Source: a virus
Lineage: Duplodnaviria; Heunggongvirae; Uroviricota; Caudoviricetes
Strand: one strand, 5' to 3'
Virus record (IMG/VR): IMGVR_UViG_3300045988_153444
DNA: 32,473 nucleotides
Shown here piece by piece: positions 1 to 32,473 of this stretch. The position numbers and the translations under genes were made by a program. Within the stretch, counting starts at the first letter, position 1. The number at the start of each line of letters is the position of its first letter. A model generated the notes under the pieces. That model searched no databases, had not been told where the DNA came from, and was given only the letters and a program-made list of their open reading frames with translations.

Positions 1-2
1 AT

Positions 3-98
3 ATTTATATAAAAAGTGCTTTGCAGGTGGGAAAAAATTTCCTATGATTATACCCGAAACCGAGCGATACCCGCCCTGGTTAAACCGGAGATAACCCG
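3..98 (+). promoter_or_regulatory. Promoter/5'UTR module, copy 1 of a duplicated ~88-bp upstream region (copy 2 at 31290-31383)
   Basis: Read directly: near-identical sequence ...tttatataaaaagNgctttRcaggtgggaaaaaatttcctatg(a)ttatacccgaaaccgagcgatacccgccctggttaaaccggaga precedes ATG 99 and ATG 31384. Contains -35-like TTGCAG, -10-like TATGAT and a GGAG about 8 nt before the ATG. Promoter role is inferred. Confidence 0.5.
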
Positions 99-368
99 AT
101 GAAAGTACAAGACCGTGAAGTAGTAAAAAACCTCCTGCAATACCTGACCTCAAAAAACCTGACGGGCAGCGTTGAGTACCGTGAAGCGTTAAAACATTTC
201 AACGTCACTACGGTTTATCGTTGGGAAAACAAACATTCTGAAAGACCGTATGTGGTGGATGTTTTTGCGCCTGATATTGAGTGCGGTTTTGAGCGCCATT
301 CATTCAAAAAGAAACATTCCGCTGATGTTTTTTGTGAGGTTGTATGTGCGGCAGGAGATGATGAGTGA
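99..368 (+). CDS. Hypothetical protein (89 aa)
   Basis: ORF with GGAG 8 nt upstream of ATG; stop overlaps the next ORF start (coupled). No recognisable family motif. Confidence 0.5.
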   Translation: MKVQDREVVKNLLQYLTSKNLTGSVEYREALKHFNVTTVYRWENKHSERPYVVDVFAPDIECGFERHSFKKKHSADVFCEVVCAAGDDE

Positions 369-565
369 TGCGTATTTCCTTCAAACGTGCGACTGAGCAG
401 CAACGCAAAGAGTTCCTGGCTGATGATGTTGCGGCCGTTTATGACCTCATGAAAGAGGTTGTGGAATCAGGAAACTACACGGCGGCAAAGATGCTTAAAC
501 TGCAATTCTTGCTGGGCGACCTGAAATACAAATCCGAAGTTGTCGCCGGACGACGCGAGCATTAA
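368..565 (+). CDS. Hypothetical small protein (65 aa from ATG 368; ORF track starts at GTG 365)
   Basis: AGGAG about 10 nt upstream of ATG 368; followed by a hairpin terminator. Confidence 0.45.
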   Translation: MRISFKRATEQQRKEFLADDVAAVYDLMKEVVESGNYTAAKMLKLQFLLGDLKYKSEVVAGRREH

Positions 566-589
566 ACCGTAACGATAACGAACAACGAG

Positions 590-614
590 CCTCGGCAATT
601 GCCGGGGCTTTTTT
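590..614 (+). terminator. Rho-independent terminator candidate
   Basis: Hairpin cctcggc-aatt-gccgggg followed by cttttttac, read directly. Confidence 0.6.
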
Positions 615-639
615 ACATCCAGACAAAGGAGAACATGGG

Positions 640-939
640 ATGCCTTCGACAAGCACCAAAAAAGAAATGGCGGTTAGTGATGTGCTTTACGCGCTTTCGA
701 CTATATGTGACGGAGCAATGATGAGGATGAAAGTCCTCCATGAAGCATACGGAAAAAGTCACGATGAGGCAGCTAAAGAGTGCCTGAATGAGATTGTGGA
801 CTTCATTGATAGCCATCGTTCAGTTATATCGCGTCAACCGACAGCGTCGTCCATCACGATTAGCGCACCGGTTATCAATATATCAGTAACTGCGGCATGT
901 AAATCAGCAGCGGAAGATGATCGTGCTTATGCCGAGTGA
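640..939 (+). CDS. Hypothetical protein (99 aa)
   Basis: ORF with AGGAG 8 nt upstream of ATG 640; no recognisable motif. Confidence 0.45.
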   Translation: MPSTSTKKEMAVSDVLYALSTICDGAMMRMKVLHEAYGKSHDEAAKECLNEIVDFIDSHRSVISRQPTASSITISAPVINISVTAACKSAAEDDRAYAE

Positions 940-1129
940 TTTGTTCTGGTTTCCGCTTCCAATAAGAGATTTGTTGGTATTTCTAGCTGGCGCTTACGTC
1001 TGGAGAAAAGCGAAAGACACCTCGTTATCTTTGAGGTTTGTCTTAGCTATATCGGTAGGAACCGCGCTGGGGACGGCGTATCTCTTGACATTACTGGAGA
1101 TATTCATTGAAGAATGGATAGTTTCATGA
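917..1129 (+). CDS. Hypothetical small hydrophobic (membrane?) protein, 70 aa
   Basis: ORF overlapping the previous gene by 23 nt; hydrophobic stretches (LLVFLAGAYVW, VLAISVGTALGTAYLLTLL). Confidence 0.35.
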   Translation: MIVLMPSDLFWFPLPIRDLLVFLAGAYVWRKAKDTSLSLRFVLAISVGTALGTAYLLTLLEIFIEEWIVS

Positions 1130-1278
1130 ATGGTGTTGGCATTTTTCTGATGGTTGTGGCCGTGTGTTTTTGTATCTCGCTGGTGGTTATCGCTGGTGTC
1201 CTGTGGCGCATCTTAGTGGCGCAGAGGGCTTTTCGGCTTAAGCGGGAGCAAATGCGCCTTGATTTATATCGAAAGTAA
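1126..1278 (+). CDS. Small membrane protein candidate, 50 aa (not in the supplied ORF track)
   Basis: Hand translation: MNGVGIFLMVVAVCFCISLVVIAGVLWRILVAQRAFRLKREQMRLDLYRK. One predicted transmembrane segment plus a basic C-terminus; ATG overlaps the stop of the preceding ORF; followed by a terminator. Confidence 0.4.
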   Translation: MNGVGIFLMVVAVCFCISLVVIAGVLWRILVAQRAFRLKREQMRLDLYRK

Positions 1279-1285
1279 CTCTTAC

Positions 1286-1315
1286 AGCCTCGCGGTGTCG
1301 CGGGGCTTTTTATTT
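1286..1315 (+). terminator. Rho-independent terminator candidate
   Basis: Hairpin agcctcgcgg-tgt-cgcggggct followed by ttttatttt. Confidence 0.55.
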
Positions 1316-1327
1316 TCAGGTGATGTT

Positions 1328-1738
1328 ATGGAAAAGAAAGAAGATAAACCGATTGCCATTGGTGCAGAGTCTGTTCCGTTTAAGTTTGAATTATCCCAAC
1401 TGGTAACAATGCGTATCAGTGAAGAGTGGGGAGAAGTTCAAGCCCGTGCTCAGTATGCAAATGGCGAAAACCAGTATCTGATTCACTATCAGGCGGCTGA
1501 TGGCCGTGCTACCACAGAGTGGTTCGGTGAGTCGATGCTGATTGCGATGGAGGATAAACGTCATCCTGGCTGCCCTGTTTTTGCCTGTATTGATTTGCCA
1601 GAAGGCGCGGTACTTGAAGACGACAAAGAAGAATGGTCGCCTGATGGCGAACTTGTCATTACCGGAATCGTGGATGGTAAGCCGGAATATTCCCGTATTG
1701 AGGTAAATAACGGCCACATCTGTTTGATCCCTGCGTAA
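1328..1738 (+). CDS. Hypothetical acidic protein (136 aa from ATG 1328; ORF track extends to 1259)
   Basis: AGGTGA 7 nt upstream of ATG 1328; no family recognised. Confidence 0.55.
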   Translation: MEKKEDKPIAIGAESVPFKFELSQLVTMRISEEWGEVQARAQYANGENQYLIHYQAADGRATTEWFGESMLIAMEDKRHPGCPVFACIDLPEGAVLEDDKEEWSPDGELVITGIVDGKPEYSRIEVNNGHICLIPA

Positions 1739-1972
1739 CGCATTACAGCAGCTCTTGTGCTAATCAGGGGCTGCGATAATGCGCAAACCAAAGCTGCCTC
1801 ATTAACTCCTGCTCGCTGTGGAGTTAATGCTGGTGGCTTTTTTATTACTGGAAGGTGGGCGACCGCCGTCAGTTGCGACCTGACGACAGTCATTCATACC
1901 CACAGGGTGCCGTGGATACAAACCGAGGCCCACTTGCTTGCACAAGCGAGGGGATTTTAGCGGATAAACGGC

Positions 1973-2596
1973 ATGACAAAACATCTTAATGTGGTTTCTT
2001 TACCACTTTCTGTGTTGATTGGTTATGAAAAGAACGCTCGCACACACTCCGTGGAGCAGGTAGATCAGATTGTTGCCAGCATACAGGAGTACGGATGGAC
2101 TAATCCGATCCTGATAGACGAGAACAACGTTGTAATTGCTGGTCATGGTCGAATTGCTGCGGCCACTCAGTTGGGGATGGATGATGTTCCCTGCATTGTT
2201 CTGGCTGGGCTAACGGAGAATCAGAAGAAGGCATATCGTCTGGCCGACAACCGTATTCCGCTGAATGCTGGTTGGGATGAAGAGTTGTTAAGCGCGGAGC
2301 TTGCAGATCTTGCGGCCGATGATTTTGCTCTGGACTCAATTGGTTTTACTCAGCGCGAACTGGATAACTTATTGAGTGCGGCGGTCTACGATGACACAGA
2401 GGGTATGGATATCCCATTTGAGAAGGATGAGGCCAAATCAGGCGTAAAAGTTCAGTACCTGTCATTTGGAGGTCATAAAATCCCGGCAACGGATGAGGAA
2501 GCGGATCGTTTTGACTGCGCGGTGTCTCGTTATGTTGATGATAATGGCAGCTATATCGGATTTGTATCCGCATTGCTGGCTGGGGAGGTGTGCTGA
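1973..2596 (+). CDS. ParB-like nuclease (ParB N-terminal) domain protein
   Basis: ParB/Srx-type N-terminal pattern (…NPILIDENNVVIAGHGRIAAATQLGMDDVPCIVL…KKAYRLADN…). Paralog of the 5262-5852 product. Confidence 0.8.
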   Translation: MTKHLNVVSLPLSVLIGYEKNARTHSVEQVDQIVASIQEYGWTNPILIDENNVVIAGHGRIAAATQLGMDDVPCIVLAGLTENQKKAYRLADNRIPLNAGWDEELLSAELADLAADDFALDSIGFTQRELDNLLSAAVYDDTEGMDIPFEKDEAKSGVKVQYLSFGGHKIPATDEEADRFDCAVSRYVDDNGSYIGFVSALLAGEVC

Positions 2597-3969
2597 TGCT
2601 TCACCTGAATTACGACATAACGCACCTACGCGGCGCGGAATATAACCCGCGTTTTATCGGTGAGGATGATCTTGCGAGGCTGGCGGAAAGCGTCAGGGAG
2701 CTGGGGCTTGTGAAGCCATTGATAGTGCGCGGCGATTTGCTGGTGGCGGGACACCAAAGGACGAAGGCGCTACGTAAGTTGGGAATAACGCGTGCTGCGG
2801 TGTATGTGTTGCCCTGTGAAACGACGGTATACGACGAAGTACGGTTTAACCAACTGCATAACGGAACGGATTTTGATAGCGGAGATGAGCGTTGCAGGGT
2901 GTCCGGTCTGGAAGATAAGCATGGTTTTGTTCAGGTATCGGCAAGCCAGATCTCAGGCAATATGCGCGCGAAAATGGCATATGTTCGAAAGAACATAGCG
3001 GAACTGGTTATCAAGTATGGTCCGTGGGGTGGTTGTGTTGCTACTCAGTCTGGTGAGGTTATTCACTGTGCTCAGTATGCATTAGCAGCGAAAATGACGC
3101 GCACACCGCTAACGGTGTTTGTGATCCCTGATGTTGAGAAGGAAAAATACCAAAGTTATCTGAATAAAACTTATGGTGTATTTGAGTATTCTCATCTGGA
3201 GAAAACAACATACATCCAGACGTATGCGCAGCTTATGCGGTTGCGTAATGGTGGCAGCCTGAAATCAAACCTGTATGAGTCGTTGATCCTCCCGATCATT
3301 GCCAAGACGCCAAGAGGAATTGATTTTGGTTCGGGGCAGGGAGACTACGCGCGAATGCTCAGGGCAAAGGGATATAACCTGCATGATCTCGAGCTTTTCC
3401 GCCGTAAGGGCGCTGGAAACACTCTGGATAGGACCGCAACAAACCGGATGATTGATACGCTGGTGGACGACTTAAAAACGCGAGGGCGTTACGACTACGT
3501 GATTTGCGATAGCGTTTTGAACTCGGTCGATAGTGTCGAGGCTGAATGGTCTGTTCTGACGGTTCTGAAAGGCCTGTGTAAAGCTGGTGGGTCAATATTC
3601 TTTTCTGGTCGTAGCCGTGGAGAGCTGGAAACAGTCCTGAAGCAAACACAAGCGGCGAGTTCCAAAAGCCGGCTTTATTTTATTGATCATAACGGTTTTA
3701 CCGCGTTGTACCGGAAGGGGCACTGGTTTTACCAGAAGTTTCACTCTGATGATGAAGTGAAGCAGTTGTGTCGTGTACATGGTTTCAGGATTAAGCGGTC
3801 AATATTCAACTGTAAGAGCTGGTATTTGCACGTCATTAACGATGATTCCCTTAGTTGGGCGAGTCTGGAGAAAGCTGTTCGTTTTGAGTTTGAGTTGCCG
3901 TTGCCTGGTGGTTCAACAATCGGACGATCTGATGATGTGCTGGCGGCTTTCCGGCCGCTGATTAAGTAG
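2596..3969 (+). CDS. ParB-like N-terminal domain fused to a class I SAM-dependent methyltransferase fold
   Basis: N-terminus KPLIVRGDLLVAGHQRTKALRKLG (ParB-like). C-terminal half has motif I IDFGSGQGDY, an acidic post-I residue (HDLE), YDYVICDSVL and GGSIFFSG. No (D/N/S)PP(Y/F/W) amino-methyltransferase motif was found. ATG 2596 overlaps the upstream stop (TGATG) with GGGGAGG SD. Confidence 0.75.
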   Translation: MLHLNYDITHLRGAEYNPRFIGEDDLARLAESVRELGLVKPLIVRGDLLVAGHQRTKALRKLGITRAAVYVLPCETTVYDEVRFNQLHNGTDFDSGDERCRVSGLEDKHGFVQVSASQISGNMRAKMAYVRKNIAELVIKYGPWGGCVATQSGEVIHCAQYALAAKMTRTPLTVFVIPDVEKEKYQSYLNKTYGVFEYSHLEKTTYIQTYAQLMRLRNGGSLKSNLYESLILPIIAKTPRGIDFGSGQGDYARMLRAKGYNLHDLELFRRKGAGNTLDRTATNRMIDTLVDDLKTRGRYDYVICDSVLNSVDSVEAEWSVLTVLKGLCKAGGSIFFSGRSRGELETVLKQTQAASSKSRLYFIDHNGFTALYRKGHWFYQKFHSDDEVKQLCRVHGFRIKRSIFNCKSWYLHVINDDSLSWASLEKAVRFEFELPLPGGSTIGRSDDVLAAFRPLIK

Positions 3970-3985
3970 TGTGTAGGAGGCGCTG

Positions 3986-4705
3986 GTGGCTGACAGAATT
4001 GAGATAAAGATGGATTTTTCTTCTCAGGATATTCAACGGCAACTCCAGCGCATTGAAGAACGCGAATTGCCGTTCGCAATGGCGCTTACAGCAACCAGAA
4101 CGGCAAAGGCTTCTCAGGCTGCGATTAAGGATGAAATTAATCGGGTATTTGACAGGCCCACGCCGTGGATTCAGAACTCTACTTACGTTTTAGCCGCAAA
4201 GAAGAGTGATCCTACAGCCATTGTGTATGCTCGTGAATGGGGTGGAACGCCAGCCCCTGTAACGTTGACTCCGCAAATCGAAGGCGGCCAACGACAGTAC
4301 AAACGCTCAGAAGGGGCGCTAAGGGCTGGTGGATATTTGCCTAACGGCTGGCAGCTTGCTCCTGGTCCCGGCGCAAAGCTGGACAAATACGGGAATATTT
4401 CGCGGGGGCAATTACAGCAGGTCTTATCTGGCCTAAGAGTTCAGCGAGATGCGCATCAAAATCGCCGTCAGGGCAAGCCTACGGAGTTTTTTGTTGTTCG
4501 ACCTGGTACAAGTAACCCGCTTCAACCAGGCGTCTGGCAGCGCGTTGGGCGGCGTCCTACGTTGATCCTTACGTTCATCCAGCAACCTAACTATTCGCAG
4601 CGTCTTGATTGGCATGGCGTGGCGCTGCGTGCTGGTGAGGATGCGTTTGCTGATGAAGTCACAAAGGCTATTGATGACATCCTTTCTAAGACGTTCTCTC
4701 GTTAA
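3986..4705 (+). CDS. Hypothetical protein (239 aa), last gene of the ParB/methyltransferase operon
   Basis: GTG start with AGGAGG 5 nt upstream; no family recognised. Confidence 0.6.
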   Translation: MADRIEIKMDFSSQDIQRQLQRIEERELPFAMALTATRTAKASQAAIKDEINRVFDRPTPWIQNSTYVLAAKKSDPTAIVYAREWGGTPAPVTLTPQIEGGQRQYKRSEGALRAGGYLPNGWQLAPGPGAKLDKYGNISRGQLQQVLSGLRVQRDAHQNRRQGKPTEFFVVRPGTSNPLQPGVWQRVGRRPTLILTFIQQPNYSQRLDWHGVALRAGEDAFADEVTKAIDDILSKTFSR

Positions 4706-4889
4706 TCATCGTGTGGTTGATGGTGTTGTTATGCAGGGTGTATTCACTGTGTTCTGTAGCGTCGCTCGCTGGCTGTCTGTGGGGGAGCACGAGCATCGTT
4801 TCATCGTCCGGCAGAATTGGGTCCTTCTGGCCAAAAGCGTTGGATGCGGGTCATTCGAACCCCGATATTCGGCTAGCTAAACGTGAAAA

Positions 4890-5260
4890 AAGTTAGGTTA
4901 AAAGTTGCGGTAAAAGAAATTTACTCATCTCATTGAAAAATATCGGGAAAACGTGATTTTTTCTGTATTTGTGCTGGTAAGAAGAAAGTGGAAAATTTTC
5001 TTTTAGATCATCAAGATACGCGCAGATCTTTAACCAATGTGATGTTGTTCTGATAAAAATCGTTATAAATCATGCAAATACATCCAATCTTTTAACCAAA
5101 ACACCATCGCAAGATCCTTTTTACTTATAAAAACTTAATAAAATCAGATAATTATGCTGGTTTGTGTGATTTTTTATGAGTAAAAAGATCGTCATTTTTC
5201 TCTTTTAGTATCAATAAGTTAAACAGTTTTCTTTAACCTGTTGTGTTATGGCGGTTAAAA
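4890..5260 (+). promoter_or_regulatory. AT-rich non-coding region upstream of the packaging operon; candidate late promoter and/or cos/pac region
   Basis: No convincing ORF. Four GATC sites counted by eye (5006, 5026, 5113, 5187). TCTTT(T)AACC motif three times (5027, 5089, 5230). Function is inferred. Confidence 0.3.
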
Positions 5261-5261
5261 A

Positions 5262-5852
5262 ATGGCTCTAAAAATCGAATATTTACCAGTCGGTAAGTTG
5301 CTCAGATATGCCAAAAATTCACGGACTCATTCAGATGAGCAAGTTGAACAGTTGGTGAACAGTATCCGTGAGTTCGGTTTCACTAATCCTGTGCTGATCG
5401 ATGAAAAGAATGAACTGATTGCGGGGCATGGGCGGCTTGCAGCAGCCGAAATTCTGGAAATGGATAAAGTTCCGGCGATTCGGTTGAGTAACCTTTCTGA
5501 AAAACAGAAGAAGGCTTACAGGATTGCAGATAACAAGCTGGCCTTAAATGCTGGCTGGGATATGCAGCTTCTGGCCGAAGAAGTCAAAGAGTTAATGGAT
5601 GATGATTTTGATATTGATCTGCTTGGGTTTAATGATGCAGAGCTTGACGAAATGTTAAGCGATGAACAGCCGCAGGAAGAAGACGATAATTCTTCCCCTG
5701 TTGTTCAAATTAAGTACCTGGCTATTGATAAAGAACGTATTCCCGCGACGGATATGGAAATTGCATTGTTGCTGGATGTTTATCGTCAGTACCACGACGC
5801 GCATGAAACGCATGAGGGATTTGTTCAGTATCTTGCTAATGGTTGCAAGTAA
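5262..5852 (+). CDS. ParB-like nuclease domain protein (paralog of 1973-2596)
   Basis: …NPVLIDEKNELIAGHGRLAAAEILEMDKVPAIRL…KKAYRIADN…; collinear similarity to the first ParB-like protein. Confidence 0.8.
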   Translation: MALKIEYLPVGKLLRYAKNSRTHSDEQVEQLVNSIREFGFTNPVLIDEKNELIAGHGRLAAAEILEMDKVPAIRLSNLSEKQKKAYRIADNKLALNAGWDMQLLAEEVKELMDDDFDIDLLGFNDAELDEMLSDEQPQEEDDNSSPVVQIKYLAIDKERIPATDMEIALLLDVYRQYHDAHETHEGFVQYLANGCK

Positions 5853-6403
5853 TGGCCATCGTCAGTAAGTCAGAGTTTGCCCGCCGGAAAGGTATTTCTC
5901 CGGCAATGGTTACGAAGCTCTGTCGTTCCGGTCGCATTCCAGTGCTGAAAAGCGGCAAGCTGGATTTTGATAAAGCCAGTGCGGCTTATGAAGCGAGCCG
6001 ACAGGTTGGTCGTGAGGTATCTGCTGAAAATGGAAAAAGAGGGCATGGGATATCTTCGGAACAACCAGAGTTACCCGCTGATGATGCCGGATTAGCTGGT
6101 GGTACTTCCGGTGTTGCGGTGCAATTCAACAAGGCTAAGACCGCAGAAAAAATTTATCAGGCAAAGCTGAAACGCCTTGAATTTGAAGAAAAGGAAGGCT
6201 CTCTCATCGCTAAAGATGCGGTCAGGGATGATGCATTTCTGGCAGCTAATGAATTGCGTAGCCGCTTATTTAGTATTGCTCCAAGAGCAGCTCCCCGTTG
6301 TGAAGGCAAAACAGCCAGGGAGATCGAGCGCATTATTGAAGACGAGATTAATTTTGCGCTTCAGGCGCTCCAGGAATCCCGATTTATTAAGCAGGAAGAA
6401 TAA
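5852..6403 (+). CDS. Terminase small subunit (HTH-containing)
   Basis: Sits immediately upstream of the large terminase; N-terminal HTH-like segment (SKSEFARRKGISPAMVTKLCRSG). ATG 5852 overlaps the upstream stop (TAATG); ORF track extends to 5843. Confidence 0.65.
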   Translation: MAIVSKSEFARRKGISPAMVTKLCRSGRIPVLKSGKLDFDKASAAYEASRQVGREVSAENGKRGHGISSEQPELPADDAGLAGGTSGVAVQFNKAKTAEKIYQAKLKRLEFEEKEGSLIAKDAVRDDAFLAANELRSRLFSIAPRAAPRCEGKTAREIERIIEDEINFALQALQESRFIKQEE

Positions 6404-6408
6404 ACCTC

Positions 6409-8265
6409 ATGGGCGAAACAGTATGGAGCACCGCTTTTTTCCGTGCGCTTCGCCCTAAATCACGGCTAACTGTTTCCGAATGGGCTGATAAGTATCGTCA
6501 TGTAGCGCCGGGAACGTCTCCAGAGCCAGGGCCGTGGCGTACAAGCCGAGTGCCATATTTGCGTGAACCAATGGATGTTATTGGTGACGCTGATACAGAA
6601 ACAGTAGTGATGCAATGTAGCTCGCAAATTGGTAAATCCGAATTACAGCTAAATGTTATGGGTTACTTTGCAGATCAGGAGCCATCTCCTCAGTTGATGA
6701 TTTATCCAACGGTAGAGGCGGCTGAGGCTTTTTCAAAAGAGCGTATTGATCCGACGTTCAAATATTCCCCTGGTTTGAAACACAAGCTGCATGAAGGGAA
6801 AGAGGGGCGCGGTGCAGCCAAAAAGTCCAGCACGACTATACGTATGAAGCATTACGCTGGTGGATATATAGCACTTGTTGGTGCTAATTCCCCAGCAGGT
6901 CTTGCATCCAGGCCAATTCGAATACTGTTAGCTGATGAGATTGATCGTTACGGTGTGACGCAGGAGGGCGACCCACTAAAACTAGGTATTCAGCGTACTA
7001 CCAACTTTCATAATCGTAAGAAAGTTTTTGTTTCTACTCCTGTTTTGGAGGAAACAAGCAAAATCCACAAGTGGTTTAAGCTCTCCGATCAGCGTTACTA
7101 CCATGTTCCTTGCCCATGTTGTGGCACCATGCAGGTGATGAAATGGTCGCAAGTCAGATGGGATAAGAGCGATTCAGGTGAGGCGTTACCGGAAACGGCC
7201 AGATATGAGTGCTGTGAGTGCGGCGGGATTATGCGCGGATCTGGTAAACCAGACGTTGATTGGTTGGCGAAGGGGGTATGGATAGCTGAACATACTGGAG
7301 TTAAAGGTATTGTTGGTTTTCATATTAACAGTCTTTACTCCCCGTGGGTTGCATTGTCAGAGCTGGTTGAAGAATTTACGGAAGCAACCAGAAACCGCGA
7401 TAAAAATGGATTAATGGAGTTTATTAACCTTAAGCTGGGTGAGCCATGGAAAGAGGATGCTAAAGACGATATCGATCCTGAATACTTGTTGCAACGCAGA
7501 ATAAGGTTTGAAGAGTTTTTACCAGATGATGTTTTATTGTTAAGTGCTGGTGTTGACGTACAGGACACGTATTTAGTTTGTGAATTGGTCGGTTGGGGAA
7601 AAGGTAAGGAGTCATGGGGGATAGAATATAAAATATTCCCAGGTGATCCCGCACAAGATGTTGTCTGGAAACAACTTGATGAATACTTACTCCGTAGCTG
7701 GTCATTCCGTGACGGTCGAAAATTACAGATTTCTTCCGTTTGTATTGACTCTGGTGGGCATTTTACGACAGAGGTATATCGCTTTACTAAGCCGAGAGAA
7801 TCAAGGCGAATATACTCTATCAGGGGGCGTGGTGGGGTAGGTTTACCATTTATAGGAAAGCCAAGTAATAATAACCGTGTGGGTGCTATGTTGTTTAATT
7901 TGGGGGTTGATGATGGTAAAGGGACCATCATGGCAAGAATTAAACTACATGATCCTGGTCCTGGTTATATGCATTTCCCATTAGATTCTGACAGAGGATA
8001 TGATACCGAATACTTTAAAGGATTATTATCAGAGAAAAAAATATTTGAATATAAAAATGGGCAGACAAAAGAAAAGTGGGTGAAAGTCTACGAGCGTAAC
8101 GAGCCTCTTGATTGCCGTAACTATGCAACTGCCGCGATGGAAATTCTGAACCCTAATTTTAACTGGCTTGCCGAACAGGAAATGCGAGGTAATGTGTATG
8201 TGCAGAACTCGTCAGGTATACGTAGAAGACGCCGTAGAGTTATAAGTAAAGGCGTAACCATATAG
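6409..8265 (+). CDS. Terminase large subunit, lambda GpA family
   Basis: 618-aa protein, P-loop-like SSQIGKS, size and order (terS-terL-W-portal) typical of lambda-like packaging modules. Confidence 0.9.
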   Translation: MGETVWSTAFFRALRPKSRLTVSEWADKYRHVAPGTSPEPGPWRTSRVPYLREPMDVIGDADTETVVMQCSSQIGKSELQLNVMGYFADQEPSPQLMIYPTVEAAEAFSKERIDPTFKYSPGLKHKLHEGKEGRGAAKKSSTTIRMKHYAGGYIALVGANSPAGLASRPIRILLADEIDRYGVTQEGDPLKLGIQRTTNFHNRKKVFVSTPVLEETSKIHKWFKLSDQRYYHVPCPCCGTMQVMKWSQVRWDKSDSGEALPETARYECCECGGIMRGSGKPDVDWLAKGVWIAEHTGVKGIVGFHINSLYSPWVALSELVEEFTEATRNRDKNGLMEFINLKLGEPWKEDAKDDIDPEYLLQRRIRFEEFLPDDVLLLSAGVDVQDTYLVCELVGWGKGKESWGIEYKIFPGDPAQDVVWKQLDEYLLRSWSFRDGRKLQISSVCIDSGGHFTTEVYRFTKPRESRRIYSIRGRGGVGLPFIGKPSNNNRVGAMLFNLGVDDGKGTIMARIKLHDPGPGYMHFPLDSDRGYDTEYFKGLLSEKKIFEYKNGQTKEKWVKVYERNEPLDCRNYATAAMEILNPNFNWLAEQEMRGNVYVQNSSGIRRRRRRVISKGVTI

Positions 8266-8276
8266 AGGAAATATAA

Positions 8277-8516
8277 ATGAACAATGAAGCATTTTCTCTG
8301 ACTGAAGCCAGAGAGATGTTATCTGTCTGGCGGGAAGCATATCGCGCTATTGCTATTGGCGGTCAGTCATATAAATTTGGTACGCGGCAGTTAACTCGTG
8401 CGGATTTATCAGAAGTCAGAAAAGAGATGGATTACTGGCGTAATGAAGTAGAAAGATTATCAGCAGGTGTACGCCGAGGCCCACGAATTAAACGAGTGGT
8501 GATAAGAGATTTATGA
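8277..8516 (+). CDS. Head-tail joining protein (lambda gpW-like)
   Basis: 79-aa ORF between terL and portal with a good SD (GAGGAAAT). Confidence 0.7.
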   Translation: MNNEAFSLTEAREMLSVWREAYRAIAIGGQSYKFGTRQLTRADLSEVRKEMDYWRNEVERLSAGVRRGPRIKRVVIRDL

Positions 8517-10087
8517 ATATTCTTGATCGAGTTATTGCGCCGTTTTCACCTCAGAGGGCATTAAATCGAGCTTTGGCAAGAAAACGGTTAGAAGCACTTG
8601 AAGGTATTAATAACCTTGGATATTCACGTCATGGTGCAAGCACTCATAAAAAATCATTAAGGGGTTGGTTTAGTAAAGCTGGTTCTCCTGATGATGATAT
8701 TGTTAAAAATATAGATAAATTGCGTGAGCGTTCTCGTGATCTCTTCATGGGAAACCCGCTATCTGTTGGCGCAATAAAAACTATCAGGACAAACGTTGTT
8801 GGTTCCGGTTTAAAACTAAATGCGAACATTGATGCCGATTTCTTGGGGATGACGCAGGAAGAAGCGCGAGCATGGGAAAAGCATGTTGAGCGTGAGTTTA
8901 GATTATGGGCTGATTCTCCAAATTGTGATGCATCAAGAATGTGTACTTTTGGACAATTGCAATCATTGGTCCAAATATCTGCGTTAACATCTGGCGATAT
9001 ATTTGCTGCGCTACCAGTTATTAAGCGTAAGGGTGTTATATATGATTTGTGCGTCTATTTAATTGAAGGTGATCGTGTTTGCAATCCAGAGGATCGTTTT
9101 ATACCAAATCTTTACGGTGGCGTAGAGGTTGGTGAATTTAGCGAGCCTGTGGCGTACTGGGTTGCAAAACATCACCCAGCCGGGACTTCTGGTTTTGTAA
9201 CCCGCAAGTGGGAACGTATTCCCGCATATGGGAGTAAAACAGGAAGAAGAAATATTCTGCATGTCATGCAGGATTTTGAAAGGCCTGGGCAACGCCGTGG
9301 CGTTCCTGTCCTTGCTCCTGTAATTGAAGCATTGAAGCAGTTAGGACGATACACCGATGCTGAATTGGTTGCTGCGGTTGTGTCAGGGATGTTTACTGTC
9401 TTTATTAAAACAGACGCTCCTGATGGGCCAGTCGGTGAATCGGGTATCCCTCAGTACGAGCAGATCGATAACCATGATGATAACACCCAAGAAATGGGGA
9501 ATGGCTCCATAGTAAGTTTGGGTGAAGGTGAGTCGATAGATACAGCAAATCCCGGGCGACCAAATACGGCATTTGATGGTTTTGTTGTCGCCATATGCCG
9601 TCAAATTGGGGCTGCTTTAGAACTCCCTTACGAACTCTTGGTAAAGCATTTTACAGCAAGTTATAGCGCAAGCAGGGCCGCATTACTTGAAGCCTGGAAA
9701 ATGTTCCGTATGCGACGTGACTGGATGGTTCAGTCATTTTGCCAACCGATCTATGAGGAATGGTTGGCCGAAGCCGTTGCTAAAGGTCGTGTTATTGCCC
9801 CTGGTTTTTTTTATGGGCCTGAATATCGCGCTGCATGGAGTGGCGCTCAATGGTATGGCCCATCACAAGGCCAATTAGATCCCCTTAAAGAAGTCAAAGC
9901 TGCAAAACTGCGTGTTGAGGAAACATTCTCTACCCGTGAAAAAGAAGCGGCTGAAATGTCAGGTCTTAACTGGGAAGAAACCGCACAAATCTGTGGCAGA
10001 GAAGAGAATGCTCGCCGTGAGTTGGGGCTTATTACACCTCCTGTTTCTGAGGTAAATGAACAAAATATGGAGACTGATGATGCCTAA
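8513..10087 (+). CDS. Portal protein (lambda B-like family)
   Basis: 524 aa; N-terminal portal pattern (…YSRHGASTHKKSLRGWFSKAGSPDDDI…); start overlaps the W stop. Confidence 0.9.
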   Translation: MNILDRVIAPFSPQRALNRALARKRLEALEGINNLGYSRHGASTHKKSLRGWFSKAGSPDDDIVKNIDKLRERSRDLFMGNPLSVGAIKTIRTNVVGSGLKLNANIDADFLGMTQEEARAWEKHVEREFRLWADSPNCDASRMCTFGQLQSLVQISALTSGDIFAALPVIKRKGVIYDLCVYLIEGDRVCNPEDRFIPNLYGGVEVGEFSEPVAYWVAKHHPAGTSGFVTRKWERIPAYGSKTGRRNILHVMQDFERPGQRRGVPVLAPVIEALKQLGRYTDAELVAAVVSGMFTVFIKTDAPDGPVGESGIPQYEQIDNHDDNTQEMGNGSIVSLGEGESIDTANPGRPNTAFDGFVVAICRQIGAALELPYELLVKHFTASYSASRAALLEAWKMFRMRRDWMVQSFCQPIYEEWLAEAVAKGRVIAPGFFYGPEYRAAWSGAQWYGPSQGQLDPLKEVKAAKLRVEETFSTREKEAAEMSGLNWEETAQICGREENARRELGLITPPVSEVNEQNMETDDA

Positions 10088-11144
10088 TTGGTGGGAAATA
10101 AAAAATAGCACGGGTGAAGATGACTCTCCGGCTGAACTTTTAATTTACGGGTATATTGGTGAATTTGATGAGGTTTCTTCTTCTGACATAGTTAATAAAT
10201 TAAAGGATATTTCATCAAATACTATCAACGTAAAAATTAATAGTTATGGTGGTTCTGTTTTTACTGCTCAAGCTATTCTTTCATCATTAAAGCGTCATAA
10301 GGCGAATATTACGGTTTATATCGACGGGATTGCTGCATCGGCTGCAACTATTATTGCAATGGCGGGTGATAAAACTATTATCCCATCTAATGCTATGATG
10401 ATGATCCATAATCCGTGGACATTTGCTGCTGGCGATGCGGATGAATTGCGTGATATTGCTGAGATGATGGATAAGATACGCAATAGTATTTTATCTGCAT
10501 ATAAGGAGAAAACAGGGCTTTCTGAGGATAAATTAATTGAACTAATGGATCAGGAAACATGGCTAAATGCAGAAGAGGCTGTAGAGCTTGGATTTGCTGA
10601 CGAAGTTGAAAAACCAATACGCTTATCCGCTTCTATAAAGGAAGGGATGCTTTCGCTTAATGGAATAACTTTTGAAGCATCAAGGTTTTCAAAATTACCT
10701 GATTCACTCGCAAAGTTGCCGCAAAATAAAAATGAGTTATCTACTGAATCAAATGAACAAAATGAGGACGATATTGTGACTCTTGATGAATTAAAAAATA
10801 AATATCCAGAATTATACAATCAGGTTTTTAATGCTGGTAAAGACGAGGGCGTTAAATCAGAACGCGAGCGCATTGAAACAATCGAGAATAGCGTGATTCC
10901 TGGTCATGACGACCTGGTTAAGAATGCAAAATTCAAAACAGGAGTTTCTGCGGCTGAACTTGCTTTGGAAATTATGAATGCAGAGCGAGCGCGTAACAAA
11001 AACTTTCTTAATCAACGGCAAGAAGACGCAAGTGAGGTGAATGATTCAGTTGATGTTAATCAACCAGAAAACAACGGCAACAAACAGGCTGAAGCAGTAA
11101 AAAATGTTATTGGGTCAGTATTTAAAAACCGCGATAAAAATTAA
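10077..11144 (+). CDS. Prohead protease (ClpP/S49-like), likely fused to a scaffold-like C-terminal domain
   Basis: ClpP-like core (…YGGSVFTAQAIL…IDGIAASAATIIAMAGDKTIIPSNAMMMIHNP…) plus a charged coiled-coil-like C-terminus. ATG 10077/10080 overlaps the portal stop; ORF track starts at 10056. Confidence 0.85.
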   Translation: MMPNWWEIKNSTGEDDSPAELLIYGYIGEFDEVSSSDIVNKLKDISSNTINVKINSYGGSVFTAQAILSSLKRHKANITVYIDGIAASAATIIAMAGDKTIIPSNAMMMIHNPWTFAAGDADELRDIAEMMDKIRNSILSAYKEKTGLSEDKLIELMDQETWLNAEEAVELGFADEVEKPIRLSASIKEGMLSLNGITFEASRFSKLPDSLAKLPQNKNELSTESNEQNEDDIVTLDELKNKYPELYNQVFNAGKDEGVKSERERIETIENSVIPGHDDLVKNAKFKTGVSAAELALEIMNAERARNKNFLNQRQEDASEVNDSVDVNQPENNGNKQAEAVKNVIGSVFKNRDKN

Positions 11145-11153
11145 GGTGAGTTT

Positions 11154-11537
11154 ATGCGAGAGTCTTTTTCATTTGAACCAGATAATCTGATTATTTCTGG
11201 TGGTATGCCAGCAATTCCAACAAGTATTAAACTTGCCAGCGGTAAAGTAAAACGGGGTGAGTTACTTGCTTTTGTCAGTATTGATCAGACAACAAATGTT
11301 GTCACTGTGGCGCCAATAAATCTCTCTGGTGAAGGGGAGGCAAAAGAACCGTATTGTATCGCTCAACACAATATTGATGCGACTGATTCAGCGCAAGTTG
11401 GAACAGCATGGCTGACCGGAATGTTCAATGCACATGCGGTTATCCTTCCTGAATCAGCAAAGATTGCCGATGTATATCTGGCTTGCCGGAAGGTTGGGAT
11501 ATTCCTTAATACCGCACAACAAAATCCATCTGCATAA
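11154..11537 (+). CDS. Head decoration protein (lambda gpD-like)
   Basis: 127 aa, between protease and major capsid as in lambda/SfV-like heads; family assignment by position and size. Confidence 0.6.
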   Translation: MRESFSFEPDNLIISGGMPAIPTSIKLASGKVKRGELLAFVSIDQTTNVVTVAPINLSGEGEAKEPYCIAQHNIDATDSAQVGTAWLTGMFNAHAVILPESAKIADVYLACRKVGIFLNTAQQNPSA

Positions 11538-11557
11538 TATAAAGAGGTCGTATTTTT

Positions 11558-12601
11558 ATGCCGAATATTGATATTTTTGAACGACGTACAATGCTTGAGC
11601 CTGTTATTCAGAATTTCAAGGCTCGTCGTTTTCTTCTTCGTACCTTTTTTCCTGGTGTTCAGACCTTTAATACAAAGAAAGTTGATCTGGATTTTGTTCG
11701 CGGGGGCCGTACTATGGCTCCGTTTGTTGGTAAAGGTTTTGGCTCAAAAACCGTTGAGCGACGCGGCTTTGTAACGAGAACTCTGGAGCCACCACTTGTT
11801 GCACCTGATTTGGTAACAACAGCCGAGCTGCTTTTAAACAGGCTTCCGGGTGAGAATATTTACAACGCAAAATCGCCAGCAGAACGAGCCGCCGAGCAAT
11901 TAGGTAAAGATTTGCTTGAGCTTGATGAAATGGTTAACCGCCGTGAAGAATGGATGTGTGCACAAGTCTTGTTTACGGGGCAGGTTGATATTGTTGGTGA
12001 AGGAGTGGATGACACAGTTTATTTTTGGCCTGAAGAGGAAGGAGATAAACCATATCTTGAACTGACAGGTGATGATTTATGGAGTGCAGCAAAATCAGAT
12101 CCGTTAGTCAATGTTCGCAACTGGAAACGTCGGGTATCACTAACTTCAGGTTTTACACCTCGTGTTGCCGTAATGGGCGCAAAAGTTGTTGATGCCTTCG
12201 TTAAAAATGAAGCAGTAACTAAATATCTTGATAATCGCCGAAAAGAGCTTGGGTATATTGAGCCTAAAGAGTTAGAAGAAGGCGTAACTCATTATGGCAA
12301 TCTTGAAGGTGTCGATTTTTATGGTTACGACGAACTTATTCGCAATGATAAAACAGGAAAACCTGAACCATTAGTACCGGAAGATAAGATCCTCTTTGGC
12401 TCTCCTGGTCGAGGAACGATGCTGTATGGTGCTGTAGAGCTTGTAGATGACGCCGAAAAGACTCTAACGATTGTTGAGTCACCACGAGTTCCAGACACCT
12501 GGGTAACTCGTAAGCCGGCTGGCCGTTATGTTGCCATGAAGTCATCTCCACTGCCTAATCCTGGTGTGGCTGATGCCTATCTGGTGGCTAAGGTGGTTTA
12601 A
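11558..12601 (+). CDS. Major capsid protein (lambda E family)
   Basis: 347 aa; N-terminal pattern …FLLRTFFPGVQTF…RTMAPFVGKGFGSK… resembles the E family. Confidence 0.85.
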   Translation: MPNIDIFERRTMLEPVIQNFKARRFLLRTFFPGVQTFNTKKVDLDFVRGGRTMAPFVGKGFGSKTVERRGFVTRTLEPPLVAPDLVTTAELLLNRLPGENIYNAKSPAERAAEQLGKDLLELDEMVNRREEWMCAQVLFTGQVDIVGEGVDDTVYFWPEEEGDKPYLELTGDDLWSAAKSDPLVNVRNWKRRVSLTSGFTPRVAVMGAKVVDAFVKNEAVTKYLDNRRKELGYIEPKELEEGVTHYGNLEGVDFYGYDELIRNDKTGKPEPLVPEDKILFGSPGRGTMLYGAVELVDDAEKTLTIVESPRVPDTWVTRKPAGRYVAMKSSPLPNPGVADAYLVAKVV

Positions 12602-12994
12602 ATGGCCAGACTGATTAAAAACATTGATACGATAAGCCACGGCTCGCTAAAAGCGGGCCGTTTGCTTAATGGGCTAATGGATAACTCCAGAATTGCCGAA
12701 CTGATTGCGTCAGGACATGCTATTGCCACCGAAGAGGATGGTGATTTGGCATCGGCTGGGGGCTATGATGCTGCTAAGTTAGCTTTTGAGCATGGATACG
12801 CATCTGCTGTTAATGATGCTGTGGACGCGGGGTTGATTACGCGAACGGAGGCGGGTAGCTGTGTATTCGAGGTTGAGTTTGAGGATGATGGCGGCAATGA
12901 GGAAATGGTTGCTGATGATTCATCTGAATCTGTAGCTACTTCTGATACCAGTAATGCGAAAAAATCAACGCAAAAAAAAGGTAATAAGAAGTAA
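12602..12994 (+). CDS. Hypothetical head/neck-region protein
   Basis: ORF coupled to the capsid stop (TAAATG); acidic then basic C-terminus; unknown family. Confidence 0.5.
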   Translation: MARLIKNIDTISHGSLKAGRLLNGLMDNSRIAELIASGHAIATEEDGDLASAGGYDAAKLAFEHGYASAVNDAVDAGLITRTEAGSCVFEVEFEDDGGNEEMVADDSSESVATSDTSNAKKSTQKKGNKK

Positions 12995-13338
12995 TGAACT
13001 CCTTCAAAGAGGTTATAGCGCAAGATATTTCTGCAATATTCCTCAATGAAAAAGAGTTTGCCGATACATATAACATAGACGGCAAGGATATCCTTGCCGT
13101 TATTGATACAGACCTTATTCATGAGCGGAATAAACGCTCATATGCTGAGTTTGCAGAGGGAATAAATCAGGGGCAAATAATATTATTTGTTTCAAGAAAA
13201 GATTTTCCTGTTCTCCCTGTCAAAGACCAGTCAATGAAAATCAACGGTAAAAATTATATTGTTGATGAAGTATCAGATAATGTTGGTGTATTGGAAATAA
13301 CTCTCACTGTTAATACTAACAGAGGAATGCCGATTTGA
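12994..13338 (+). CDS. Putative head-tail connector/head completion protein
   Basis: Position between capsid and tail sheath; call by synteny only. Confidence 0.45.
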   Translation: MNSFKEVIAQDISAIFLNEKEFADTYNIDGKDILAVIDTDLIHERNKRSYAEFAEGINQGQIILFVSRKDFPVLPVKDQSMKINGKNYIVDEVSDNVGVLEITLTVNTNRGMPI

Positions 13339-13820
13339 TTAATCTTTTGATAGATGCAATAAAAAATCGGTTGGAACATGAGGTTTTCCATGATTTATTA
13401 GTGCAGGGGCCTCCTTATGATGAAACAGACAGCGATATTAAATTGTTTGTTCCAACAATATTTAAAGGGTACTTGCCTCCTAAATCACAACCATCTCCAG
13501 ATAAACCGCCAGAATTTCCTCATGTGATTATCAGGCCCACGGAAGGAGGAATGCAGCCTGAAACGGATGAAGTTAAGGTTAAGTTTCTTCTAGGTGGTTT
13601 TTGTGAGGACCATACTGGATATGAATGGGTAATGGCTCTTCTTGAAAGGATGATGTTTCATTTTCAGGAGAAGCCTTTACTTGAAGAGAAATTTCTCTTT
13701 CAGGGTGATATCAGATGGCGAATGTTTGATGATCAACCATATCCATATTGGATAACGGAAGCAACTGGAACGTGGCTAGTATTAAAGCCTCAGAATATTC
13801 AGTCTCAGGAGTTTATCTAA
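13335..13820 (+). CDS. Putative tail completion/neck protein
   Basis: Position between head and sheath genes; call by synteny only. Confidence 0.45.
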   Translation: MINLLIDAIKNRLEHEVFHDLLVQGPPYDETDSDIKLFVPTIFKGYLPPKSQPSPDKPPEFPHVIIRPTEGGMQPETDEVKVKFLLGGFCEDHTGYEWVMALLERMMFHFQEKPLLEEKFLFQGDIRWRMFDDQPYPYWITEATGTWLVLKPQNIQSQEFI

Positions 13821-14111
13821 ATGGCTAATAAGAAAAGTAGTAAAGAAGATATAGAAAAGAAGGAAGATGTTGCTCAAACATTTGTATATATAGGGCCAAC
13901 AATCCCTCAACTCTCAATTTTGAAGCATAAACTATTTAAGAATGGCTTATCTCCAGAGTGTGAAAAATTAATATCACATATTCCTGGTGCAAAGTGTTTG
14001 TTTGTGGCAACCAGTGATTTTTCAGATGCAGAAAAAAGACTTTCTGATAAAACCAGTGTCGAGTATGTAATGTACTCTAGAGTTTCTTCTTCTATCATGG
14101 AGATTAAATAA
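13821..14111 (+). CDS. Hypothetical protein (96 aa)
   Basis: ORF immediately upstream of the sheath gene. Confidence 0.45.
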   Translation: MANKKSSKEDIEKKEDVAQTFVYIGPTIPQLSILKHKLFKNGLSPECEKLISHIPGAKCLFVATSDFSDAEKRLSDKTSVEYVMYSRVSSSIMEIK

Positions 14112-15574
14112 TGGGATATCGCCACGGTATTTATATATCTGAGCTGGCTACATCTATAACTCCTCCAGTACAAGTTAGTGCTGGGTTGATTGTCGCATTT
14201 GGTACAGCTCCTGTTAATCAGTTAGAAGATCCAGCCTCAGCGGTAAATAAACCTATCATTGCTTATACATACGCAGAGGCCGTATCTAAAATAGGATATA
14301 GCACAAACTTCGAGAAATATACTTTAAGCGAAGTAATTAAAGTCGCATTTGGAATATATGGTGTTGCGCCAGTTGTATTTATCAATGTGCTTGATCCAGC
14401 AAAGCATAAGAAAGACGTAACTGATGAGGTAGTAAAACTTTCTGGCGGGAAAGGTACGCTCTCTAACGATGGTGTCTTATATAAATCTGTTGTTGTGAAA
14501 AAAGCAGATGGTGATTCTCCAGGGTTAACGGTTGATACAGATTATGTACTGGCGCTGGATGATAATGGCTATACGGTCATTACCGCTATTAGCGGAGGAA
14601 AAGTTACTGAAAAAGACGCCACTCTTAAGGTTAGTTATACGTATCTTGATCCCGGGGCTGTAACTAAAAACGATATTATTGGTGGCGTGGATTCCAACAC
14701 TAAAGCGAATACGGGGCTTGAGTTACTGTCGGATGTTTATCCCCGCTTCAAACTAGTTCCAGGACAAGTGATTGCGCCTGGATTTAGTTCTGATAGTGAA
14801 GTTGGCCAGCTAATGGCGGCTAAAGCTGCGCTGATTAGTGAATTGTTCAAAGCAGAAGCTATCACCGATGCGCCGACTGATAAATCTACTATCAGTGATT
14901 ATTCTGCTGTTCCTGAATGGAAGCAGAACAATAATCATATGGCAGCTAACCAGACAGTGTGCTGGCCGATGGTGAAACTTGGTGACAATATTTACCATCA
15001 CTCAACCCATTTAGCGGCAGCAACATGCTTGCTGGATAGTCAGTATGGTGATATTCCATCACGTTCTCCGTCAAATATAAAACTACAGATGGACGGTGCT
15101 GTACGTAAAGATGGCAGTGAGGTATGGCTTAACATTAGCCAGGCAAACTACTTAAATGGACAGGGGATTGTAACAAGCCTTAATTTTGATGGTTGGAAAT
15201 CATGGGGAAACCGTAATGCTATTTATCCAACATCTACAGACCCCAAAGACGCATTTCGTGTTTGCCGACGTATGTTTAACTGGGTGGGTAATACGTTAAT
15301 TCTTTCGCATTGGTCAAAAATAGACAATCCTGCAAACCGTCGATTAATTGAATCGATTGTTACTAGTGCGAATATTTGGCTTAACGGCCTCACTGGTAAT
15401 CAGGATATTGCAGGTGGTGTTGTTACCTTTGATCAGTCTGAAAACACGATTACGTCATTGATGGACGGGATTGTTAAATTCCATGTGAAAATGACACCAT
15501 TCTCACCTGCCAGAGATATAGAGTTCGTCATGGAATATAATCCTGATTATCTGCTGAACTTGTTTTCTGAATAA
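14111..15574 (+). CDS. Contractile tail sheath protein
   Basis: 487 aa, directly upstream of a P2 FII-like tube gene; N-terminus MGYRHGIYISE… typical of sheath proteins. Confidence 0.85.
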   Translation: MGYRHGIYISELATSITPPVQVSAGLIVAFGTAPVNQLEDPASAVNKPIIAYTYAEAVSKIGYSTNFEKYTLSEVIKVAFGIYGVAPVVFINVLDPAKHKKDVTDEVVKLSGGKGTLSNDGVLYKSVVVKKADGDSPGLTVDTDYVLALDDNGYTVITAISGGKVTEKDATLKVSYTYLDPGAVTKNDIIGGVDSNTKANTGLELLSDVYPRFKLVPGQVIAPGFSSDSEVGQLMAAKAALISELFKAEAITDAPTDKSTISDYSAVPEWKQNNNHMAANQTVCWPMVKLGDNIYHHSTHLAAATCLLDSQYGDIPSRSPSNIKLQMDGAVRKDGSEVWLNISQANYLNGQGIVTSLNFDGWKSWGNRNAIYPTSTDPKDAFRVCRRMFNWVGNTLILSHWSKIDNPANRRLIESIVTSANIWLNGLTGNQDIAGGVVTFDQSENTITSLMDGIVKFHVKMTPFSPARDIEFVMEYNPDYLLNLFSE

Positions 15575-15590
15575 ATAATAGGAGGTTGCT

Positions 15591-16112
15591 TTGAGCAATC
15601 AAATTCCTGAGAGACTTATTAACTTTACAGTATACGGTGAAGGAAACCGTATTATCGGTGTTGCTGACGCAAAGCTGCCATCAATTGAGATGATGACAGA
15701 AACTGTTAGTGGTGCAGGTATCGCTGGAGAGCTTGAGAGCGGAACGCTGGGGCATTTCAAACCAATGACTGTCTCTCTTAAATGGCGAACTCTGACCTCT
15801 GCTGGTACAAAATTATTTCTATCCTCATCGCATCAGGTAGATTTTCGCGGTAGCCAGCAGGTTTATGATGCAGGAACAGGAAAATATAAAACGGTTCCTA
15901 TTCGGGCTTCAATGAAGCTAAACCCTAAAAAACTGGATTTAGGTTCGCTACAGGTAGCAAAGGCCACTGATTCAGAAAATGAATTCGAAGTTCTCTATAT
16001 CAAATTATTTATTGATGGGAAAGAAGTCTTAGAAATTGATAAGTTGAACTTTATTTGTATCTTTGATGGCGAAGATATATTAAAAACTGTTCGTGATGAT
16101 TTAGGTTTATAA
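15591..16112 (+). CDS. Tail tube protein (P2 FII-like)
   Basis: C-terminal pattern …VLYIKLFIDGKEVLEIDKLNFICIFDGEDILKTVRDDLGL is collinear with P2 FII as recalled; TTG start with AGGAGG SD. Confidence 0.9.
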   Translation: MSNQIPERLINFTVYGEGNRIIGVADAKLPSIEMMTETVSGAGIAGELESGTLGHFKPMTVSLKWRTLTSAGTKLFLSSSHQVDFRGSQQVYDAGTGKYKTVPIRASMKLNPKKLDLGSLQVAKATDSENEFEVLYIKLFIDGKEVLEIDKLNFICIFDGEDILKTVRDDLGL

Positions 16113-16121
16113 GGTGAAAAA

Positions 16122-16403
16122 ATGGAAACCGTTAAATTAAGTAAAGAATATCGTTTTGAAGACTTTGAGCCAGTGACTGAACTCAACCTTGATTTAGACA
16201 ACCTAAAAGGCAGTGATATTTTAGAGGTATCGGACTTACTGCAATCTCAAGGGCATGTTTCAGTTCAAACATCACTTGATAATAAAGTCCATGCAGCCTT
16301 GGCTGCTCGCTGTATTGGTCGTCCAATAGAGTATCTGAATGGATTACCAGCGAAAGACTTTGTTAAAGTTTGTCAAAAGGTACAGAATTTTTTGCTCTCG
16401 TAG
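16122..16403 (+). CDS. Tail assembly chaperone (P2 gpE-like)
   Basis: 93-aa ORF between tube and tape measure, ending at a slippery site. Confidence 0.75.
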   Translation: METVKLSKEYRFEDFEPVTELNLDLDNLKGSDILEVSDLLQSQGHVSVQTSLDNKVHAALAARCIGRPIEYLNGLPAKDFVKVCQKVQNFLLS

Positions 16404-16552
16404 GTTTTGATGAGCAAAAACCTATTGATAAGCAAATAATGAGGGCCGCGAGTTCTCTATCTCAATCATCTCAATCAACACCTATATCCTACTGGCTTTC
16501 GCTTCGGTTGAGGCGAATCGTCGCATGGATTGACGTGTTTAATGAGGATTAA
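16388..16552 (+). other. Programmed -1 translational frameshift: slippery heptamer T-TTT-TTG (16388-16394) plus the -1 frame extension to 16552 (E+E'-type product)
   Basis: Zero-frame codons AAT TTT TTG; the overlapping ORF 16370-16552 is in the -1 frame. P2 E/E' frameshifting at TTTTTTG is established. Confidence 0.6.
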
Positions 16553-16557
16553 TACTA

Positions 16558-19350
16558 ATGGCCAGCAATAAGAACTTTAAGCTGGCTTTTGAAATTGGCG
16601 GCAAAGTTGCCGCCTCTCTCCCCAAAAGTTTTACTACAGCTAATCAGGCTGTTGCTAAATTAAATGCCGAGCTTGCTGGATTAACGAAAGAACATGGGGA
16701 AATTCAAAAGCTACAATCTGTAAAAGTAAAGGTTGGACAGACTGCCCTCGAATATCATAAAGCTGCCGCTCGCGTTGAAGAGTTACAGAAGCAAATAAAA
16801 AACACGGCCAATCCAACCAGAGCGATGCTTCGTGACTTTGAGAAGGCAAAAACACATTCATCGAATTTACGAGCATCACTACGTTCTCAGCGTGAAGAAC
16901 TGGCCGCTTTAAAGTCTGCCTATCAGGGAGCTGATACATCTGCCAGAGCTTTGGCCTCAAGAGAGAAAGAGCTTAAAGCCAGCATTGATCGTAATCGTGA
17001 GGCTCAGGCCCGTAGCGTTGAGCAGGTTAACCGCTACAGAACGGCTTTGGCTTTAGCCAGAGCAAATGTTCAGCAAGTGAAAAAACAGCAGGAGGAACTT
17101 AACCGGGCATTAGAAAAACAACGTATTGATAAAATTAACAGCTATAAAAATGCGTTGGCTGAAGCACGGAAAAATGTTCTTGCAGTAAAACGTGCTCAGG
17201 AGGAGTTAAACCGCGCGTTGGAAAGGCAGCGTGAATTGAAGCGAGAGCATCTTGGTGAGGCAAAGAGTCAACTTGTAAGGTCAGGATTACAAACTGGTGC
17301 TGTAGCGGCTGGTGCATTTGCTGCTGCTAACAATGCAGCAAATTTCAATCGTGAAAACAAAATGATTGGTCTTACGGCAGATATGAAGCCGGAAGAAGTT
17401 CAGGCGATGGGGCAGGCGATGCTTGTTACCGGAACGGCTACCAACCAGTTTGCATCTGATATTCAGGCCGCTCAGGGTTTTCTCGTCGCTGCTGGGCAGG
17501 ATTATAAAGAGGCTCAGGCGAATCTACTAACTATTGGGCGAACAGCTACAGCTACTGGCTCTGATATCCTCGATGTCTCGAAAGCATCATTTACATTAAG
17601 TGACTCATTGAAGATTGATCCATCTCAAATGAAGTCTGCAATGGGGATTCTGGTTCAGGCAGGGAAAGAGGGGAACTTTGAATTTAAAGATATGGCCAAA
17701 AATCTTCCTGTGCTTGGTGCTCAGTTCCAGGCATTAAAAATGGGAGGTAAAGAAGCAGCCGCGACGATGGGTGCAGCTTTGCAGATAGCTCGCAAGGGGG
17801 CTGCAACTTCGGATGAGGCTGCTAATAATATGAACAACTTTTTGGCAAAAATACTTTCCCCTGAAACACTAAAAAAAGCAAAGAAAAATTTCGGTGTAGA
17901 TTTATATAAAATTGTTACAACAGCGCAGAAAAAAGGGAAGAATCCATTCGAAGCTGCAATGCATTCTGTCATGAAAATGACTAAGAACGGAGATCAGAAG
18001 TTACTTGGTGAACTATTTGGCGATATGCAGGTTCAGAACTTTGTTCGTCCGATGATTCAAAACTGGAAGGAATACCAGAGAATCAAAGCAACATCTCTTG
18101 GAGCTGGAAGTGCTGTTATTGACCGCGATTTTGCCAACATAACGAAAGATAATGCGGAGCGATTGAAACAATTACGTATTCAGGCTAGCAATGCATCATT
18201 AAGTTTTGGTCAGGCCTTGCAACCTGCTTTGAATGCCGCGCTTAGTGTTTTGGTTCCGCTGATTACAAAAATTAGTGAATTTGTAGCTAACAACCCCAAT
18301 TTTGTGTCTCAGATAGTGATGGCGGCAGGTGCGTTTCTAACCATGAAAAGTGTGGTTATAGCGTGTAGGGTAGCTATGCTGGCTTTATCTGTAGCGACAA
18401 AGCTAACACCCTTCGGGTGGATTCAGATGGCTATATCTGCGCTGGTTGCCGCAGGAATATTGCTCTATCAGAATTGGGATAAGATCAGAGATTATGCTGT
18501 CAGAGTTTGGCCTTCTGTTAAGGAATATACAGTTAAATCATTTGAGGCTATAAAAAACTTTATCTTAAACTTTGACCTCAATGGATGGATTATATCTATG
18601 TTTGGTAAAGCATGGGATTATCTTTCCAACATAAACTGGAGTTCGGCAGGTGTAAGAATTTACAGTACATTAATTAGTGCTTTTAAATGGATGTCTCCGC
18701 TTCCGTTCTTAATTAAAGCATTTAAAATTACAACAAATTACCTTTCTGGCATTAACTGGAGCGAAACAGGAAAGAAAATCATAGATACACTGGTATCTGT
18801 TTTTATGCGTTTTTCACCAGTTGGACTCTTTATAAGAGCATTCCAATCTGTAACGACTTATTTATCTGGAATAAACTGGAGTGAGTCAGGCGCAAAAATA
18901 ATTGAGACGTTAATCACTGGGATAAAATCAAAAGCAAATGCTTTAATTAATGAAGTGAAAGGCGTTTTTTCTTCTGTACGTGAGTATTTACCGTTCTCTG
19001 ACGCGAAAAAAGGTCCATTCTCACAGCTAACAAAGTCAGGTGGTGCAATAATGACTACTCTGGCATCAGGTGTTAGCAGGAATAACAGCTTACAGAATGC
19101 AATAGCAAGCAAGTTCGGGCAATCAAATTTATCACCTCACGGGATATCTGCCGCCGGGACTTCTGGACCTCGCCAGAACGTTAACGCTGTGACTGGTGGA
19201 ATAACCTATTCACCTGTAATCAATCTTCCGGCTGGTTCACCAAAGGAAACTGAGGCGGCAGCTAAAAGAGCATTAGATGCGGGATATTCTGATTTTGAGA
19301 AGAAATTGAGTGCTCATATGTTCCAACAACGGAGATTAAGTTTTGGATGA
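16558..19350 (+). CDS. Tail tape measure protein
   Basis: 930 aa; coiled-coil N-terminal half with repeated …QEELNRALE(K/R)QR… units; hydrophobic middle; C-terminal tandem YLSGINWSE(T/S)G.KII(D/E)TL repeats. Confidence 0.9.
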   Translation: MASNKNFKLAFEIGGKVAASLPKSFTTANQAVAKLNAELAGLTKEHGEIQKLQSVKVKVGQTALEYHKAAARVEELQKQIKNTANPTRAMLRDFEKAKTHSSNLRASLRSQREELAALKSAYQGADTSARALASREKELKASIDRNREAQARSVEQVNRYRTALALARANVQQVKKQQEELNRALEKQRIDKINSYKNALAEARKNVLAVKRAQEELNRALERQRELKREHLGEAKSQLVRSGLQTGAVAAGAFAAANNAANFNRENKMIGLTADMKPEEVQAMGQAMLVTGTATNQFASDIQAAQGFLVAAGQDYKEAQANLLTIGRTATATGSDILDVSKASFTLSDSLKIDPSQMKSAMGILVQAGKEGNFEFKDMAKNLPVLGAQFQALKMGGKEAAATMGAALQIARKGAATSDEAANNMNNFLAKILSPETLKKAKKNFGVDLYKIVTTAQKKGKNPFEAAMHSVMKMTKNGDQKLLGELFGDMQVQNFVRPMIQNWKEYQRIKATSLGAGSAVIDRDFANITKDNAERLKQLRIQASNASLSFGQALQPALNAALSVLVPLITKISEFVANNPNFVSQIVMAAGAFLTMKSVVIACRVAMLALSVATKLTPFGWIQMAISALVAAGILLYQNWDKIRDYAVRVWPSVKEYTVKSFEAIKNFILNFDLNGWIISMFGKAWDYLSNINWSSAGVRIYSTLISAFKWMSPLPFLIKAFKITTNYLSGINWSETGKKIIDTLVSVFMRFSPVGLFIRAFQSVTTYLSGINWSESGAKIIETLITGIKSKANALINEVKGVFSSVREYLPFSDAKKGPFSQLTKSGGAIMTTLASGVSRNNSLQNAIASKFGQSNLSPHGISAAGTSGPRQNVNAVTGGITYSPVINLPAGSPKETEAAAKRALDAGYSDFEKKLSAHMFQQRRLSFG

Positions 19351-19561
19351 TTATAGAACGGTTCAAGGGGACTCATGGGATAGTATCGCTTTAAAGTTGT
19401 ATGGTAATGAGTACCTGTCTTATCTTCTTATTGATGCTAATACTGAGCACCGCTTTACGGTGCTTTTTTCTGCGGGAATTATTCTTAAAGTTCCTGATGC
19501 TCCGGTTATGCCAATATCAGTAAACAATTTTCCTCCGTGGAGACGCAATAGTGTTACGTAA
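19343..19561 (+). CDS. Tail protein X-like (LysM-like fold)
   Basis: 72 aa; pattern YRTVQGDSWDSIALKLYGNE…LIDAN…AGIILKVPD resembles P2 gpX. Confidence 0.75.
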   Translation: MDDYRTVQGDSWDSIALKLYGNEYLSYLLIDANTEHRFTVLFSAGIILKVPDAPVMPISVNNFPPWRRNSVT

Positions 19562-20552
19562 AACGCTTTTTGATGTTATATATCAGAATGTAAATATTAC
19601 CGCTCATATGTCACCTGATGTTTTGTCAATGTCTTATACAGATAATGAAGATGGTCAGGTCGATGATATTTCTATTATATTAAAAAATGATGATGGGAAA
19701 TGGTCTGGAGACTGGACACCTAAAAAGGGTGATTTTATTGATTTGAGCTTTAAGCCTATAAATCAAATCGTCCTTGAGTGCGGGAAATTCCAGGTAGATG
19801 GCATAACTTGCTCTGGACCACCTTCTGTGGTTGAGGTAACTGCTGTTTCTGTTCCTGTTTCATCAGGCATTAGACGTGATTTAAAAAGTAATGCATGGGA
19901 AAAAACAACTCTTAAAGATATAGCAACTTCTATAGCTAAATTAGCTAACCTTGAACTGTTGTTTCTTATTGATGGTGATAGTAATCCATATTATGCGCGT
20001 GAAGATCAAATGGAGGAAAGCGATTTAAAATTTCTCCATCGACTTTGCCAGGATGAAGGGTTGTCGTTAAAGGTCACTGATAGCCAATTAATAATATTTG
20101 CTCAAGAGATGTTTGAGCAAAAAGATCCTATCGCTACGCTTACGTTAGGTATTGATGAGATAATCAGATATAGCTTTAGCACACAATCTACAGATTTGTA
20201 TAAAAGTTGCACGTGCAAATATCGCGTACCTAAAAAAAGAAAGTCGCTTTCGTATACTTGGGTAGATCCATCCGTAGAAGAAGGGTCGAATCTTAAGATA
20301 AGAAAACTGGTAGCTAATTTAGATGAAGCAAAACGTAAGGCAAAGGCTGCTTTGCGGCTTAAAAATAGATATCAAAATACCGGATCTTTAGTATTGGTTG
20401 GAGACACCAGATTGGTAGCTGGTGTAACTATAAATCTGGAGGGATTCGGTTCATTTTCTGGAAAATATCTTATATCGAAAGCTGTGCATTCAATTGGGAC
20501 TAGTGGTTATACCACCTCGATTGATGTCCGAAGAGTAATTAATGGGTATTAA
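19551..20552 (+). CDS. Tail protein (P2 gpD / Mu N-like)
   Basis: 333 aa following TMP and X; GTG start; call by synteny and size. Confidence 0.7.
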   Translation: MLRKTLFDVIYQNVNITAHMSPDVLSMSYTDNEDGQVDDISIILKNDDGKWSGDWTPKKGDFIDLSFKPINQIVLECGKFQVDGITCSGPPSVVEVTAVSVPVSSGIRRDLKSNAWEKTTLKDIATSIAKLANLELLFLIDGDSNPYYAREDQMEESDLKFLHRLCQDEGLSLKVTDSQLIIFAQEMFEQKDPIATLTLGIDEIIRYSFSTQSTDLYKSCTCKYRVPKKRKSLSYTWVDPSVEEGSNLKIRKLVANLDEAKRKAKAALRLKNRYQNTGSLVLVGDTRLVAGVTINLEGFGSFSGKYLISKAVHSIGTSGYTTSIDVRRVINGY

Positions 20553-20554
20553 TT

Positions 20555-21175
20555 ATGAATGATTTAGAAACATTATTACGTCAGACTATAAGAGTTGGCG
20601 TTGTTTCTGATATTGATGATGGTGATGTTACAGCAAGAGTTACTTTCGATGATCAGGATAACGTCACTTCGGCAAAGTTATCAGTTATTGTGAAAAATAC
20701 AGATAAGAATGCTGATTACTGGATGCCAGATATTGGTGAGCAAGTTTTGTGTATCTTTCATCCCGCGGGGCCGCAACAAGGTTTTATTCTTGGTAGTTTT
20801 TATGATGAAACACAGAAGCCGCCATCTAATACTGTTAATAAACGCGTCATTAGATTTAATAACGGAACTCGTATTGAGATAGACAGAGAATCTAATTTAC
20901 TCCTTGTTGATGCTGTCGGAGATGTAACCATTAAGGCTACAGGAACCGTAACTATTGATGCTCCAGAAACCATCATTACCGGAAATGCTACAGTTGAAGG
21001 ATTACTAACCTTCAAAGGTGGAATGAAAGGATCTTCTGCTGGAGGTGTTGCAGCTACAATTTCTGGGAATGTTAAGGTTGTTGGTGGTGATATAGATGTT
21101 GATGGGATTAAATCTAAAGGCCACCATCACACAGCTCAGGGGGAATACGCTCCGACAACGGAGGCTCAGGCATGA
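20555..21175 (+). CDS. Baseplate central spike/assembly protein V-like
   Basis: Pattern …ARVTFDDQDNVTSAKLSVI…WMPDIGEQVLCIF…GFILGSFYD typical of gpV-family spike proteins. Confidence 0.85.
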   Translation: MNDLETLLRQTIRVGVVSDIDDGDVTARVTFDDQDNVTSAKLSVIVKNTDKNADYWMPDIGEQVLCIFHPAGPQQGFILGSFYDETQKPPSNTVNKRVIRFNNGTRIEIDRESNLLLVDAVGDVTIKATGTVTIDAPETIITGNATVEGLLTFKGGMKGSSAGGVAATISGNVKVVGGDIDVDGIKSKGHHHTAQGEYAPTTEAQA

Positions 21176-21639
21176 TTGTGGGTATGCTTGGTACAATGCC
21201 TTTTGTTGCCTCATCAATAGTGGTGAATACGTTCAACAATTTTAAAAGGACGTCAAAGCGTCGTGTAGCGCGCCATGATGTTATTGGGCTTAAACCTGTT
21301 CTGGAGGATATAGGTCCAGATCTGGATGAAGTTAGTTTTAATATGCGGTTGGATACAACACTTGGCATTGTTCCATTGGCTGCGCTTTCATTACTTAGGA
21401 CAATGCAATCAATTCAGGAAGTAAATCCTGTTGTAATTGGTATTCAGTATTTTGGTAATTTTATAATTACAGATATAGAGGAATCATGGACTTATTTCGG
21501 TCCAACTGGGAATCCACGAGTGATTATCGTCGGCATTAAATTACAGGAAGTCGGACAGACCTCTCTGAAAGAAGCATTAGTTGATATTGCTGGCAATATA
21601 GAGTCAAAAACTAGAAGTGCGTTAGGTAAATTATTATGA
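21172..21639 (+). CDS. Baseplate protein (Mu gp45-like position)
   Basis: 155-aa ORF coupled between V-like and W-like genes; call by synteny. Confidence 0.55.
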   Translation: MIVGMLGTMPFVASSIVVNTFNNFKRTSKRRVARHDVIGLKPVLEDIGPDLDEVSFNMRLDTTLGIVPLAALSLLRTMQSIQEVNPVVIGIQYFGNFIITDIEESWTYFGPTGNPRVIIVGIKLQEVGQTSLKEALVDIAGNIESKTRSALGKLL

Positions 21640-21956
21640 ATAATACGTTTACCATATCATCACCTTCTTACTCGATTGATTGGTCGCCCAAAACAGTTGT
21701 AGAAGAAGTTTTGCAAAATGTCTCTACTATTATTAATACTCAAATTGGCACTGTACCATATGCCAGAAAATTAGGAATTAATTCAAGTCTTGTTGATAGC
21801 CCTAGTCCAATTTTTATTGCTACAGCAACACGAGAAATAATTCAAAAAATTAGTGAGTTTGAGCCTAGAGCGATTATCCATTCTGTTACTTTTGAAAGAA
21901 CGGACGTTTCTGATGGTTTTATTAGGCCAAAACTTGTGATAGGAGTTAGAGAATGA
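21636..21956 (+). CDS. Baseplate protein W/gp25-like
   Basis: 106 aa, directly upstream of the J-like gene; size and position typical. Confidence 0.8.
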   Translation: MNNTFTISSPSYSIDWSPKTVVEEVLQNVSTIINTQIGTVPYARKLGINSSLVDSPSPIFIATATREIIQKISEFEPRAIIHSVTFERTDVSDGFIRPKLVIGVRE

Positions 21957-23074
21957 CGTTGCCGCGTGGTGGTTTGCCAGATATTACTTTCGCAGATTCT
22001 AACCCGACTGATATAACAACTCGTTCAATCAGGGCTTTTGAGAGTATAACAGGTGAAACATTAGCACCTGCTGATCCACGTAGATTATTCATCTTATCAT
22101 TGTGTGAGATTATTATACAGCAAAGAAAAGCTATCGATTTTTCTGCAAAACAAAACCTTCTTACATATGGTGAAGGTGAATATCTCGACCATATAGGCTA
22201 TCTGACGGATACGCCTAGGCTGGAAGCTCAATCTGCCTTGACTACATTTGAGTTTAATCTGTCAACAAAATTATCGGGGATATATACAATACCTGCTGGC
22301 ACTCAAGTTTCAACTGGAAATGGTGTTATTTTCCAAACAGATATTTTGTTGGAAATACCTGCTGGGAAAACAGTTGGTACAGTCTCAGGATATGCTGTTA
22401 TACCTGGTTTATCTGGGAATGGCTTTTTACCAGGGCAAATAAATGAGTTGGTGACTCCGTTGCCGTATGTTTCCAGCGTAAGGAATGTAACAACATCTAA
22501 TTCTGGTGCTGATACGGAGTCAGATGATAATTATGCTGAAAGAATAAAACTGTCGCCGGAAAAACTGTCTACAGCAGGGCCGGAGGATTCTTATAAATAT
22601 TGGACAAGAACAGCCAATCAGAATATAAAAGATGTGAATGTATATACACCATCGCCCGGAATTGTAGAAATCCGTTCTTTGTTAGAGAACGGAGATATAC
22701 CTTCTAATGAACTATTAGAGCAGATAAATAGCGTTCTCTCTGCAACTAATATTCGACCATTCACAGATAAAGTTCTTGTTAAGAAACCAGAGAGCATTGA
22801 ATACGAAATAATTAAATACTGGATTAACTCATCGGACAAAAACAGAACAACTTTAATTCAAAGTGAGGTTGAGAAAGCTATTGATGAGTATAAACAATGG
22901 CAACGTTCGGTTATGGGAAGAGATATAAATCCAGATGAAATTATTCAACGTTTAAAAAATGCTGGGGCTAAAAGATTAGAAATATCAAGTCCTGTTTTTA
23001 CTGTGATTGGAGAGACACAGGTCGCCAGAGAGAGAAATATAAATTGCCAGTATGCGGGGTTAGAGGATGGCTGA
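21953..23074 (+). CDS. Baseplate protein J-like
   Basis: 373 aa; order W-J-I-fibre; N-terminal pattern consistent with the Baseplate_J family. Confidence 0.8.
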   Translation: MTLPRGGLPDITFADSNPTDITTRSIRAFESITGETLAPADPRRLFILSLCEIIIQQRKAIDFSAKQNLLTYGEGEYLDHIGYLTDTPRLEAQSALTTFEFNLSTKLSGIYTIPAGTQVSTGNGVIFQTDILLEIPAGKTVGTVSGYAVIPGLSGNGFLPGQINELVTPLPYVSSVRNVTTSNSGADTESDDNYAERIKLSPEKLSTAGPEDSYKYWTRTANQNIKDVNVYTPSPGIVEIRSLLENGDIPSNELLEQINSVLSATNIRPFTDKVLVKKPESIEYEIIKYWINSSDKNRTTLIQSEVEKAIDEYKQWQRSVMGRDINPDEIIQRLKNAGAKRLEISSPVFTVIGETQVARERNINCQYAGLEDG

Positions 23075-23648
23075 TATCTTTAATGTTAGCTTGTTGGATG
23101 TTTTACCTCCTAACTTAGCTAGCGATCCCAACGTGATAGCTATGTCGAAAGCTATTGATGATGAACTACAAGCAATTAACAATTTAATATATAAGACAGA
23201 AATATATAGCGTTGTTGATAACCTGGACTCAGTTGTTCTCGATCATTTAGCTTGGCAATGGAATGCTGATACATGGAGGGATAGTTGGCCTGTATTGTTA
23301 AAGCGTTCTGTTTTTAAATCAATAATACGAACAAAGCGAATAAAGGGTACAAGGGCAGCGGTTGAAGATGTAGTAAATAGCTTGGGTGGAGAGGTAAACA
23401 TAACAGAATGGTTTGAAACATCACCACCTGGCGAACCATATACAGCCTCAATTGTTGCTTCGATTAACTCTTTTGATGGTGCTGTTCCTTCGAAAGAGAT
23501 GTTGGAGGATACGTTAAGAAGTATCAAGAGTGCAAAGTCGGCAAGAACACTATTTACATTTTCGCAAGCAACCAATGTTTCAGGTGGTGTTGGTATTGTC
23601 GGTGCTTTCCAGCCTGTGTCTTATGTACGATTAATTGGTGAGTGCTAA
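23067..23648 (+). CDS. Tail protein I-like
   Basis: Pattern …LPPNLASDPNV…LDHLAWQWNADTWRDSWP…KRSVFKSIIRTKRIKGTRAAVEDVV…NITEWFE… matches the gpI family as recalled. Confidence 0.85.
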   Translation: MADIFNVSLLDVLPPNLASDPNVIAMSKAIDDELQAINNLIYKTEIYSVVDNLDSVVLDHLAWQWNADTWRDSWPVLLKRSVFKSIIRTKRIKGTRAAVEDVVNSLGGEVNITEWFETSPPGEPYTASIVASINSFDGAVPSKEMLEDTLRSIKSAKSARTLFTFSQATNVSGGVGIVGAFQPVSYVRLIGEC

Positions 23649-23678
23649 TTTGCGATTTGTTAATCCAAGGAATTAAGC

Positions 23679-26525
23679 GTGAGTAAATTATTATTTACGA
23701 TGACTGACGCCGGGCGTAAGGCGCTGGTTAATGCCAACAAGACTGGAACAAATAAAGTTGAGATCGTTTCTGTTGGTTTAGGTAGTAGATATTATGCCAC
23801 ATCAACCACACAAACAAAAATAACAGATGAAATAAAGCGACTTACCACAATAGGAGGCAAAGTCGTTTCTCCTGATACCATTCATGTAACTGCGAAGGAT
23901 GATAGTAAAGATGAGTATGTTGTCCATACAATAGGTTTGTATACAAATAAAGGAACATTGTTTGCTGTATACTCGCAAGAACAAGTAATAATAAATAAAG
24001 TATCTTCTACAATTGCTTTAATATCAAGTGATATAGCAATTAAAAATCTTGATACTAAAAACATTACATTTGGTGATGTTGAGTTTATTAACCCTCCCGC
24101 AACCGAAACTGTTGTTGGAGTAGCAAGATTTGCTAATGAACAAGAAATTGATGCAGGTACAGATGATTCCCTGGCTGTTTCAGCAAAGCGGCTTAAGCAA
24201 GCTATTGTAAAACATGAGCAATCACGTAATCATCCTGATGCAACTTTAACATCAAAAGGCATTGTTCAACTCAGTAATGCCACCAATAGCACGTCTGAAA
24301 AGCTCGCAGCGACGCCTAAGGCTGTTAAGGCTGCATATGACCTGGCTGACGGAAAATATACCGCCCAGAATGCCACCACGGCACAAAAAGGGATAGTTCA
24401 GCTCAGTAGTGCCACTAACAGTACGTCTGAAACGCAGGCGGCAACGCCAAAAGCGGTCAAGGCAGCAAATGACAACGCAAATTCACGTCTGGCGAAAAAT
24501 CAGAACGGTGCAGATATCCAGGATAAATCAGCTTTTCTGGACAATGTTGGCGTTACCAGCCTGACGTTTATGAAAAACAATGGCGAAATGCCGCTTGATG
24601 CTGATCTGAATACGTTTGGTCCTGTTAAGGCTTATTCAGGTATCTGGTCTAAAGCAACATCCACCAACGCAACACTGGAGAAAAATTTCCCGGAAGATAA
24701 TGCTGTCGGTGTGCTTGAGGTTTTTGCTGCCGGCAATTTTGCAGGTACGCAACGCTTTACCACGAGAGACGGCAATGTATACATGCGTAAACTCGCCAAT
24801 AAGTGGAATGGCACTGATGGTCCGTGGGGCGTATGGCGTCACACTCAATCTGCTACCCGCCCTTTGAGTACGACTATAGACCTGAATACGCTTGGAGCCG
24901 CCGAGCATCTTGGTTTATGGCGTAACAGTAGCTCAGCTATAGCTTCATATGAACGCAATTATCCAGAGGAAGGCGGCTTTGCTCAGGGGATGCTTGAGAT
25001 CCTCGAAGGCGGAAATTATGGAAGAACGCAACGTTATACCACTCGCCGTGGAAATATGTATGTCCGCTGTCTTGCGGCAAGCTGGGATGCATCAAATCCG
25101 CAGTGGGAACCGTGGTTAAGAGTCGGTCATCAGTCAGAGAGTCGTTATTACGAAGGTGATTTGAATGATGTAACCTCACCAGGTATTTACAGCGTTACAG
25201 GTAAAGCGACCAACGGTCCAGTACTGGACGGAAACGGCGTGACTGTACTCGGCATTCTGGAAGTGTTGAGGCGGTTTGATGGTGTTAATGTATGGCAGCG
25301 TTATACAACTGCCGGAACAGGTACAACCCTTAAAGGCCGCACCTTTGAGCGCGTCTTTACCGGCAGCTCATGGAGCGAATGGCGGGAAGTCTACACCTCG
25401 TATTCACTTCCCCTGAATCTGGGTATCGGCGGTGCTGTGGCAAAGCTCACCAGCCTGGACTGGCAGACCTACGATTTTGTGCCGGGCAGTCTGATAACCG
25501 TTCGGCTTGATAACATGACCAATATTCCCGACGGTATGGACTGGGGCGTCATTGATGGCAACCTGATAAACATCTCAGTCGGTCCGAGTGATGATTCTGG
25601 TTCGGGACGCTCAATGCATGTATGGCGCAGCACTGTAAGTAAAGCCAACTACCGCTTTTTTATGGTTCGCATTTCAGGAAATCCGGGAAGCCGCACGATC
25701 ACGACAAGACGTGTGCCAATTATCGACGAAGCTCAGACATGGATGGCGAAACAGACATTCAGCGGTGGTCTTTCAGGCGAACTATCCGGCAATGCTGCTA
25801 CAGCAACAAAGCTGAAAACGGCAAGGACAATTAACGGCGTAAAATTTGACGGCTCGGCAAATATTGAAGCGTTTCCGCCAGGTGTTCCGCTGCCGTGGCC
25901 ATCAGATACGCCACCTGCAGGTTATGCAATCATGCAGGGGCAGACGTTTGATAAGGCAGCATATCCGAAACTGGCTATTGCCTATCCTTCTGGTGTTATT
26001 CCAGATATGCGCGGCTGGACAATCAAGGGCAAACCCGCCAGTGGTCGGGCCGTATTGTCTCAGGAACAGGATGGCATTAAATCGCACACCCACAGTGCCA
26101 GCGCATCCAGTACGGATTTGGGTACGAAAACCACATCGTCGTTTGATTACGGTACTAAATCAACGAATAACACAGGTGCACATACCCACAATGTATCTGG
26201 TACTGCAAATAGTGCTGGCGCACATACTCATACCGTTCCATTAAGGAGACCAAACAGTGGCGGTATGAATTTCGACTGGCTGGATGGTTCATCAAGTGGC
26301 ACGGTGGTGGGGAATGGAACTGTGCCTTCTTCTGGCGCACATACCCACTCAGTATCAGGTACCGCTACAAGTGCTGGGGCACATGCACACACTGTTGGTA
26401 TTGGCGCTCATACGCACTCTGTTAAGATTGGTTCACATGGACACACCATCACCGTTAACGCTGCTGGTAACGCGGAAAACACCGTTAAAAACATCGCATT
26501 TAATTATATTGTGAGGCTTGCATAA
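23679..26525 (+). CDS. Tail fibre protein
   Basis: 948 aa; GTG start with AAGGA SD; repeated TNSTSE…[10 protein letters not shown] units; C-terminal His-rich GAHTH/GAHAH repeats typical of side-tail-fibre tips. Confidence 0.85.
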
Positions 26526-27142
26526 TGGCATTCAGAATGAGTGAACAATCACGTACCGTAAAAATTTATAACCTGCTGGCCGGAACTAATGAGTTTATTG
26601 GTGAAGGTGACGCATATATTCCATCTCATACAGGGCTGCCAGCTAATTCTACAGATATCGCCCCACCGGAAATTCCTGCTGGCTTTGTGGCAGTTTTTAA
26701 CAGTGAAAATGAATCGTGGAATATTGTTGAAGACCATCGTGGTAAAACGGTCTATGACGTGGCGTCGGGGGACGCATTGTTTATTTCTGAACTCGGACCG
26801 CTACCAGAGAATGTCACCTGGTTGTCGCCAGCAGGGGAGTATCAGAAGTGGGACGGCGTATCCTGGGTGAATGATGAGGAAGCAGAAAAACTGTTTCGGA
26901 TACGGGAAGCGGAAGAGAAAAAGGCAAGGTTGATCCAGGAAGCAACAGATAACATCGCAATTCTGCAGGATGCAGTTAATCTTGAAATAGCAACAAACGA
27001 GGAAAATTCACAACTGGATTCCTGGAGAAAATACAGAGTATTAGTGAGTAGAATTGACACCAGTACAGCTCCGGATATCGTATGGCCAGAGCTGATGAAT
27101 CAGGGTTATGTTCGGGAGGACGAGCAGATAACTTCAGACTGA
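26525..27142 (+). CDS. Tail fibre assembly protein (Tfa/chaperone)
   Basis: 205 aa immediately after the fibre gene; C-terminal …[23 protein letters not shown]… motif typical of Tfa proteins. Confidence 0.8.
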
Positions 27143-27669
27143 AATTTAGTGATGAATGTTGAATCATCAGGAATATCATGCAATACCAATGCATGAGCAC
27201 CTATTGTGACATTGTTTCCTATACGCACTTTGCCACCAAGAATGGTGGCATTACAACCAATGGTCACATTATGCCCTATAACAATATCCATATCATTAAA
27301 TTCCCCGCGAAGTCCAATAGTTACTCCGGGCTTAATTGAACAATTTTCACCGATTGTTACTTTGTGACCGATAACAACACTGTTGAGATAAGAAATATCA
27401 AAGCCTTTCCCTATATTTACAGTTAAAGGGACTGTTACATTATATTTATCAAGAATGAAACGTTCTATTTTTCCCGCAATCTTCCGACAGTATCCGCCTT
27501 TATCAAAAAGGTATTTGGCTATGCGCCACCAAAATAAATAACGAACCCTTCTATGTTTTATTGCGCGAACAATTGCCTTTCGCCAGGAGAAAGGACGCTC
27601 GCTACCGATTACTTCATAGTGAATACAGTCTTTAAGTTCATTAATATTCATATCTTTATTATTCAGCAT
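27106..27669 (-). CDS. Hexapeptide-repeat (left-handed beta-helix) acetyltransferase, WcaB/CysE-like
   Basis: Tandem hexapeptide repeats ([22 protein letters not shown]…[34 protein letters not shown]); convergent with and overlapping the tfa 3' end by 37 nt. Confidence 0.8.

Positions 27670-32473: not shown

Follow-up and report, generated by a model that had tools for sequence, protein, structure and literature searches.

Why does a phage genome carry the same DNA immediately upstream of two unrelated genes? The window analyzed here (the whole 32,473-nt stretch of IMG/VR virus record IMGVR_UViG_3300045988_153444) begins within one copy of such a repeat and carries another near position 31290. 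A sequence-only reading had proposed that the two copies form a shared regulatory module, containing a site bound by a regulator or, alternatively, an RNA element of the leader. Both turn out to be present, the first as a 17-bp dyad that is a predicted operator and the second as a conserved hairpin. The duplicated sequence is a real promoter cassette, made up of a promoter, this predicted repressor-binding site, the leader hairpin and a ribosome-binding site.

The repeated cassette and the element that carries it

Pairwise alignment of positions 1-140 with 31270-31420, together with a repeat finder, places copy A at 3-91 and copy B at 31290-31377, and BLAST gives 96.6% identity over 89 nt. This bears out the two near-identical copies described in the sequence-only reading, including its hand count of three substitutions (copy-A positions 2, 17 and 23) and one 1-nt indel (position 47). 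A 21-mer from the core of the cassette occurs twice in the window against 0.00 expected from shuffles. Likeness between the copies ends at GGAGA, 7-8 nt 5' of the ATGs at 99 and 31384, and the ORFs downstream are unrelated to each other, as had been claimed. The ~88-bp duplication of that reading is genuine, but the full unit is longer, at ~115 bp. Because copy B and the copies in relatives extend ~22 nt further upstream, starting at TCATAGAATTATATAATTATA..., copy A is truncated by the window edge and has lost these ~22 nt. Copy A and the operon behind it comprise:

1..12, + strand: 3' end (12 nt) of the second AT-rich direct repeat, ATAKATTTATATAA (motif scan; alignment to copy B and to the copies in the three Yersinia phages)
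20..25, + strand: -35 hexamer TTTGCA, TTTACA in most copies (promoter scan; aligns with TTGACA of IncP-1 klcA/kleA)
28..44, + strand: 17-bp dyad TGGGAAAaaaTTTCCTA, proposed KorC-type operator (dyad scan; match to IncP-1 in position and form)
43..48, + strand: -10 hexamer TATGAT (promoter scan)
58..81, + strand: leader hairpin AACCG.AGCG-AUACC-CGC..UGGUU (folding z-score -2.4; RNAalifold on 17 leaders; pair counts and covariation)
87..90, + strand: Shine-Dalgarno GGAG within the invariant block AAACCGGAGA, where the repeat ends (alignments)
99..368, + strand: first gene, 89-aa protein, phrog_6143 (ORF list, PHROGs)
365..565, + strand: second gene of the operon, 66 aa, overlapping the first by 4 nt (ORF list)
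587..610, + strand: terminator-like hairpin and T-run closing the operon (terminator scan)

The corresponding features of copy B and its surroundings are:

30570-31222: higBA toxin-antitoxin pair
31237..31259, + strand: higBA terminator, the upstream boundary of copy B (terminator scan)
31270..31299, + strand: two 14-bp direct repeats ATAGAWTTATATAA with a 16-bp period, 5' of the -35 (motif scan)
31307..31335, + strand: promoter, with -35 TTTACA at 31307-31312, dyad at 31315-31331 and -10 TATGTT at 31330-31335 (promoter and dyad scans)
31344..31367, + strand: leader hairpin (folding, pair counts, RNAalifold)
31373..31376, + strand: Shine-Dalgarno GGAG (alignment)
31384..32451, + strand: gene for a 355-aa DUF3560 protein (Pfam PF12083, E 3.7e-31)

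The cassette therefore has the order AT-rich direct repeats, -35, dyad, -10, hairpin and Shine-Dalgarno GGAG. The 17-bp dyad, with the consensus T[A/G]GGAAA-N3-TTTCCTA, fills the 17-nt spacer between -35 and -10, with the final 2 nt of the dyad doubling as the start of the -10. The leader hairpin begins ~3 nt past the predicted transcription start. The ATAGAWTTATATAA repeats may be an UP element or the site of a second regulator, and the same motif is also clustered at the parA promoter of a related phage genome. Copy B is predicted to be insulated from upstream transcription by the higBA terminator at 31237-31259.

The source of the window is a phage-plasmid of ~48 kb, a myovirus with an IncFII-type RepA. 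This follows from the encoding together of virion genes (terminase, portal, capsid, sheath, tape-measure and tail-fibre), an IncFII-type RepA, higBA, three ParB_N-domain proteins and one DUF3560 protein. The window is 96-99% identical to the Yersinia phages vB_YpM_39, 41 and 44, which have 49-kb circular genomes. Its plasmid relatives are non-mobilisable, 47-52 kb in size, and occur in E. coli, E. albertii, E. fergusonii, Salmonella and Klebsiella. The exact DUF3560 protein of the window is found in 1,769 collection blocks and the HigA antitoxin of the family in 5,982. Virion genes, repA and higBA lie between the two cassette copies, which do not, as had been suggested, bracket an accessory region.

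The further copies that the sequence-only reading had proposed seeking in relatives are indeed there, normally three per genome. Each of the three Yersinia phage genomes has three, as does a plasmid of E. coli ATCC 25922 (NZ_CP009073.1); PLSDB contains 65 plasmids with 190 cassette places, about three each, and the family is present in 100 of 5,426 complete E. coli genomes (~1.8%), with a median of 3 cassette places per genome. The positions in complete relatives can be designated R1 (after higBA and before a 126-aa ORF and a 90-aa XRE-type regulator), R2 (after the early operon and before the DUF3560 gene and the genes behind it) and R3 (after an MT-A70 methyltransferase and before the 89-aa ORF, equivalent to window 99-368, and the 66-aa ORF).

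Copy B joins the upstream flank of R1 (the higBA terminator) to the downstream gene of R2 (DUF3560), and ~9.5 kb is absent at the junction in comparison with every relative examined. In these relatives the missing DNA carries the R1 operon, an ORF6N/Rha-type gene, parA, a CI-like repressor and the early operon. The junction was seen in 0 of 132 plasmids, 0 of 100 E. coli genomes and 0 of 20 contig contexts, its pattern was not found in IMG/VR, and look-ups of the DUF3560 and HigA proteins of the window returned the usual gene orders with no higA-DUF3560 junction. As far as GGAGA, copy B shares 99.1% identity with R1 of plasmid CP088577.1, so any crossover would lie near the 3' end of the cassette. 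Either the junction records a genuine ~9.5-kb deletion or the assembly collapsed there. The window begins within one AT-rich cluster and stops 13 nt short of another, and the location of both ends at or near such repeat clusters suggests that it is a whole short-read contig.

Identity among the cassette copies of a single genome is 92-98%, but it falls to 86-92% when E. coli-type and Salmonella-type elements are compared position by position. This greater likeness within genomes than across lineages is a pattern of concerted evolution. Some genomes (L008, L013, L070) have the R3 gene preceded by the R2-type spacer AATCTG instead of TAACCCG. Near-identical cassette copies would recombine with one another.

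Relation to IncP-1 promoters and the candidate repressor

In RP4, KorC regulates the klcA, kleA and kleC promoters (PMC12365149), and these genes are repressed by KorA and KorC (PMC12365149, PMC7314908). In new transconjugants klcA is induced ~120-220-fold (PMC7314908). KorC also serves as global regulator of IncU plasmid RA3 (PMC7414963), and in pOXA-48 its predicted site falls within the promoter of its own operon, between -35 and -10 (PMC12365149).

The regions upstream of IncP-1 klcA and kleA align with the cassette from the -35 (AAAGTGCTTGACAGG in IncP-1, AAAGTGCTTTACAGG in the cassette) through the ribosome-binding site. The IncP-1 promoters contain a 17-bp palindrome of 7-N3-7 form, TAGGGCAttttGCCCTA, in the position of the cassette dyad, and the last TA of this palindrome opens the -10. 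Their leaders contain a hairpin followed by ACCGGAGA-N4-CCGATG. In the alignment, pA1 kleA reads AAAGTGCTTGACAGGcTAGGGCATTTTGCCCTAATAT...GGCCGGGCAtaccGCCCAGGTC...ACCGGAGAaagtCCGATG and the phage-plasmid cassette AAAGTGCTTTACAGG-TGGGAAAAAATTTCCTATGGT...AACCGAGCGatacCCGCCCTGGTT..ACCGGAGAtaacCCGATG. At the IncP-1 loci (pA1 klcA and kleA) the palindrome adjoins a KorA operator, with a KorB operator further upstream. The sequence that we presume to be the KorC operator of RK2 is corroborated only by these adjoining KorA operators. Taken as a whole, the alignment indicates a DNA-level relationship between the cassette and the KorC-repressed klcA/kleA promoters of IncP-1 plasmids.

Neither the KorA operator (consensus GTTTAGCTAAAC; PMC2665229) nor the KorB operator (TTTAGCSGCTAAA) occurs in the window, the Yersinia phage genome or the Salmonella plasmid, and since both are absent regulation may differ from that in IncP-1. 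The proteins driven by the cassettes show no similarity to KlcA or KleA, with only the first few codons alike, and none matches Pfam Antirestrict. The product of ORF 99-368, whose homologue family comprises 11 clusters, gave nothing informative in Pfam, NCBIfam or PHROGs (phrog_6143), and its AlphaFold model (pLDDT 81) had no Foldseek match at E <= 0.001 in PDB or BFVD. Sequence searches of the PDB with the DUF3560 protein and the 126-aa R1 protein returned no match.

A candidate for the repressor is encoded upstream of higBA, in the following region:

28136-29113: IncFII-type RepA (protein domain searches)
29702..29730, + strand: promoter of the korC-like gene, TTGCCA, 17-nt spacer, TACCAT (repeat finder, promoter scan)
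29710-29726, + strand: perfect dyad TAGGAAAagaTTTCCTA in this promoter (repeat finder, with pairing at 29707-29728; dyad scan)
29757..30044, + strand: korC-like gene, 95-aa helix-turn-helix (HTH) protein, proposed repressor (KorC homology)
30068..30331, + strand: 87-aa ORF, phrog_4595, probably in the same operon (gene pair conserved in relatives)

The 95-aa protein aligns over nearly its full length with KorC of the IncP-1 plasmid pA1 (BLASTP, 53% identity, E 3e-24), and a tblastn search of plasmids with it returned 3,928 records, among them genes annotated 'transcriptional repressor KorC'. Its close family comprises 15 clusters. The most distant member (52% identity) is encoded in an IncP-1-type backbone after klcA-klcB and before kleE-korA-incC-korB, and thus occupies the korC position. 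No Pfam or NCBIfam model matches the 95-aa protein above cut-offs; its HTH resembles the DNA-binding domains of Aca3 and AcrIF24 (E 1.4e-5 and 0.016). On these grounds we propose that it is a KorC-family repressor and a candidate regulator of both the cassettes and its own promoter. The 90-aa XRE protein of the R1 operon is a second candidate regulator.

Scanning the window for the dyad finds three sites (28-44, 29710-29726 and 31315-31331), giving 6 strand-matches against 0.01 expected. Allowing up to one mismatch, there are exactly four per genome in the E. coli, Yersinia-phage and Salmonella members, namely those of the three cassettes and that of the korC-like promoter. The layout of the latter matches the cassettes, with the dyad at the equivalent position between -35 and -10. 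This dyad is the only perfect one in E. coli-type genomes, and relatives with a regulator of only 69-72% identity also retain a perfect dyad in the korC-like promoter. All four of the dyads are perfect palindromes in Salmonella-type members, with conserved arms and differing central 3 nt and flanks.

A promoter pattern scan that left the leader unconstrained yielded 32 genome loci and 22 viral loci, and in 28 of the 32 genome loci a korC homologue is present in the examined stretch. Three of the others, L034, L053 and L062, have no korC homologue nearby and were discarded as chance matches, the 17-mer being no operator-type palindrome in L034 and L053 and L062 having no palindrome. L056 has no korC in its own examined stretch and lies on the same contig as L041. 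The half-site is TAGGGCA or TAGGACA with a pA1-like KorC, TAGGACA on both arms with a ~86%-identical KorC, and TAGGAAA with the phage-plasmid KorC. Across the 28 IncP-1-type loci and those of the phage-plasmids, the putative operator half-site thus changes together with the KorC lineage.

For the leader we collected 27 distinct sequences and aligned 17. RNAalifold recovers from these the same hairpin as was drawn by eye, so that folding the leader, another proposal of the sequence-only reading, reveals a structure whose stems are invariant while the loop and flanks vary. Pairing is possible in 91.9% of cells, compared with 14-51% when the partners are slid by 1-3 columns, and compensatory changes occur at two pairs (A-U to G-C and G-C to A-U), a modest covariation signal drawn from about three independent lineages. 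No stem column varies among the IncP-1 leaders (0/16, against 18/39 other columns; Fisher p = 5e-4) or among the phage-plasmid leaders (0/16 against 17/39; Fisher p = 1e-3). Variation is located in the loop, the first transcribed bases and the spacer between ribosome-binding site and ATG. This pattern indicates that the stems are under purifying selection.

The leader folds as a single hairpin of 8-9 bp, with no T-run and with the Shine-Dalgarno unpaired. Rfam gave no match at gathering thresholds across the whole window, and positions 1-200 produced only chance-level snoRNA hits with E of at least 0.15. An HK022 put-like antitermination RNA was considered and dropped, as the leader has a single short hairpin rather than two stem-loops and no Rfam match. 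In E. coli, mRNA can be stabilised by a 5'-terminal stem-loop, and our best guess is that the leader hairpin has this role.

A proposed repressor circuit and its alternatives

From the homologies described above, we consider it likely that a KorC-like repressor shuts off three promoters driving unrelated genes through the shared cassette. A dimer of the 95-aa protein would bind T[A/G]GGAAA-N3-TTTCCTA and so exclude RNA polymerase from all three of the cassette promoters, which are predicted to be strong; exclusion would be expected from binding to a dyad that occupies the whole -35/-10 spacer and reaches into the -10. The KorC-like protein would also repress its own promoter. On entry into a repressor-free cell the promoters would fire in a burst and then be silenced in the plasmid-prophage state, a sequence of events that we propose by analogy with the induction of RP4 klcA in new transconjugants (PMC7314908). 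This rationale is an analogy because the downstream genes are unlike KlcA and KleA. Through the conserved stem-loop, all three transcripts would share one 5' end and one context for translation initiation. Stabilisation of the mRNA is its most likely role and the weakest step of the proposal. The sequence-only reading envisaged a co-regulated pair of genes, of which the shared module stands, with co-regulation predicted from homology; the norm in the family is three copies plus the regulator's own operator.

The dyad might instead be bound by another regulator, for example the 90-aa XRE/RstR-like protein or HigA, with the KorC-like protein irrelevant. If this were the XRE protein, encoded in the R1 operon, there would be feedback from one cassette onto all three. 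The R1 operon does encode an HTH_3 protein (Pfam E 6e-7; RstR-like) and HigA is encoded directly upstream of R1, but the higBA promoter has different palindromes of its own, of the form ATAAnCnACAGGTTAT. The perfect dyad in the korC-like promoter, kept in genomes with 69-72% identical regulators, likewise argues for the KorC-like protein, as do the homology of the cassette to IncP-1 KorC-controlled promoters and a half-site that tracks the KorC lineage, and we regard binding by another regulator as improbable. Control could also be exerted mainly by the leader RNA in place of the DNA operator, whether through attenuation, through riboswitch-like sensing or as a target of antisense or small RNAs. 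In favor of this, the leader is conserved between lineages with KorC proteins only ~53% identical, with invariant stems and a varying loop. However, a lone short hairpin that lacks a T-run, leaves the Shine-Dalgarno unpaired and matches nothing in Rfam weighs against such control, and the freely varying loop argues against loop-specific recognition, so that we attach little probability to it.

The repetition itself could have a more trivial origin. The cassettes would then be recent duplicates of a strong promoter, alike only through gene conversion, with no control in trans and a functionless leader. Concerted evolution and the swapping of the spacer between ribosome-binding site and ATG from copy to copy in some genomes are compatible with this idea, yet it leaves unexplained the conservation of architecture and hairpin in IncP-1 plasmids, the fourth dyad in an otherwise unrelated promoter, and the way in which variation avoids the stems and the dyad arms, and we judge it very unlikely. 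The sequence-only reading had also allowed for an assembly or duplication artefact, consistent with the restriction of the higA-cassette-DUF3560 junction to the window and with window ends that lie at or near AT-rich repeat clusters, as if contigs had broken at repeats. Against this, three copies per genome recur in finished plasmids and phage genomes from many laboratories, including the Yersinia phages, the PLSDB plasmids and the E. coli genomes. An artefact is therefore not borne out and is extremely unlikely to account for the duplication; only the context of copy B is doubtful.

Comparison with known systems

Control of the cassettes by the KorC-like protein, the reading that we prefer, would give a concrete, testable regulon to a family in which nearly all genes are annotated 'hypothetical'. 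KorC circuits have so far been studied in conjugative plasmids (IncP-1, IncU and IncL/M); our full-text literature search found no paper describing a phage-plasmid KorC regulon, and a text search of the literature for the KorC operator sequence returned only irrelevant papers. The comparison of leaders also points to a conserved hairpin in KorC-controlled transcripts that has been overlooked, those of the well-studied RK2/RP4 group included.

The closest parallel is the kil-kor system of the IncP-1 plasmids (RK2/RP4, R751 and pA1). The two share nucleotide homology from the -35 (AAAGTGCTTKACAGG) to the ribosome-binding site, a 17-bp 7-N3-7 palindrome (TAGG...CCTA) placed in the spacer and overlapping the -10, and a leader hairpin followed by ACCGGAGA. 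In both, the unit is repeated before different operons on a replicon that encodes a KorC-family repressor. What is new relative to the IncP-1 regulons is the location on a phage-plasmid rather than a conjugative plasmid, the altered half-site (TAGGAAA in place of TAGGGCA/TAGGACA), the lack of KorA/KorB co-operators, whose place is taken by AT-rich direct repeats, and downstream genes unrelated to KlcA and KleA. In addition, the spacer is 17 nt instead of the 18 nt of pA1-type promoters, and the korC-like gene has its own operator-bearing promoter, whereas IncP-1 korC lies at the end of the klcA operon.

The proposed circuit also resembles those of other KorC proteins. KorC of IncU plasmid RA3 is a small HTH repressor that coordinates several backbone promoters (PMC7414963), and KorC of the IncL plasmid pOXA-48, which is predicted to be autoregulated, has a predicted site between the -35 and -10 of its own operon (PMC12365149). 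Protein identity is lower in the case of Klebsiella plasmids of pOXA-48 size (~34% to the 95-aa protein), and the likeness to RA3 and pOXA-48 concerns the type of repressor and the arrangement of its sites.

The logic is also that of anti-CRISPR operons, where entry triggers a strong promoter that a small co-encoded anti-CRISPR-associated (Aca) repressor then silences by binding to an inverted repeat. The link extends to the proteins, since the HTH domains of Aca3 and AcrIF24 are those matched by the KorC-like HTH. In contrast to the Aca arrangement, the phage-plasmid repressor is encoded at a separate locus and is predicted to control several promoters, and an anti-defence role of the downstream genes is putative.

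Short repeated units of promoter plus hairpin also occur in T4-type phages as PeSL (promoter-early stem-loop) cassettes, which lie on either side of variable genes and provide substrates for recombination and for the shuffling of genes. The phage-plasmid cassettes resemble them in evolving in concert, in having swapped spacers and in a possible deletion of 9.5 kb from one copy to another. The two are unrelated in sequence, however, and PeSLs lack a repressor operator, while the phage-plasmid has only three copies. The phage-plasmid P1 provides a precedent for dispersed promoters under one repressor, C1, which acts on many copies of a 17-bp operator. This operator lacks the symmetry of the dyad, however, C1 and KorC are unrelated, and the P1 promoters have no common leader.

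These comparisons allow a broader and more speculative picture, which as a whole we think rather unlikely. IncP-1 plasmids and phage-plasmids would share a portable promoter-operator-leader unit, with the hairpin a cis-acting RNA element of all KorC-controlled transcripts. An establishment or anti-defence burst would be subject to Aca-like shut-off, and the copies would act as recombination sites that swap gene cassettes and make deletion derivatives, of which the window would be one. A KorC-type unit in an E. coli phage-plasmid as widespread as this one connects two kinds of mobile element that tend to be considered separately.

Junctions and exchange between cassette copies

Copy B of the cassette (the repeated promoter, operator and leader unit) lies within a composite stretch, window 31237-31400, in which the flank of cassette position R1, the higBA terminator, is fused to the gene of position R2, encoding a DUF3560 protein, as judged against 27416-27605 and 36980-37168 of the related phage genome L001. 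Absent at this junction is ~9.5 kb that is present in every relative and contains the R1 operon, the ORF6N/Rha gene, parA, the CI-like repressor and the early operon. No higBA terminator-cassette-DUF3560 junction was found among the plasmids, E. coli genomes, contigs and IMG/VR records examined. The copy-B junction is either a deletion arising by cassette-cassette recombination or an assembly collapse. Large deletions do occur in this phage-plasmid family, since L002 (NZ_CP024829.1, pCREC-544_3), a finished circular plasmid of 32,182 bp, derives from a family member by deletion: it has a single cassette (at R1) and lacks the repressor, early and lysis regions as well as the R2-R3 region.

In some genomes the R3 gene, whose product starts MKVQD, has the R2-type spacer AATCTG in place of TAACCCG from the ribosome-binding site to the ATG, a sequence pattern that indicates exchange between cassette copies.

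R3 genes with the AATCTG spacer
L008 17462
L013 16883
L070 30

AT-rich motifs, the repA region and the higBA promoter

The upstream part of the cassette contains an AT-rich motif, ATAGAWTTATATAA, with the core palindrome TTATATAA. This motif is also clustered on either side of the parA promoter and in a small number of intergenic positions elsewhere. The window begins within one of the clusters and stops 13 nt short of another.

Sites of the AT-rich motif
L001 33193-33287, parA promoter
L001 32485
L001 38239-38266
L001 42932-42961
Window 31270-31299
Window 1-12

The motif could be bound by a partition protein or a centromere-binding protein, in which case it would fill the role that KorB operators have in IncP-1. 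Alternatively, it could be no more than an UP element.

The region 3' of the IncFII-type repA, with a consensus DnaA box (TTATCCACA, window 29255-29263) and AT-rich sequence (29150-29700), is probably the plasmid replication origin. Here CTTTACAGG (window 29231-29239) matches the cassette -35 region, possibly by chance. The higBA promoter carries two copies of another palindrome, ATAACCCACAGGTTAT and ATAAACTACAGGTTAT, which are distinct from the cassette dyad and are presumably the HigA operators.

Window 30514-30568, higBA promoter (TTGAAA, 17 nt, TATAGT)

Genes near R3 and in the virion region

Three ParB_N-domain proteins, one of them fused to a methyltransferase domain, are encoded 3' of cassette R3. 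In relatives, the gene directly 5' of this cassette encodes an MT-A70 methyltransferase. The predicted functions of these genes may be in DNA modification or anti-restriction.

ParB_N-domain genes
Window 1973-2596
Window 2590-3969
Window 5262-5852

Next to the tail-fibre genes is a gene for a hexapeptide-repeat acetyltransferase, an arrangement shared with plasmid CP088577.1. A Yersinia phage and other relatives have instead, in the corresponding interval between the tail-fibre genes and repA, a Hin-type invertase and alternative tail-fibre segments (L001 21749-23874). In-frame direct repeats are present in the tape-measure gene, where three units are spaced 120 nt apart, and in the tail-fibre gene, where the spacings are 132 nt and 159 nt.

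Window 27106-27669, minus strand, acetyltransferase gene
Window 18618-18899, 24254-24473 and 26175-26396, in-frame repeats of the tape-measure and tail-fibre genes

KorC lineages and Aca repressors

KorC and its operator were compared across the IncP-1-type loci L033-L064. In the lineage whose KorC is ~86% identical to that of the IncP-1 plasmid pA1, the operator is TAGGACAaaaTGTCCTA. Where KorC is 96-97% identical to pA1 KorC, it is either TAGGGCAaaaTGCCCTA or a hybrid that takes one arm from each of the two types. At the sequence level this is a small-scale case of operators and KorC changing together. Against the PDB, the HTH of the KorC-like protein (window 29757-30044) matched the DNA-binding domain of AcrIF24 (E 1.4e-5) and Aca3 (E 0.016). 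AcrIF24 is an anti-CRISPR. These matches suggest a relationship between KorC and the Aca repressors.

Follow-up and report, generated by a model that had tools for sequence, protein, structure and literature searches.

A three-gene unit bounded by intrinsic terminators, comprising a gene for a 99-aa soluble protein and two short frames, ORF1 and ORF2, lies in the late-strand accessory zone of an Escherichia phage-plasmid and evolves far faster than the backbone of that element. ORF1 and ORF2 are very probably real, co-expressed membrane proteins. The window that we analysed, a stretch of 32,473 nucleotides, is part of this ~48-kb phage-plasmid, which combines myovirus genes with RepA and ParA, and is 100% identical to the E. 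coli AR_0067 plasmid NZ_CP032259.1. About 1.3% of complete E. coli genomes carry the element, which is found in the plasmid state in clinical E. coli; in the reference strain ATCC 25922, one of these carriers, it resides on plasmid NZ_CP009073.1, where ORF2 has the locus tag DR76_RS29780. The unit has lysis genes on one side and packaging genes on the other, and its GC content is not distinct from that of its surroundings. The group name pSLy3 phage-plasmid was considered for the element and dropped, that group being part of the SSU5 supergroup. A literature search on related phage names and the ORF2 RefSeq accessions returned nothing relevant.

Layout and transcription of the unit

The unit and its borders comprise the following features:

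587..616, plus strand, upstream intrinsic terminator T1 (stem-loop 587-610 and T-run), the left border of the unit
640..939, plus strand, first gene, encoding a 99-aa soluble protein (phrog_8319), with the Shine-Dalgarno sequence AAAGGAG at 625-631
923..1129, plus strand, ORF1, 68 aa from GTG 923, with alternative ATGs at 917 and 929 and the Shine-Dalgarno sequence GGAAG at 912-916
1114..1278, plus strand, ORF2, 54 aa from ATG 1114 or 50 aa from ATG 1126
1286..1315, plus strand, downstream intrinsic terminator T2 (stem-loop 1286-1307 and T-run)

The stem of T1 has 10 pairs, seven of them GC, and is followed by TTTTTT; its sequence, together with the Shine-Dalgarno sequence behind it and the beginning of the gene that follows, is near-identical in the divergent lineage L121 (806-860). 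The terminator that an earlier note on this DNA had placed after ORF2 is borne out by T2, whose nine-pair stem begins 8 nt 3' of the ORF2 stop, runs from 1286 to 1307 and is followed by TTTTTATTTT. RNA folding of 1080-1320 returned this terminator as the sole structure (z = -1.7), and counterparts occupy the same place in L121 (1810-1828) and L127 (3310-3328), the terminator in front of the unit being seen in the window and L121 and the downstream one also in L127. Three lineages keep the gene order (upstream gene, ORF1, ORF2), the terminator right after ORF2 and the gene overlaps. The 99-aa gene overlaps the ORF1 start by 17 nt, with the upstream gene overlapping or abutting ORF1 in each lineage, and ORF1 overlaps ORF2 in every lineage (16/4, 13 and 28 nt). 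Such overlapping starts and stops would couple the translation of all three genes.

Homologues of the 99-aa protein are confined to this phage-plasmid family, in which the first-gene protein varies in length (99, 151, 201, ~246 and 323 aa). A consensus scan, which non-consensus or activator-dependent promoters could escape, found no sigma-70-like promoter in the interval from T1 to the first gene, be it in the window, L121 or L127. Read-through from the late operon may therefore be what expresses the unit. Upstream of the lysis genes, no antiterminator of the Q type could be recognised. An adjacent gene encodes 136 aa, and its homologues in other prophages come shortly after a spanin gene or other small membrane ORFs.

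Two small membrane proteins and their distant relatives

The open frame at 917-1129 on the plus strand spans 70 aa and had been described in the earlier note as hydrophobic. Its coordinates stand, with the best start at 923 rather than 917, and its hydrophobicity is only moderate, the hydropathy peak of 1.90 ranking 25 among the window's 290 stop-to-stop ORFs of 45 aa or more. GTG 923, which gives 68 aa, is the most likely start as judged from its context and conservation. GGAAG lies 6 nt upstream of it, the same GTG with GAAGGA 7 nt before it is kept in a variant having a different upstream gene (L030 1494), and it aligns with the ATG of distant ORF1 homologues; the 68-aa form is also the one chosen by gene callers on several hundred contigs. 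ORF1 has one clear hydrophobic segment (~38-61) and a weaker N-terminal one (~7-27) with conserved Arg/Lys, a basic loop, RKAKD, a second helix that bears a conserved small-xxx-small motif, and a short, acidic C-terminus, EEWIVS. It is predicted to form a two-helix inner-membrane hairpin, of which AlphaFold2 gave a low-confidence model (pLDDT 61).

The open frame of ORF2 at 1114-1278 encodes 54 aa on the plus strand, and ATG 1126 is an in-frame internal start yielding the 50-aa reading called by RefSeq. If ATG 1126 is used, the ATGA at 1126-1129 does join the start to the preceding stop, as had been proposed earlier; the ancestral start is probably ATG 1114, with a 16-nt overlap with ORF1. The start, ATGGAT, sits inside the invariant Trp-Ile codons of ORF1 in all three lineages, and distant ORF2 homologues lack a Met corresponding to ATG 1126. 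The earlier reading of 1126-1278 as one transmembrane helix with a basic C-terminus holds up well. The 19-residue Kyte-Doolittle peak of ORF2, 3.13, is the highest among the 290 ORFs; the net charge of +6 is confined to the C-terminal tail; and AlphaFold2 returns a single continuous helix over residues 2-49 (mean pLDDT 85). A short acidic N-terminus is followed by ~24 transmembrane residues and then by a basic juxtamembrane helix that is conserved (RRI[LF]VxQR...[KR]RE), and the tail, RILVAQRAFRLKREQMRLDLYRK, which is free of Cys and has a net charge near +6, is predicted to be cytoplasmic. We regard ORF2 as a predicted single-pass membrane protein.

Tiny membrane ORFs of phages and plasmids are abundant and are called inconsistently by pipelines, and ORF1 and ORF2 are a case in point. 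ORF2 is RefSeq WP_001523048.1 (hypothetical) in some records and is skipped in an identical record, and ORF1 was unannotated in every RefSeq record inspected. One frame had been reported as absent from the ORF track; this is true of the 50-aa ORF2, because of a length cutoff, and the frame that RefSeq leaves out is ORF1. Searches of Pfam, PHROGs, NCBIfam and PADLOC covered both proteins, their distant homologues and the neighbours, and for the two ORFs gave only sub-threshold matches of transmembrane composition, which for the ORF2 set in Pfam were the generic DUF5362, DUF6773, FtsL and Peptidase_M56. Pfam at E<=0.1 gave nothing for ORF2 or its distant homologues, PADLOC at E<=1 gave nothing for the unit's three proteins or those next to them, and no PDB sequence matched ORF1 or ORF2. 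An FtsL-like division protein was considered and rejected: only the L121 homologue scored against the Pfam FtsL model, with 20.3 bits where the cut-off is 22.9; an hhalign comparison of aligned ORF2 sequences with E. coli FtsL gave a probability of 1% over 8 columns, and BLASTP returned nothing. What is gained is a firm annotation for paired, conserved small genes, which in terms of function are an ordinary pair of hypothetical phage membrane proteins.

A HMMER search with an ORF1 profile, run exhaustively over 1.84 billion proteins, recovered two distant homologues, P0081 and P0082, at 43-47% identity. Word-indexed protein searches returned close relatives only (at least 73% identity), and two scans of GTDB species-representative genomes found no such locus. 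The contigs of P0081 and P0082 are syntenic relatives, with amino-acid identities of 81% for ParB1 and 90-91% for the ParB2-methyltransferase. ORF1 is directly followed, on both of these contigs and also in L127, by an overlapping ORF2 homologue at 30-43% identity. The syntenic ORF2 homologues are:

L120, 1184-1336
L121, 1644-1811
L127, 3159-3311

Conservation in related elements, whose absence the earlier note had held to count against its reading, was thus found in two divergent lineages, each with ORF1 and an adjoining ORF2. Similarity to the distant homologues lies 4.4-23 standard deviations above segment-preserving shuffles. The proposed frames of ORF1 and ORF2 are the only ones free of stops in all lineages and are also the best conserved, the alternative frames being full of stops. 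Within the E. coli family, synonymous changes are in excess in ORF1 (19 observed against 13.2 expected, P=0.035), and in the transmembrane part of ORF2 all 14 substitutions keep a hydrophobic residue (P=0.014) and second codon positions are untouched (P=0.02). RLDLYRK and LIDKFRQ, two ORF2 tails that have diverged, agree in length, stop position and residue character at ~50% nucleotide identity (counted by hand), including a change of CGA to AGG for Arg. Persistence of both ORFs, adjacent and overlapping, at 30-47% identity in DNA that has diverged far past neutral ORF retention, together with stop-filled alternative frames, substitutions that preserve hydrophobicity and conserved start contexts, speaks against chance ORFs or decaying remnants that yield no functional proteins, a reading for which the within-family pN/pS of ORF2 (~1.2), occasional frameshifts and deletions, and inconsistent RefSeq annotation could be cited. 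The comparative data effectively refute it, and we consider it extremely unlikely.

Lysis and toxicity as alternative functions

A complete lysis cassette occupies 37366-38848 of the record, with strong matches to Phage_holin_8 and Phage_holin_3_7, a GH108 endolysin and an Rz-like spanin. The three-gene unit starts at 40767 of the record, ~1.9 kb downstream on the same strand, and is separated from the cassette by a tRNA, an MT-A70 methyltransferase, further small genes, two of them ORFs of the window, and terminator T1. The earlier note had listed a holin- or antiholin-like function among its options, and this is now less likely because a complete lysis cassette exists elsewhere, ~2 kb upstream; it is weakened further by the failure of ORF1, ORF2 and their distant homologues to match any holin family of Pfam or PHROGs and by the truncation of ORF2 in the Yersinia phages vB_YpM_41/44. 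From these truncated copies, ORF2 would seem dispensable for propagation as a phage. The layout typical of holins, at least one transmembrane helix with a charged hydrophilic C-terminus, is found in ORF2 and not in ORF1. ORF1 and ORF2 are probably not the lysis machinery of the element.

A subtler possibility is that ORF2 and/or ORF1 are auxiliary lysis-timing proteins, accessory holin- or antiholin-like factors that are expressed late and modulate the element's own holins. The position on the strand of the lysis cassette, ~2 kb downstream of it, is in keeping with this, and no promoter of its own was detected, so that the unit is probably transcribed with the late genes. Generic holin-like traits are present (small size, transmembrane content, a charged tail), the 68 aa of ORF1 is a class II holin size, and the 136-aa gene next door has homologues near spanins or small membrane ORFs in other prophages. 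On the other side stand the two recognised holins, endolysin and spanin already present, the missing family match for the window proteins and the distant homologues alike, the intervening tRNA, methyltransferase, two other genes and strong terminator, the truncated ORF2 of vB_YpM_41/44, and an ORF1 C-terminus that is short and acidic, unlike typical holin tails. We judge lysis timing unlikely. Known small holins include two-helix class II proteins of ~70 aa, such as S21, and the one-helix T7 gp17.5; ORF1 and ORF2 are like these in size, in number of transmembrane helices, in the highly charged C-terminal tail of ORF2 and in sharing the strand of the lysis genes. They differ in lying away from the endolysin, in an element that already has two holins, without a family match and, for ORF1, in the short, acidic C-terminus.

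A type I toxin was a further option raised earlier, with a search for an antisense RNA over the start proposed as a check. None was found: a consensus scan, which weak promoters may escape, showed no minus-strand promoter-like site in 900-1320 or in L121 and L127, and Rfam gave no match at E<=1 over 1-3000, nor at gathering score over the whole window. Since there is no sign of an antisense RNA, the type I reading is less likely, and the co-directional arrangement as a third gene and the obligate partner gene also weigh against it. The remark in the earlier note that no Hok or Ldr signature could be recognised agrees with our results, as no toxin family was matched in Pfam, a library that presumably includes Hok/Gef, Ldr, TisB and Ibs models, and the ORF2 tail has no Cys.

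ORF2 is nonetheless a hydrophobic peptide of <60 aa, as the size and hydrophobicity criteria of type I toxins ask, and it might be a membrane-depolarising toxin, either type I-like or an abortive-infection effector, gated by ORF1 in the style of mok/hok and curbed by RNA or by co-encoded proteins. Its length of 50-54 aa, its single, strongly hydrophobic helix and its cationic tail recall many small membrane toxins, its start lies within the 3' end of ORF1, so that translation of ORF2 probably depends on that of ORF1, and the independent tail-removing frameshifts in several lineages could reflect a cost to the carrier; yet frameshifted copies are rare (~25 contigs, with several thousand intact), ORF2 is no stand-alone locus but comes third in a co-directional unit, and neither an antisense promoter nor an Rfam antitoxin RNA was found even at permissive thresholds. 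The proteins had no Pfam or PADLOC match, and the phage-plasmid already encodes an addiction module of RelE/ParE type. We think a toxin very unlikely. In hok/mok/sok, the Hok tail is periplasmic and contains Cys, and mok spans most of hok. ORF2 is similar in its ~50 aa, N-terminal transmembrane helix, start inside an upstream frame and plasmid-like carrier; it departs from that system in a basic, Cys-free tail that is probably cytoplasmic, in an ORF1 that is a conserved membrane protein overlapping ORF2 by 13-28 nt, and in having no Pfam toxin match and no Sok-like RNA or antisense promoter.

Rapid evolution and a possible role in conflict

ORF1-ORF2 is kept in 69 of the 71 complete E. coli genomes that have the ParB region. 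Frameshifts in ORF2 look common by cluster representatives but are rare once cluster membership is counted, with intact ORF2 on several thousand contigs and the commonest frameshift form on 25. They remove the basic tail in several lineages by independent events, among them a 13-bp tandem duplication and 1-nt deletions. The truncated copies of vB_YpM_41/44 come from records deposited as phage genomes (host Y. pestis EV76), and pEC488-4 has a 10-residue in-frame deletion in ORF1. Within the family, pN/pS is 1.36 for the upstream gene (N-domain), 0.53 for ORF1 and 1.19 for ORF2, against 0.05-0.36 for neighbours, the ORF2 value of ~1.2 being one that relaxed constraint would yield as well. Between lineages, the ORF1 and ORF2 proteins are 30-47% identical, compared with 81-91% for backbone proteins (ParB genes). 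The module is exchanged as a block, with breakpoints at 930/936 and 1251/1256, and its flanks are mosaic, with two alternatives on the left and three on the right.

By the positive-inside rule, ORF1 would be an N-out/C-out hairpin with a basic cytoplasmic loop, and ORF2 would be N-out/C-in, its +6 helix in the cytoplasm. A three-helix complex is probable, given that the two proteins always co-occur and that ORF1 carries the small-xxx-small helix-packing motif, and we propose that they assemble into one such complex in the membrane. Near-universal retention combined with divergence far faster than that of the backbone makes the module a reasonable candidate for a function in phage-phage or phage-host conflict; phage conflict genes are generally fast-evolving. 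We speculate that it is a dispensable, fast-evolving accessory that acts on the cell envelope in such conflict, its likeliest form being exclusion-type interference at a competitor's inner-membrane step or the tuning of a host membrane protein. An exclusion factor would plausibly fit both the fast evolution and the near-universal retention. The T1-to-first-gene scan found no promoter for expression in a lysogen, and dependence on read-through would make the unit a poor fit to classical prophage-expressed exclusion genes.

On the sequence evidence, a conflict or exclusion role for ORF1-ORF2 is a tentative proposal. The composite statement that they are genuine, translationally linked small membrane proteins of an accessory region with a function of conflict or exclusion type, which blends the reality of the genes with their role, comes closer to being probable without reaching it. 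More doubtful is the extended version, in which the unit would be a previously undescribed membrane conflict module for exclusion, defence or counter-defence, with the soluble protein giving specificity, ORF1-ORF2 forming a three-helix effector and the divergence recording an arms race.

The pair could instead be lysogenic-conversion modulators that tune a host inner-membrane complex for the carrier and play no part in phage conflict. Small chromosomal membrane proteins bind transporters or sensor kinases, and an N-out/C-in single pass with a cytoplasmic amphipathic tail is seen in many regulatory small membrane proteins; the genes are, moreover, near-universal in a plasmid-state element of clinical E. 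coli. The promoter scan showed none that would serve expression in the plasmid state, rapid divergence is unusual for the partner of a conserved host protein, and there is no candidate target. We consider host modulation of this kind quite unlikely.

A conflict or exclusion role brings to mind T4 Imm and HK97 gp15, small inner-membrane superinfection-exclusion proteins that are expressed early or from the prophage. Likened by description and not by sequence, ORF1 and ORF2 share with them short length, one or two transmembrane helices, no enzymatic domain, accessory status and a presumed site of action in the inner membrane; they differ in forming an obligate pair with a co-translated soluble partner and in lacking a detected promoter. 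The unit also invites comparison with morons (the Hendrix/Juhala concept), autonomous accessory genes inserted in the late operons of temperate phages. No promoter of its own was detected, its GC content does not stand out from that of its surroundings, and the module is near-universal instead of present or absent (69 of 71 genomes, and the divergent lineages); like morons, it consists of accessory genes between essential late blocks, is bounded by terminators and has mosaic flanks.

Starts, annotation and gene status of ORF1 and ORF2

Both small ORFs proposed in the earlier note are present in the ORF listing of the window, at 917-1129 (70 aa) and 1114-1278 (54 aa); the 50-aa version of the second begins at ATG 1126, an internal in-frame start that makes ATGA with the ORF1 stop. 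The region is organized as follows.

587-616: intrinsic terminator T1
640-939 (+): upstream gene
923-1129 (+): ORF1, 68 aa
1114-1278 (+): ORF2, 54 aa, or 50 aa from ATG 1126
1286-1315: intrinsic terminator T2

The ORF1 GTG and its SD sequence are kept in both left contexts (GGAAG-6-GTG 923 in the window, GAAGGA-7-GTG 1494 in the related locus L030), and the 68-aa form from GTG 923 is supported because the start ATG of distant homologues aligns with this codon. For ORF2, the distant homologues begin 'MD...', with their ATG-GAT aligned to window 1114-1119, inside the invariant Trp-Ile codons of ORF1, and have no Met at the 1126 position, from which the ancestral ORF2 is predicted to be the 54-aa form with a 16-nt overlap with ORF1. 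ATG 1126 is invariant across the E. coli family and may serve as a start too. In the variant L028, a Trp codon of ORF1 has become a stop, so that the ORF is shorter and the new TGA overlaps ATG 1114 instead.

Both genes were already in databases as hypothetical proteins; new here are their standing as genes, their corrected starts and pairing, the recognition of a three-gene unit between terminators, their remote homologues and a fast-evolving yet retained pattern. ORF2 is WP_001523048.1 in some RefSeq records and is omitted from a 100% identical one (compare NZ_CP032259.1, 41253-41405, with NZ_CP069971.1, identical in sequence). ORF1 is annotated in none of the RefSeq records inspected; it is called in some GenBank submissions and by metagenome gene callers, mostly as a 68-aa protein, with Prodigal-type callers finding it on several hundred contigs.

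Word-indexed protein searches returned close relatives only, at no less than 73% identity, and within this family the comparison covered 20 different haplotypes of plasmid, phage and metagenome origin. The segment from 930/936 to 1251/1256 behaves as a single exchange block, with two alternative left flanks (a 99-aa or 151-aa upstream gene) and three alternative right flanks. ORF2 is open at 50-54 aa, counted from ATG 1126, in all three right contexts, and two of its tails, RLDLYRK and LIDKFRQ, are of the same length and are homologous though diverged, with about half of their nucleotides in common by manual count. Synonymous changes make up 19 of 44 in ORF1, against 13.2 expected (P = 0.035); in the ORF2 transmembrane (TM) region, 14 of 14 changes are synonymous or hydrophobic swaps (P = 0.014), and codon position 2 is hit by none (P = 0.02). 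pN/pS is 0.53 for ORF1, 1.19 for ORF2 and 0.05-0.36 for neighbouring genes. These within-family tests argue only moderately strongly for gene status. Short direct repeats drive indels in both ORFs (window 1178-1200 and 938-975). The commonest ORF2 frameshift form, P0014, found on 25 contigs, has 13 bp duplicated in tandem between GCTGGTG repeats, as read by comparison with the window sequence. In pEC488-4, ORF1 has lost 10 residues through a 30-nt in-frame deletion between GATTTGTT repeats; a second plasmid has the same deletion, judged from identical match boundaries.

An ORF1 profile, run exhaustively with HMMER against 1.84 billion representative proteins, picked up two remote homologues, P0081 (67 aa) and P0082 (72 aa). 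The contigs that encode them, L120 and L121, are related to the element and syntenic with it (ParB1 81% identical, ParB-methyltransferase 90-91%, next gene 80-86%), and a third locus, L127, lies on a 47-kb IMG/VR contig and is of the L120 type. Downstream of the ORF1 homologue, all three have a small ORF that overlaps it and can be aligned with ORF2; the adjacent pair is conserved in related elements.

ORF2 homologues in the distant lineages
L120, 1184-1336: 50 aa, 13-nt overlap with the ORF1 homologue
L121, 1644-1811: 55 aa, 28-nt overlap, missed by the gene caller

Identity to the window is 43-47% for ORF1 and 30-43% for ORF2, and similarity lies 15-23 SD and 4.4-7.7 SD, respectively, above shuffles that kept the composition of N-terminus, TM and tail separately. 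In a frame test across three lineages, the proposed frames alone were stop-free and had the highest cross-lineage similarity. From these sequence comparisons, we regard it as established that ORF1 and ORF2 are both real genes; chance ORFs are effectively excluded.

The pair is carried by 69 of the 71 complete E. coli genomes that have the neighbouring ParB region, and intact ORF2 variants occur on several thousand contigs. Yersinia phages 41/44 likewise lack the ORF2 tail. Between lineages, the three cassette proteins are 19-47% identical, compared with 81-91% for backbone proteins. Together, the retention, the tail losses and deletion, and the difference in identity indicate that the module is kept almost universally, is dispensable in part and is diverging much faster than its surroundings.

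The three-gene unit and its setting

A terminator after ORF2, as first noted, was confirmed: the T2 stem (1286-1307) with its T-run begins 8 nt past the stop. At the other end, T1 (587-610) is found 30 nt ahead of the upstream gene, which we count as part of the unit because in each lineage it either overlaps ORF1 or adjoins it (overlap of 17 nt in the window, 2-nt gap in L030, ATGA in L120, 11 nt in L121) and its family, phrog_8319/14707, is found only in this element.

Forms of the upstream gene
window, 640-939: 99 aa
L030, 1036-1491: 151 aa
L121, 858-1463: 201 aa
L127, 2231-2971: ~246 aa
L120, 25-996: 323 aa

The forms vary strikingly in length and have a common N-terminal domain of ~65 residues (pN/pS 1.36). 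A 'SITI(S/N)APAVTI'-like C-terminal tail is present in the 99-aa form and in those of 201 to 323 aa; in the window's 99-aa form, an internal deletion seems to have brought N-domain and tail together. L121 has terminators on both sides of the unit, and in L127 ORF2 is followed by the same terminator. T1, the next SD and the upstream gene start are nearly identical between lineages (window 587-642, L121 806-860), and the coding sequence just past them is only ~20-25% identical at the protein level; the T1/SD conservation suggests a function in regulation, for instance as a regulated terminator or processing site. No sigma-70-like promoter was found in the interval from T1 to the first gene, whether in the window, L121 or L127, and transcription probably enters through read-through from upstream. 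The sole + strand match in the first 2.1 kb, TTTGCA-17-TATGAT at 20-48, lies upstream of a two-gene unit (99-565) that ends at T1; the count of matches in this region is not above shuffle expectation.

Window 600-1800 is 100% identical to the E. coli AR_0067 circular plasmid NZ_CP032259.1 (49.9 kb), which has a full myovirus structural set, RepA, ParA and a RelE/ParE module and is therefore a phage-plasmid. Of 5,426 complete E. coli genomes, 69 have similar DNA, with 70 of 71 matching places on plasmids of ~47-50 kb, and such DNA is also present in E. coli ATCC 25922 and three Yersinia phages (vB_YpM_39/41/44). Every gene around the unit is on the + strand, with lysis genes on one side and ParB-like nuclease/methyltransferase and terminase genes on the other.

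A role in lysis timing, which we rank second, would fit the strand and probable late transcription. However, the plasmid record already has a complete lysis cassette (Phage_holin_8, Phage_holin_3_7, GH108 endolysin and Rz-like spanin) ending about 1.9 kb upstream of the unit, no holin family is matched by either protein, and some viable phages carry a truncated ORF2; the holin/antiholin-like option raised in the earlier note is weakened. Its type I toxin-like alternative ranks lower still, as there is no antisense RNA signal, ORF2 sits in an operon with an obligate partner, and an addiction module, RelE/ParE, is already present.

The 136-aa gene after the cassette (1328-1738, phrog_1935) has >100 homologues at 67-81% identity on other prophage contigs (L044-L119), lying, where context is recognisable, shortly downstream of a spanin gene (L119). 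Unrelated small TM ORFs and a lipoprotein-like ORF of ~60 aa, with an LVGC lipobox, often lie upstream of them, and this position appears to be a general hotspot for genes of small membrane proteins. Intergenic 1739-1972, upstream of the ParB-like nuclease gene (counterparts L120 1640-1867 and L121 2157-2384), shows 87% mean column identity over the three aligned lineages, against 30-47% for the adjacent ORF1/ORF2 proteins. RNAalifold predicts 74 pairs, 14 with compensatory double changes, from these three sequences only, and Rfam gave no match; the segment is a candidate for a structured leader or a non-coding RNA.

Predicted membrane topology and possible function

The hydrophobic peak of ORF2 (3.13) is the highest among all 290 window ORFs of at least 45 aa, its tail carries a charge of +6, and its AlphaFold2 model is a single helix (pLDDT 85), in agreement with the one helix and basic C-terminus first described. 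ORF1, also described as hydrophobic, proved only moderately so (peak 1.90, rank 25 of 290); its model has three helices (pLDDT 61). By the positive-inside rule, ORF1 is predicted to be an N-out/C-out hairpin whose RKAKD loop is cytoplasmic, and ORF2 to be N-out/C-in with a cytoplasmic helix that is cationic. The second ORF1 helix keeps small residues at 46, 48 and 50 (G/A, A, G/A) in all lineages, a helix-packing motif, and ORF2 conserves F11, L12, A16 and V17 in its helix and a juxtamembrane motif, R-I-x-V-x-Q-R...R-E. The packing motif, obligate co-occurrence and coupled translation suggest that ORF1 and ORF2 would form a three-helix heteromeric membrane complex.

These small hydrophobic proteins, whose reading frames overlap one another as well as that of the upstream gene, are kept as a unit. 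We speculate that their role could be an accessory one at the cell envelope, in conflict between phages or between phage and host, for example through exclusion-like interference or modulation of a host membrane protein. No library used (Pfam, PHROGs, NCBIfam, PADLOC, PDB sequences, Rfam) recognised either protein. Sub-threshold matches to FtsL and BlaR1 reflect TM-plus-basic-helix composition, and direct comparison with FtsL failed. ORF1 and ORF2 belong with the small accessory membrane proteins of temperate phages; tested for membership, they fall outside the hok/mok-type coupled toxins and the small holins, which, with small inner-membrane exclusion proteins, are their nearest functional analogues.

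Follow-up and report, generated by a model that had tools for sequence, protein, structure and literature searches.

Gene organization around the putative cos site

The DNA considered here (the window, 32,473 nucleotides) is part of an E. coli myovirus phage-plasmid, a non-conjugative element of ~47.5 kb. A first-pass annotation had drawn attention to three ParB-like proteins and a 239-residue protein. The coordinates given there for these four open reading frames (ORFs), all on the + strand, are correct and agree with the RefSeq annotation of an identical plasmid. Along this strand the order is ParB1, ParB-MT, p239, cos, ParB3, TerS and TerL (GpA), with the following features:

1973-2596, +: ParB1, a stand-alone small ParB/Srx-fold protein, 207 aa (PHROG 620, E=4e-74)
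2596-3969, +: ParB-MT, a ParB–methyltransferase fusion, 457 aa from the ATG at 2596 (the domain coordinates below follow the 459-aa numbering from 2590)
about 2590-2874, +: ParB_N domain of ParB-MT
about 2899-3189, +: unassigned middle domain of ParB-MT
about 3262-3849, +: class I SAM methyltransferase domain of ParB-MT
about 3856-3963, +: C-terminal helices of ParB-MT
3986-4705, +: p239, an HK97-gp10/λ-gpZ-like tail-completion (neck) protein, 239 aa
4849-4860, strand not given: putative 12-nt cohesive end (cosN), GGTCATTCGAAC (from Yersinia phage record ends)
4861-5261, strand not given: AT-rich non-coding region between cos and ParB3 (GC 0.30, from composition)
5262-5852, +: ParB3, a second small ParB of the same family as ParB1 (PHROG 620, E=5e-75)
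5852-6403, +: TerS, terminase small subunit (PHROG 57, E=7e-42)
6409-8265, +: TerL, large terminase of the GpA (λ) type (Pfam GpA_ATPase, E=7e-76; GpA_nuclease, E=1e-84)

ParB1 and ParB-MT are found in the late region and share their transcriptional orientation with the genes for lysis, neck and packaging. The earlier placement of the ParB-like genes 5' of the packaging genes is borne out by TerS and TerL, which follow downstream on the same strand. A link to plasmid leading regions, which had also been invoked, is not applicable because the element is a non-conjugative phage-plasmid that carries these genes in its late region. An MT-A70 DNA methyltransferase is already encoded 2.5 kb upstream on the same plasmid.

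The ParB1 and ParB-MT genes overlap by 1 nt (TGATG) and, judging from this arrangement, are a tightly coupled, co-translated two-gene module. ParB3 is the first gene past cos; its stop codon and the start codon of TerS have 1 nt in common (TAATG), and it is translationally coupled to the small terminase subunit. The cos site and a 400-nt AT-rich gap divide ParB1, ParB-MT and p239 from ParB3, TerS and TerL. Because cos is located between p239 and ParB3, virion DNA does not carry the three ParB genes as a single uninterrupted operon. A scan of positions 1700-5300 yielded no σ70-like promoter site and no convincing terminator.

The putative cosN was placed from two near-identical Yersinia phage records that open exactly on either side of positions 4849-4860, and it is consistent with a GpA (λ-type) terminase. 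The adjoining AT-rich region is, from its composition, likely a terminase-binding or regulatory region; repeats around cos form weak families only.

The last gene before cos encodes p239, which had been listed as an "unknown" protein but is recognized here as having a neck-protein fold of the HK97-gp10/λ-gpZ type, common with that of a solved neck protein. The Pfam family PF06763 (Minor_tail_Z) matches 7 of 32 p239 homologs (best E=1.3e-4) and does not match p239 itself. Compared to λ gpZ, HK97 gp10 and SPP1 gp16.1, p239 is about twice as long and has long N- and C-terminal helices, and its gene resides beside cos, far from the other tail genes. The coupling of p239 to ParB-MT noted at first pass is not one by overlap: the two genes are closely linked, with a 16-nt spacer between them, and p239 has its own AGGAGG site. 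Because p239 is restricted to relatives that are at least 69% identical, and because of its neck-protein fold, it was rejected as a part of the ParB module.

ParB-fold proteins and the methyltransferase domain

ParB1 begins with a ParB_N domain, continues with a helical linker that shares homology with N-terminal parts of ParB–N6/N4 DNA methyltransferases, and ends in a short domain that is conserved. With the Pfam ParB_N profile (cut-off 26.3 bits), ParB1 scores below the threshold (23.9 bits), as does ParB-MT (24.3 bits), and ParB3 scores above it (33.7 bits). The ParB fold is also backed by PDB matches to Spo0J/ParB (for ParB-MT, E=0.002) and by PF02195, precomputed on most homologs. All three proteins harbor a Box II motif, GxxRxxA (GHGRIAA, GHQRTKA and GHGRLAA), and a Box I-like N.R motif (NAR, NPR and NSR), both invariant across the ParB families; conserved residues in ParB1 are N21, G57/R60, D92/N93, E176, G196 and F197. 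The identification of three proteins with ParB N-terminal domains is confirmed. ParB1 and ParB3, which had been called close paralogs, are indeed paralogs of one family, but the closeness is only moderate (48% identity over 201 aa, E=5e-62).

Phage proteins that carry a DNA methyltransferase annotation share 40-60% identity, in their N-terminal parts, with the small ParBs. In PADLOC, ParB1 matches the type II methyltransferase model (MTase_II) at profile positions 14-158 only, i.e., over the ParB part, and membership of a defence system on this basis was rejected.

The methyltransferase domain of ParB-MT matches Pfam Methyltransf_23 above threshold (32.6 against 27 bits) and contains a GxGxG-type motif I (DFGSGQG), an acidic residue after strand 2 and a Rossmann-like fold; motif I and the acidic E268 are invariant among aligned homologs. 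By motifs and fold this domain is an intact class I SAM enzyme, in agreement with the signature noted at first pass. The absence of classical DNA-methyltransferase motifs is likewise confirmed. Neither [DNS]PP[YFWH] nor PC[QK] was found in ParB-MT or in any of 31 aligned homologs (32 of 32 members), the PC(Q/K) and ENV combination of C5 enzymes is lacking, and a Pfam search of ParB-MT gave no match to N6_N4_Mtase, N6_Mtase or MT-A70. The motif that follows strand 4 is instead of the Methyltransf_11/23 type.

The nearest folds are those of small-molecule, tRNA and protein class I methyltransferases at 10-17% identity, with toxoflavin N-methyltransferase, Trm9, METTL6, UbiG and many uncharacterized small-molecule-type methyltransferases as the top matches. 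A match to a well-characterized small-molecule methyltransferase, together with a deletion that has no effect, had been named in advance as an observation that would speak against DNA modification. The fold leans in this direction, but this objection does not carry through because no specific characterized enzyme was matched above 17% identity. Profile searches revealed no recognizable DNA-binding (HTH) domain in ParB-MT and, in PDB and Pfam, no match for its middle domain. In residues 104-200, helices and strands succeed one another as in the N-terminal domain (helix-strand-strand-helix-strand), which would suit a degenerate second ParB_N domain, but hhalign gave this a probability of 0.4%.

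Distribution and relation to known systems

The association of the two genes is not restricted to this phage-plasmid. Of 69 viral loci, 68 have a small-ParB gene immediately 5' of ParB-MT (mostly overlapping it by 4-8 nt), and such a gene also directly precedes the fusion in nearly all of 78 genome loci, which are found in Proteobacteria, Bacillota, Bacteroidota, Planctomycetota, Chloroflexota, Myxococcota and Actinomycetota. Related loci occur in phages or prophages of at least eight phyla, and the module is found in integrated prophages and in lytic phages. In some other phages (loci L035 and L055), a ParB3-like protein is the direct partner of ParB-MT. The methyltransferase clade is nearly confined to this fusion: an exhaustive search retrieved 394 of 1.84e9 cluster representatives, essentially all with the ParB–methyltransferase architecture. 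The family, about 400 clusters at 50% identity, includes members in gut Bacteroides phages, Streptomyces prophages and a clinically common E. coli phage-plasmid.

The order of a ParB gene followed by a terminase gene is repeated in distant loci. A terminase gene usually comes after the module: in at least 29 of 53 non-redundant loci (a lower bound, as the Pfam summary counts are per family), the next large ORF downstream encodes TerL. These large terminases belong to four or more unrelated families, including GpA, Terminase_6, Terminase_3 and TerL_ATPase, and the module accompanies both cos-type and headful-type enzymes. At about 40% of the loci no terminase was detected as the first large downstream ORF, and some ParB-MT loci have no terminase nearby. 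A Cys/His-rich protein of ~145 aa is found downstream in many lineages; this family matches nothing in Pfam, PHROG or PDB, and neither the window nor the rest of the plasmid encodes a homolog.

An arrangement of this kind has been described as the ParB–Tls locus (Iyer, Zhang, Burroughs & Aravind, NAR 2013), in which, according to two later papers, DNA-modifying genes are located between a ParB-like gene and a terminase, the ParB domains are free or fused to a methyltransferase, and packaging-linked modification of phage DNA is predicted (PMC4738411, PMC6536676). The gene order in the window fits this published class: a ParB gene is found upstream, TerL downstream and an enzyme in between, all on the same strand, and TerL is the downstream boundary of the locus. 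There are also differences. The cargo of ParB–Tls loci described or tested so far consists of N6A/N4C or C5 DNA methyltransferases, whereas the enzyme here is of the Methyltransf_23 type, lacks such motifs, has its own ParB domain and is accompanied by an obligatory separate small ParB. Furthermore, the module is separated from the terminase by the gene for a neck protein, by cos and by another small ParB.

Fusions of a ParB-CTPase fold to Methyltransf_23 (PF13489) were catalogued by Hocher, Le and co-workers (PNAS 2025), who expressed one bacterial and one gut-phage representative and reported the class to bind ATP (PMC12704722). ParB-MT resembles these fusions in Pfam architecture, phage/prophage enrichment and the conserved Box II arginine. 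The survey gives the class no substrate or function and apparently does not mention the invariant neighboring small ParB or the terminase context (PMC12704722).

The same pre-terminase position is occupied by ParB–N6/N4 DNA methyltransferase fusions (PHROG 498; e.g., B. cereus Bce_0392 and Paracoccus prophage enzymes). The first ~140 residues of these fusions share homology with ParB1 and ParB3 (up to 57-60% identity), but the two small ParBs have no methyltransferase domain and carry a different conserved C-terminal domain of ~50 residues; the neighboring methyltransferase here is from another clade. A functional parallel is found in phage thymine dioxygenases (5mYOX + ParB; PNAS 2026), where a ParB activates a DNA-base-modifying enzyme (PMC13229309). 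There, as here, a small HTH-less phage ParB-fold protein is encoded beside a (here putative) modifying enzyme; in the dioxygenase systems, the ParB is needed for activation, with specificity for the cognate partner (PMC13229309). However, the 5mYOX enzyme is an Fe/2OG dioxygenase without a ParB domain of its own, unlike the methyltransferase discussed here.

A possible role in marking phage DNA

The reading that we favor, with a probability of roughly one half, is that the window harbors the ParB–Tls locus of a temperate phage-plasmid and that ParB1 and ParB-MT are a two-protein methylation module which marks phage DNA before or during packaging. Here, the two ParB-fold proteins, both of which retain the nucleotide-pocket motifs of the ParB-CTPase fold, would associate via their N-domains in an NTP-dependent (probably ATP-dependent) manner and engage phage DNA. 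The methyltransferase domain would then mark the replicated DNA shortly before or during packaging, and in the next cell the marked progeny genomes would resist host nucleases or escape their notice. ParB3 would be a duplicated or recombined second partner ParB that ties the same function to the packaging operon, and p239 would merely fill the last slot before cos. Because the amino- and C5-methyltransferase motifs are missing, the mark may not be m6A, m4C or m5C. The first-pass proposal of a DNA-modification or anti-defence module is retained in so far as the locus fits the ParB–Tls class and the catalytic domain is atypical, but p239 is no longer included.

Several observations point to DNA marking. 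The small ParB and ParB-MT are kept as a unit across phyla, beside unrelated terminases; the small ParBs resemble the N-termini of annotated phage DNA methyltransferases; the PHROG 498 and PADLOC MTase_II matches suggest a link between the small ParBs and DNA methylation; DNA modification at packaging is already a published concept for ParB–Tls loci; the nucleotide pockets (GxxR, N.R) and the SAM site (motif I, E268) are conserved; ATP binding has been reported for the fusion class (PMC12704722); the methyltransferase clade hardly exists outside this fusion; and the activation of a DNA-base-modifying enzyme by a phage ParB (PMC13229309) may serve as a precedent by analogy. Weighing against DNA marking, ParB-MT has neither a DNA-methyltransferase motif or Pfam family nor a recognizable DNA-binding domain, in structure it comes closest to small-molecule, tRNA and protein methyltransferases, the plasmid already carries the MT-A70 enzyme, about 40% of the loci lack a terminase as the first large downstream ORF, and the pre-terminase position may be just a permissive slot for accessory genes. 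An extended version of DNA marking, which we regard as unlikely, is that the small ParB and ParB-MT form an NTP-gated heteromeric DNA clamp that installs, coupled to packaging, a methyl mark new to phage genomes (e.g., at a ring nitrogen, at an oxygen or in the phosphate backbone instead of at N6-A, N4-C or C5-C), joined in many lineages by the ~145-aa protein.

The same fold matches (toxoflavin N-methyltransferase, Trm9, METTL6, UbiG), together with the Methyltransf_11/23-type motif after strand 4 and the absence of a DNA-binding domain in profile searches, would also fit an enzyme that acts on a nucleotide or small signaling molecule, on tRNA or other RNA, or on a protein. The ParB/Srx domain would then be an ATP-binding or substrate-activating module as in sulfiredoxin or SerK, in keeping with a ParB-CTPase fold that binds ATP or GTP and has enzymatic uses beyond DNA segregation, and the role could be anti-defence or host takeover. 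This alternative is somewhat unlikely: the neighboring terminases come from four unrelated families, which suggests that DNA is what they share, fusions of the partner ParB subfamily elsewhere involve annotated DNA methyltransferases, the late-operon placement fits an early anti-defence role poorly, and the identity to any specific characterized enzyme does not exceed 17%. Distinctly unlikely is a role of the ParB-like proteins as packaging helpers, i.e., NTP-regulated nickases or DNA-loading factors that aid the terminase at cos or pac (cf. the HNH endonucleases by cos in HK97-like phages), with methylation regulating or timing cleavage. Dam methylation regulates cleavage at the P1 pac site. 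The coupling of ParB3 to TerS just after cos and the adjacency of the module to terminases across phyla would fit such a role, as would the documented DNase activity of ParB/Srx domains and the non-specific nicking by a B. cereus prophage ParB–methyltransferase encoded beside TerS (PMC3592412). However, a nuclease domain is already present in the GpA terminase, a terminase is missing from the vicinity of some loci, the occurrence with both cos-type and headful-type terminases makes a specific end-cleavage role unlikely, and the strictly conserved SAM site argues for methyl transfer as the core activity.

It is highly improbable that ParB1 and ParB3 are partition (centromere-binding) proteins which stabilize the plasmid prophage, even though GenBank/RefSeq names include "chromosome (plasmid) partitioning protein" and "ParB-like partition protein" and a ParA gene is present on this plasmid. 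Pfam and motif searches of the ParB proteins gave no HTH_ParB match and no ParA-binding motif ([LFI]G[KR]G[LFI]), TIGR00180 scores are 16-40 bits against a cut-off of 58.45 bits, and the ParA gene, ~30 kb from the module, is encoded on the other strand and followed by a small gene of its own; a canonical partition ParB was rejected on these grounds. Moreover, the same module is found in integrated prophages and lytic phages.

The gene pair is widespread and already catalogued, and the module in the window joins the known ParB–Methyltransf_23 kind of fusion, for which literature searches found no functional studies. For the window itself, the 239-aa protein is resolved as a neck protein and a putative cos site is placed. 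If the substrate is DNA, the mark would probably be made by a non-classical enzyme and could escape standard methylome motif callers; it could also affect restriction evasion, the host range in phage therapy and the spread of phage-plasmids. The strict pairing of two ParB proteins offers a tractable system for the reuse of the ParB nucleotide switch outside chromosome segregation.

ParB-like genes, a probable neck gene and a putative cos site

The observation of the first-pass annotation is real, and the four ORFs on which it rests (three ParB-like and one of 239 aa) are found at the coordinates originally assigned. The genes of ParB1, ParB-MT, p239, ParB3, TerS and TerL are on the plus strand of the window.

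1259-1738: 159-aa ORF
1973-2596, plus strand: ParB1, small ParB-like protein
2596-3969, plus strand: ParB-MT, ParB–methyltransferase fusion (middle domain, residues 104-200, at 2899-3189)
3986-4705, plus strand: p239, 239-aa protein
4849-4860: putative 12-nt cohesive end GGTCATTCGAAC, defined by two record ends
5262-5852, plus strand: ParB3, second small ParB-like protein
5852-6403, plus strand: TerS, small terminase subunit
6409-8265, plus strand: TerL, large terminase subunit (GpA type)

ParB1 and ParB3 both match PHROG 620 ("ParB-like partition protein", E about 1e-74); their description as close paralogs holds as membership of one family, at 48% identity. ParB1, ParB-MT and ParB3 each contain a GxxRxxA P-motif and a Box I-like N.R motif, and the pocket residues are retained in the partner ParB family together with a C-terminal E...G...GF signature. 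Over its first ~140 residues, ParB3 shares up to 57-60% identity with the N-termini of phage proteins that carry the annotation DNA methyltransferase. The ParB1 and ParB-MT genes overlap by one base (TGATG), as do those of ParB3 and TerS (TAATG). The p239 gene, earlier described as translationally coupled to ParB-MT, is indeed close to it but is not coupled by overlap, i.e., it is preceded by a 16-nt spacer and its own AGGAGG site. The 159-aa ORF that immediately precedes ParB1 matches PHROG 1935 (E=2e-65), a family of unknown function, and accompanies the ParB1/ParB-MT pair, here called the module, in close relatives only.

The protein p239 matches PHROG 1924 ("minor tail protein"). It has no Pfam match itself; seven of 32 homologs match Minor_tail_Z weakly. 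λ gpZ and HK97 gp10 are members of the same tail-completion class. The homologs of p239 in Pseudomonas phages F10 and MD8, in Rhodobacter phages and in others are encoded by the final gene at the right end of the genome, and co-occurrence with ParB-MT is confined to close relatives. The protein p239 is probably a virion neck protein and lies outside the ParB module.

Two near-identical Yersinia phage records, OR545053.1 and OR545055.1, are opened exactly 12 nt apart, flanking GGTCATTCGAAC, a putative cohesive end; such record ends are the expected signature and fit a λ-type GpA terminase. Across 4849-4860 the GC content goes from 0.54 down to 0.30, which suggests a mosaic junction. A cos site at this position would therefore place ParB1, ParB-MT and p239 at the right end of the virion DNA and ParB3, TerS and TerL at the left end, contiguous only in circular or concatemeric DNA.

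The segment 1900-5900 is 100% identical to NZ_CP064105.1, a circular 47.5-kb E. coli plasmid that encodes RepA, ParA, a RelE/ParE toxin system, lysis genes and a full myovirus structural module. Phages with near-identical sequence have been isolated on Yersinia pestis and on E. coli, and the element is therefore a phage-plasmid. Of 5,426 complete E. coli genomes, 74 contain related sequence (78 plasmid places, three chromosomal). This plasmid (L001) harbors, between its lysis genes and the module, a tRNA-Ile gene and an MT-A70 family DNA methyltransferase gene (L001 5793-6380, some 600 nt ahead of the first base of the window), i.e., a conventional DNA adenine methyltransferase is already present in the late region of the element.

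The ParB-MT family

Over its whole length, ParB-MT matches PHROG 5475 (E=1.6e-265), whose function is unknown; in Pfam, Methyltransf_23 is above threshold and ParB_N just under it. Motif I reads DFGSGQG, and the reported lack of (D/N/S)PP(Y/F/W/H) and PC(Q/K) motifs extends from ParB-MT to 31 aligned homologs. In this alignment of 32 diverse members, AGHQR, FNQLHNGTD, DFGxG, E268 and several arginines and aromatics are invariant, and a D307-x-V-x-N311-S312-x-D314 stretch follows strand 4 of the methyltransferase. AlphaFold modelled ParB-MT with confidence (pLDDT 92, pTM 0.88), including the ~100-residue middle domain, for which no search detected a sequence relative; its invariants are N124, R133, G144-W146-G147, H159 and Q162-Y163. 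The order of its secondary-structure elements resembles that of ParB_N.

A word-indexed search yielded 716 homologs, nearly all of them 455-480 aa long and carrying both Pfam domains. When the methyltransferase domain was used on its own in an exhaustive HMMER search, it gave 394 matches among 1.84 billion cluster representatives, and essentially all full-length matches share the ~460-aa layout. The methyltransferase is a self-contained clade that occurs essentially only as a ParB fusion.

Conserved position beside terminase genes

The gene context was compared in 80 loci from viruses and 78 from genomes. In 69 of the viral loci the upstream sequence was long enough for this comparison, and in 68 of these ParB-MT is immediately preceded by a small ParB of the ParB1/ParB3 family, usually with an overlap of 4-8 nt. 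The same pairing recurs in genomes of Gamma- and Alphaproteobacteria, Bacillota, Bacteroidota, Planctomycetota, Chloroflexota, Myxococcota and Actinomycetota. At least 29 of the 53 non-redundant loci that extend far enough downstream encode a terminase large subunit as their first large downstream ORF; these terminases belong to the GpA, Terminase_6, Terminase_3 and TerL_ATPase families. In Bacteroides phage BS-TP3, the ParB, methyltransferase, TerS and TerL genes abut in that order, and at a Streptomyces venezuelae locus (30% identity) the terminase is 1.8 kb downstream. Streptomyces loci also carry a 380-420-aa ParB_N + HTH_ParB protein about 2-3 kb upstream of the pair (L141 1906-3144 in S. 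venezuelae), giving three ParB-fold proteins before the Terminase_6 gene.

Directly downstream of ParB-MT, 31 of 67 non-redundant loci from many phyla encode a Cys/His-rich ~145-aa protein; L020, L032 (2037-2468), L097 and L136 are examples, and some 60 further loci carry it as well. Its W, HC, Y.C.V, N.H and CRN..F positions are invariant, and it has no Pfam, PHROG or PDB match. This protein, of which the window and the whole plasmid contain no homolog, is possibly a third module component. Tandem arrays in which two or three ParB-MT paralogs share a locus with two or three small ParB genes (L108, L111, L114 and L115, Chloroflexota; L129, L131, L136 and L137, Bacteroidaceae/Prevotella) suggest diversification of the module.

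The arrangement in the window is the "ParB–Tls locus" of Iyer et al. 2013 (restated in PMC4738411 and PMC6536676), in which a ParB-like gene and a terminase large subunit bracket a DNA-modifying gene. In Paracoccus prophages, 36 of 36 ParB-fused m6A/m4C methyltransferases are upstream of a terminase. In a Bradyrhizobium prophage (L003/L004 9900-17200), Amidoligase_2, GGACT/AIG2 and a small MTS/N6_Mtase-like gene between ParB-MT and a Terminase_3 gene possibly form a larger modification cluster within such a locus. According to a 2025 ParB-CTPase fold survey (PMC12704722), the ParB–Methyltransf_23 fusion is phage-enriched, one bacterial and one gut-phage example were expressed, and ParB–SAM-methyltransferase fusions bind ATP. 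Literature searches found no functional study of the ParB-MT fusion itself; the locus type and the enzyme family are both known, the latter biochemically uncharacterised.

Functional interpretation

The first-pass annotation proposed either a modification or anti-defence module or a role of the ParB-like proteins in packaging; this interpretation is partly right. A partition role is effectively excluded; a motif scan of ParB1, ParB-MT and ParB3 found no ParA-binding motif. Coupling of ParB3 to TerS would suit ParB proteins acting as packaging helpers or nickases, but this improbable alternative leaves unexplained both the conserved SAM site and the occurrence of the module with cos-type as well as headful-type terminases. 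The main competitor, a methyltransferase acting on a non-DNA substrate, agrees with the fold similarity and the absence of DNA-methyltransferase motifs; we consider it unlikely, if less so than the packaging role.

The best supported interpretation, to which we assign a probability of roughly one half, is a two-ParB methylation module that is expressed late and acts on phage DNA around packaging. It is based on how tightly the two genes are paired, on nucleotide and SAM pockets that are intact and on a conserved place beside unrelated terminases. A small phage ParB activates a neighboring DNA thymine dioxygenase (2026 paper, PMC13229309). In the proposed mechanism, the ParB pair would form a heteromeric NTP-dependent complex, the substrate of the methyltransferase would be DNA, and methylation may protect the phage DNA.

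Follow-up and report, generated by a model that had tools for sequence, protein, structure and literature searches.

The window analysed here, a stretch of DNA of 32,473 nucleotides, is part of a circular E. coli phage-plasmid of ~47-49 kb with a lambda-like head and packaging module. The region under study is present in 72 of the 5426 complete E. coli genomes, and strains that carry the element include ATCC 25922 and SCU-204. Membership of the element in the pSLy3 group was considered and dropped, as pSLy3 falls within the SSU5 supergroup. A sequence-only reading had drawn attention to positions 4890-5260 as an AT-rich interval devoid of credible ORFs, and this description was correct: the GC content is 29% in the region and 43% across the window, and the ORFs inside it are just 20-24 aa long (none >24 aa). 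The genes encoding the following proteins lie directly downstream, the first of them starting at bp 414 from the cohesive end described below.

5262-5852, plus strand: ParB/Srx N-domain protein of 196 aa (Pfam ParB_N, phrog_620), encoded between the flagged interval and terS
5843-6403, plus strand: small terminase (TerS) with an N-terminal helix-turn-helix (HTH) (phrog_57, E 7e-42; RefSeq start 5852)
6409-8265, plus strand: large terminase (TerL) of the GpA family (Pfam GpA_ATPase, 7e-76; GpA_nuclease, 1e-84)

According to its Pfam and phrog_620 matches, the ParB-like protein consists of the ParB N-terminal domain only, with no HTH recognised. Used as a probe for plasmid relatives it was too promiscuous, returning 1178 records that were mostly unrelated; a profile search of genome contigs with the TerS alignment gave no confirmed hit. 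On the full plasmid, an MT-A70 methyltransferase gene and a ParB_N-methyltransferase fusion (2590-3969) are located upstream of the interval, and the RepA gene occupies window positions 28136-29113, ~23 kb away. The order cos, ParB-like, TerS, TerL is also found in the Vibrio phages X29 and XM1 (vB_VpaM_XM1), whose TerS homologues carry a small terminase annotation, and in the lineages L065, L071 and L073. As in lambda-type systems, a GpA-family large terminase gene is located downstream of cos. The elements of the packaging site itself that are nearest to the predicted genome ends are the following.

4819-4825, plus strand: cosQ-like heptamer GGGTCCT, 23 nt left of the left nick and unique in the window
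4849-4860, plus strand: cosN, putative 12-nt cohesive-end sequence GGTCATTCGAAC, coinciding with record termini; 5' overhang by homology
4861-4883, plus strand: cosN-proximal right flank CCCGATATTCGGCTAGCTAAACG, which resembles lambda bp 13-35 (CGCGGGTTTTCGCTATTTATGAA) and XM1 (CCCGCGTTTCGTCTAGCTACAAA)

The position of the ends is indicated by the termini of related database records. Those of the Yersinia phages vB_YpM_41 and vB_YpM_39 open with GGTCATTCGAAC (window 4849), and that of vB_YpM_44 closes with it (window 4860) and opens at CCCGAT (window 4861). These three near-identical records, all labelled circular, differ exactly in which end holds the 12-mer, and no publication was found on how their start points were chosen. 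The homologous sequence GGTGCTCGCGAC stands at both ends of the linear record of Vibrio phage XM1 and, minus its last base, closes the linear record of X29; in Acinetobacter phage HFM1 an 11-nt 5' cohesive end was annotated by PhageTerm at the homologous position. The 12-mer is identical in L071 and L073 and differs by one base in L065, being present in lineages with merely 52-57% TerS identity. Homology to the window starts at ~4817, and in the clade alignment the block 4817-4865 is almost invariant between clades that share ~69% identity in cosB and the surrounding DNA. These records point to unique ends with a 12-nt cohesive sequence at cosN, the polarity of the overhang being predicted from homologues. 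A full-text literature search for the 12-mer returned one yeast paper, unrelated to the subject.

The local sequence around the putative nicks resembles that of lambda in several respects. The left nick is flanked by CG/GG (the slash marks the nick) as in lambda, whereas the right one is flanked by AC/CC instead of lambda CT/CG, and three of the six symmetric positions within the 12-mer obey two-fold symmetry. CG dinucleotides at both nicks and a partial two-fold symmetry of cosN were described for lambda-like cos (PMC4669245). In the right flank, TTCG.CTA is common to lambda and the element, and CTAG at bp 25-28 is retained in every lineage examined. The heptamer GGGTCCT, which we take to be lambda cosQ, stands at the same 23 nt before the nick at the right end of lambda and likewise in XM1 and X29; in L071 and L073 it stands 22 nt away, and L065 has AGGTACT at the same position. 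Comparison with lambda, XM1 and X29 gives a conserved 7-bp element at a fixed distance left of cosN, and cosQ was described as a highly conserved 7-bp site (PMC4669245).

Taken together, the record ends and the register with lambda place cosQ and cosN just left of the flagged interval and assign the interval itself to cosB. The earlier proposal of a cos/pac site is therefore upheld in part: the region does belong to the cos of a GpA-family terminase and is directly upstream of the packaging genes, but cosN (4849-4860) and the cosQ-like heptamer (4819-4825) fall 30-70 bp to its left. On the basis of sequence comparison the flagged interval is the putative terminase-recognition part of cos, which would span roughly 4817-5261, with 400 bp (4861-5261) corresponding to cosB. 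The features identified in it are listed below (bp are counted from the cohesive end).

4896-4905, minus strand: site 1, R3-equivalent, GGTTAAAAGT, reverse complement ACTTTTAACC (bp 48-57)
4909-4917, minus strand: site 2, GGTAAAAGA (bp 61-69); a copy at bp 61-63 in 6/6 enterobacterial lineages
4976-4985, minus strand: site 3, degenerate, GGTAAGAAGA (bp 128-137)
5006-5009 and 5025-5028, no strand assigned: two non-conserved GATC, both lost in clade 2
5027-5035, plus strand: site 4, TCTTTAACC (bp 179-187); position kept at bp 180-183 in all lineages
5088-5097, plus strand: site 5, TCTTTTAACC (bp 240-249); position kept at bp 241-257 across lineages
5113-5125, plus strand: site 6, GATCCTTTTTACT, left arm of an inverted pair; contains GATC 5113 and pairs with 5179-5190
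5142-5154, plus strand: IHF-consensus match AATCAGATAATTA (WATCARNNNNTTR), with an A-tract before it and midway between the inverted arms
5179-5190, minus strand: site 7, AGTAAAAAGATC, right arm of the inverted pair; contains GATC 5187
5209-5221, plus strand: second IHF-consensus match TATCAATAAGTTA, kept in L017 and absent in clade 2
5230-5238, plus strand: site 8, TCTTTAACC (bp 382-390); position kept at bp 377-388 in all lineages

The three copies of TCTTT(T)AACC noticed earlier are indeed present (TCTTTAACC at 5027 and 5230, TCTTTTAACC at 5088), and inverted or looser copies had been missed at 4896-4905, 4909-4917, 4976-4985, 5117-5125, 5179-5187 and 5253-5262. The strict pattern occurs 3 times against 0.01 in dinucleotide-preserving shuffles, and a relaxed one 7 times against 0.27, a statistic that is optimistic because the latter pattern was defined after inspection of the data. 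Five of the eight TTTAACC heptamers of the window, both strands counted, fall in the 370-bp region. The array comprises 7-8 sites with a consensus of about CTTTT(T)A(A)CC, located at bp 48, 61 and ~130 (minus), 180, 241 and ~270-316 (plus), 331 (minus) and 383 (plus); the copies at bp 48, 61 and ~128 face one way, most distal ones (180, 241, 269, 383) face the opposite way, and that at bp 331 is inverted. Positions and orientations are kept in six lineages (bp 48, 61 and 130, minus; 181, 242, ~316 and ~383, plus).

The clade alignment shows no variation in the block AAAARTTAGGTTAAAAGT, of which site 1 is a part. All six enterobacterial lineages have a motif copy that begins at bp 48; in X29 and XM1 it begins at bp 50-51. 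R3 is located at bp 50-65 in lambda and at bp 48-60 in N15 (PMC9026076); by its position, site 1 (bp 48-57) is thus a candidate R3-type TerS site, such a site being expected ~48-65 bp from the first base of the cohesive end. The Yersinia phages, L009-L011 and clade 2 have a perfect version of site 3 (GGTAAAAAGA), and lineages with other motifs have a copy at bp 128-130. Site 4 is missing from vB_YpM_44, in which a deletion of 90 bp (window 4986-5075) removes one motif copy together with GATC 5006 and 5025. Since this phage tolerates the loss of one site, not every motif copy is necessary, which suggests that 4986-5075 is dispensable. In site 7, GTAAAAAGA is invariant and the next T nearly so, and one position of the arm shows covariation with its left counterpart.

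cosB contains two IHF-consensus matches where shuffles predict 0.10, and a match at bp 294-296 is retained in the window, clade 2, L017 and L073. The arms 5117-5125 and 5179-5187 flank the match at 5142-5154, an arrangement of inverted sites around a putative IHF site that recalls lambda, where the centres of R3 and R2 are 59 bp apart around I1; the inverted copies of the element are 65-66 bp apart, centre to centre. This module is located at bp 269-339 and not beside the R3-equivalent.

The motif switches between lineages (TCTTTTAACC, TTTGTTAACC, AGTGTTAAC), and the HTH helix of TerS switches with it (ISPAMVTKL, LSR(P/A)A(V/I)TKL, RSHVWVKKL). In L071, L073 and L065, GTTAAC occurs 7-11 times against 0.13-0.20 in shuffles. 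An AF2 model of TerS shows an N-terminal HTH weakly like MerR/excisionase-type folds, the matches behind the winged-HTH assignment being weak (Pfam E 0.004-0.09; Foldseek E 0.17 or worse). TerS gave no Pfam Phage_Nu1 match and a BLASTP E of 0.41 against lambda Nu1; as it is not of the Nu1 family, the lambda-type classification of the site applies to cosQ, cosN and TerL, and its TerS/cosB specificity module is a different one. The co-variation of motif and helix is consistent with TerS being the protein that binds the motif copies through its N-terminal HTH. Against this, the gene of the ParB-like protein, situated between cosB and terS, is just as near to the array. L033, in which a TerS apparently 49% identical stands beside a clade-2 cosB, was considered as a specificity test and set aside as uninformative, because its terS is frameshifted.

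We consider it highly probable that the locus is a long cos site of the lambda type (cosQ-cosN-cosB) served by a GpA-type large terminase, in which the flagged region is cosB. The end positions derive from database records, and the conservation, geometry and motif/HTH co-variation from sequence comparison; from these we infer the identity of the binding protein, the binding of IHF and the polarity of the overhang. By analogy with lambda, TerS would bind the cosB sites through its N-terminal HTH, assisted by host IHF bending and possibly by DNA wrapping, and the copy at bp 48-57 would act as lambda R3, placing the large terminase for cosN nicking. Staggered nicks on both sides of GGTCATTCGAAC would generate the 12-nt cohesive ends. 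The complex would then remain on the cosB end, dock on the portal and package rightward, with cosQ and cosN serving for termination at the next cos.

The clustering of GATC was also confirmed, with four sites in 185 bp (starts 5006, 5025, 5113 and 5187); no other 185-bp stretch of the 32.5-kb window holds four, and the window average is 2.7 per kb. Among 2000 dinucleotide-preserving shuffles of 4861-5261 the mean was 0.86 GATC and four were reached in 0.7%. The enrichment is real but modest, the region having been chosen after the fact. Each of the four sites directly adjoins a full or half T-tract motif (GATCTTTAACC, GATCCTTTTTAC, reverse complement GATCTTTTTAC, TCTTTTAGATC), so the GATC cluster and the repeats are one feature and not two. 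A Dam-methylation-sensitive switch, by which the cluster would gate a promoter or, as in P1 pac, terminase cleavage, could draw on this enrichment, on the methyltransferase genes upstream and on the retention of GATC 5113 and 5187, located in conserved inverted arms beside the IHF consensus, in most E. coli-type sequences. However, cosB lacks any GATC in five related lineages of the same architecture (L065, L071, L073, X29 and XM1), the sister clade (clade 2) has two, and some of its members have lost 5113 or 5187 (GCATCC, GATT, GAAC). GATC 5006 reads GATA in vB_YpM_41, and the terminase is a cos-type GpA enzyme rather than a headful pac enzyme. Fixed 12-mer record ends and GATC repeats that are neither conserved nor all retained also differ from what a P1-type pac would have. 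Given the five lineages devoid of cosB GATC and the deletion of 4986-5075 in vB_YpM_44, the switch that had been proposed finds no support and is judged very improbable. Rather than forming a signal of their own, the GATC sites mostly belong to or adjoin motif copies in this one lineage, and their clustering is probably incidental. Even more remote is an iteron-type replication origin resembling P1 oriR or oriC, to which we assign a negligible probability. Origins typically combine short repeats and an IHF consensus with low GC and enriched GATC, but the RepA gene has no motif copy near it, there is no adjacent initiator gene, the sites keep fixed positions with respect to cosN that agree with lambda R3, and phages of different hosts carry the array together with the terminase genes.

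Transcriptional control of the head operon, through a late promoter and/or an RNA hairpin at 5113-5190 acting as attenuator or terminator, is compatible with the cos reading, and the two are not mutually exclusive. The long AT-rich intergenic stretch stands directly upstream of a long co-directional operon, and the imperfect palindrome 5113-5190, taken as a single sequence, has a predicted RNA fold of -25.7 kcal/mol (z = -5.07), followed by the U-rich GTCATTTTTCTCTTTT; one base-pair change is compensatory, and every wobble change is U-G on the plus strand. The late promoter suggested earlier was nevertheless not found: a scan of 4400-5500 for activator-independent promoters detected no sigma-70-like -35/-10 hexamers at 16-18 bp spacing, against 2.1 in shuffles. 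A terminator scan of 4400-5500 gave none in the region, and Rfam gave no match for it, the sole hit at a permissive E-value being a fragment of RNase P matched by chance within the ParB-like gene. The conserved part of the hairpin is just a 13-bp AU-rich outer stem, its 50-nt interior not being conserved (covariation term -0.48), and its arms are copies of a motif that recurs outside any palindrome; in the Vibrio relatives, the ~140 bp from cosN to the first gene are filled with motif repeats. Since the clade alignment retains no more than the outer stem with one compensatory pair, the hairpin is kept just as a minor rival, and a role in transcription is considered unlikely.

A parS-like array for the ParB/Srx-domain protein (5262-5852), with TerS not the binder or not the sole one, is similarly doubtful. 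In ParABS systems the gene of the centromere-binding protein is usually beside its sites, and the ParB-like gene stands between the array and terS in all enterobacterial lineages examined and in the Vibrio phages. The 196-aa protein is however a ParB N-terminal domain alone, and this domain stays nearly constant across lineages in which the motif, and with it the TerS HTH helix, differs; HFM1 has cos-TerS-TerL without a ParB-like gene, and site 1 is exactly at the lambda/N15 R3 position. With a comparably small chance of being correct, the array might be the place where a larger nucleoprotein complex is loaded, with the ParB/Srx-domain protein in it as an obligatory cofactor of packaging specificity or cos cleavage, the GATC of the inverted arms possibly adding methylation sensitivity in the E. 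coli lineage. HK97-type terminases, by comparison, have an HNH partner. As regards geometry, arrays of 7-10 sites ~50-75 bp apart over 400-550 bp are conserved.

Among known systems, the lambda-type reading relates the locus most closely to the cos of lambda (also of 21, phi80 and Gifsy-1), with its cosQ-cosN-cosB layout and R3-I1-R2-R1 arrangement. Both have a GpA-family TerL, 12-nt cohesive ends, GGGTCCT 23 nt left of the nick, a left nick at CG/GG and a similar right flank. The first site is at ~48-57 bp here and R3 at 50-65 in lambda, inverted sites surround an IHF consensus, and cos is just upstream of the terminase genes, with packaging towards them. In contrast, the cohesive end of lambda is GGGCGGCGACCT instead of GGTCATTCGAAC, and the right nick flank is CG in lambda-like phages and CC here. 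The cosB of lambda has 120 bp and 3 sites, that of the element ~400 bp (three times longer) and 7-8 sites. The element has a TerS outside the Nu1 family and a ParB-like gene between cosB and terS, and the replicon that carries the site is a contractile-tailed plasmid prophage.

The site is therefore an ordinary, though unusually long, case of the well-known cos kind. The understanding of cos packaging is unchanged by it, and the more exotic reading as a Dam switch is removed. Exact predicted ends and packaging signals become available for a widespread, uncharacterised group of ~48-kb E. coli phage-plasmids, which helps to annotate these plasmids, to decide whether they are packageable phages and to predict terminase-DNA pairing. 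The fixed positions combined with a switched motif offer a natural specificity-swap series for TerS-cosB recognition outside lambda.

N15 shares with the element the plasmid prophage, a lambda-type cosQ and cosN and a site in the R3 position (bp 48-60; PMC4669245, PMC9026076), but it has a simple cosB with one R site, no IHF site and terS from bp 89, unlike the many sites and the first gene at bp 414 of the element. X29, XM1 and HFM1 have homologous TerS proteins (35-47% identity by tblastn or alignment) and records that end at the homologous 11-12-nt sequence. The two Vibrio phages also share the gene order and repeated GTTAAC-core sites from bp 50-51, although their cosB is compact (~140 bp, five repeats, 42-45% GC) and devoid of IHF consensus and GATC, and HFM1 differs by having no ParB-like gene. 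P1 pac resembles the locus in the enrichment of GATC in the packaging recognition region and in a nearby IHF site. It belongs nevertheless to a headful system with essential and conserved GATC repeats, whereas those of the element are lineage-specific, partly deletable and associated with a cos-type enzyme.

Among 5426 complete E. coli genomes, 72 match the DNA in the window at 96–100% identity, in 71 cases on a plasmid; the plasmids are circular and ~47–49 kb long. Further matches are to two induced phages of E. coli and to three of Yersinia pestis (vB_YpM_39, 41 and 44). The annotation of an identical plasmid, pSCU-204-5, lists RepA, ParA and an XRE repressor together with holins, an endolysin, a contractile tail and a head module like that of lambda, which makes the element a phage-plasmid, i.e., a plasmid prophage. 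Its RepA gene lies inside the window (28136-29113); in addition, the complete plasmid has genes for ParA, a RelE/ParE toxin, an MT-A70 methyltransferase and tRNA-Ile just beyond it. Downstream of the region 4890-5260, the subject of this section, the following genes are found.

Genes downstream of 4890-5260
5262-5852, ParB/Srx N-domain protein
5843-6403, small terminase TerS (phrog_57, E 7e-42)
6409-8265, large terminase TerL, GpA-family
head-tail adaptor (phrog_118)
portal, lambda-family

The sequence-only reading had described 4890-5260 as AT-rich DNA with no credible ORF, clustered GATC sites and repeats of TCTTT(T)AACC, all of which was borne out. The GC content is 29–32% across ~4850–5300 against a window average of 43% (52–56% just upstream), ORFs inside the region reach only 20–24 aa, GATC starts at 5006, 5025, 5113 and 5187, and the repeats are TCTTTAACC at 5027 and 5230 and TCTTTTAACC at 5088. 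No other stretch of the window holds four GATC in 185 bp, and dinucleotide-preserving shuffles of 4861-5261 contained 0.86 on average and reached four in 0.7% of cases, an enrichment that is real but modest in a region picked after the fact. Enrichment of the strict repeat is far higher (3 copies observed versus 0.01 expected from shuffles), and 5 of the 8 TTTAACC heptamers of the window fall in the region. Each of the four GATC touches a copy or half-copy of this T-tract motif; therefore, the two observations are one feature.

The cut site was located using end positions taken from database records of related phages. The records of vB_YpM_41 and vB_YpM_39 start with GGTCATTCGAAC-CCCGAT and end with GGATGCG, and that of vB_YpM_44 starts with CCCGAT and ends with GCG-GGTCATTCGAAC, so that the position of the 12-mer (window 4849-4860) at opposite ends is the exact and sole difference in termini among the three assemblies. 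A 12-mer switching ends between assemblies is typical of a 12-nt cohesive end. Three more distant phages have a homologous TerS, and their ends agree: Vibrio phage XM1, a linear record, has GGTGCTCGCGAC at both ends, the X29 record starts right after GGTGCTCGCGAC and ends in it minus the last base, and Acinetobacter phage HFM1 has an 11-nt 5' cohesive end at the homologous position (PhageTerm-based annotation). We infer the polarity of the overhang at this site, cosN. The 12-mer is single-copy in the window, as is GGGTCCT, and is identical in lineages whose TerS proteins share only 52–57% identity. In an IMG/VR sister clade with intergenic DNA only ~69% identical, homology to the window starts at ~4817 and 4817-4865 is almost invariant.

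GGGTCCT (4819-4825), which we take to be the cosQ of lambda, lies 23 nt left of the nick, the same distance as at lambda's right end in an in-register alignment. The left nick context, CG|GG, is shared with lambda and the right flank is similar (TTCGGCTAG in the window versus TTTCGCTAT). On cosQ, PMC4669245 confirms a highly conserved site of 7 bp and no more. Overlapping cosQ and cosN are two mechanical ORFs, 4605-4880 (91 aa) and 4711-4896 (61 aa), which are unlikely to be genes, because no family was matched where tested and the sister clade shows no homology upstream of 4817. The last gene before cos encodes a 239-aa protein (3986-4705; phrog_1924, labeled "minor tail protein", no Pfam match) which is kept in position with 84–86% identity in five relatives' loci (L017, L021, L024, L029 and L033), and L071 and L073 have a 239-aa gene at the equivalent place. 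From its stop codon to cosQ (4706-4816), the DNA is unconserved.

To the right of cosN, the three repeats belong to a larger array, as its sites 4, 5 and 8; the relaxed form of the motif pattern was defined post hoc from data already inspected.

Motif copies in the window (bp 1, first base of the cohesive end, is 4849)
bp 48, minus (first copy, bp 48-57)
bp 61, minus
bp 128, minus, degenerate in the window and perfect in close relatives
bp 180, plus
bp 241, plus
bp 269, plus
bp 331, minus
bp 383, plus
bp 405, minus, doubtful, overlapping the region where the next gene starts

Five other lineages carry copies at near-identical positions and orientations.

Sites in relatives' loci
L021: 48-, 62-, 130-, 180+, 243+, 318+, 333-, 385+
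L017: 48-, 62-, 182+, 243+, 272+, 331-, 383+
L071: 48-, 61-, 128-, 180+, 241+, 313+, 377+
L073: 48-, 61-, 130-, 182+, 198+, 243+, 316+, 383+
L065: the common series, running on to bp 528

The recognition site R3 occupies bp 50-65 in lambda and bp 48-60 in N15, and its distance is reported to be critical for nicking (PMC9026076). A match to the IHF consensus WATCARNNNNTTR at 5142-5154, preceded by an A-tract, is centered between inverted copies at 5113-5125 and 5179-5190 and is kept at bp 294-296 in four lineages; the arm centers are 65–66 bp apart versus 59 bp for R3/R2 flanking I1 in lambda. The conserved array, the first copy at the R3 position and the inverted copies around the IHF-consensus match identify the interval as cosB, the part of cos that terminase recognizes. 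The proposal that it contains the cos/pac site thus holds in that it belongs to cos, with the packaging genes downstream, and fails for the cut itself, which lies at 4849-4860, outside 4890-5260.

The motif differs by lineage, and a switch in motif goes with a switch in the second HTH helix at the TerS N terminus.

Motif and TerS HTH helix by lineage
window and sister clades: (T)CTTTT(A)ACC, ISPAMVTKL
L065, L071, L073: TTTGTTAAC(C/T), LSR(P/A)A(V/I)TKL
Vibrio phages: AGTGTTAAC, RSHVWVKKL

We infer that protein binds to the motif sites. The AlphaFold model of TerS (mean pLDDT 75) has an N-terminal helix-turn-helix, for which Foldseek returned only weak likeness (E >= 0.17) to winged helices of MerR/excisionase type, among them P2 Cox and a chain from the PICI Rpp study; comparison with Nu1 gave no Nu1-family membership. 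Unlike the TerS helix, the ParB-like N-domain is almost constant across the motif-switching lineages. Three such ParB/Srx paralogues occur in the window (1973-2596, 2590-3969 and 5262-5852), the second fused to a SAM-methyltransferase-like domain (Pfam Methyltransf_23; phrog_5475, function unknown). The position of the third between cosB and terS, kept in enterobacterial phage-plasmids, X29 and XM1, hints at a packaging-linked role; HFM1 has no ParB-like gene there.

A Dam-sensitive switch, also proposed for the region, is not supported in the form of a P1-like gate. GATC is absent from cosB of L065, L071, L073, X29 and XM1, vB_YpM_41 has GATA in place of GATC 5006, and vB_YpM_44 (L003, OR545055.1, a deposited phage isolate) has lost two sites; thus, by sequence comparison, the cluster is lineage-specific and half dispensable. 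GATC 5113 and 5187 are better conserved as parts of inverted motif copies, although lost in some members of clade 2, the sister clade, whose cosB has two GATC, both within inverted arms. In the E. coli lineage, methylation might still have a slight effect. The loss in vB_YpM_44 is a natural 90-bp cosB deletion (window 4986-5075) that removes the motif copy 5027-5035, one TCTTTTAG half-copy and GATC 5006 and 5025, which suggests that the array is redundant.

A regulatory role would be compatible with cosB and is a minor rival to it. The late promoter suggested earlier did not emerge from a sigma-70-like scan of the region, where no terminator-like site was found either, and an Rfam scan gave no match. 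As RNA, the palindrome 5113-5190 gives a good fold (z = -5.07), but conservation is limited to a 13-bp AU-rich outer stem, in which one pair is compensatory, and the arms of the palindrome are copies of a motif also present outside any palindrome. With all flanking genes pointing the same way, transcription of the late genes may just run across cos, as it does in lambda.

The site is a lambda-type cos because of its cosQ, cosN, R3 position, IHF-flanked inverted sites and GpA terminase. It differs from lambda in the cohesive-end sequence, in the right nick flank (CC versus CG), in a TerS of another family, in a cosB 3–4 times longer with 7–10 sites, and in the ParB-like gene between cosB and terS, a synteny common to Vibrio phages. 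By analogy with lambda, TerS would bind the array via its HTH and IHF would bend the DNA between the inverted copies, while the site spacing would suit wrapping around a TerS oligomer. The R3-position site would set the GpA nuclease on cosN, the nicked complex would stay on the cosB end and package rightwards, and cosQ with cosN would end packaging at the next cos. A full-text literature search for the 12-mer found no paper describing this cos site. The site holds no surprise, but it should help annotation and offers a natural series of TerS/cosB specificities.

In cosB of the window (4861-5261) and in its counterparts in L021, L071, L073 and L065, one site follows the next at ~50–75 bp (48/61, 130, 181, 242, 316, 383), a spacing that holds across lineages with different motifs. 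A ~40-bp composite unit (TCTTTTAG, ~20 nt with ATCAA, then TCTTTAACC) occurs twice, at 4996-5035 and 5198-5238, 202–203 bp apart, and several further short repeats share a 183–215 bp register, which suggests that part of cosB was duplicated internally long ago. Among the relatives, terS is frameshifted and broken in L033 (3001-3540), a Transposase_31/Rpn-type gene lies immediately 3' of terL in L071 (4964-5561) and L072, and a gene call in L073 (3062-5558) joins terL to portal, with a product of at least 966 aa.

What the first reader, a model, noticed from the sequence alone, without database searches (positions are those of the whole stretch)
27106..27669. Convergent hexapeptide acetyltransferase overlapping the 3' end of the tail-fibre assembly gene
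Directly seen: a minus-strand WcaB/CysE-like left-handed beta-helix acetyltransferase overlaps tfa by 37 nt, between the tail module and the replicon. Established: phages often carry surface-polysaccharide modification genes near tail-fibre genes. Inference: a lysogenic-conversion or superinfection-exclusion gene acetylating a cell-surface sugar precursor; an antibiotic-type acetyltransferase is an alternative.
Basis: partly seen in the sequence, partly recalled or inferred. Interest (0 to 1): 0.45.

Follow-up and report, generated by a model that had tools for sequence, protein, structure and literature searches.

The report
Phage-borne acetyltransferase cargo gene beside tail-fibre chaperone
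A real, well-conserved but uncharacterised acetyltransferase-like cargo gene sits tail-to-tail with the tail-fibre chaperone gene of an E. coli phage-plasmid; it is probably a surface-sugar modifier carried for the lysogen's benefit, it is not a true serine acetyltransferase, and it has an unusual tyrosine where relatives have their catalytic histidine.

Summary
ORF 27106-27669 (-) encodes a 187-aa (probably 181-aa) hexapeptide-repeat protein whose 3' end overlaps tfa by 37 nt, between a P2-like tail module and an IncFII-like repA.

- **Family.** It is a short serine-acetyltransferase-like protein (WcaB/EpsC type). It scores below every curated cut-off and lacks the CysE N-domain and serine-binding residues. 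Tyr replaces the catalytic His. This Tyr subclade is under strong purifying selection (dN/dS about 0.07).
- **Relatives.** The next-nearest relatives outside Enterobacterales lie in polysaccharide gene clusters. Closer chromosomal relatives have mixed neighbours.
- **Position.** A convergent position just after tfa recurs in 12 of 66 family clusters. It is positional only: acetyltransferase and Tfa alleles do not co-vary.
- **Overlap.** It comes from a small indel that removed the tfa stop codon, so it is incidental.
- **Mobility.** The gene travels in a 3.2-kb cassette (fibre C-terminus, tfa, acetyltransferase, promoter). The cassette also occurs in P1-like plasmids and P2-like prophages. It occupies the slot where sibling plasmids carry an invertible fibre segment with an invertase.
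- **Prevalence.** 184 of 5,426 complete E. coli genomes carry it.

Best reading (about 0.4): a lysogeny-expressed envelope-glycan acyltransferase. Substrate and phenotype are untested. Interest is moderate.

The parts
27106..27669 (-). Acetyltransferase-like ORF (187 aa from the first ATG; probable true start is Met7 at 27651, giving 181 aa). It has an N-terminal four-helix region followed by a left-handed beta-helix.
   Evidence: ORF. Pfam Hexapep E 1.1e-12. Best NCBIfam hits are EpsC, cysE and WcaB, all below cut-off. PHROG 2154 E 6.9e-79. Family profile against SAT structures gives E 1.4e-37. dN/dS 0.07-0.09. AF2 helices at residues 3-70, then beta-helix.
27388..27390 (-). TAT codon for Tyr94 (Tyr88 in 181-aa numbering), at the column of the catalytic His of serine acetyltransferases (E. 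coli CysE His158).
   Evidence: Alignments. At this column there are 131 His, 43 Tyr and 4 Phe among the 178 of 190 acetyltransferase-HMM hits that have a residue there; all 97 distinct non-Tyr family sequences have His. The codon was read. TAT and TAC are both used across the Tyr clade.
27106..27142 (.). 37-nt overlap of the convergent 3' ends of tfa and the acetyltransferase gene. It is a derived feature caused by loss of the tfa stop codon.
   Evidence: L131 has an 11-nt spacer. L140 has an 11-nt spacer containing a bidirectional terminator hairpin.
26525..27142 (+). Tail-fibre assembly chaperone (Tfa, 205 aa). The Caudo_TAP domain ends at residue 189; the last 15 residues are a read-through extension.
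   Evidence: Pfam Caudo_TAP E 1.1e-39. PHROG 105. Junction alignment.
23679..26525 (+). Tail fibre (948 aa). The N-terminal shaft belongs to the plasmid backbone. The C-terminal two thirds belong to the swapped cassette.
   Evidence: Pfam Phage_fiber_2 and Collar. Backbone homology to sibling L184 ends at 24346.
24547..27739 (.). 3.2-kb mosaic host-range cassette: fibre C-terminal part, tfa, acetyltransferase gene and 70 nt of its upstream region. It is shared at 94% identity with P1-like phage-plasmids.
   Evidence: blastn of the window against L002 and L116.
27691..27719 (-). Promoter-like site (TAGAAA, 17-nt spacer, TACAAT) 22 nt upstream of the first ATG. It lies inside the shared cassette.
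   Evidence: Consensus scan, 9 of 12 matches. Sequence. Prediction only.
27740..27922 (.). Non-coding filler between the cassette and the replicon backbone. Positions 27827-27922 match DNA annotated as 'phage tail protein' in other plasmids, so this is probably a remnant of an earlier occupant of the slot.
   Evidence: (hits H86-H90). Backbone homology resumes at 27923 (L183) or 27947 (L184).
28136..29113 (+). IncFII-family RepA replication initiator. This is context only: it marks the right border of the cargo slot.
   Evidence: Pfam IncFII_repA E 1.2e-43. NCBIfam RepA_IncFII_LM, 231 bits against a cut-off of 70.

Best explanation
The gene is an accessory ('moron') gene of a temperate phage-plasmid.

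**What it encodes.** A soluble acyl-CoA-dependent left-handed-beta-helix acyltransferase, presumably trimeric. It belongs to the short serine-acetyltransferase-like branch that includes WcaB and EpsC-type polysaccharide O-acetyltransferases.

**How it most likely works (inferred).** It is transcribed from its own promoter, opposite to the late tail operon, and so can be expressed in the lysogen. It most likely acylates a sugar of an envelope glycan precursor at the cytoplasmic face. Candidates are an O-antigen, ECA or colanic-acid repeat unit, or the LPS core. This would change the cell surface (lysogenic conversion) and possibly phage adsorption.

**Where it sits (shown).** It occupies the cargo slot immediately 3' of tfa. 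It moves as part of a 3.2-kb cassette (fibre tip, tfa, acetyltransferase) between P2-like prophages, P1-like phage-plasmids and this 47-kb IncFII-RepA phage-plasmid. In this plasmid it takes the place that sibling plasmids give to an invertible alternative-fibre segment with its invertase.

**Shown versus inferred.**
- Shown: the gene is real and under selection; its fold family; it is not CysE; Tyr replaces the catalytic His and the pocket is remodelled; the recurrent position after tfa; the cassette mobility.
- Inferred: expression in lysogeny; a sugar acceptor; any surface or exclusion phenotype.
For: - **Family.** Hexapep. Best NCBIfam hits are EpsC, cysE and WcaB. The family profile matches SAT residues 102-274 with E 1.4e-37.
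- **Sugar acceptor.** The three outside relatives examined (P0037, P0028, P0025) all lie within glycosyltransferase, NeuB or flippase clusters. One sits next to an alpha-2,8-polysialyltransferase.
- **Moron hallmarks.** GC is 36-38% against 47-53% in the tail genes. The gene is in opposite orientation with a promoter-like site. Sibling plasmids show presence/absence polymorphism.
- **Function retained.** dN/dS is 0.07-0.09, and Tyr is kept while synonymous sites are saturated.
- **Recurrent position.** 12 of 66 clusters at 90% identity have a convergent tfa within 100 nt. These are scattered over the family tree.
- **Prevalence.** 184 of 5,426 E. coli genomes carry it. Of 40 rows sampled across the ranking, 38 show a tail fibre assembly gene under the match. 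In P2-like prophages it lies between tfa (gene G) and the sheath/tube block.
- **Precedent.** Prophage acetyltransferases that modify O-antigen or capsule are documented (PMC7067206, PMC13228068, PMC13123978).
Against: - The general-base His of SAT-type enzymes is Tyr here. Neighbouring pocket residues are also changed: Gln108 to Pro, Asn/Thr95 to Gly, Asp130 to Thr. O-acetyl transfer by the standard mechanism is therefore not assured.
- Closer Enterobacterales relatives are mostly stand-alone chromosomal genes with unrelated neighbours. Examples: next to MFS and HAD genes in Pluralibacter, directly after true cysE in Proteus, and three tandem paralogues in one genome. Only a few lie near sugar genes.
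- Acetyltransferase and Tfa identities are uncorrelated (Spearman 0.04).
- The fibre tip and Tfa N-terminal half resemble lambda Stf/Tfa. From my recollection of the literature, lambda Stf targets the protein OmpC, which such an enzyme could not mask.
- The AF2 model was too poor for fold-level support.
- There are no experimental data. One paper explicitly calls the gene's role unknown (PMC9603915).
Confidence: 0.4

Rival explanations
1. The gene is generic hotspot cargo with an intracellular role, for example anti-phage defence or counter-defence. The protein would acylate a protein, nucleotide or metabolite rather than a surface glycan. Its position after tfa would reflect only a permissive insertion slot, the P2 Z/fun-type hotspot.
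For: - In P2-like prophages it sits in the slot between G (tfa) and the sheath/tube operon. A preprint describes this slot as a mixed-purpose hotspot carrying receptor-binding-protein swaps and defence-like cargo (10.1101/2024.10.15.618418).
- Acetyltransferase and Tfa alleles re-assort freely.
- The active site is remodelled.
Against: - No PADLOC model matches.
- It is a single small gene with no partner.
- To my knowledge no left-handed-beta-helix acetyltransferase is an established defence effector.
- The outside relatives examined are polysaccharide enzymes.
Confidence: 0.2
2. The protein is a small-molecule acetyltransferase in the manner of Maa/LacA (or Vat/CatB) that detoxifies a sugar, sugar analogue or antibiotic in the lysogen.
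For: - The 51%-identical Pluralibacter homologue lies upstream of, and on the same strand as, an MFS transporter and a HAD sugar-phosphatase-like gene.
- Several chromosomal homologues neighbour transporters.
- There are weak NCBIfam and PDB hits to Maa, LacA, Vat and CatB.
Against: - Scores for Maa, LacA, Vat and CatB are far below cut-off: 22-33 bits against 300-475.
- SAT-like and WcaB-like models score much higher.
- Nothing explains the recurrent link to tail-fibre genes.
- The catalytic His that these enzymes also use is missing.
Confidence: 0.12
3. The protein is a non-catalytic or mechanistically altered left-handed-beta-helix protein. With Tyr replacing the base, it may bind rather than acylate its ligand, or it may N-acylate an amino sugar, which needs no general base.
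For: - His to Tyr plus co-ordinated pocket changes are conserved across a clade whose members are 53-100% identical to the window protein and whose synonymous sites are saturated.
Against: - Most of the beta-helix framework, with its Gly and Ile/Val repeat positions, is conserved with the His clade.
- There is no direct evidence for loss of activity.
Confidence: 0.18
4. The protein is a genuine serine O-acetyltransferase, as RefSeq annotates it, and boosts cysteine synthesis during infection.
For: - The best solved-structure hits are CysE enzymes.
- PGAP names it 'serine acetyltransferase'.
- In Proteus a homologue lies directly after cysE.
Against: - TIGR01172 scores 71.5 against a cut-off of 210.65, and PRK11132 scores 44.7 against 397.
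- There is no SATase_N domain.
- CysE Asp143, Asp157, His158, Arg192 and His193 align with Thr, Ser, Tyr, Met and Asp.
- The C-terminus ends in ...SSSRT, not the CysK-binding Ile.
Confidence: 0.03

Closest known systems
WcaB (colanic-acid acetyltransferase) and EpsC-type short serine-acetyltransferase-like polysaccharide O-acetyltransferases
   Same: - Size is about 160-190 aa.
- The architecture is a few N-terminal helices followed by a left-handed beta-helix.
- These are the best NCBIfam models.
- The outside relatives examined sit in polysaccharide clusters.
   Different: - Scores are 60-81 bits against cut-offs of 150-196.
- The gene is not in a polysaccharide locus.
- The His conserved in WcaB (His74) is Tyr here.
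CysE serine O-acetyltransferase
   Same: - Homologous over SAT residues about 102-274.
- Same beta-helix and the last helices of the alpha-domain.
   Different: - It lacks the first 100 or so residues (SATase_N).
- It lacks the Asp-His catalytic dyad, the serine-binding Asp157, Arg192 and His193, and the CysK-binding tail.
NeuO, the K1 polysialic-acid O-acetyltransferase of prophage CUS-3 (recalled from the literature; PDB 3jqy)
   Same: It is a phage-borne left-handed-beta-helix acetyltransferase encoded next to the receptor-binding tail gene and used for lysogenic conversion of a surface glycan. This is the closest functional analogy.
   Different: - There is no 5' heptanucleotide tandem repeat for phase variation.
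Oac/GtrC-type prophage O-antigen acetyltransferases (Sf6, BTP1)
   Same: They are prophage cargo genes expressed in lysogeny that acetylate O-antigen and block superinfection (PMC7067206, PMC3851460). This is the proposed biological role.
   Different: Those are integral-membrane acyltransferase-3 enzymes acting outside the cytoplasm. This protein is a soluble beta-helix protein with no membrane segments.
Cargo of the P2 Z/fun hotspot downstream of tail-fibre genes H and G
   Same: - Same genomic slot in P2-like prophages.
- Low GC, opposite strand, variable occupancy (for the hotspot description).
   Different: Z/fun itself is unrelated in sequence and excludes T5 (recalled). No exclusion phenotype is known for this gene.
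Invertible host-range segments of Mu (G segment with gin) and P1 (C segment with cin)
   Same: They occupy the same place. Sibling plasmid L183 carries tfa followed by an inverted tfa', an inverted fibre' and an invertase in this slot. In P1-like plasmids the cassette replaces U and part of S (PMC9603915).
   Different: The window has no second fibre or chaperone set, no invertase and no flanking inverted crossover repeats. Host range is fixed, and an acetyltransferase gene sits there instead.

Membership tests
Hexapeptide-repeat / left-handed beta-helix acyltransferase superfamily | Tandem hexapeptide repeats matching Pfam PF00132 above the gathering score | tested here: met
   47.5 bits against a cut-off of 27, E 1.1e-12.
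Hexapeptide-repeat / left-handed beta-helix acyltransferase superfamily | Left-handed beta-helix fold in three dimensions | tested here: inconclusive
   [not shown]
Serine O-acetyltransferase CysE (TIGR01172 / PRK11132) | Score at or above the curated equivalog cut-off | tested here: not met
   71.5 against 210.65, and 44.7 against 397.
Serine O-acetyltransferase CysE (TIGR01172 / PRK11132) | N-terminal SATase_N helical domain | tested here: not met
   No PF06426 hit. The family profile aligns only to SAT residues about 102-274.
Serine O-acetyltransferase CysE (TIGR01172 / PRK11132) | Catalytic Asp143-His158 dyad and serine-binding Asp157, Arg192 and His193 (E. coli numbering; residue roles recalled from the structural literature) | tested here: not met
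   The aligned residues are Thr79, Tyr94, Ser93, Met127 and Asp128.
WcaB colanic-acid acetyltransferase (TIGR04016 / PRK10191) | Score at or above the equivalog cut-off | tested here: not met
   60.1 against 194.65, and 62.4 against 196.
WcaB colanic-acid acetyltransferase (TIGR04016 / PRK10191) | Location in the wca colanic-acid gene cluster | tested here: not met
   It lies between tfa and repA on a phage-plasmid.
EpsC-type EPS acetyltransferase (NF041874) | Score at or above the equivalog cut-off | tested here: not met
   81.2 against 150. It is the best-scoring model, matching residues 30-173.
Vat / CatB antibiotic acetyltransferases | Score at or above the NCBIfam cut-offs | tested here: not met
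   22-27 bits against 300-475.
NeuO-type phase-variable phage capsule O-acetyltransferase | Specific sequence similarity to NeuO and a 5' heptanucleotide tandem repeat | tested here: not met
   3jqy is not among the phmmer hits or the 60 best profile hits shown. There are no tandem repeats in 26400-28300.
PHROG 2154 (phage protein family of unknown function) | Full-length profile match | tested here: met
   E 6.9e-79, residues 5-186 on profile positions 2-184 of 185.
Phage moron / lysogenic-conversion gene | Foreign base composition, own promoter, dispensability (presence/absence among sibling elements) | tested here: met
   GC is 36-38% against about 50%. There is a promoter-like site (prediction only). 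Siblings L183 and L184 lack the gene.
Phage moron / lysogenic-conversion gene | Expression in the lysogen and a host phenotype | not testable with these tools
   This needs RNA-seq of lysogens and glycan chemistry or adsorption assays.
Known anti-phage defence systems (PADLOC-DB 2.0) | Match to any defence-protein model | tested here: not met
   0 families at E <= 0.01.

The most novel reading that the evidence does not exclude
The Tyr-for-His subclade may be a neofunctionalised beta-helix protein. It could acylate by a base-independent mechanism, or bind without acylating, a glycan common to Enterobacterales such as the LPS core or enterobacterial common antigen. It would be carried beside Tfa-dependent fibre cassettes as a previously unrecognised, widely distributed superinfection-exclusion or surface-conversion determinant. 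On this reading, phages trade an invertible dual-host-range segment for a fixed fibre plus this modifier.
Probability: 0.12. Interest if true: 0.6.

Novelty: new member of a known kind. Interest (0 to 1): 0.36.

Why it matters
The gene is common: about 3.4% of complete E. coli genomes carry it, on chromosomal prophages and on two kinds of phage-plasmid. It is routinely mis-annotated as serine acetyltransferase, and one paper notes it as unexplained.

If it does modify a surface glycan, it would affect serotype, phage susceptibility and phage-therapy host-range prediction in clinical E. coli. It would also be a second, unrelated example of a beta-helix conversion enzyme riding with a receptor-binding module, after NeuO.

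The conserved His-to-Tyr change gives enzymologists a clean question about mechanism.

The three-state slot (invertible fibre segment, acetyltransferase, or nothing) is a neat natural experiment on how temperate elements use the locus after tfa.

Tried and rejected
- **Defence route.** PADLOC gave no hit. The P2/P4 hotspot paper does not mention such a gene.
- **Receptor-matching idea.** I tested whether acetyltransferase alleles co-vary with adjacent Tfa alleles. They do not (Spearman 0.04). Clear discordant pairs exist: L149 and L039 share 96% acetyltransferase identity but have different Tfa, and L140 and L039 share 84% Tfa identity but only 49% acetyltransferase identity. I dropped 'allele-matched masking' in favour of a positional slot.
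- **Overlap as a regulatory device.** Rejected. It arises from a 2-nt indel at the tfa stop and is absent from related alleles.
- **NeuO-like phase variation.** There are no tandem repeats.
- **Invertible-segment remnant.** No flanking inverted repeats of crossover type were found.
- **Rfam.** Nothing reaches the gathering threshold in the window.
- **True CysE and antibiotic acetyltransferase.** Both rejected on curated cut-offs and active-site residues.
- **Neighbourhood of non-tfa family members.** Two bulk Pfam scans gave no consistent neighbour, so context does not settle the substrate.
Full report
**1. The observation**

One search lists an ORF at 27106..27669 on the minus strand (187 aa, ATG start). 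It also lists the plus-strand tail-fibre assembly gene at 26525..27142 (205 aa). Their 3' ends overlap by 37 nt. Upstream is a 948-aa tail fibre (23679..26525). Downstream is an IncFII-family RepA (28136..29113).

The ORF is not a chance reading frame:
- Pfam Hexapep gives E 1.1e-12.
- PHROG 2154, a phage family of unknown function, matches end to end at E 6.9e-79.
- dN/dS is 0.07 against an allele whose protein is 92% identical (dS 0.67) and 0.09 against the P1-plasmid allele.

Homologues all begin at the position of Met7 (MxxxELKEC). Other RefSeq copies are annotated as 546 nt. The real start is therefore probably ATG 27651, giving 181 aa.

**2. The element**

The window is about 99.9% identical to roughly twenty 47-50-kb non-mobilizable E. 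coli plasmids and to the induced phage vB_EcoM-613R2. The annotated sibling pSCU-204-5 carries these features:
- sheath, tube, tape-measure, baseplate V/W/J/I, fibre and tfa genes, then this gene;
- then repA, a RelE/ParE toxin-antitoxin pair, ParA, and lysis genes.

It is a phage-plasmid with a P2-like contractile tail and an IncFII-like replicon.

**3. What the protein is**

The best NCBIfam models all fall far below their curated cut-offs:

| Model | Score (bits) | Cut-off (bits) |
|---|---|---|
| EpsC | 81 | 150 |
| cysE | 71.5 | 210.65 |
| WcaB | 60-62 | about 195 |
| Vat/CatB models | 22-27 | 300-475 |

The best solved structures by sequence are serine acetyltransferases (SATs). A profile of 91 family members matches SAT residues about 102-274 at E 1.4e-37. 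The family thus corresponds to the C-terminal two thirds of a SAT: the last helices plus the beta-helix, without the SATase_N domain.

Alignment to E. coli CysE gives these correspondences (residue roles recalled from the CysE structural literature):

| CysE residue | Window residue |
|---|---|
| Asp143 | Thr79 |
| Asp157 | Ser93 |
| His158 | Tyr94 |
| Arg192 | Met127 |
| His193 | Asp128 |

The same His-to-Tyr correspondence appears in the HMMER alignment to PDB 6wye. The RefSeq name 'serine acetyltransferase' is therefore not justified.

**4. The Tyr subclade**

I fetched 160 related loci and searched them with a family HMM.
- Of the 190 acetyltransferase-HMM hits, 178 have a residue at the catalytic column: 131 have His, 43 Tyr and 4 Phe. 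These hits include distant relatives and true CysE genes.
- Tyr occurs only in the window clade and in P0014.
- The metagenomic proteins P0007-P0010 and P0013 (53-75% identity) also carry Tyr.
- Both TAT and TAC codons occur, and synonymous sites between these members are saturated. Tyr is therefore an old, selected state rather than decay.

The Tyr clade also differs from 97 His-type sequences at neighbouring positions (181-aa numbering):
- Gln108 (90% conserved, also Gln in CysE) becomes Pro.
- Asn/Thr95 becomes Gly.
- Arg107 becomes Lys.
- Asp130 becomes Thr.

The acceptor pocket has been remodelled.

**5. Relatives and their contexts**

In the 5.8-billion-protein search there is a tight enterobacterial group (P0001-P0022, 41-100% identity). 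Scores then drop sharply to about 185-aa proteins; the named ones among the latter are from Flavobacterium.

The three outside relatives I looked up all sit inside polysaccharide clusters with glycosyltransferases, NeuB, CMP-sugar synthetase or a Wzx-type flippase. One is next to an alpha-2,8-polysialyltransferase.

Within Enterobacterales the picture is mixed:

| Relative | Context |
|---|---|
| P0020 | End of a P2-like prophage beside mntR |
| P0016 | Upstream of, and on the same strand as, an MFS transporter and a HAD phosphatase |
| P0015 | One of three tandem paralogues |
| P0009 | Beside a UDG-family gene |
| Homologue in several Proteus species | Immediately after true cysE |

Bulk Pfam scans of the neighbours of 51 further clusters found no dominant partner. 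A few had UDP-glucose dehydrogenase, GT2, GT17 or integrases. Many had transporters or unrelated genes.

**6. The link with tfa**

A jackhmmer profile started from the window Tfa finds a convergent tfa within 100 nt of the acetyltransferase gene's 3' end in 12 of 66 clusters at 90% identity. These include His-type members only 34-49% identical to the window protein. They are scattered across the neighbour-joining tree.

Among 5,426 complete E. coli genomes, 184 carry the window-type gene. There are 158 chromosomal and 59 plasmid places. In the 40 rows sampled across the ranking, the neighbour is annotated as a tail-fibre assembly protein in 38 and as a pyocin-knob domain (tail-fibre-type) protein in 2.

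In P2-like prophages it lies between G (tfa) and the sheath/tube block. This is the Z/fun slot, described as a mixed hotspot for receptor-binding-protein swaps and cargo.

The association is positional, not allele-specific. Pairwise acetyltransferase identity and Tfa identity are uncorrelated (Spearman 0.04), with clear discordant pairs.

**7. The overlap**

- In L131 (acetyltransferase protein 92% identical) tfa ends '...CTG TGA', 11 nt before the acetyltransferase stop.
- In L140 (acetyltransferase protein about 50% identical) the 11-nt spacer lies within a bidirectional terminator hairpin.
- The window and P1-plasmid alleles have a 2-nt indel that destroys the tfa stop. This adds 15 residues beyond the Caudo_TAP domain (which ends at residue 189 of 205) and creates the 37-nt overlap.

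The overlap is an incidental derived state, although it is the majority allele in E. coli.

**8. Mosaic structure of the slot**

Window 24547-27739 covers the fibre C-terminal two thirds, tfa, the acetyltransferase gene and 70 nt upstream that include a promoter-like TAGAAA-17-TACAAT. This stretch is 94% identical to P1-like phage-plasmids. A published analysis of the P1-like plasmid JL22 notes that U and part of S were replaced by tfa and a 'serine acetyltransferase' whose presence is 'still unknown' (PMC9603915).

Homology to sibling plasmids of the same backbone ends at 24346 and resumes at 27923 or 27947. In the same slot:
- sibling L183 carries tfa, then an inverted tfa', an inverted fibre' and an invertase, which is a Mu/P1-type invertible host-range segment;
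- sibling L184 has tfa directly before repA.

The window has no invertase, no second fibre set and no crossover-type inverted repeats. The acetyltransferase gene is markedly AT-rich: 36-38% GC against 47-53%.

**9. Interpretation**

The best-supported reading, at about 0.4, is a lysogeny-expressed cargo gene. It would encode a soluble acyl-CoA-dependent beta-helix acyltransferase that modifies an envelope-glycan precursor.
- Function retained, fold family, non-CysE status, positional recurrence and mobility are shown.
- Expression in lysogeny, the acceptor and any exclusion phenotype are inferred.

The Tyr substitution, the mixed chromosomal contexts and the lack of allele matching keep four rivals alive:
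- hotspot cargo with an intracellular or defence role (0.2);
- an altered-mechanism or non-catalytic beta-helix protein (0.18);
- a small-molecule acetyltransferase (0.12);
- a true SAT (0.03).

**10. Comparison and novelty**

Prophage acetyltransferases that convert surface glycans are a known kind. Examples are Oac/GtrC membrane enzymes, NeuO of CUS-3, and the Acinetobacter and Klebsiella prophage acetyltransferases.

This gene is an uncharacterised member of that kind, from a different branch (short SAT-like, PHROG 2154), with an unusual active-site residue. It is already annotated in hundreds of genomes. I file it as a new member of a known kind, of moderate interest. The Tyr clade and the three-state slot are the points most worth an experiment.

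Noticed in passing
window 28140-28250 (-), inside the 5' end of the annotated repA ORF: There are two strong hairpins: 28182-28197 with 28234-28249 (16 nt, perfect), and 28143-28158 with 28161-28176 followed by a T-run on the minus strand. They look like a roughly 110-nt countertranscript (CopA/RNAI-like) controlling repA. The RepA family models match only from residue 52 (Pfam) or 57 (NCBIfam), so the real RepA start may be Met44 (ATG at about 28265). No Rfam family reaches threshold.
   Followed up: partly
L183 (NZ_CP098182.1) 682-3065, compared with window 26525-27922: Sibling phage-plasmids with the same repA backbone carry a Mu/P1-like invertible host-range segment (tfa, then inverted tfa', inverted fibre' and a recombinase) in the slot where the window has the acetyltransferase gene. 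L184 has neither. In L183 a Tn5403-family transposon has also inserted beside the invertase.
   Followed up: partly
window 27827-27922: A 96-bp stretch between the acetyltransferase promoter region and the replicon matches DNA annotated as 'phage tail protein' in unrelated plasmids at 93-97%. It reads as the C-terminal end of a + strand ORF (...FTAGFWLGIIDWS*). It is probably a relic of an earlier tail-gene occupant of the slot.
   Followed up: partly
L002 (P1-like plasmid NZ_MH844525.1) 9822-10085 (-): [quoted passage not shown]
   Followed up: yes
L025-L028, L030, L035, L040, L041, L075 (Proteus spp.), about 5150-6545: In several Proteus species a His-type member of this family lies immediately downstream of, and abutting, a genuine 277-aa cysE. 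This operon-like pairing could hint at a metabolic rather than a surface role for chromosomal members.
   Followed up: no
L008 (Enterobacteriaceae bacterium BIT-l23) 7992-9697: Three tandem paralogues of the family (about 181-195 aa as called in the source annotation) lie in a row in a non-phage chromosomal context.
   Followed up: no
L185 and L186 (E. coli P2-like prophages): The sheath, tube, E, T and U tail genes lie on the strand opposite to V-W-J-I-H-G, with the acetyltransferase gene at the junction. This suggests an inversion of the F operon relative to canonical P2 order (recalled). Some genomes carry 2-3 copies of the acetyltransferase gene, which could mediate such rearrangements.
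   Followed up: no
window 29745-30331 and the region equivalent to L001 16912-17558: A RelE/ParE-family toxin with an HTH antitoxin, and further small HTH genes, follow repA. These are typical plasmid-maintenance cargo and were not examined.
   Followed up: no
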